Origin: Promethearchaeota archaeon
Lineage (GTDB): Archaea; Asgardarchaeota; Lokiarchaeia; Sigyniarchaeales; SOKP01
DNA length: 33,854 nucleotides
Assembly (NCBI GenBank): GCA_048940645.1
Contig: JBHLOI010000040.1
Span: forward strand, 1-33,854
Direction: 5' to 3'
Shown here: positions 1 through 33,854 of the stretch, piece after piece
Layout of the letters: the number at the start of each line of letters is the position of its first letter
How positions within the stretch are numbered: the first letter of the stretch is position 1
Position numbers and translations under genes: made by a program
Notes under the pieces: model-generated
What the model saw: only the letters and a program-made list of their open reading frames with translations
Told to the model about the DNA's origin: nothing
Databases searched by the model: none

Positions 1-1341
1 GAATTAGATTCTCTTGCACCAAAAAGGGATGAAGGGAAAAATCAAGTTGAATCAAGGGTTGTTGCTCAATTATTATCACTTATGGATGGATTAAAAGGGA
101 GAGGAGAGGTAATTGTAATAGGAGCAACTAATAAAGTAAATAATATTGATATTGCATTACGAAGACCCGGAAGGTTTGATAGAGAAATTGAAATAAAGGT
201 CCCAGATAGTAATGGACGTCTTGAAATATTATTAATTCATACCAGAGGAATGCCTTTAGGCGAAGATGTGAACTTAAGATTAATAGCTGAAAAAACTCAC
301 GGGTTTGTTGGAGCAGACATAAAATCACTATGCAAAGAAGCTGCATTTCTTGCTATTCGTGAAATAATTCCTGAAATTGATTTAGATGAACCAGTTCCGG
401 AAGTAGTTTTAAATCAATTAAAAATAAAAATGAGCCACTTTCTTGAAGCTCTAACTAACATTCAGCCCTCAGCCCTAAGAGAAGTTTTGATAACCCATCC
501 TTCAGAAACATGGGATGATGTTGGGGGATTGAGGGAAGCAAAACAAGAATTAAAAGAAATTGTTGAATGGCCCTTAAAATATCCAGAGTTTTATAAATTT
601 ATGAAATCGAGACCTCCTAATGGTATTCTTATATATGGTCTCCCTGGTACTGGAAAAACTTTACTTGCTAAAGCTCTTGCTCATGAAACTGAGATTAATT
701 TTATCTCAGTAAAAGGTCCCGAATTCTTATCTAAATGGGTAGGAGAAAGTGCTAAAGCTGTTCGAGAGGTTTTTAGAAAAGCACGAACCACGGCACCATG
801 TATTATTTTCTTTGATGAGATAGATGCTATCGCATCTAGACGTTCAGAATCTTCTGATTCAAGAGTAACGGATCAGATTGTAGCACAATTTCTAACTGAA
901 ATGGACGGCTTGGAAGAATTGAAAGATGTAGTGTTGATTGCAGCTACTAATAGACCTGATTTGCTCGATCCTGCTTTACTAAGATCAGGGAGATTCGGCA
1001 GACATATTGAAATTCCTCTCCCAGATAAAAATACTCGAATAAATATATTCAAAATTCATCTAAAAAGTCGTCCTATTAATGATAAAATTGATATAGAATC
1101 ATTATCTCAAGAATTAGAAGGATATAGTGGTGCTGATATTGAAGCAGTATGTGAAGAAGCTACAATTTTAGCAATTCGAAGAGGTGTTTTTCATGTTGAT
1201 ATTGATGCATCAGATCCTGATTCTTATTCTAAAATAAAAATTTCCCAAGAAGATTTTGAAAAAGCTATAGCAAAAATCAAAAAAGTTGCAAATAAAGCAA
1301 ATAAATCCTACAGCGAAGTTTCCAGTGAAATATATAGATAA
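1..1341 (+). CDS. cdc48: CDC48/VCP-family AAA+ ATPase, 5'-truncated by the window edge
   Basis: The frame is open from base 1 (ELDSLAPKR...[12 protein letters not shown]). It shows the D1 arginine finger [13 protein letters not shown]2 Walker A GLPGTGKT, Walker B IIFFDEID and [19 protein letters not shown]. The C-terminus ends in an HbYX motif (IYR). Confidence 0.95.
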
Positions 1342-1445
1342 ATCGTTTTGAATTCAATTTTCCTAAAAATTTTTAGTAATTAAGATTTAGTACACGTTAG
1401 CCACCTTCAGAAAGAAGTTATGATTTTTTATCTTTATTTATTAAC

Positions 1446-2573
1446 TTAAGTTTTCCATGATTTCAATTTGTTTATCATGGTTTGTTCTGTTCTTGTTATT
1501 TTTGAATGAGAGTATTGCGTAATTTTTTCTTTCATTTTATTTTTAACGGTGTTATCCATTCTTAAAATCTTGATTATCCCTGTTTTAATTGCTCTATCAA
1601 CTATATCCTTTCCTTTTTTAGTTCGAGTTATTACAGTTGTAAATTTATCTTCGGAACCTAATCCTCCAAAAGAAATATCAGCATAAATATTAGTAAAATC
1701 TTTGCAAACCCCACAAGCGGTGCGCATATAATCAGTTAATCTTTCAAAAGGCACATGAATCTTTTTTGGGGGCGCTTTATGATTTTTTAATTCAATAATT
1801 AAATTTTCCTTGATGTTTATTCTCTGAATATTTTTGAATTTAATTTTAAATTGTTTCTCAAATTGTGTTAATTTCGCTTTATCAAAGAAGAAATTCTCAT
1901 AGCAAAATAAGCCAAGGCAAATTTCTATGTTTTCTGATGGTATTATACCTAAGCTTTGCATACATCTAATTGTGTAAATCTGGCATGGGGTTCCAACAAA
2001 TGCTAACTTATTGAATTTATAGTGTTTTAATTTAGGTAATGAACTTATATAGGTGTGAAATTTCTGCACAGTATCTAGTTGTGGTGAAATATCCAATTTT
2101 GTACCTGATGCATCGATTAAATCTTTTTTAGTTTTCGCAATAGTAGCCTCTCTAGAAAAAGGTGATTTTGTTTTTGCTACAATTGCACCATTAATAATTT
2201 TTTTTTCTAATAAGTAATTTATAATTGTGTTTACAACGCCTCCATCTGTCCCATATTTTAAAAATTCTTTATCCATAGATTGACATGAATATATATTATC
2301 TACAAAACCCAAAGGCATTAATAAGAAATCTGAAAAATTAAAAGTTTTATTAAGATCTTCATCTAAAACATGTGTCTGTGGGCAAATAAAATAGCATATA
2401 CCACACTCAAGGCACTTTTCCTTGTTTATGTATCCTGGAGGTGAATTAGGATCCTTAAAACCAATTACTTCGTTTTCTATTGAGTTACAAAAACTCACGC
2501 AACCACCACATTGTTGACAAATTCCAAATTCATGAACCTCTTCTATTAAATCTTGAAAAACTTTAATGTTCAT
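1446..2573 (-). CDS. FrhB/FdhB-family coenzyme F420 hydrogenase/dehydrogenase beta subunit with N-terminal 2x[4Fe-4S] domain
   Basis: CQQCGGCVSFC and CLECGICYFICP ferredoxin motifs, plus TDGGVV, VGTPCQ, GLFCYENF, CGVCKDF and ADISFG motifs typical of FrhB/FdhB. Confidence 0.9.
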   Translation of the reverse strand: MNIKVFQDLIEEVHEFGICQQCGGCVSFCNSIENEVIGFKDPNSPPGYINKEKCLECGICYFICPQTHVLDEDLNKTFNFSDFLLMPLGFVDNIYSCQSMDKEFLKYGTDGGVVNTIINYLLEKKIINGAIVAKTKSPFSREATIAKTKKDLIDASGTKLDISPQLDTVQKFHTYISSLPKLKHYKFNKLAFVGTPCQIYTIRCMQSLGIIPSENIEICLGLFCYENFFFDKAKLTQFEKQFKIKFKNIQRINIKENLIIELKNHKAPPKKIHVPFERLTDYMRTACGVCKDFTNIYADISFGGLGSEDKFTTVITRTKKGKDIVDRAIKTGIIKILRMDNTVKNKMKEKITQYSHSKITRTEQTMINKLKSWKT

Positions 2574-2816
2574 TTTTAAAAATCACTAATTTTTATTATT
2601 AATTTCAAAAATTATTATGACTCTTTTGATTAACTTAATGATCCCTATGATAAATATTGTTGTCATAATATATAAATGTGATCCTTTTCTTATATTGCAT
2701 GTCCATATATAGTCAACTGGATGTTAAATAATCCTAGATCCTCATTATGAGATCGATAGATCTACTGCTGGAAAATGATCAGGCAAAGATCAGATCCATA
2801 CATATGATTAACGAAA

Positions 2817-2834
2817 TGACAAAAAATTTTGTCA
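2817..2834. promoter_or_regulatory. Inverted repeat TGACAAAA-AA-TTTTGTCA, candidate operator in the frhB/hdrA divergent region
   Basis: Perfect 8-bp arms are visible in the sequence. The function is inferred. Confidence 0.35.
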
Positions 2835-3010
2835 AATTTATTAAAATTTCTCTTATCATATTTTTTAAATTTAATTTAAACCATCTTTTTATTGGAATAG
2901 GAGATTAAAAAAAATATTTTATGCTCTATGCAAATTTTTTGTTCTTTCAATTTCATAAATTTGCTATATTACCTATTACTAGTTGGTGATATTTTAAATA
3001 GGTGAATTAA

Positions 3011-5047
3011 ATGTCTGAAATACAGACCAAAGTAAGAATCGGAGTTTATATTTGTAGATGAGGAGTTAATATTAGTTCTTCTATCGATTGTAGTCTTATT
3101 AGAGATTATGTTGAAGCACTACCAAACGTCATTGTTGCTAAAGTAAATGATTTTACTTGTAGTGATCCAGGGCAAAATATTATCAAAAACGATATTTTAG
3201 ATTTAGATTTAAATCGGGTAGTTGTTGCAGCTTGTACACCAAAAATTCATGAATCCACCTACCGATTAGTTTTAGCTCAAGCAGGATTAAACCCTTATTA
3301 CTTCCAAATGGTTAATCTTCGCGAACATTGCTCATTTACTTACTCGGGAAATAAAAGAAGTATTACTGAAAAAGCTATAAGGTTGGTGCAAGCAGGGATA
3401 AATCGTGCCAGAGAATTAGAAATTATACCTCATAAAAAGATATCAGTAGAAAAGTCGGTATTAATTATCGGCGCTGGTATTGCAGGGATGAATGCTGCAT
3501 TAGACTTAGCAAATCATGGAATAAATGCAAATTTAGTTGAAAAGGAAGCCACAATTGGCGGAAAAATGGCACAATTGGATCGAATATATCCTACAGACGA
3601 TTGTGCTATATGAGTTCTAGCACCTATTATGGTTAGTGCTTCAAAACATCCAAATATAAAATTATTTACTTATAGTGAAGTTATTAAATTCGGGGGCATC
3701 CCAGGAAATTATAATGTTAAAATACACAAGAAACCTCGTTTTATAAATGAAAATAAGTGTACAGGTTGTGGATTATGTACGACTAAATGTCCAATAAAAG
3801 TACCTAACGAGTTTAACAGAGGTATTGGGGAAAGAAATGCGATTTACATACCTTTTCCTCAAGCAGTGCCTAGAATTGCTCTAATTGATAAGAATGTATG
3901 TATAGATTGTAAAAATTGTAAAAATTCTTGTCCCGCAGAAGCTATTGAATTAGATCAAAACTCAGAATATATCGATTTAAAAGTTGGTGCGGTAATTATT
4001 GCCACAGGTTGGGATGAATATCCAATTATGAAAAAAAATGAATATAAATATGGCATTTATCCAGATGTTATTACTCAACTAGAGTTAGAACGTATGTTAA
4101 GTCCAGTTGGACCAACCGGTGGTCAAGTGTATAGAATTTCTGATGGGAAAATCCCCAAAACAGTAGCTATGATTCAATGTGTAGGTTCAAGATCCTTAAA
4201 AGGGAATCCCTATTGCTCAGGAGTATGTTGTAATGTGGCACTTAAAAATGCTCAATTGTTAAAGCAAGAATATCCTGATATAGAAATTGTTATTTTTTAT
4301 ATAGATATGCGGACCTGGGATAAAGGAAATGAAGAATATTATAGAAAAGCGAGAGAAGCGGGGATAATGATGATTCGTGGAAAAGTAGGAGACATTCGAG
4401 AAGATACTAGCATAAAGAAAATAAAACTTACAGCTTCTTCAACTTTAACAAATGATTTCATTACCATGAATACCGATTTAGTTGTACTATCTACAGGTAT
4501 GATCCCTTCTAAAAAAACAGCACAAATTATTGAGACATTAAGTATAGCTAAAGATATGAATGGGTTTTTAACTGAAGTTCATGGATGCCTAAAACCTCAA
4601 GAGACAAGTAATTTAGGTATTTATATATGTGGCTGTGCTACTGGACCTAAAAATATCCCTTATTCAGTATCAACTGCATTAGCTGCCGCAAGTAAAGCAT
4701 CTATTTTACTTTCTAAAGATACAATAACTCAAGAATTAATCATCGTTGAAGTAAATGAAAATCTATGTATGGGTTGCCATAGATGTGAAAAACTATGTAA
4801 TTATAAGGCAATAAAAATTAATGGAGATAATATAGCTGAAGTAGACGACTTAAAATGTAAAGGTTGCGGAGTTTGTGTTACATCATGTCCCGCTCGAGCA
4901 ATTGATCTTAAATATTACAGAGATAAACAAATTATTGAAGAGATAAAAGGGATTTGTAGTACTAAACTTGAATATAAGAAAGAATATATTGAATCTATTG
5001 AACTTATTTGGAAAAAGATCGAAGCTTTAGCTCCTTATCAAACATAA
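3011..5047 (+). CDS. hdrA: Heterodisulfide reductase subunit A, selenoprotein (678 aa; Sec at codons 17 and 201)
   Basis: ATG at 3011 follows AGGTGA. One frame runs through TGA 3059-3061 (GVYICR-U-G, where homologs have GVYVCHCG) and TGA 3611-3613 (PTDDCAI-U-VLAP, homologs DCxxCILxP), joining ORFs 3308..3613 and 3629..5047. Motifs: AACTP, NLREHCS, GAGIAG, IQCVGSR, YCSGVCC and ferredoxin repeats. Confidence 0.93.
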
Positions 5048-5048
5048 A

Positions 5049-5117
5049 CTGAAAATGAATGATCCTCTTAAGAAAATGTTAGTTGAGAGGGAACTAATCC
5101 ATAGCATGGGTTTTCAG
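5049..5117 (+). promoter_or_regulatory. SECIS-like element (eukaryote/Loki type) in the hdrA 3' UTR
   Basis: AUGA 5059-5062; stem CCUCUUAA (5064-5071)/UUGAGAGG (5083-5090); A-rich loop GAAAAUGUUAG; GA 5091-5092; outer helix CUGAAAA (5049-5055)/UUUUCAG (5111-5117). Confidence 0.72.
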
Positions 5118-5513
5118 AAAAATATAAAAAAATAAATGGTATGAATTTTTATCATCATGAGTTAGAAAATGGAGTAAGGTTTAAAGCCAGAAAAGTATGG
5201 ATGATGAATATTTTGAATACTGCCAGAAATTTTGGCCATTATTCGAAAATTGCCTTCGAATTGGCAAATAAGATGATATTGAGAGAAAAAATTAAAATTT
5301 CTAATTAATTTTTTTTTAATTTTTAAAATTATTTTCAAGAGATATTTTAAAAACACATCTATTCCTTGATTTAGCCTTCTGAGGATTGAAGGAGATCATC
5401 AAATCTATTTTTTAGAATCTCTAAAACCTTTTAGCTTCTTTTCTTCAAAGAATTTTATTATTCTTATTCAGAAAGCCTCCTAAATTATTATGAAAAATAA
5501 CTAATTAACTAGT

Positions 5514-5600
5514 CGAATAAAGTTCGCTCAATATAGTGATCCCCGAAATGTCTTCGTCCTATTGCTTGAATAATAGGATGATATTCGGCATATTTATAAA
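5514..5600 (+). promoter_or_regulatory. Three phased 13-bp palindromic boxes followed by a TATA box upstream of gdh-1
   Basis: CGAA-TAAAG-TTCG 5514-5526, CGAA-ATGTC-TTCG 5544-5556 and AGGA-TGATA-TTCG 5575-5587 (spacing 30 and 31 bp). TTTATAAA at 5593-5600. Confidence 0.65.
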
Positions 5601-5680
5601 CCTTAAATAACATATATAAAATGAAGAGATATATTCTAATCAATTAAAATAGAATAATTGAAACTGAACCTTATTCGAAA

Positions 5681-7036
5681 ATGTTAGAAGATAAAAAAAA
5701 GGATCAGACAAAAATTGTTTATCCAGAAGCTTTAATTCCTACTGATCAAATTGAAGTTTCTAGAATTGTAGAGAAAGAAATACTAATTGAAACTAACCCA
5801 TTTGAAATGGCAAAAAAACAAATCGATATTGTTGCTAAAAAGATGGGATTAGATCCAAATATAAAGGAATATCTCAAAAGAGTAGAACGCTCACTGATTG
5901 TATCAATTCCAATTATTATGGATGATGGCTCTTTAAAGATATTTGAAGGATATCGGGTACATCATTCTACTGTTAGAGGTCCAGGAAAAGGTGGTATCAG
6001 ATATTCTCCAGATGTCTATTTAGATGAAGTTAAAGCTTTAGCCACGTGGATGACCTTTAAATGTAGTCTGTTAAATTTGCCTTTAGGAGGGGCAAAAGGA
6101 GGAGTCTGCGTAGACCCTCGAAAGTTATCGGAGGGAGAATTAGAGCGTCTAACTCGGAGATATACTGCTGAAATTATAAATGTTATAGGCCCAGATATAG
6201 ATATTCCCGCTCCAGATATTAATACTGGTCCTCAAATTATGGCTTGGATTATGGACACCTATTCTATGCATAAAGGGAGAGCTATTCCTGGAGTAGTTAC
6301 AGGAAAACCAATCGAAATAGGAGGTTCAGTTGGGAGAGAAACTGCAACTGGAATGGGTTTGTTTTATGTCCTCAAAGCTTTATGCAACAAAATAAATATC
6401 GATCTAAAAACCCAGAATATTGTTGTTCAAGGATTTGGAAACGTCGGGGGTCATATTGCTAATATTTTATATGAGAAAGGTTGTAAAATTATCGCTATCT
6501 CGGACATTACTGGAGGTTTATACGCTAAAAGTGGATTAAATATAAAAAAGTTATTAGAATGGAGAAATAGGAATAACTATCTAAAAGATTTTCAAGATGA
6601 AAATTACAAATTTATCACTAATGAAGAGATACTCACAATTAAATGTGATATTTTAATCCCAGCAGCAATAGAAAACCAAATAACACAATCAAATGCTTAT
6701 AATATTAATTGCAAAATTATATTAGAAGGTGCTAATGGACCAACTACTCCAGAAGCAGATAATATTTTGAAGAAAAGGGGAATTATTGTTGTACCTGATA
6801 TTCTTGCCAATGCTGGAGGCGTATGTGTCTCATATTTTGAGTATATTCAAGACATCCATAGTTATTTTTGGAATCTAAACAGAATTAATCAAGAACTAAA
6901 AAATATTCTTGGTGAGGCATTTAAAGATGTTTATAATTTATCTATAGAAAGATCTGTCACTCTTCGTACAGCTGCATATATGATTGCCATTTTAAAGTTA
7001 GCTAAAGCAATCGAATTAAGAGGCATTTTCCCATAA
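5681..7036 (+). CDS. gdhA: Glutamate dehydrogenase (Glu/Leu/Phe/Val family), copy 1, with N-terminal extension
   Basis: GPGKGGIR, MTFK, GGAKGG, PAPD, TGKP, GFGNVG, EGANGP and DILANAGGVCVSYFE motifs. Confidence 0.93.
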   Translation: MLEDKKKDQTKIVYPEALIPTDQIEVSRIVEKEILIETNPFEMAKKQIDIVAKKMGLDPNIKEYLKRVERSLIVSIPIIMDDGSLKIFEGYRVHHSTVRGPGKGGIRYSPDVYLDEVKALATWMTFKCSLLNLPLGGAKGGVCVDPRKLSEGELERLTRRYTAEIINVIGPDIDIPAPDINTGPQIMAWIMDTYSMHKGRAIPGVVTGKPIEIGGSVGRETATGMGLFYVLKALCNKINIDLKTQNIVVQGFGNVGGHIANILYEKGCKIIAISDITGGLYAKSGLNIKKLLEWRNRNNYLKDFQDENYKFITNEEILTIKCDILIPAAIENQITQSNAYNINCKIILEGANGPTTPEADNILKKRGIIVVPDILANAGGVCVSYFEYIQDIHSYFWNLNRINQELKNILGEAFKDVYNLSIERSVTLRTAAYMIAILKLAKAIELRGIFP

Positions 7037-7199
7037 TTTATTCTATTAGTAATTTAACGTCAACCACAAATATTTTAAAATCTGAAAATGATATAACAAT
7101 TTAATTTTTATATAGAAAGAATAAATTCTCTAATGTTTCAAAATCCATAATCTATTAGATAGGAAACCTTTAATTTAATATTTAGAACTTTAAAGGAGG

Positions 7200-7343
7200 T
7201 TGGATAGAATTTTCGAAGAAGAACCCGAGAAGCATTCTAATAAGAAGTTATCTAAATTAGATAATCTACAACATTCTACTTTTAAACAAAATAGTAGTAT
7301 GGATGCAAAAATAAAACATAGAAAAAGAAGAGAAGGAGATTAG
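7200..7343 (+). CDS. Possible small hydrophilic protein (47 aa, TTG start)
   Basis: Open frame MDRIFEEEPEKHSNKK...HRKRREGD with AAGGAGG directly upstream. No recognisable family. Confidence 0.25.
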   Translation: MDRIFEEEPEKHSNKKLSKLDNLQHSTFKQNSSMDAKIKHRKRREGD

Positions 7344-7409
7344 AAATTACTTTAATTAAAAACAGAACTTACTTATTAAATAAACAAGTCCAAGAAATTC
7401 ATAGCAATT

Positions 7410-8348
7410 TTAAACTTTTTTTTGAATTTTAAATTTTACTTTGTGAGTCATTTTATAAATATCTATAAAACTCGATACATTAATTGGGTGTTGAATTCCA
7501 TCTAATGTTTTAATTTCATCATTAATAAATCTCCAGAGATTTTTTTCATCTTTAGCAATAATTTTCACTAATAAATTATGACCTCCTGTTGATGATGTAA
7601 CTAATAGTATATCGTCATAATCAGCTAATTTTTTTGCTACTTCCTCCAATTTCATTGGATCCACAGATAAACCAAGAATAGCTATAGATTCATATCCCAC
7701 TTTAAATGGATCTACAAGAGTATCAAACTTTCTTATGATTCCTTCTTTTATCATATTTTGTACTCGATTATGTATAGTACTAGCAGCTAGATTTACTTTT
7801 TTGCTTAAATCTTTATAAGAGATTCTATAATTTTCTTGTAAATAATTAAGAATTTCTTTATCTTTTTCATCAAATTGAATTTTTAGAACTTTATCTGATA
7901 CTTTTTCATATTCAATTCTGTGCCGTTCAATTGCATACAAGATTGCTCGAGTTAAATTTGGTCCATTAAGTTCACTTTTTACTATATAATCTTGGGCTCC
8001 CTTTTGAAGAGATAGTAATGCAAATTCATTGTCATCTAATCCAGTTAAAATTATTATAGGAATTGCATCGGTAAAACTTAAAACTCTCTCTAAAGTAGAT
8101 TCTCTATCACTATCGGGTAGAGTTAAATCTAATAAAATAACATCAAAGTTTTTAGTTCTGAGATTATTCAAACTTTCAGAAAGCCTAGGATATGCCTCTA
8201 ATTCAAATTTAAATTCTGCAGAATCTTTTAATAATTCTTTAATAAGACGTACATCAGCAGAATTATCTTCAATTAGTAGTATATTAAAATTCTTATTCTC
8301 GATATTATTCACCCAAAAATATTTGTAAAGAGATAAAATCTTTTTCAA
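7410..8348 (-). CDS. Response regulator: REC domain fused to a complete Lrp/AsnC regulator (true start may be GTG at 8312)
   Basis: REC: ILLIEDN, VILLDLTLPD, IIILTG, GAQDYIVK. Then an AsnC HTH (DEKDKEILNYLQ...LAASTIHNRV...GII) and a RAM domain (DPFKVGY...STGGHNL). Confidence 0.9.
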   Translation of the reverse strand: MKKILSLYKYFWVNNIENKNFNILLIEDNSADVRLIKELLKDSAEFKFELEAYPRLSESLNNLRTKNFDVILLDLTLPDSDRESTLERVLSFTDAIPIIILTGLDDNEFALLSLQKGAQDYIVKSELNGPNLTRAILYAIERHRIEYEKVSDKVLKIQFDEKDKEILNYLQENYRISYKDLSKKVNLAASTIHNRVQNMIKEGIIRKFDTLVDPFKVGYESIAILGLSVDPMKLEEVAKKLADYDDILLVTSSTGGHNLLVKIIAKDEKNLWRFINDEIKTLDGIQHPINVSSFIDIYKMTHKVKFKIQKKV

Positions 8349-8635
8349 TTTTATTTTCCTTATTCTGAATAATATTCATTTTAATATAAATAATTATTTT
8401 ATTTAGAATTTAAAGAGATTCATTTTAATTATACCAATTTTAAGAGTAAAAGGCAAATTATAATTATTTTTATAAATTCTAAACTGAAATCTCATTTTTT
8501 GAACTAGAAAATGTGATATTTTTGTTCGCTAAAATTTATTTTATATTGGACAATATTCTAATTATGAAGAATTTTTCCTATGATTTTTTCTCAATCTTTT
8601 TTAAAAATTTATGAATACATAATAAAATAAGAGAA

Positions 8636-9703
8636 ATGATTGTAATGAATTCGAAATTTAAAGAAGAAAGAATAAGACTTGTAATTATTTTAATTTTAAT
8701 TATTATCTCGTGTTTATTAATTTATTCTATCGAGTTAGTACTTAAAACTTCTATCCTAGTTGCACATTTTTTCTATTTCCCTTCAATATTGGCATGTCTA
8801 TGGTGGAAAAAAAAAGGTTTGATTGTTCCTATTTTTTTAGCTATAATACTTATAATTTTTCATATAATTCTGGATTATAGTGTGTTTACCCTAGATACTA
8901 TAAATAATTTTCTGAGAGGTATCTCATTAGTTATTGTTGGAATAGTAGTATCCTTCCTATCTAAACGAATTTCAAGAAGAGAAATCGAGTTTAATGAAAT
9001 TATGGAAGATTTAAGACGTTCCAATGAGGATCTACAACAATTTGCATATGTAGCATCTCACGATCTACAAGAACCTTTACGAGCAATTGTAAGCTTTTCT
9101 CAACTTCTAGAAAATAAATATCAAGATAAAATCGATACGGATGCTAAAGAGTTTATTCACTTTATTACAGACGGAGCAAAAAAAATGAACACCCTTATAA
9201 AAGATTTATTATCATACTCAAGAATCACAACACACGCTCAACCTCCTAAACTAACAAATCTTGAGAATATTTTACAAGATGCTTTATTTAATTTACATGA
9301 ATCAATAAAAGAAAGTGGTGCAGTTATAACTTATGATGAAATGCCAATATTAAAAATAGATAAAACTCAATTTATACAATTATTTCAGAACCTTCTTAGT
9401 AATGCTATAAAATTCCGTAGAAAAGAACCACCTAGAATACATATCGGTTTAAAGAAAATTAATAGCGGATGGTTATTCTCTGTAAAGGATAACGGCATAG
9501 GTATTCAATTAGAATATTTTAAAAAGCTTTTCAATATTTTTTATCGATTACATACTAAAGAAGAATATCCAGGTACAGGGATAGGATTACCCATATGTAA
9601 AAAAATAGTTCAACGATATGGTGGAAAAATATGGGTTGAATCCGAATTTGGTAAAGGATCAACTTTTTTCTTTACAATTTTTCCAGAAAAAATTAAAGAT
9701 TAA
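8636..9703 (+). CDS. Membrane sensor histidine kinase (about 4 TM + HisKA + HATPase)
   Basis: Hydrophobic N-terminus, H-box FAYVASHDLQEPL, N-box NLLSNAIKF, G1 DNGIG, G2 GTGIGL and GKGSTF. Confidence 0.93.
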   Translation: MIVMNSKFKEERIRLVIILILIIISCLLIYSIELVLKTSILVAHFFYFPSILACLWWKKKGLIVPIFLAIILIIFHIILDYSVFTLDTINNFLRGISLVIVGIVVSFLSKRISRREIEFNEIMEDLRRSNEDLQQFAYVASHDLQEPLRAIVSFSQLLENKYQDKIDTDAKEFIHFITDGAKKMNTLIKDLLSYSRITTHAQPPKLTNLENILQDALFNLHESIKESGAVITYDEMPILKIDKTQFIQLFQNLLSNAIKFRRKEPPRIHIGLKKINSGWLFSVKDNGIGIQLEYFKKLFNIFYRLHTKEEYPGTGIGLPICKKIVQRYGGKIWVESEFGKGSTFFFTIFPEKIKD

Positions 9704-9715
9704 TGGTGTGTAATA

Positions 9716-10162
9716 GTGAATGAATACAATAAAATTAAAGCTAGAATCTTATTAATAGAAGATAATGCTGCAGATATTCGTCTTACAAGGGAAGTTCTTC
9801 AAGAGAGTAAAATTGTTGCCAATTTAGACGTTGTAAGGGATGGAGTTGAAGCGGTTGATTTTTTAAAGAAGAGAGGTAAATTTTCTAATGCTAGTAAACC
9901 AAATTTAATCCTTTTGGATTTAAATTTACCAAAGAGGAATGGTTTTGAGGTATTGGAAATTATTAAACAAGATAAAGAATTAAAAAGGATTCCTATAGTA
10001 ATATTAACAGTGTCTGATGCAAAAGAAGATTTAATAAAAGCTTATAATCTCCATGCTAATTCTTATGTAATTAAGCCATTAGAAATGAAGGAATTCTATA
10101 AAATCGTTAACTCAATTGTAGATTTTTGGTTTACGATTGTAAAGCATTTTGAGGATGAATAA
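9716..10162 (+). CDS. Stand-alone response regulator (Rcp1-like REC), GTG start
   Basis: ILLIEDN, LILLDLNLPK, ILTVS, ANSYVIKP and C-terminal FW. It starts 12 bp after the kinase. Confidence 0.92.
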   Translation: MNEYNKIKARILLIEDNAADIRLTREVLQESKIVANLDVVRDGVEAVDFLKKRGKFSNASKPNLILLDLNLPKRNGFEVLEIIKQDKELKRIPIVILTVSDAKEDLIKAYNLHANSYVIKPLEMKEFYKIVNSIVDFWFTIVKHFEDE

Positions 10163-10217
10163 ATGCTAATTAAAAGACATCTTATAAATAAAAAGATTTT
10201 ATTTGCAGAAATCATTA

Positions 10218-10811
10218 CTAAATAACTTTAATCGATTGTGTTGATTTATATATATCTAAGAAATTTGATACGTGAATTTGTGGTTTTATTCCATTTAATG
10301 TCTTAATTTTTATATTAATAAAATTCCAGAGTGACTTTTCATCCTTAGCAATAATCTGAGCAATAATATCATGATCTCCTGATGATATTACCACAAGTTG
10401 AGTCTCATCATATGATGCAATCTTTTCTGCGATCTCATTCATTTTTATAGGATCGACTGAAAGACCTACTATTGCTATAGTATTATAACCAATTTTTACT
10501 GGATCTATTATAGCTCCAAATTGTTTTATAATTTCTTCTTCAATCATCTTTTTGACTCTATTGTGAATTGTACTTGCAGCTAGTTTTAACTTTTCTGATA
10601 ATTCCCGATATGAGATTTTATCATTTATTTGTAATAGATTTAAAATTTTCTTATCTGTTTCATCAATAGTATGGCAATTCCAAGGACGATTTACACGGTC
10701 ATCGTTAAAAATGACGCCATGCTCTATTGAAAACCCTTCACAGCTATGATAAATTTTTCTTCCTAGTGAGTATTCTTCTCCACATTTAGGACAAGTTACT
10801 ATAATAATCAA
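10218..10811 (-). CDS. Lrp/AsnC regulator with N-terminal Cys/His (Zn-ribbon-like) module, TTG start
   Basis: CPKC...HSC...CH, then IDETDKKILNLLQ...LAASTIHNRV and a RAM domain. Confidence 0.88.
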   Translation of the reverse strand: MIIIVTCPKCGEEYSLGRKIYHSCEGFSIEHGVIFNDDRVNRPWNCHTIDETDKKILNLLQINDKISYRELSEKLKLAASTIHNRVKKMIEEEIIKQFGAIIDPVKIGYNTIAIVGLSVDPIKMNEIAEKIASYDETQLVVISSGDHDIIAQIIAKDEKSLWNFINIKIKTLNGIKPQIHVSNFLDIYKSTQSIKVI

Positions 10812-10858
10812 CTCATTTTTATTAATTAAAATTTAAAAATTCAATTCTTATAAAAATC

Positions 10859-11022
10859 TGAATAAAGTTCATTTCAATCTTTTTCTTAATTCTATACAAA
10901 TCTAGTTTCTCTAATATGATATATGAATTTTATTATATTTAAAGCTATCGAAGATAGTTCGGTTATTACGATATTTCTCGTATAATATATGGTATGAAAC
11001 AATTGAAAATGAAGAATGTTCG
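10859..11022. promoter_or_regulatory. Cluster of YGAA-N5-TTCR boxes upstream of the Zn-Lrp gene
   Basis: TGAA-TAAAG-TTCA 10859-10871, CGAA-GATAG-TTCG 10949-10961 and TGAA-GAATG-TTCG 11010-11022. Confidence 0.6.
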
Positions 11023-11269
11023 TATAATTTTATAAAATATTACAATATTTATGAAAAGTTAACAATTTGAGTTTTAGTATAAATAACTAATTCTGAGAAT
11101 TTCTTATTGGATTATGATGTCGAATTATAATATTTCTATTTTTTAATCTATAATAAAATTATTTAGATAAATTTTAGGTTGACTTTCTTTTTTAAAATTC
11201 ATTAAAAAGGAGCAAGGTGTTATTTTTTTGCCTTTATATAAATTTGTAAACATTTGACATTAGTAAGAG

Positions 11270-12061
11270 CTATAAAACAAATATTTTTACAAATGAAAAT
11301 ATTCCAATTCCAATAGCATATGCTGGTATGAAATATTTCCAGATTTTATTAGGGACTACTCTTACTAAATAAGGAGCAGAAAGAGCAGCAAAAAATCCTC
11401 CTGTAAATAATGATGGTAGAAGAACAAGATCTACTTCAACGCCTGCAAAACTTATTAGAAAAAATGTTAAAATGCCCACAAATGAGACAATTGATTCTGC
11501 AAAAGATACGATTGCCGTCGCGCTTTTTTCATAAACACCAGAAAATATTTGTCCCATAGTAATAACTGGTCCATATCCTCCTCCTCCAATTCCCTTATTA
11601 AAACCTGCGATTACTGAAAATCCAATTAGTAGTTTTGGGTGTGTTTTAGAATACTCTATTTTCCTTAATTTAACTCTAATAAAGCCTGAAACTCCCATAA
11701 ATATAACTAGGATTGCTACATAAGTTTTAATTACTATATCATGTAATTTTAAAGCAAAATAACCTAGAAAAATTGATATAAATATAGCTAAACAACCAAA
11801 GAAAGCCATTATAAGCCCGATTTTAGTGGCATCGTTTAAAGGGCGGAAAGAATAGTGAACGTTCTTAAATTCATGATCGAAAAAGGTATCTACTATACCT
11901 GTTATTGCTTCTGAAATTAGAATAGTTGGAACGATTTGAAGAGGGGTATAACCTAATAGGAATAATAAAGGTGATAAAGCTGTACCAAAACCCATACCTG
12001 CCATAGAATCCATTGATTCAAATAAAAATGCTAATAAAATTATAATTAAGATTAATTCCAT
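11270..12061 (-). CDS. TauE/SafE (TSUP) family membrane transporter
   Basis: About 8 TM segments with duplicated Gly-rich motifs GMGFGTALSP and GIGGGGYGP. Confidence 0.85.
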   Translation of the reverse strand: MELILIIILLAFLFESMDSMAGMGFGTALSPLLFLLGYTPLQIVPTILISEAITGIVDTFFDHEFKNVHYSFRPLNDATKIGLIMAFFGCLAIFISIFLGYFALKLHDIVIKTYVAILVIFMGVSGFIRVKLRKIEYSKTHPKLLIGFSVIAGFNKGIGGGGYGPVITMGQIFSGVYEKSATAIVSFAESIVSFVGILTFFLISFAGVEVDLVLLPSLFTGGFFAALSAPYLVRVVPNKIWKYFIPAYAIGIGIFSFVKIFVL

Positions 12062-12071
12062 CTATTTAACC

Positions 12072-12227
12072 TTATAATAAGAAGTAAAATAATACCATAA
12101 TTATACTATAAAATAATAAGGCAACAGAAATCTTTTTGATAGAACGTCTTCCTATTCTCAGTCTTTCTGAAATTGGCTTTTCATCTAACTCACGTGCTTC
12201 TTTTCCAATTTCCCAACTATTTAACAT
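12072..12227 (-). CDS. Small tail-anchored membrane protein (51 aa), missed by the ORF track
   Basis: MLNSWEIGKEARELDEKPISERLRIGRRSIKKISVALLFYSIIMVLFYFLL. It ends 10 bp before the TauE start. Confidence 0.6.
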   Translation of the reverse strand: MLNSWEIGKEARELDEKPISERLRIGRRSIKKISVALLFYSIIMVLFYFLL

Positions 12228-12558
12228 TTTTAATCATTCACTCTTAATTATGTTTCATTAAGTATCATTAAGTATAATTAAATATAATAATATTTTACTA
12301 TTTAAAAGTTACGTTTTTTCTACATTCATAAATTTGCTTCTTGAATTCTGTTCAAGGCATTTAAAAACAGTATTTGATGAAAAGAGAACAATAAGTAAAA
12401 TCATTCAAGAAAAAATAAAATTGGAGGTGATATTTAATGTTAAAAGCAAAATCTCAATTCGTAAAGGGATAGTTCCAAAATTACATTAAAAATTGTTGAA
12501 AATTATTATTTTATATTTTATAAATAGTTATTTCTTTAATCTCTAAATTTTTGAAGTA

Positions 12559-13809
12559 TTAAATCCAACCTCTCAATCTCATAGCTTCAATAACTCTATC
12601 GATGGAAATCATATATGCTCCCATACGGTTATGAGTATTAAACTGCTTAGCATGTTCTACAGTTGAGCGATAAGCATTTGTCATTATTCGGTCCAAGGCA
12701 GCAAATACTTCTTTTTCAGTCCAGAAATACCGATAATATCCTTGTACCATTTCAAAATATGATACGGTCACTCCTCCAGCATTACACAAAAAGTCTGGAA
12801 TTATCACTATATTATTATTAAATAAAATTCTATCAGCACTTGGGGTTGTAGGACCATTTGCTAATTCTGCGACAATCTTGGTTTTAATATCTTTTGCGTT
12901 TTTTTCGGTAATTACATTTTCGAGAGCCGCTGGAACCAAAATATCACAATCTAATTCTAATAGTTCTTCATTAGAAATTTTCTGAGTGCCTTCTAATCCA
13001 ACAACGGTTCTTGTTTTTTCTTTATGATTTGCAGCCTTGTATGGATCTAAACCATCTTTATTAAAAATACCTCCTTTTGAATCAGAAACCGCCACGATTT
13101 TACAACCAAAATCATCTTGTAAAATTTTTGCAGCCCAAGAACCTGCATTTCCATATCCTTGTACGGCTACTGTTGCTCCAGCTAAATTCAACCCTATATC
13201 TTTTGCAGCTTCCCTAATAGTAAAAATACCACCTTTCGCTGTAGCAATTGACCTTCCAGCGCTTCCACCTAGAGCTAAAGGTTTACCAGTAATAACCGAA
13301 GGAGAATGTTTACGAACAATTTTCTCGTATTCGTCCATCATCCAGGCCATAATTTGGGGGTTTGTATAGACATCTGGAGCAGGAACATCAATGTTAGGAC
13401 CAATAAAATCCGCTAATTGTCTTATATAGCTCCTAGCTAGGGTTTCCATTTCTCTATTACTCATTCCTTTTGGATTACAAATAATTCCTCCTTTCGCTCC
13501 CCCTAGAGGAATATCAACGCAGGCAGTTTTCCATGTCATCCATGCACTAAGAGCCTTAACTAATGAGGCACTTTCATCCGGGTGCCATCTTATACCACCT
13601 TTCATGGGTCCCCTTGCTGAGTTATATTGGCTTCGAAACCCTTTAAAAGTTTTAATTTGTCCATCATCCATTTTGATTGTAATTCTTACTTGTACAAACC
13701 TTTCAGGCTCACTTAATACATTATAGATCTCATCGTCAATACCTTTCAATTTACATGCTTCTTTTAATTGCATTTGCGAGATATTAAAGGGGTCTAAACT
13801 TTCAATCAT
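12559..13809 (-). CDS. gdhA: Glutamate dehydrogenase, copy 2 (divergent paralog)
   Basis: [41 protein letters not shown] and [11 protein letters not shown] motifs. Confidence 0.94.
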
Positions 13810-14067
13810 TATTTTATCCCTATCTAACTAATTAATTTTATTAATGAAATTTTTTTCAATATTTCTATATAATGGGTAAGATTATTTAAACAGTTTTCAA
13901 TTTATTTGGGGAAGAAGTTGGGAAATTTCAGAAATTTTCAATTTCCTTATAGTAATTGATTTTTTTATTCGTAACTTTTATATTTTATCCTATTCTTAAA
14001 TTTAAAATAACGATTTTTAATATTTTGATTATATTTTATTATTTAATTTTTGGAATAGGAGTTATAG

Positions 14068-15324
14068 ATGACTAATAAATTAAATCCATTTGATGTTGCA
14101 AAAAAGCAAATTGATATAGTAGCTGAAGAGATGGGATTAGATCCAAATATAAGGGAATATCTCAAAAGAGTAGAACGCTCATTAATAGTATCAATACCAA
14201 TTATTATGGATGATGGCTCTTTAAAGATATTTGAAGGATATCGGGTACATCATTCTACTGTCAGAGGTCCTGGAAAAGGTGGTATTAGATATTCTCCAGA
14301 TGTCTATTTGGATGAAGTTAAAGCTTTAGCCACGTGGATGACCTTTAAATGTAGTCTGTTAAATTTGCCTTTAGGAGGGGCAAAAGGAGGGGTATGCGTA
14401 AACCCTCGAAAGTTATCAGAGAGAGAATTAGAACGCTTAACTCGGAGATATACTGCTGAAATTATAAATGTTATAGGCCCAGATATAGATATTCCTGCAC
14501 CAGATATTGCCACTGATAAAAAAGTTATGAGCTGGATCATGGATACATATTCAATGCAGAAAGGAAGGTCTACTCCTGGAGTGGTTACAGGCAAGCCTAT
14601 TGAAATAGGAGGGTCTGTAGGAAGAGAGCCAGCAACAGGAATGGGAATGTATTATGTGCTTCAAGGGTTATGTGAGAAACTAAATTTAAATTATAAGGAT
14701 TTAGGTTATGTAATACAAGGGTTTGGAAATGTCGGTGGTACAATTGCAGAGTTATTGTATAATGATGGATGTAAAATTTTAGCAATTTCGGATATCTCAA
14801 CAGGTACTTTTTATGAGAGCGGATTAGATATTCCTAAACTTTTAGAATGGATTAAACAAGGTAATTATTTAAAAGATTATAAGGACGATCGATATAAACT
14901 AATAACAAATGAACAACTACTTACATCAAAATGCGATGTTTTAATACCTGCTGCTATTGAAAACCAAATTACCAAAGATAATGCAGAAAAAGTTGATTGT
15001 AAGGTAATTTTGGAAGGAGCTAATGGTCCTACAACCCCAGAGGCAGATAAAATCTTGTTTAAAAAAGGGATACACGTAGTACCTGACATCCTAGCAAATA
15101 GCGGGGGAGTATGCGTCTCCTATTTTGAATATATTCAAGATATTCATTCATATTTCTGGAAATTAGATCGCATCAATAAAGAACTCAAACGGATTATTAT
15201 TGAAGCATTTGAAGAGACCTATAGGATATCTCAAGAAAGAAAAATACCCCTTCGTACAGCTGCTTATATTATTGCGGTTGGAAGACTTGCAAAAGCTATA
15301 GAGTTAAGAGGTTTTTTTCCATAA
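14068..15324 (+). CDS. gdhA: Glutamate dehydrogenase, copy 3 (close paralog of copy 1)
   Basis: Same motifs as copy 1. AGGAG lies upstream of the ATG. Confidence 0.94.
   Translation: MTNKLNPFDVAKKQIDIVAEEMGLDPNIREYLKRVERSLIVSIPIIMDDGSLKIFEGYRVHHSTVRGPGKGGIRYSPDVYLDEVKALATWMTFKCSLLNLPLGGAKGGVCVNPRKLSERELERLTRRYTAEIINVIGPDIDIPAPDIATDKKVMSWIMDTYSMQKGRSTPGVVTGKPIEIGGSVGREPATGMGMYYVLQGLCEKLNLNYKDLGYVIQGFGNVGGTIAELLYNDGCKILAISDISTGTFYESGLDIPKLLEWIKQGNYLKDYKDDRYKLITNEQLLTSKCDVLIPAAIENQITKDNAEKVDCKVILEGANGPTTPEADKILFKKGIHVVPDILANSGGVCVSYFEYIQDIHSYFWKLDRINKELKRIIIEAFEETYRISQERKIPLRTAAYIIAVGRLAKAIELRGFFP
14129..14508 (+). repeat. About 380-bp near-identical copy of 5841-6220 (within gdh-1 and gdh-3)
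   Basis: Manual comparison found about 19 mismatches in 380 nt. Flanking sequence is much more diverged. Confidence 0.9.
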
Positions 15325-15347
15325 GTATATAATTCTCTATTTTCTTG

Positions 15348-16664
15348 TTATGAGAATGGTATTAATATTACCAAATAAAGCATTGAGAAAAGAAGATGGA
15401 TTGTCGCAAAAAGAGCTCCCATTTTCAATAATCTTTTATAATTAAGATTTTCTACACCGCTATCTCTCGCTACTTTCAATGTCATCATATCTGCGGCAGC
15501 TCCCTGAGGAATAAAATTTCCTCCAAGGTTTATTGCAACAATTAAAGAGAATAATAGAGGAATATAAGGAAAAGGAGGATCAAAAGTTATTAAAGTATCA
15601 ATTATTGGAATGAAAATTAAAGCCGTAGGAGTATTGGCTACAAATCCTGAGATTAAGCTAATAGCTATCAGTAATATAAAAGATAATAATATAGGATTTA
15701 TAAATTGAAATGGTAAATTCGCGAAAATTTCGGCAAATCCTGCTTCTATTAGCGAACCAACAATAACATATAACGAGATAAAGAAAAATATAATTTCCCA
15801 TTCAATGTCTCTAAGTAACTCTCCCATTGGCTTTTTTGTAAATCTTTTATTAACAAGTACTAGAATTAAAGCTGCAACTATGGCTGTCAAATAAAGAAGA
15901 GGTAAAATTGCAAAAAGTGTTATTGTTATAATTATTGCGATACTATTAAAATAGAAATATTTTTTATTTTTTATCATAATATCAGCATCTACTAATTCTA
16001 ATACGAATTGCTTTTGTTGATCTTCAATTTTTGGTTCTTTTGATAAAAAAAATCTGTCTATTAGAAAAATTGTTAAAAAGAGTAATAAAAAAGAAAAGAT
16101 CCAATAATATTGAATAAAGTATACTGTATTCAAATCAGGAACCGGTGGAGACCAGTTGTATGTAGAGATGATAATATTTTCTCCACTCGAGAATGGAGTG
16201 ATCATAGAACCAATATTGATACATATTGTCATGCCTAATAGATAAGTTCCTGCTCTAATCTTCAAAAAATGGCATAATCTCACTACTACTGGAGCTAAAA
16301 TCAAAACTACCACTACATCAGTAATAATAGCCGCTAATAAAGTAGTAATGATACATAATAGATAAAGAAAAGTTCTTTGGTTTCCTCTTGATAGTTTAAA
16401 CAATTTAACCGCTACGAATTCTAAAATATTTGAATCTTGAGCTACTTTTGTTATTAAACTCATACTAAGAATAATGATAATTGCTTCCCATTCTATCATT
16501 TGGATAAAATCCGTAAATTGAACATCTAGAAATATAAATGTAATTGTGGCTCCAATAAACATGCATAATAAAGAAATCGCTACAAAATCTAAATTTTTGA
16601 TTGAATAACTTAGTATTATCAATATAAATAGTGCGAATAGAATGATTAGAACTGGAAGATTCAT
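15348..16664 (-). CDS. ArsB/NhaD/SLC13 (IT superfamily) permease
   Basis: Multi-TM protein with repeated IEWE motifs, NIGSMITP...ENIII, SGFVANTP and NLGGNFIPQG. Confidence 0.85.
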   Translation of the reverse strand: MNLPVLIILFALFILIILSYSIKNLDFVAISLLCMFIGATITFIFLDVQFTDFIQMIEWEAIIIILSMSLITKVAQDSNILEFVAVKLFKLSRGNQRTFLYLLCIITTLLAAIITDVVVVLILAPVVVRLCHFLKIRAGTYLLGMTICINIGSMITPFSSGENIIISTYNWSPPVPDLNTVYFIQYYWIFSFLLLFLTIFLIDRFFLSKEPKIEDQQKQFVLELVDADIMIKNKKYFYFNSIAIIITITLFAILPLLYLTAIVAALILVLVNKRFTKKPMGELLRDIEWEIIFFFISLYVIVGSLIEAGFAEIFANLPFQFINPILLSFILLIAISLISGFVANTPTALIFIPIIDTLITFDPPFPYIPLLFSLIVAINLGGNFIPQGAAADMMTLKVARDSGVENLNYKRLLKMGALFATIHLLFSMLYLVILIPFS

Positions 16665-16738
16665 TTATTCAATAACTATGGAATTTAGATTACTAATAAT
16701 AATGTTAATAAATAGCTTTTAATAAATCTTGATAAATT

Positions 16739-17587
16739 TTACTTATTCAATAAGAATAGTTGTAAGAGGAATTTAAATAGATTTAATTCATTTAACAGTG
16801 ATACATTCGATACTAAATAATCAAAAATATTTTCATCAATAAAAAATTTCAGACTTTTTTGATATCCTACTTCTGATTTAATCATTTCTACTACCCTTCT
16901 GATTAAATTTACAATTTGTTTCTCTACTATAATCATATCAACATTTTTGGGATCAATGCTAATAATATTAATACCTGTAGCTCTATTAAAAGAAAATTTA
17001 CATAATTCTGGATTTTGTTGTACATACTCGTGACTTAAGTAATTTTTAAACATATTTTCAATCCGCTCATAAATTCTCTCCTTGTTATCAGACTGGAAAT
17101 GTGCTTCGATAACATTGATCAATAAGTTTAAAATTTGTTGAAACACCCCTAATATATCAAAATATTCGGCAAGAGCAGTAATATTCTCAGCTGTCAACCA
17201 CTGTGTATAGTATTCATCTATTACATCTTTAAAAGGGTTAAAGAGATCAGTATTTCCTTTCCATAACGCTTTCCACTCTTCCTTGTCCTGGGCATATTCC
17301 TGTATAAAAGTCTGCATAATTATATGTAAACGTGCTTTTAAAATGTCAGAATTCACATCTTTCTCTGCAGCGGCTATAAAAAGTAAGTTTAACTCATTAT
17401 TTTCCAAATAAACCCATCTAAGCCCTGACATATCAATGCTTTCAATTACTTGCTTTAATTCAAACACAGTAAATTGGTTTATTGCTGTTAATAAACCAGA
17501 AATTAGATCTTCATTTAAAGCTAAATCTAAATATGGTTTATATAATAAAGTTATTCCACTTTGAGAATCTAAAACCCATATATTCAT
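16739..17587 (-). CDS. Longin-like domain protein (Asgard-type) with helical C-terminal domain
   Basis: N-terminal pattern IWVLDSQSGITLLY...EDLISGLLTAINQF...IESIDM...LLFIA...FIQEY...F..F...ID. Confidence 0.7.
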   Translation of the reverse strand: MNIWVLDSQSGITLLYKPYLDLALNEDLISGLLTAINQFTVFELKQVIESIDMSGLRWVYLENNELNLLFIAAAEKDVNSDILKARLHIIMQTFIQEYAQDKEEWKALWKGNTDLFNPFKDVIDEYYTQWLTAENITALAEYFDILGVFQQILNLLINVIEAHFQSDNKERIYERIENMFKNYLSHEYVQQNPELCKFSFNRATGINIISIDPKNVDMIIVEKQIVNLIRRVVEMIKSEVGYQKSLKFFIDENIFDYLVSNVSLLNELNLFKFLLQLFLLNK

Positions 17588-17673
17588 CTTTGACCCAAAT
17601 TATCAGATGTTATCTCTAAGTAAATTAAAACTCTTTATTAATAAATTTCTTTGGTAATCGAAAATTAATTTTT

Positions 17674-18159
17674 TTATAATAATTCTTCAAGTTTCTTGTT
17701 TTTACAATATTTCTCTAAATTCCTTATCATATCTGTTATCTTCATTTGTAAAGTGAGATCAGCTGCTCCACCCATTAAATTAAGAAAGTCACTACTTAAG
17801 GTAAAATTTTCAATAAACACTCCAACTTTGGATTTACTAGGAGATAATGCTTTAATTCTTAGTCTCCCCTCCAAATCTTTGACATCTTTATTATTTCTCA
17901 CATTAAATTCAATTAGTCTACCTTTATTTTGCTCTTCACCTTTATCAATTAGCACTAATTCACCTTCCATTTCTATTGGAACCTTAATAACATTAATCTC
18001 GTCATACACTTTAGTGTATAAAACATTAGGAGCGATAAATTCTGCTTCTAATTTCTTAGTTGGTTTAATTTCTTCCCAAAATTTTGCTTTATAAATTGCT
18101 TTAACTAGAATTTCATTATTGCAATTATTAATTTCTAAAACTTTCGAAATTTTAGTCAT
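17674..18159 (-). CDS. Hypothetical protein, possibly SRPBCC/START (CoxG-like) fold
   Basis: 161 aa with an N-terminal strand, a short helical segment, a strand-rich core and a long C-terminal helix. The fold is inferred. Confidence 0.5.
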   Translation of the reverse strand: MTKISKVLEINNCNNEILVKAIYKAKFWEEIKPTKKLEAEFIAPNVLYTKVYDEINVIKVPIEMEGELVLIDKGEEQNKGRLIEFNVRNNKDVKDLEGRLRIKALSPSKSKVGVFIENFTLSSDFLNLMGGAADLTLQMKITDMIRNLEKYCKNKKLEELL

Positions 18160-18357
18160 GGTTGAATTAAAATTTTTAGTTTTCTAATTAAATAAATAGA
18201 AATTTAGAAAGTTTATAATTGTTTATATCTATTTGAGATTTAAAAGAAAAGCCTCAGACTTCCTAGATTATTTCATGTTTATAGACTTTAAATCATATTA
18301 GATTTTTTCATCATTGGCTAGATATTCTTTTATTTAAGCAAAGGAAATAAAATTGAT

Positions 18358-18558
18358 TCAAGAGTTTCGAAATAACCTGCTTTTTTCTGTATTTTGTTCT
18401 TCATGACAGTGAGGACAAATCCAAGTTGTTTCATTTTTTTTAACTGAATTTATACATTCATTACAGATTGTTATGTCACAGATACAGTAATAGCATTCGT
18501 TGAGAAGATCTTCACAGCTCTTTTCACAGATATAACAAAAAGGCGGATTTTTGGACAT
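18358..18558 (-). CDS. Stand-alone C4C4-type RING finger protein
   Basis: Cys spacing C-x2-C-x13-C-x-C-x4-C-x2-C-x12-C-x2-C. Confidence 0.72.
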   Translation of the reverse strand: MSKNPPFCYICEKSCEDLLNECYYCICDITICNECINSVKKNETTWICPHCHEEQNTEKSRLFRNS

Positions 18559-18647
18559 TTTTTATCAGAATACAAACTTAATTCGATATTGTGTATTATA
18601 TTTTTAATTTTAAAAATTATTTTATTTCATAAGCACATTAAAGTATA

Positions 18648-18845
18648 TTGTATATTATGAATAATCAACTAAGATCTCGAATAACTCTTTTGAGCCTTTT
18701 GAGCATATTTTTTATATATAAAGCCATAATGGGCATAGTTGAACAGAATATGTTTGATTTTGCCTTATGGTTTCTTATAACTATAATTTATTTAATCTCA
18801 CTTATAGTTTTGTATTTTGTTATTAGAAGTAAGCAAGAAGGGTAA
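18648..18845 (+). CDS. Small 2-TM membrane protein (start may be ATG 18657)
   Basis: Two hydrophobic segments flanked by basic residues. Confidence 0.55.
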   Translation: MYIMNNQLRSRITLLSLLSIFFIYKAIMGIVEQNMFDFALWFLITIIYLISLIVLYFVIRSKQEG

Positions 18846-18897
18846 AAGATACCTTAGCTCGTTAATTTAATAAAAGCTTAGAAGAAATAATTATAAT

Positions 18898-19152
18898 TTA
18901 CTTTTTCCTCTTTAAAAAAGAGTCAATACCAAGAGTTTTGAAGATAGTATCTTTAATGTCCATCTGGATTTTCATATCTCGCATAATTTTAAGAGATTCT
19001 TCAAGGGTTTTTGAGAAATTCTCACTCATTTCCTTTATTGTATCAGAGGTTAACATTAACGACTCTCTTATTGCTTTATTTGTATCATGTAATTCTTCAG
19101 CCATTCTATCTATACTTTTCCTCAATTCAGAAAGCTCATCTTTAATGCCCAT
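18898..19152 (-). CDS. Small coiled-coil protein with basic C-terminus
   Basis: Heptad-like pattern over about 65 aa, ending FKTLGIDSFLKRKK. Confidence 0.65.
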   Translation of the reverse strand: MGIKDELSELRKSIDRMAEELHDTNKAIRESLMLTSDTIKEMSENFSKTLEESLKIMRDMKIQMDIKDTIFKTLGIDSFLKRKK

Positions 19153-19297
19153 AATGAAACGCCCTAATGTTTATACCATTGATATCAAAAATATTTCAAG
19201 GTTTTAGTATCTTTCTAAAATTATTATATATAATAAATATTCTTTTATAATTTCAATTTCTTATTTAATATATTAATTTTAAAAATTGAATTCGAAA

Positions 19298-19444
19298 ATG
19301 TCAGAATGGAAATATAGAATAGAAGAATCGGAATCAGATAATAACTACTGTTCAGGATGAGGAATTATTGATTCCATCATTGCTAGTTTCAGAAATATTA
19401 ATAAAAAACGAAAAAAAAAGAAGAATAAAAATCTCAAAGATTAA
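19298..19444 (+). CDS. Candidate 48-aa selenoprotein with CxxU motif
   Basis: MSEWKYRIEESESDNNYCSG-U(TGA 19358-19360)-GIIDSIIASFRNINKKRKKKKNKNLKD-TAA. It fills an otherwise empty intergenic gap. Confidence 0.45.
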
Positions 19445-19535
19445 GTTAAGAAATGTTAGGATTTAATCTTATAAGTTTTGTGAGGACTTGAGATAATAAT
19501 AATATTGATTTTTTTATTTTTAGACAACTGTAACC

Positions 19536-20903
19536 TTAAAATGGATTATTTGCTCCTTCCCCAACCTTTCGATATACAAATCCCTTACTCTCGAGTATTT
19601 CCCTATTAAAGATATTTCTACCATCGATAATTATAGGAGTTCTTATTCTTTTCCTTAAATCATCCAAATCTATATTATAATATTGCTTATGCTTGGTTGT
19701 AAACATTAAAACATCGGCTTCTGATACTGCTTCGTTAAAATTAGTGGTGAAATCTGTTAAACTATAATCTTTTAATTTAACATAGGGATCATGTGCCATA
19801 TAAACGATATTATGGGAGTGATATTTACTCGTCAAATTTTTGACTATATGTTCTGCTGGTGTATTCCGAGTATCATCTGTATTTGCCTTATATGAGACTC
19901 CTAAAAGAACAACTTTTATATTATCGACTACTTTTCCTATTTCTTCAAGAGCATCCTCCATTAATTCTACCATATGTTTAGGCATATAATCATTTAGATT
20001 CCTGGAATCATGGATAATTTTTATTTTCGATTTATTTTTGCCTTGAGAATATTTATCATATCCATGCAATAATAACCATGGATCTTTCGTTAAACAGTAT
20101 CCTCCTACTCCAGATCCAGGATAATGCATCATTCTATCTTCTCGTTGATTTATTAATTTAATAATTTCAAAGATATTTCTATTAAAATCTTCGCATAATA
20201 ATGCCATTTCATTAGCAAAGGCTATATTCACATCTCTATACGCATTTTCTATGCATTTAGTTAATTCCGCTGTAAGCGTATCGGTTAAATTTAGATCCTT
20301 TTTAACAACTTTTTCATATAAGAATCGTGCTCTTTCAAGTGCTTTCTTACAATCCCCGCCAATCACACGAGGAACATCAGTAATAAATTCTAATAATTTG
20401 CCAGGCATAACACGTTCAAAAGAAAAAATTAAATAAAAATCTTCACCCCTTTTTAATCCACTTCCTTCCTCTAATATAGGCTGCACAATATTATTGGTTG
20501 TTCCAGGAGCAACAGTTGATTCAATAATTATCGTTACTCCTTTTTTCATATGTTTGGATAGTTTCTCAGAGACTTCTATAAGTGATTCATATCTGGGGAT
20601 TTTATCTTCAATCTCAACAGGTGTTTGTACGTCAATTAAAATAAAATCGGCATTATTGCATGCATCATAATTGTCGGAAACATAGAATTTTTTATTCATT
20701 ACGACTCTAGAAATTAATTCACCTAATCCAGGTTCTTCCCCTTCAAACGGATTCTTTCCGCTATTAAGCCAATCAATTTTCCACCCTGATCTTTGAGAAT
20801 TCCGCTGAATTCCTGTAACAAAAAAATCATCAACATCTGCTAGCATTGTGGCCATGGGAATTCCAACATAACCCATTCCAATAATAACAATATTTGTTGG
20901 CAT
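19536..20903 (-). CDS. Nucleotide-sugar dehydrogenase (UDP-ManNAc/UDP-GlcNAc 6-dehydrogenase, WecC-like)
   Basis: GMGYVG, VQTP, IESTVAPGTT, ERVMPG, KCIENAYRDVNIAFANE, GVGGYCLTKDP, YKANTDDTRN and IIDGRN motifs. Confidence 0.9.
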   Translation of the reverse strand: MPTNIVIIGMGYVGIPMATMLADVDDFFVTGIQRNSQRSGWKIDWLNSGKNPFEGEEPGLGELISRVVMNKKFYVSDNYDACNNADFILIDVQTPVEIEDKIPRYESLIEVSEKLSKHMKKGVTIIIESTVAPGTTNNIVQPILEEGSGLKRGEDFYLIFSFERVMPGKLLEFITDVPRVIGGDCKKALERARFLYEKVVKKDLNLTDTLTAELTKCIENAYRDVNIAFANEMALLCEDFNRNIFEIIKLINQREDRMMHYPGSGVGGYCLTKDPWLLLHGYDKYSQGKNKSKIKIIHDSRNLNDYMPKHMVELMEDALEEIGKVVDNIKVVLLGVSYKANTDDTRNTPAEHIVKNLTSKYHSHNIVYMAHDPYVKLKDYSLTDFTTNFNEAVSEADVLMFTTKHKQYYNIDLDDLRKRIRTPIIIDGRNIFNREILESKGFVYRKVGEGANNPF

Positions 20904-21005
20904 TCTGATTCAAGTATTAGTATTTAAACTATTAAGGCTTTAAATAACTCATAATTGAAAAAACTTTATAAAAAATAGTAAGAAAAGAAAATAGATTAAA
21001 ATAAA

Positions 21006-21692
21006 TTAGGTTTTTGGTTTCTTCTCATAGGACGTGCCTTTCACTGCTTTAAATATCCCCGCGGCTATTGCTCCAACTATGAAACCTCCCGCATGAGCCC
21101 AGTGTGCTGTAGACGACCCAAATGGATTATAGAATGAATAAATAGCATAACTCAATTCTGCAATAAAATAGGTGATTATGAAATAGCCTGCATTTACTTT
21201 TCGCATGGATGTACCTGATACAGATGGAAGAAAAAATTTATTTTTTGGGTAAAGCACTAAATAAACTCCCATGAGTCCAAATATTGCTCCAGATGCACCT
21301 AATGAAGGTATACTTGCTAAAATTGGTCCCCAGACAGGAATAATTATCGCAGTTAAAGCATGAAGTAAACTGCCGCAGATCCCTGAAACTAAATAAGTAA
21401 TAAGGTAATAAGCATGACCCAACGCATGTTCGCAGTTGTCAGTAATTACAGTGAAAAACCACATATTCATAATGATATGTACATAATCTCCATGCATAAA
21501 CATCGAACTAATTAAAGTCCACAAATTTCGGCCTGCAAAGAAATCTGCTGGCACAAAAGCTGCTTCAATATGCATTTGCATAGCAGGATCCAATAATTGC
21601 CAAATAAAAACAGCTATATTCGCCACCAAAATTGCTACTGAAAAATATTGTTTAAAAAAAGGAATTTTATCACTTTCTGCTTCTAAAACCAA
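21006..21692 (-). CDS. Rhomboid family intramembrane serine protease
   Basis: SMFMH...HIIMNM, catalytic GASG and AHWAHAGG. Confidence 0.93.
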   Translation of the reverse strand: MVLEAESDKIPFFKQYFSVAILVANIAVFIWQLLDPAMQMHIEAAFVPADFFAGRNLWTLISSMFMHGDYVHIIMNMWFFTVITDNCEHALGHAYYLITYLVSGICGSLLHALTAIIIPVWGPILASIPSLGASGAIFGLMGVYLVLYPKNKFFLPSVSGTSMRKVNAGYFIITYFIAELSYAIYSFYNPFGSSTAHWAHAGGFIVGAIAAGIFKAVKGTSYEKKPKT

Positions 21693-21803
21693 TTAAAATC
21701 ACTTTTTTTTTGATTAGAATGTTTAATAATTATTTTTAGATTCTTCAAAATATTTAAAAATTATTATAATAGATGATAATGAATAAAAAAAGTAAAGATT
21801 AAA

Positions 21804-22637
21804 TTAATAAATCTTTGGTGCTTCAGAAGGATTTCCTAACATCTCATTTATGAAGCCTAAAAAGTTATCAAAGTGTCCCGGTAAGATTTTTTGTATGTAG
21901 AATGCTTCAGCTGCTTTAATATTAACTTTTTTTCCGATTGTAGATGCAATTGATTTTAATAATCGATTTGCATATTTTGACAATTTTTTTAAATCATCTG
22001 GCGAAACATTTGCAGGATCTATATCTGGCGCAAAAAGTCGAGCTAAAAGTGTTAAAGTAGCTTCGAATTTCAGTGCTGCTTCGACTTTTTTTTCAATGGT
22101 GGAAGAGATATCGACAAATATATTAGGATAATGTCCCAATAATCCCATAAACCATACTTCAGAACAATAATATGGCTTTATATCCCCCTTTATTTGATTA
22201 GAGTATAGTAATGGAAATGCAGCAAAAGTACCTGCTTCTGATGCCATTCTTCCAACAATTACATGATCGGGATGCACTTCGTAGGGAACCCACGGATCAA
22301 AAGTTATTACTCGATCAGCATGTAGCTTTCTAATGAAGAAGATAAGTTTTTCTCTTAACTCTCGCCCGGGGATGAATCCTCCGTCCGGATAGTCTAACAA
22401 TATCGTTTCCTTAATCCCAAGTATCTCATTTGCTTCTTTTAATTCTTTTTTTCGCATTTTCGCAACGTCTTCTTTAGTTAAATCAGTTCTCAGAGTTCCA
22501 AGGTTTCCGTTTGTACAACATAAGGCATAAATATCATGCCCTTCTTTCGCCCATTTAGCTAAAGTTCCTCCACAGATGATAGAAATATCATCTGGATGGC
22601 TGAATATAGCTAAAACATTTAATTTTTCAGAAGTCAA
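21804..22637 (-). CDS. PIG-L/LmbE family deacetylase
   Basis: HPDD, GGTLAK, R..E, YPDG, HPDH and VDIS..IEKK motifs. Confidence 0.9.
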   Translation of the reverse strand: MTSEKLNVLAIFSHPDDISIICGGTLAKWAKEGHDIYALCCTNGNLGTLRTDLTKEDVAKMRKKELKEANEILGIKETILLDYPDGGFIPGRELREKLIFFIRKLHADRVITFDPWVPYEVHPDHVIVGRMASEAGTFAAFPLLYSNQIKGDIKPYYCSEVWFMGLLGHYPNIFVDISSTIEKKVEAALKFEATLTLLARLFAPDIDPANVSPDDLKKLSKYANRLLKSIASTIGKKVNIKAAEAFYIQKILPGHFDNFLGFINEMLGNPSEAPKIY

Positions 22638-22756
22638 TTCAATTACCTTTTTTTAATTAACAAATTATATAAAACTTATTTATAAAACAAATTCAGTAAT
22701 ATTATTTAAAAATTTAAACCTTAATGCAATAAAAAATAAAATTTTGATGAATAATT

Positions 22757-23950
22757 ATGAAAATTGGACGGTTGAGTCTAAATAACATTGCAAAAATAAG
22801 ACCTGATTCAGTAAAAAGAAAAAGGATTTCTAGTTATGACAAAACTGGAGGAAATTTTGATTATCTTAAGATAGAACCCGGTGAAAAGGTAATCATTGCT
22901 GAAGATAAGGGTACTGGGAGTATTAAGCATATTTGGTGCACCTCCTGGTGTAGAGCAAAACATTACTTAAGAAATATAATTATTAGAATGTATTGGGACG
23001 GCGAACAGGAGAACACTCCTAGCGTAGAGGTTCCATTAGGCGATTTTTTTGGATTAGGTCATGCTAAGCATAAAAATTTTGTATCTTTACCTTTACAAAT
23101 GAGTCCTAGATCAGGTAGGGGGTTTAATTGCTGGTGGCCAATGCCCTTCTCATCGGGATTCAGAATTACTATTGAAAATGACAGTTCGAAAAAATTGACA
23201 TTGTATTATTATATTGATTATGAAATTTATGAAGATGGTTTTGAAAATGAAAACGATTTTGGGAGATTTCACGCTCAATGGCACCGAGAAAATCCTCCAG
23301 AAACAAAAAAATTGGATGTTGTAACGGGAAAAAAGTATAAAAGATCAAAGCCAAAAAGTTTCATGTTTCTTGGAAATAATACAGAGCCATTAAAATTTAA
23401 CTTTAAAATCCTTAGGGCAAAAGGTATCGGTCACTTCGTCGGTTGTCATTTAGACATTGATAACATTACATTTATGCCATGGTTCTTAAATTGGCCAGGA
23501 GAAGGAGATGACCAAATTTTCATAGATGACGATGTGGACAAAGGAATTCCAACTCTACATGGAACTGGAACCGAAGATTATGTAAATCAATCATGGTCAC
23601 AACAAAAGAAATATTCTGCACCATACCATGGTACTATTTTAGGTGGGGGTCTTAATTGGTGGGGTAAAATTTCTTATTATCGTTATCATATTGAAGATCC
23701 AGTCTATTTTAATAAAAAAATTGTTGTCTCAATAGAGCATGGGCATGATAACCACAGGAAGGATGATTGGTCTTCCACAGCATATTGGTACCAAATAGAG
23801 CCACACGACTCCAGCTTATTTCCGAAGTTATTAGATCGGGAAGGAAGAAAGCCAAGATCTCACATTGGTCATGCTATTAGAAAATCATTCTGTATATTGG
23901 TGCTAATTTCAATTGTATTCTTATGGATATACTTTGCTTATCTAATCTAA
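22757..23950 (+). CDS. DUF2961 (GH172) glycoside hydrolase-like protein with C-terminal TM anchor
   Basis: SSYDKTGGN, IKHIW, YWDG, PSVEVPLGDFFG, WPMPF, GEGD, GTGTEDY, YRYHIEDP and SSTAYWYQ motifs, plus a hydrophobic tail. Confidence 0.88.
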   Translation: MKIGRLSLNNIAKIRPDSVKRKRISSYDKTGGNFDYLKIEPGEKVIIAEDKGTGSIKHIWCTSWCRAKHYLRNIIIRMYWDGEQENTPSVEVPLGDFFGLGHAKHKNFVSLPLQMSPRSGRGFNCWWPMPFSSGFRITIENDSSKKLTLYYYIDYEIYEDGFENENDFGRFHAQWHRENPPETKKLDVVTGKKYKRSKPKSFMFLGNNTEPLKFNFKILRAKGIGHFVGCHLDIDNITFMPWFLNWPGEGDDQIFIDDDVDKGIPTLHGTGTEDYVNQSWSQQKKYSAPYHGTILGGGLNWWGKISYYRYHIEDPVYFNKKIVVSIEHGHDNHRKDDWSSTAYWYQIEPHDSSLFPKLLDREGRKPRSHIGHAIRKSFCILVLISIVFLWIYFAYLI

Positions 23951-24011
23951 AATATCAATTAATTTATGGTAGATAAACGAAAGAAAATAATAAGAAAGAA
24001 AAGGATTGAAA

Positions 24012-24404
24012 TTAAAGTATACCCTTTTCTTTTAAAAGTTTTTTAACATATTTTAATAAATCATTTCCAGAAAAAGGTTTAGTGATATACCCATCTGCCC
24101 CTAAAGCTTTTCCTTTTTGAATATCTTCGTTAAAACTCTTAACAGTGAAAAGGACAATAAGAATATCCTTAAAAAGATCATTGCTTTTCAAGCTTTGGAG
24201 TACTTCCCAACCCGAAAGTCCAGGCATCATGACGTCAAGCAAAATTAACACAATGCCGGGATATTTCTCCTCTACAATCTTTAAAGCCTCTTTTCCATTA
24301 TTACAAGTAATAGTATCATAATTTTCTAGCTCCAAAAATTTTTGGGTAAGATTTACAATATCAGGCTCATCATCTACGACGAGTATTGTTTTTTTCTCAG
24401 CCAT
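24012..24404 (-). CDS. Stand-alone response regulator (REC)
   Basis: ILVVDDE, ILLDVMMP and GADGYITKPF. Confidence 0.93.
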   Translation of the reverse strand: MAEKKTILVVDDEPDIVNLTQKFLELENYDTITCNNGKEALKIVEEKYPGIVLILLDVMMPGLSGWEVLQSLKSNDLFKDILIVLFTVKSFNEDIQKGKALGADGYITKPFSGNDLLKYVKKLLKEKGIL

Positions 24405-24533
24405 TTTACTCCCGATCTTAAAGGTTAAATTACATTTTGTCTTAATTTATTTGGTATCATTACAATTTTTAACTAATATATATTCATTTTTGTATTTAAA
24501 TAGTTTATCTGATTTTCATAAATTTGATCCTAT

Positions 24534-25196
24534 ATGACGCGAAAAAACAAACTACCAGAATTTCCAAATTCGTATTTAGGTGAAAAATCCTATGAATATG
24601 AAAATTCAAAATGGATGGAAAGAAATCAAAAAAAAACTACATTGTTATGTTTAGAATATTTATTTAATGAAAAATTGGATAATTTAGGAAAAAAAGACGT
24701 TTTAGACAAAAAACCTTATTTAGTCCTTGATTTAGGGTGTGGAACTGGCTTTTCTTCCGAAATATTAATAACTTCGGGATTAAAAGTTATTGGTGTAGAT
24801 ATTTTATTTGATATGCTTATAAAAGCTAAATCCAAAATACCTCATCTTGAAAAGGGCTCGAATTTATACCTTATTCTTGCAGATATGAACTATTTGCCGG
24901 TAAGATCTAATTCAATTAATCATATAATTTCTATTTCAGCCTATAATTTCATATTGCATGGAAAAAAAGATTCTAAAGATAGAATCAAAACTGTGAATAA
25001 TACAGCTAAATCATTAAAAAGAATATTAAAGTCAAATGGAAGGATAATCATTGAATTCTACCCAAGAAATGAGGAAGAATTAAATCTTTTCAGGTCTTCA
25101 TTTACGAATAATGGCTTTAATGGCTTTATGATTAAGCAAAATCCAAAACAAAAGAAGGGTCAAACTTATCTATTATTAAAAAGAATGGTGATATAG
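24534..25196 (+). CDS. Class I SAM methyltransferase, Bud23/WBSCR22-like
   Basis: VLDLGCGTGFSSEIL motif I, plus ISISA, EFYPRN and GFNG...P..KK...YL.L matching Bud23 as I recall it. Confidence 0.75.
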   Translation: MTRKNKLPEFPNSYLGEKSYEYENSKWMERNQKKTTLLCLEYLFNEKLDNLGKKDVLDKKPYLVLDLGCGTGFSSEILITSGLKVIGVDILFDMLIKAKSKIPHLEKGSNLYLILADMNYLPVRSNSINHIISISAYNFILHGKKDSKDRIKTVNNTAKSLKRILKSNGRIIIEFYPRNEEELNLFRSSFTNNGFNGFMIKQNPKQKKGQTYLLLKRMVI

Positions 25197-25197
25197 C

Positions 25198-26331
25198 ATA
25201 GGAGAATGCAAATTCTGTGGAAAGAAAGATAAGTTAATCTCAGAAATTCTTCAAGTGTGTAGGAATTGTATTTTAAATAAAGACTGGGAGAAGATTAAAT
25301 CCCATATCTTTTCAGTTCATAGTCAAGTGAGAAAACTCGTTAGTTTGCCCTCAAAGCCTCCTAAAGCAGAGGGGCCAGATATTCAATTGAAATGTAATTA
25401 TTGTATTAACGAATGCAGTTTATCTAAAGATGATACAAGCTATTGCGGGTTAAGAAATATTTCAAAGAAAGAAATAAGCGAATTACCATTTCCTTCTAGA
25501 TCCAAAGGATATATCCACGGATACATTGACGCGAATCCAACAAATTGCTGTAATGCATGGTTTTGCCCGGCAGGTACTTCACGGGGATATCCGGATTATT
25601 CTGATTATAATGAGCCGGAATTTGGTACGTATTCTTACGCAGCATTTTTTTATGGATGCACTTTTGATTGTTTATTCTGTCAGAATTGGTCCCATAAAAA
25701 TTTCTCTAAGAGAAATCTGTTTGATGTTGATACAATAGCAAATCAAATATTTAAAAATAAAAAAATTACTTGTTTATGTTACTTTGGAGGCACACCCGAA
25801 GCTCAATTGCCTTTTTCAATTAATCTAGCTAATAAAATTCTGGAAAAATTAGAATCAAAAAGAAAATTCAGAGTTTGCTGGGAATGGAATGGAAGTGGTA
25901 ATAGGGACTTAATTGATAAATGTATGAAGATTGCTCTAAGATCTGGAGGTAATATTAAATTTGATCTAAAGTCATTTCATGAAAAAATGAATTTAGCTTT
26001 ATGTGGAGTAAGCAATAAAAGAACCCTTGAGAATTTTAGATATTTAGCAGAAAACTATTTTGGTACTCGCGGAGATGATATGCCAGAAATGAGTGCGTGT
26101 ACCTTAATGGTTCCTGGTTATACAAATCATGAAGAGGTTGAGCAAATTGCCAAATTTGTTAGTGAAATCAATAAAAAAATACCCTATAGTTTATTAATAT
26201 TTCATGGGGATTATCAAATGCGAGATTTATCGATAACTCCAAGAGATCAAGCACTGAAGAGCTTGAAAGTCGCTCAAAAATATTTAGATAATGTAAATTT
26301 AGGTAATAAATTTCTGTTAGGGTTTACTTAA
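25198..26331 (+). CDS. Radical SAM protein (PFL-activating-enzyme-like) with N-terminal Cys-rich region; probable ATA start
   Basis: CTFDCLFCQN motif, FGGTPE, KFDLK and TLMVPGY. The frame extends upstream of 25255 through GECKFCG to ATA at 25198. Confidence 0.85.
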   Translation: MGECKFCGKKDKLISEILQVCRNCILNKDWEKIKSHIFSVHSQVRKLVSLPSKPPKAEGPDIQLKCNYCINECSLSKDDTSYCGLRNISKKEISELPFPSRSKGYIHGYIDANPTNCCNAWFCPAGTSRGYPDYSDYNEPEFGTYSYAAFFYGCTFDCLFCQNWSHKNFSKRNLFDVDTIANQIFKNKKITCLCYFGGTPEAQLPFSINLANKILEKLESKRKFRVCWEWNGSGNRDLIDKCMKIALRSGGNIKFDLKSFHEKMNLALCGVSNKRTLENFRYLAENYFGTRGDDMPEMSACTLMVPGYTNHEEVEQIAKFVSEINKKIPYSLLIFHGDYQMRDLSITPRDQALKSLKVAQKYLDNVNLGNKFLLGFT

Positions 26332-26452
26332 TTTTTAATGAAATTATTTTTAAGTTTTATATAATAAAATATTTATTTTACAAACAATTATCGTTCATAC
26401 GATTACTAATTAGAATTAGAATGATCATTAAACTCAAGGAGAACTTGGTAAA

Positions 26453-26758
26453 GTGCAGAAAGCTAGGATTCGCTTAAGTTCCACTACACTAGAATCACTA
26501 AATTCAGTATGTGAACAGATTGAGAGTGTATGTAAAAGCCAAGGAATAAAAAAGCATGGCCCAATCCCATTACCTACTAAACACTTGAAGGTTCCAGTTA
26601 TGAAAAATGTTTCAGGGCAAGGTACGCTTCATTGGGCCAAATATGAGATGCGAATTCATAAAAGATTATTTGAAATTATTGCTAATGAACGGAGTATGCA
26701 TTTAATTATGAAAATACAAATCCCCGAATCAGTTTTAGTTGAAATAGAACTGATGTGA
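26453..26758 (+). CDS. rps10p: 30S ribosomal protein uS10 (archaeal S10P), GTG start
   Basis: KARIRLSS, GPIPLPTK, YEMRIHKRL and IPESV.VEI motifs. Confidence 0.93.
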   Translation: MQKARIRLSSTTLESLNSVCEQIESVCKSQGIKKHGPIPLPTKHLKVPVMKNVSGQGTLHWAKYEMRIHKRLFEIIANERSMHLIMKIQIPESVLVEIELM

Positions 26759-26887
26759 ATCTCTTTTTCTATTTTTTCTATTCTGGATTTGTAGTTTAAA
26801 TTTATCTTCTTAAATTTTAAACCGTTAGCGATACAGGCAACCTGTCGAATATTATTTAAGTTTCCAAACTTAATTGAATTATAGTTT

Positions 26888-27742
26888 ATGGAAGATAGAA
26901 GTTTATTAGAGATTAAGGATATTGGAAATAAGAATTTAGTACTATTTTTTCTGATAACATATTTATTTTCCTGGTTGCTATGGTTACCTAGCTTATTATC
27001 TTCCGTATTATTTTCTACGCAAGTAGTTCTATATGAAATTTTAAAAATTATCGGTCCATTTGGGCCGTTTGTAGCAGCATTTATTCTTACTTTGGTTAAT
27101 GAGGGTAAGGAAGGATTGAAACAATTGTGGAAAAGAGGGTGGCATTGTGAAAATAAGCCATTTCTTGTAATTTCCATATTCTTTATCCCAGTATTGTATT
27201 TTTCCTCTTTGCTTTTAGTGATTTTAATTGAAGGAATTATTCCAGTATATTGGCCTAATCCAATTGAAATTATTACGCATTATGTTTTAGTCTTTTTCCT
27301 TGCTGGACCATTTCAAGAAGAATTTGGATGGAGAGGGTATGCTCTTGATCGTTTACAGTTAAGATTCAATGCCCTCACTTCTAGCATTATACTTGGAATG
27401 ATTTGGGGCGTATGGCATTTACCTTCATTTTTTATAATCGGTACAAACCAAGAAAATCAACCTTTTTACCCTTTCTTTTTTAGTATAATCATTTTATCTG
27501 TATTATTCACTTGGATATATAATAATTCTAATAGAAGTATTTTGGCAACAATGATCTTTCACACAACTATAAATGGTTCTAACTACATATTTCGCTTAGA
27601 AGAAACATCTTTAGGCTTCTGGTTTTATAGAGTGTTATTGAACCTCGCTGTGGTCTATGTTATATTAAAGTTTGGTCCAAAAGATTTAACATACTCTCCT
27701 AGAAAAAAGAAAAAATCTTTCATTCCTAAGGATTTGATTTAA
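26888..27742 (+). CDS. CPBP/CAAX (Abi) family intramembrane protease
   Basis: QEEFGWRGY, WGVWHLP and FHTTIN motifs in a multi-TM protein. Confidence 0.92.
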   Translation: MEDRSLLEIKDIGNKNLVLFFLITYLFSWLLWLPSLLSSVLFSTQVVLYEILKIIGPFGPFVAAFILTLVNEGKEGLKQLWKRGWHCENKPFLVISIFFIPVLYFSSLLLVILIEGIIPVYWPNPIEIITHYVLVFFLAGPFQEEFGWRGYALDRLQLRFNALTSSIILGMIWGVWHLPSFFIIGTNQENQPFYPFFFSIIILSVLFTWIYNNSNRSILATMIFHTTINGSNYIFRLEETSLGFWFYRVLLNLAVVYVILKFGPKDLTYSPRKKKKSFIPKDLI

Positions 27743-27828
27743 CTAACTATATTTAAATCATTTAATTATTATAACTTAAATAAGTATTTTAGTATTAATT
27801 TGTGAATTTATTCTCAAAATGGATTATA

Positions 27829-28551
27829 ATGGCAGACTTTCATACTAAGACTTTTTACGGTCAAAAATCGAGTATAATTATAACAAGTCCAGCTAAAATG
27901 GTTCCTTATATCTTTATAAGCTGTATAAATAGAAAAGATGATGGGACTTGGGAAAATCCGCGTAGAAGCGAAGGTAAAACTGTAAAGATTTCAATTGAAG
28001 AGATTATTTGCTTTTTGGAAGTTCTCAGAAGAAAGAGTGCAAATTGGAGGGGATACCATGTATTTAAAGAACGAAAAACAGAAATTTATGTAGGATGGGA
28101 AGATGAATCCCGTCAAGTTCTTAAAATTAAGATTGGTAATTATACAAAAAAACTACGATTTCCAAATATAAATTTCATGACTTTATTATTAGAACATTTA
28201 TTACTAGAAAAAATTGAGTTCGCTACAAGCGGTACGTTTGAATCTAAAGAGAAAGAAGAAAAAATTGATGAGGAAACAGAATATAGTTTATTTTCAGAAC
28301 ATATTACCGCTAGAGATGGTTTACAAGTTGTTGAAACCACTGAATATGGGGCCTCTGTTGATACAGTGGAAGTAAAAGCAAAAGTGAAAGTAGAAAGTCC
28401 AAAAGCTCTCCTAATTATACTGGATAGTGGAGAAGAATTTTGGATTCCTAAATCAACCATTCACTCTTTATATGTTTTAGATAAAAAGGACAAATTTCAA
28501 GAATTTGTAGTAGATAAGTGGATTATCGAAAAAAACAAAATCATTAGATAG
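27829..28551 (+). CDS. Hypothetical two-domain protein (possible Whirly/PC4-like N-domain, small beta C-domain)
   Basis: Long ORF. ATG at 27829 is preferred over GTG at 27802. An acidic linker separates the domains, and the C-domain contains ESPKALL...FWIPKS. Confidence 0.6.
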   Translation: MADFHTKTFYGQKSSIIITSPAKMVPYIFISCINRKDDGTWENPRRSEGKTVKISIEEIICFLEVLRRKSANWRGYHVFKERKTEIYVGWEDESRQVLKIKIGNYTKKLRFPNINFMTLLLEHLLLEKIEFATSGTFESKEKEEKIDEETEYSLFSEHITARDGLQVVETTEYGASVDTVEVKAKVKVESPKALLIILDSGEEFWIPKSTIHSLYVLDKKDKFQEFVVDKWIIEKNKIIR

Positions 28552-28557
28552 GTTTTT

Positions 28558-29400
28558 ATGATTTCTATGGAATTTACTATTAATTATTTAAAACAGCTTG
28601 CTTTGAAAGTTTATGACGCTGTATATCCACTTCTAGGTCGAAAAGAAGCATCTGTAAAATCTGAGAGGGGAGCAGGGGGAGATATGACAATGTACATTGA
28701 TTTGGTTGCTGAAGAGATAATTATTAAATCTCTAAACAAAGATAAGGTAAATTGTTTATTAATTAGTGAAGAAATTGGAGAGAAATATATTGGAGATGAA
28801 GTTCAGGCAAAAAAGAATAAGAATGTACTTATAATTGATCCCCTTGATGGGTCAAATAATGCAGTAAGAGGTATTCCCTATTGTTCGGTATCCATAGCAT
28901 ATGCGATTGGAAATAAAATAAATGATATAATAAAAGCAGTAGTTCTTGATTTAAATACAAGAGATATATATTGGGCTGAAAAAGGAAAAGGAGCATTTCT
29001 TAATAATACAAAGATACACGTTTCTGATTTAGATATCACACAAAAATGCTTTTTTGAATTAAATCTTCCAATGAAAAATATAATGAAAAACTTGCAGAAG
29101 TTAGCTCCATTAATAAGAAGATTTTATCGAATCAGAATATTGGGAAGTACCGCTTTAACTTTATGCCAAATAGCAGGTGGTAGTATGGAAGCTTTTATTA
29201 ATTTAAGAGAAAGTAACCGCTTAGTAGATGTAGCTGCAGGTTTTTTAATATTAAAAGAAGCGGGAGGTAGAATCTTTTCTTTAGATGGAAAGGAAATTAA
29301 TAAAGATTTATCAATAGAATTAAAATTTCCATTTATTGCATGTAATGTTAAATTAGAATCATTTCTTAAAACTGAGCTAATTAATAAAAAGAGTAAGTAA
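28558..29400 (+). CDS. Bifunctional inositol monophosphatase/FBPase (IMPase family)
   Basis: GAGGD, ISEE, IIDPLDGS.N, RILGS.AL and DVAAG motifs. Confidence 0.92.
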   Translation: MISMEFTINYLKQLALKVYDAVYPLLGRKEASVKSERGAGGDMTMYIDLVAEEIIIKSLNKDKVNCLLISEEIGEKYIGDEVQAKKNKNVLIIDPLDGSNNAVRGIPYCSVSIAYAIGNKINDIIKAVVLDLNTRDIYWAEKGKGAFLNNTKIHVSDLDITQKCFFELNLPMKNIMKNLQKLAPLIRRFYRIRILGSTALTLCQIAGGSMEAFINLRESNRLVDVAAGFLILKEAGGRIFSLDGKEINKDLSIELKFPFIACNVKLESFLKTELINKKSK

Positions 29401-29471
29401 GATTTATTCTTCTTACTTTAATGTATCTATTTTAAATTTATTAAAAAACTTTAAAAATAAGAAAAAAGTAA

Positions 29472-29548
29472 TATAGATTGGAGGATAATTGGTTTAGGTG
29501 TGGTCATTCGAGAAGCCATTTTTCTAAACTGATTCCTCCATTTCTATA
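29472..29548 (+). other. Long imperfect hairpin between convergent genes
   Basis: TGGAGG/CCTCCA, AATTGGTTTAG/CTAAACTGATT (two G-U pairs on the + strand), TGG/CCA and TATAG/CTATA. Confidence 0.55.
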
Positions 29549-29618
29549 AGCTTGATTTAAGATTTCAACCATCCTGAAAAGTTTCCTCTTCCTTTGAAAT
29601 TCTAATTATGTTCTGTAT

Positions 29619-30350
29619 CTAATGAAGAATTATGTTATCTATTAATGTTATCCCATTCAAACCATAGAGATTATAATTTGGATGAGATCCTGAATAATCT
29701 TCGCCTACTATAACCAAATAGTGGATTGTATGCATTTTTGCTGTGTCTCCCACTTCCCAAGAGTCATATGGATTTACAAATTCCCCTGATCCTCTGCCAC
29801 ATATTAAAACTGATTCTAAGGTGGAAGTTACAAAAACATACCAAAACCATGGCATATATTTAATGTTTCCATCTTCATCAAAGTCATTATCATCAAGTGT
29901 GGTTAAATTAATCGTGAATCTAAACTGATATATATAATCCATTTCTCCTGAAAGTAATGGTGTAGCGGAAGGGATAGATTCAGCAGGAATAAAAACATAA
30001 AATGGAGCATCTTTTACACGTAAATTGACGGAAACAAGGACTATGTTATCTTTCAGCATTCTTTCAACTACAAAACCATCATAATCACAGGTTAATGGTG
30101 GTTTATAAATCCCTACGGGAGGATAAGATGGATCAATTAAATGAGCCTCTATGGCTAGATTTCTATCAAAATCCACCATATATCCCATTGGCATATCATC
30201 CACAAGATTATTAGCGATTAACCAATCCTCTATTGGCCTAATTTTTATTTTTCCTTTTCCTCTATGTGCTACAGCTGCTGGAATGAAACTGAAAATGACA
30301 GTTATTACTATTACCAATAATCCAATTCTTTTTATTTTCGATTTTTCCAT
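29619..30350 (-). CDS. Hypothetical secreted protein
   Basis: Signal-peptide-like N-terminus (KIKR, hydrophobic stretch, AVA) and a beta-rich body. Confidence 0.7.
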   Translation of the reverse strand: MEKSKIKRIGLLVIVITVIFSFIPAAVAHRGKGKIKIRPIEDWLIANNLVDDMPMGYMVDFDRNLAIEAHLIDPSYPPVGIYKPPLTCDYDGFVVERMLKDNIVLVSVNLRVKDAPFYVFIPAESIPSATPLLSGEMDYIYQFRFTINLTTLDDNDFDEDGNIKYMPWFWYVFVTSTLESVLICGRGSGEFVNPYDSWEVGDTAKMHTIHYLVIVGEDYSGSHPNYNLYGLNGITLIDNIILH

Positions 30351-30388
30351 TTTTTTTCACTCTTTTTTTTTAAAGTAAATTATGATTT

Positions 30389-30427
30389 TGAGCAATCCCA
30401 ATAATATGGTAAATATGGGATGGCTCA
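30389..30427. promoter_or_regulatory. Inverted repeat in the divergent promoter region
   Basis: TGAGC-A-ATCCCA...TGGGAT-G-GCTCA with a 15-nt spacer. Confidence 0.45.
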
Positions 30428-30598
30428 TCATCATTAATATATGGGAAAGATTTATATTTAAATATTGTGATCATTTTTATAGAGAATAAAAAAAATAAAG
30501 TTTCATTTACAATATGAAAAAAACCGTTTTACATATTAATTTTAAAAAATAATTATTCTATATTGAAAAATTGCAGCTGAAAGGGATATTGGATTAAA

Positions 30599-31360
30599 AT
30601 GGATAAAGATGATAAAGACATTAATGATATTAATTTAAAAAATATAACCACTAGGCAAGAAATGTATAAAGATATAATTCTGGAAGAAGATTGGTTGGAT
30701 TTAATAGACAAACACGAATTACGCTATGAAATTTGGGCGATCCTCAAACTATATAATGAATTGAATGTTACAGAAATTTCTCATTTGGTAAAACAGAGCA
30801 GATCAACCGTGTCAAGAGTATTAATAGGGATGGAAAAGGATGGTTTGATTATATCAAGGAGAGGAGAAAAAAAGGAGGGCGAAGGAGAGAAAATTCCGCC
30901 GAAATACTATCGGATAAATGAAGAATTCAAAGAAAAATTTGAAGGAGACATAAGTGAATTAGAAATCCCAACAGATCCTCATAAACTTCGTGAATTCTTT
31001 ATTTCAGAGATTAACAATTACAGAAACGCTATTTACAATATTCATAAATTACTTGAATTCATGGATCCTTTATTAAATATTTTTGAAGATCAATTAGAGG
31101 ATATCAGTAAAGCAAAAAGTATTTATAATACGTATCTATCTGGTAAAAATGAACCATGGTTTAATCTCTTGTATTTTGATCATGAATGCTATGAAAAATT
31201 TTTAGATATTAGGTTAGAATATTTGTTAAAATTAGAAAAACTTGCTAGGGAGCAAGAATTAAATCCTAAAAACGCCTTTGTCTATTTAGATGCTTCATTA
31301 CCGCTAAAAGCTATATTTGAACTGAAAAAAAATAGACTTTTAAAATCGAAAAAAAGTTAA
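30599..31360 (+). CDS. ArsR/MarR-like winged-helix transcriptional regulator
   Basis: RYEIWAIL...LNVTEIS...SRSTVSRVL..MEKDGLI...KYYRI. Confidence 0.8.
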   Translation: MDKDDKDINDINLKNITTRQEMYKDIILEEDWLDLIDKHELRYEIWAILKLYNELNVTEISHLVKQSRSTVSRVLIGMEKDGLIISRRGEKKEGEGEKIPPKYYRINEEFKEKFEGDISELEIPTDPHKLREFFISEINNYRNAIYNIHKLLEFMDPLLNIFEDQLEDISKAKSIYNTYLSGKNEPWFNLLYFDHECYEKFLDIRLEYLLKLEKLAREQELNPKNAFVYLDASLPLKAIFELKKNRLLKSKKS

Positions 31361-31496
31361 CTTTCTATTTCTTAGGTTTATAGCAAAAAGATTTATTACA
31401 CAGATTTGTACTTATTCTTAATATTAATTAAAAAAACTTATTTGTAAATCTGAAATTCAATTTAAGTTAAACAAGAAGTTACAAAAAAATTAACCT

Positions 31497-33038
31497 ATGC
31501 TAAATTCAAATAGTAAGGAATTGACTCGAGCAAAACAACTCATTAATGAATGTAAATTACAAGAAGCTCTTTTACTAGTGAATGAATTTAGAAAAAAAAA
31601 AGCTCTCTCGCGTAATGAACAAATCTCATATTATTTACTTAAAAGTTCTCTATCACTGTACTTATTTCAAGAACAAGGTATCTTCGAGTACGCTGAAAAG
31701 GCTTATCAAGAAAGCCAAAAACTCGGAATTTCCATTCAATTAGTTGATGTGTATATTCAGATGGCCATGGGTCTAATATTTCGGTTTAAATCAGAAGAAA
31801 CTCTTGGATTTATAGTAAAAGCTGAAGATCTAATCAAGATGCTTACTGAAGAACCGCCAACAGAGCTTTTAGAAAGGAAAGCTTCTATCGCTTTTATTAA
31901 AGCTTGGCTTTACTCTGACCAAAACGAAAAAGATAAAGGTTTAGAATGGGCTCAGCAAGGACTTGAAATACGAGAAGAAATTGACCTCAAAGCTGGTATT
32001 GGAATCTCTTTATGGCAAATTGCATGGATATATTTTAGGAGCGACAATGAACTTGCTTTGAAATATGTAGACCGATGCATAAAATTTTGTGAAAAAATTA
32101 ATTATAAAAATTTGAATCAAAAGTGCAATATGTTAAAAGGATTGGTTTACCTATGGAAAGGTGAGTTAGCTTATGCTTTAAAATACTTTAATCTTAGTAA
32201 GAAACTACTAGAAGAATTGCCCAGAGTAAATAAGGATTCATTCAGCGCAGCACAGTTGTTCCATCTTATCGGAAGTGTTTATCGGGACAAAAATGAGTTA
32301 GACATAGCCAAGGAATATTTCGAAAGAGCTTTAGTAATTAAAGAAAAGGTTGGTGCTTATTTCGCCAAAGTATTGACTCTTGATGAATTAATGTCTTTAT
32401 CACTTTATAAGAGCGATCTTAAGGAGGCGGAAAAATATTTAAAAGAAATGAAGGAAATCAGCGACCAAGAAAATAATAAATATCTAAATTTATGTTATCG
32501 CGTAAATATGGCTAGATTACTAAAATTGAGCCCTCTTATTAGTAGTCGAGCGAAAGCTGAAGAGATACTAAAAGAATCATTAGACGATAAGGTGGCAGAT
32601 AACGAAGTAAAAATAATAACTCTGCTTAACTTAACTGATTTACTCTTAGCTAAGCTAGATAAGACCAATGATCTTAAAGTACTCGACGAAATACAGCTAT
32701 ATACAACTCAACTACATGATATTGCTAAAAGCCAAAACTCTTACTCGTTTCTTGCCGAAACGTACTTATTGCGAGCTAAATTGGAGCTATTGACATTAAA
32801 TTTAAAACAGAGCCAACGATTTTTAGATGAAGCTCAAGATATAGCCGAAATATATGGTCTGAACCTATTACTTAGGAGAATATTAATAGAGCAGGATAAT
32901 TTGGTTAATCAAACTGAGAATTGGGAAAGATTAAAGAGAATGAAAGCTAATATAGCTGAACTCATAAATCTAGCTCACATAGAAGAGCAATTAAACCATA
33001 TGATGAGAAAGCGCTTTCTTTTAAAAAATGTTGTTTAA
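31497..33038 (+). CDS. Tetratricopeptide repeat protein
   Basis: TPR-like units such as GLVYLWKGELAYALKYFNLS and IGSVYRDKNELDIAKEYFERAL. Confidence 0.85.
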   Translation: MLNSNSKELTRAKQLINECKLQEALLLVNEFRKKKALSRNEQISYYLLKSSLSLYLFQEQGIFEYAEKAYQESQKLGISIQLVDVYIQMAMGLIFRFKSEETLGFIVKAEDLIKMLTEEPPTELLERKASIAFIKAWLYSDQNEKDKGLEWAQQGLEIREEIDLKAGIGISLWQIAWIYFRSDNELALKYVDRCIKFCEKINYKNLNQKCNMLKGLVYLWKGELAYALKYFNLSKKLLEELPRVNKDSFSAAQLFHLIGSVYRDKNELDIAKEYFERALVIKEKVGAYFAKVLTLDELMSLSLYKSDLKEAEKYLKEMKEISDQENNKYLNLCYRVNMARLLKLSPLISSRAKAEEILKESLDDKVADNEVKIITLLNLTDLLLAKLDKTNDLKVLDEIQLYTTQLHDIAKSQNSYSFLAETYLLRAKLELLTLNLKQSQRFLDEAQDIAEIYGLNLLLRRILIEQDNLVNQTENWERLKRMKANIAELINLAHIEEQLNHMMRKRFLLKNVV

Positions 33039-33112
33039 ATATTAATTTTTAAATTCAAAATTTTTTTGAATTAACCTTTAATTCTTCTATTTATATGATT
33101 AAACAATAATTT

Positions 33113-33712
33113 TTGATTGAATTGATAAGATTAAACAGAGAATTTTTTAACAGACATACAATAGAGGTCGCTAAAGAATTATTAGGTAAATATATAGTGA
33201 GAAAGACGAAAAGAGGAAACATGATTGGAAAAATAGTTGAAGTAGAAGCTTATTTAGGTCCAAGCGATAAGGCATGCCATAGTTATAATTATAGAAAAAC
33301 AGAAAGAACCAAACCAATGTATATGAAACCGGGAACGTTATATATTTACTTTATATATGGAATGTATTACTGTTTAAATGTAGTTACTGAACCAGAAGGA
33401 CTGCCTTGTGCGGTTCTGATAAGAAAACTATATCCTATTGATGGAATTGAAATTATGAAAAAGAATAGAAAAGCTAAAATCGGTAAAAATTACAAAAACT
33501 TAACTAATGGTCCTGCTAAATTATGTATGGCTTTAAACATTACAAAATCAGAATTTAATGGAAAAGATTCATGCGATTCTAATTCGATACTATTTTTCAC
33601 TTGGGGGGAAAATTTTAATCCTAATAAAATAATTTTGGGAAAAAGAATTGGTATAGAATATGCTCAGGAAGATAAAGATAAATTGTTAAGATTTACATTA
33701 AAGGGCTCTTAG
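33113..33712 (+). CDS. DNA-3-methyladenine glycosylase (MPG/AAG family), TTG start
   Basis: VAKELLGK, IVEVEAY, YIYFIYGMYYCLNVV, AVLIR, GPAKLC.AL and RIGI motifs. Confidence 0.93.
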   Translation: MIELIRLNREFFNRHTIEVAKELLGKYIVRKTKRGNMIGKIVEVEAYLGPSDKACHSYNYRKTERTKPMYMKPGTLYIYFIYGMYYCLNVVTEPEGLPCAVLIRKLYPIDGIEIMKKNRKAKIGKNYKNLTNGPAKLCMALNITKSEFNGKDSCDSNSILFFTWGENFNPNKIILGKRIGIEYAQEDKDKLLRFTLKGS

Positions 33713-33854
33713 GTTTTCATTCTCTATTAGCTAAAAATTCACTTTCCTAAATTTGTAAATATTTAATTCTAATATAACCATAATACATTCATTTATCTTA
33801 GACAAAAAAGAATAAATTTAAATAACAAATCTAAGACTTTTCAAATAGATTATA

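Follow-up and report, generated by a model that had tools for sequence, protein, structure and literature searches.

The window analysed here, the whole stretch of 33,854 nucleotides (33.9 kb), is an entire contig of a 3.83-Mb assembly (30% G+C) from an Asgard archaeon of the Loki type. On its plus strand, in a 383-nt gap between two minus-strand genes, sits an unannotated ORF with its ATG at 19298 and its TAA at 19442–19444. If its in-frame TGA is read as selenocysteine (Sec, U), the product has 48 residues and contains the motif C-S-G-U. The initial annotation had proposed this ORF, with a single TGA placed as CxxU, as a candidate selenoprotein gene, and both the coordinates and the reading proved exact. 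The features of the locus, in order along the window, are the following:

18898–19152, minus strand: neighbouring ORF of 84 aa, coiled-coil-like
19264–19277, plus strand: A/T-rich, TATA-like run, centre about 28 nt before the ATG (read from the sequence)
19298–19444, plus strand: putative micro-selenoprotein gene (family A), 48 codons and TAA (conservation in relatives)
19349–19351, plus strand: codon for Cys18 (TGT), proposed partner of Sec in CxxU (invariant Cys column in the alignment)
19358–19360, plus strand: in-frame TGA, codon 21, very probably read as selenocysteine (TGA in all 34 genus orthologues)
19431–19494, plus strand: SECIS-like RNA with a three-way junction, overlapping the last four codons of the ORF (RNAalifold, 34 sequences)
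19431–19435 with 19490–19494, plus strand: helix I of this RNA (UCUC/GAGA invariant)
19437–19447 with 19460–19470, plus strand: helix II (10–11 bp)
19448–19459, plus strand: apical loop (12 nt here, 11 in most orthologues)
19475–19487, plus strand: side hairpin, nearly abutting the 3' strand of helix I
19509–19521, no strand assigned: oligo-T runs (T7, A, T5) between the convergent genes, after the RNA element (read from the sequence)
19536–20903, minus strand: neighbouring gene for a nucleotide-sugar dehydrogenase (TIGR03026, 346 bits)

From its N-terminus (MSEWK) the family A product runs through an acidic stretch to Y-C-S-G-U-G-I-I-D, and from there into an amphipathic helix and a Lys-rich tail. 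The start context, TTCGAAAATG, is also found at the ORF at 5681 (the initial annotation had pointed to gdh-1), and the TATA-like run that had been remarked upon is present at 19264–19277. An A/T-rich box lies at a similar distance before the start in 34 orthologues, and no Shine-Dalgarno sequence was seen ahead of the micro-ORF in these. We infer, without promoter data, that the run at 19264–19277 is a promoter that gives rise to a leaderless mRNA or to one with a very short leader. Farther upstream, 45–70 nt before the ATG, most same-genus orthologues have a conserved block (19222–19250; ATATAAT, about 7 nt, and a CTTTTAAGA-like stretch). The block separates the micro-ORF from the divergent 84-aa gene, either of which it could serve as promoter or operator. 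Oligo-T is a type of terminator in archaea, and the runs at 19509–19521 appear terminator-like, an inference from general knowledge for which there are no termination data. The 84-aa gene upstream and the dehydrogenase gene downstream keep their positions at nearly all same-genus loci and at many, but not all, of the loci in other genera; this is taken as conserved gene order and not as a functional link. In the window, ARAGORN detected no tRNA, and no Rfam family reached its gathering threshold anywhere. A 66-aa Cys-rich ORF (18358–18558, minus strand), described as RING-like in the initial annotation, gave only a weak match to FYVE_2 (E 0.0044, below the cut-off).

As a single sequence, the ORF at 19298–19444 is not beyond chance. 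The window contains 20 ATG-initiated ORFs of 45 codons or more in which TGA occurs just once, as compared with 21 ± 5 in shuffles, and one CxxU ORF of this kind as compared with 0.54 expected in shuffled windows. It is conservation in relatives that decides whether the gene is real. A six-frame search with the ORF found matches in 33 of the 36 same-genus genomes, at 40–85% identity, each with exactly one in-frame TGA. Among the other 134 genomes of the GTDB family to which this one belongs, a profile of 34 sequences picked up one copy of family A in 104, which cover 11 of the 13 genera; for the six remaining families of the class it gave nothing credible. All of the genomes compared are MAGs, and the relatives are not independent samples. 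Every confident match across the family has exactly one in-frame TGA, always in the same column, and TAA or TAG, which according to the initial annotation would have refuted the candidate, never occurs there.

S-E-W-K, the Cys, the TGA and D25 are present in each of the 34 orthologues extracted from the genus for alignment, and a hydrophobic stretch and the Lys-rich tail come next. The spacing of Cys and Sec is CxxU in 30 of them and Cx4U in the other four, and gap runs in the nucleotide alignment are mostly multiples of three. Translation would start at ATG in 32 of the 34. The remaining two have ATA, in both cases with an in-frame GTG three codons upstream; since this GTG is the start chosen by gene callers in related metagenomic copies, the ATA codons are not evidence against translation. 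The gene is real, and its UGA is conserved.

About 35 called homologues of family A, on short contigs, were found in protein libraries of 5.8 billion and 1.8 billion. At the Sec column nearly all of them have W, and one has Leu, the W meaning that the caller read TGA under another code. Neither library yielded a Cys homologue of family A. Of the UGA or Cys homologues that the initial annotation had suggested looking for, the first exist and the second, for family A, do not appear. One metagenomic copy of family A (L126:1501–1644) has TTA (Leu) at the Sec codon, together with an intact 63-bit RNA element and, 300 nt beyond that, another one. This copy could be a sequencing variant, a decaying form or one without Sec.

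The organism uses Sec, as the initial annotation had deduced from HdrA. In the genome a tRNA-Sec gene (62 bits) immediately precedes SepSecS (477 bits), SelD contains a single in-frame TGA, and each of three VhuD genes contains two. The window itself carries an HdrA-like gene (3011–5047; 815 bits to HdrA2) with in-frame TGA codons at U17 and U201. Under table 11 this gene is broken into separate ORFs; downstream of it lies a canonical lokiSECIS (5055–5117) with an outer helix, a main stem-loop and a 3' side hairpin. Reassignment of the genetic code can be ruled out, as TGA ends 234 of the 1832 long ORFs genome-wide (12.8%) and conserved genes are uninterrupted. TGA being an ordinary stop codon throughout the genome, reading UGA otherwise needs a local signal. 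The 28 large ORFs of the window have no TGA stop (22 end in TAA and 6 in TAG), as against the genome-wide frequency of TGA, which is probably a matter of sampling. SepSecS is present in 130 of the 135 genomes of the GTDB family, and for this reason a contrast between presence and absence is impossible and the phylogenetic profile is uninformative.

The RNA at 19431–19494 forms a conserved structure. In the RNAalifold analysis, 13 of its 19 pairs show compensatory changes, and paired cells amount to 96.6%; none of 500 shuffles reaches any of five measures, and slid registers also fall far below. In the orthologues the apical loop is A-rich and ends in AG, mostly in UAG. R1, a covariance model built on the element, has a single significant match in the genome, this one at 73.5 bits; the other selenoprotein genes therefore lack the element in its complete form. 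At the 33 loci with the element, it always follows an ORF of family A or of a second family, B, described below.

We then compared the element with the 10 canonical lokiSECIS of the genome, which conform to the pattern AUGA, a 9-bp stem, an A-rich loop of 11–12 nt ending in AG, and [G/A]A. This pattern agrees with the published description (PMC4989117). All 10 also have a 3' side hairpin with a loop of the GCGA, GCAA or GCUC type, and most have an outer helix; the side hairpins of the 10, which lie on ten contigs, start 2–6 nt after GAC/AAC. We found no description of this three-way layout of canonical lokiSECIS in the sections consulted of two SECIS papers (PMC4989117, PMC11227280). With lokiSECIS, or Asgard type I eSECIS-like elements, the micro-ORF element shares the main helix, the A-rich loop of 11–12 nt ending in UAG, the 3' side hairpin and the outer helix. 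The hdrA element at 5055–5117 forms the same three-way junction as the micro-ORF element, and the loop sequences of the two are nearly identical. The genes known to carry lokiSECIS (HdrA-VhuD, VhuU/FrhA and Prx-like) likewise have an in-frame UGA in a Sec-using Lokiarchaeial genome and an element immediately behind the stop codon (PMC4989117, PMC11227280). Moreover, the use of one element for two adjacent Sec genes, found among them, is also seen with the micro-ORFs.

The micro-ORF element differs from the canonical ones in its core. Every published Asgard SECIS model requires the AUGA/GA core (PMC4989117, PMC11227280). In the micro-ORF element the AUGA 5' of the upper stem is absent, and columns 13–16 pair instead with columns 43–46 in covarying Watson–Crick pairs. 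The GA/AA 3' of the upper stem is also absent; paired U/C residues stand there, followed by a linker of 2–4 nt. The replacement of the core by Watson–Crick pairs lengthens the stem from the canonical 9 bp to 11 bp. Whereas the outer helix of the canonical elements varies in sequence, that of the micro-ORF element is invariant (UCUC/GAGA in 34 species), and helix II covaries freely. The invariant helix I may stand in for the missing core. The SECIS of Euryarchaeota (Methanococcus type) likewise lies in the 3'-UTR in an archaeon, but its GAA_A bulge between two stems is not present here.

A covariance model of nine canonical elements of the genome (R2) matched micro-ORF elements only weakly (best 23 bits, E 0.017) and for the most part without significance, and the window's copy was not among the matches listed. 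This weakens a formal claim that the element belongs to SECIS; it is also the reason why screens driven by SECIS would pass over the gene. In some relatives R2 also gave matches of 20–25 bits, among its better ones, that fall within the coding sequence of the neighbouring 84-aa gene, on the strand opposite to family A (L022:361–402, L025:1125–1166 and L026:360–401). These are probably due to chance, as the neighbour has no TGA.

Family B is a second micro-ORF, which follows family A on its strand in 64 of the 134 other genomes of the GTDB family (at L029, L034, L035, L095–L097 and L107, for example). It was not found in the window's own genome with the query used. Its products, of 46–50 aa, have an acidic N-terminus and the motif D-C-Y-x-T-S-U-S-L-I. 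They resemble those of family A in size, in the acidic N-terminus, in the Cys followed by Sec, in the amphipathic helix and basic tail, and in the 3' element; they differ in sequence and in that family B has Cys forms. Family B lies 250–400 nt downstream of family A or directly abuts it, and one genome has three copies.

The number and position of R1 matches vary with this arrangement. Where A and B, each with its TGA, are separated, there are two matches. Where B starts about 30 nt past the stop of A, at four loci, there is only one, after B, the same arrangement as in hdrA–vhuD. In three species with a Cys-form B there is also one, after A only. These Cys forms without an element come from one clade and probably go back to one event in evolution. 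A further Cys form, unlike these three and from another genome, still has an element, although a weaker one (36 bits, as compared with 50–86) with a C to A change in the invariant UCUC; because of this case the correlation between Sec and the element is imperfect. The RNA is tied to the UGA-containing micro-ORFs, and tracks them closely but not perfectly; family B thus lends support to its interpretation as a SECIS. We found no description of a family B micro-selenoprotein in the papers searched.

It could be argued that a standard near-cognate tRNA (one for Trp or Cys, for example) reads the UGA, or that it is passed by programmed read-through independent of Sec, which the RNA stimulates without the Sec machinery. 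The core that defines Asgard SECIS is missing, family A has no Cys homologue, and a natural variant with Leu at the site exists. However, the loop, stem length, side hairpin and outer helix of the element are like those of the genome's own SECIS, the UGA stands in a CxxU context in a GTDB family in which nearly all genomes have SepSecS, and Sec and Cys exchange in family B. Exchange of this kind is the usual signature of a selenoprotein. We give little credence to decoding of the UGA without Sec.

Alternatively, the UGA could simply terminate translation, to give a peptide of 20 residues, and the conservation downstream could stem from the RNA element or another non-coding role. Such a reading would suit a genome in which TGA is an ordinary stop, and an RNA that has no canonical SECIS core and is barely seen by the canonical model; nor is there direct evidence of read-through. 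Yet 22 codons separate the UGA from the RNA element, and they behave as coding sequence. In the 34 orthologues pN/pS is 0.38 ahead of the UGA, 0.51 over the next 13 codons and 0.52 in the tail; whether before or after the UGA, variation is highest at codon position 3. Past the UGA this frame has no stop in any of the 34, whereas the two alternative frames contain 87 and 85. D25 is invariant, G26 is widely kept across genera, and in family B of some species a Cys codon takes the place of the TGA. Selection on the coding sequence extends past the UGA, as the initial annotation had held that it should if the candidate was genuine, and termination at codon 21 is hardly tenable. Finally, a chance ORF over a conserved non-coding RNA or promoter region, which the initial annotation had left possible and which the shuffle-like frequency of the single sequence would allow, is contradicted by a start, frame, TGA and amino-acid pattern kept across 11 genera with identity down to 40%, and by the lack of stops in the one frame only, and can be dismissed.

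We consider it very probable that 19298–19444 is a real gene for a selenoprotein of 48 residues, in which the UGA is decoded as Sec under the direction of the RNA at 19431–19494. Translation would start at the ATG at 19298, on a leaderless or short-leader mRNA, and at codon 21 Sec-tRNA(Sec) would decode the UGA in place of termination. The recoding would be directed by the three-helix RNA, which begins 71 nt after the UGA and may represent a variant of the eukaryote-like SECIS of Lokiarchaea, with Watson–Crick pairs where the AUGA/GA core normally stands. The identity of residue 21 as Sec and the function of the RNA as a SECIS are both inferred, in the absence of expression or selenium-incorporation data.

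The family A protein matched no Pfam and no NCBIfam family, and it has no relative in the PDB (the best sequence match, at E=1, is meaningless). AlphaFold2, run with the 34-row alignment, predicts a helix at residues 4–10, a loop and a helix at residues 20–46, with medium confidence overall (mean pLDDT 70) and a pLDDT of about 85 over residues 21–40. The predicted second helix and the Lys-rich tail agree with the amphipathic helix and polybasic tail that had been expected past the UGA. In this model Sec21 lies at the start of the long helix. A Sec at the N-terminus of a helix with a Cys three residues before it has the geometry of a CxxC/CxxU redox centre, from which a selenylsulfide redox role is inferred. 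The product is predicted to consist of a short N-terminal helix, a loop with Cys18, a long amphipathic helix from Sec21 onwards and the Lys-rich tail; Cys18 and Sec21 would form a selenylsulfide pair, and the basic tail may hold the peptide on an anionic surface. That Cys18 and Sec21 make up a redox centre rests on the motif and on a model of medium confidence, with no biochemical data. Attachment to such a surface, which could be a membrane or nucleic acid, is likewise only suggested, by the basic tail.

A likeness to SelW had been seen in the motif. The local likeness holds: the context Y-C-x-x-U-G is what we take to be that of SelW. Membership of the Rdx family (SelW, SelT and SelH; PF10262) does not, as there is no Pfam match and the product has 48 residues and is modelled as two helices without a beta-sheet; it is too short for a full Rdx fold, as the initial annotation had itself recognized. 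Only the local CxxU in its Y-C-x-x-U-G context is shared, and four orthologues of family A have Cx4U.

The earlier view that the ORF belongs to no known archaeal selenoprotein family also holds, since family A lacks Pfam and NCBIfam matches and is not among the seven families listed for Asgard archaea. Mariotti 2016 reported five families in Lokiarchaeota and no further candidates from a SECIS-based search (PMC4989117). Huang 2024 screened 409 Asgard MAGs solely for known families and with SECIS patterns requiring GA...[G/A]A, and lists seven families (PMC11227280). The same list of seven is given in a 2026 review (PMC13188914). In the papers searched we found no description of micro-selenopeptides such as these. 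The published Asgard families were all found by homology to known selenoproteins or with SECIS models that require the core (PMC4989117, PMC11227280). With no known homologue, no Cys form and a signal without the core, the family A gene escapes both kinds of search. Family A, with 45–60 residues, is new with respect to the families that bear lokiSECIS. We conclude that it is a genuine, previously undescribed family of micro-selenoproteins with a core-less SECIS variant, in which the UGA is almost certainly read as Sec; its function is unknown.

A broader proposal, towards which we lean with some reservation, is that in the Lokiarchaeia of this family a SECIS without the kink-turn-like AUGA/GA core inserts Sec, the loop, main helix and three-way junction being sufficient for the archaeal reader, and that it is used for a lineage-specific group of selenopeptides of 45–60 residues, families A and B. 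With its missing core, the element is an experiment of nature that can show which features of a eukaryote-like SECIS are read by the Asgard machinery. This bears on the origin of the eukaryotic SECIS/SBP2 system and is testable in a Methanococcus reporter (PMC9622424). Archaeal selenoproteomes are probably undercounted. A CxxU peptide of 48 residues with one long helix would rank among the smallest natural selenoproteins, and would be a tractable model for Sec chemistry. On the same proposal, family A, which apparently lacks any Cys equivalent, would have a chemistry for which selenium is indispensable.
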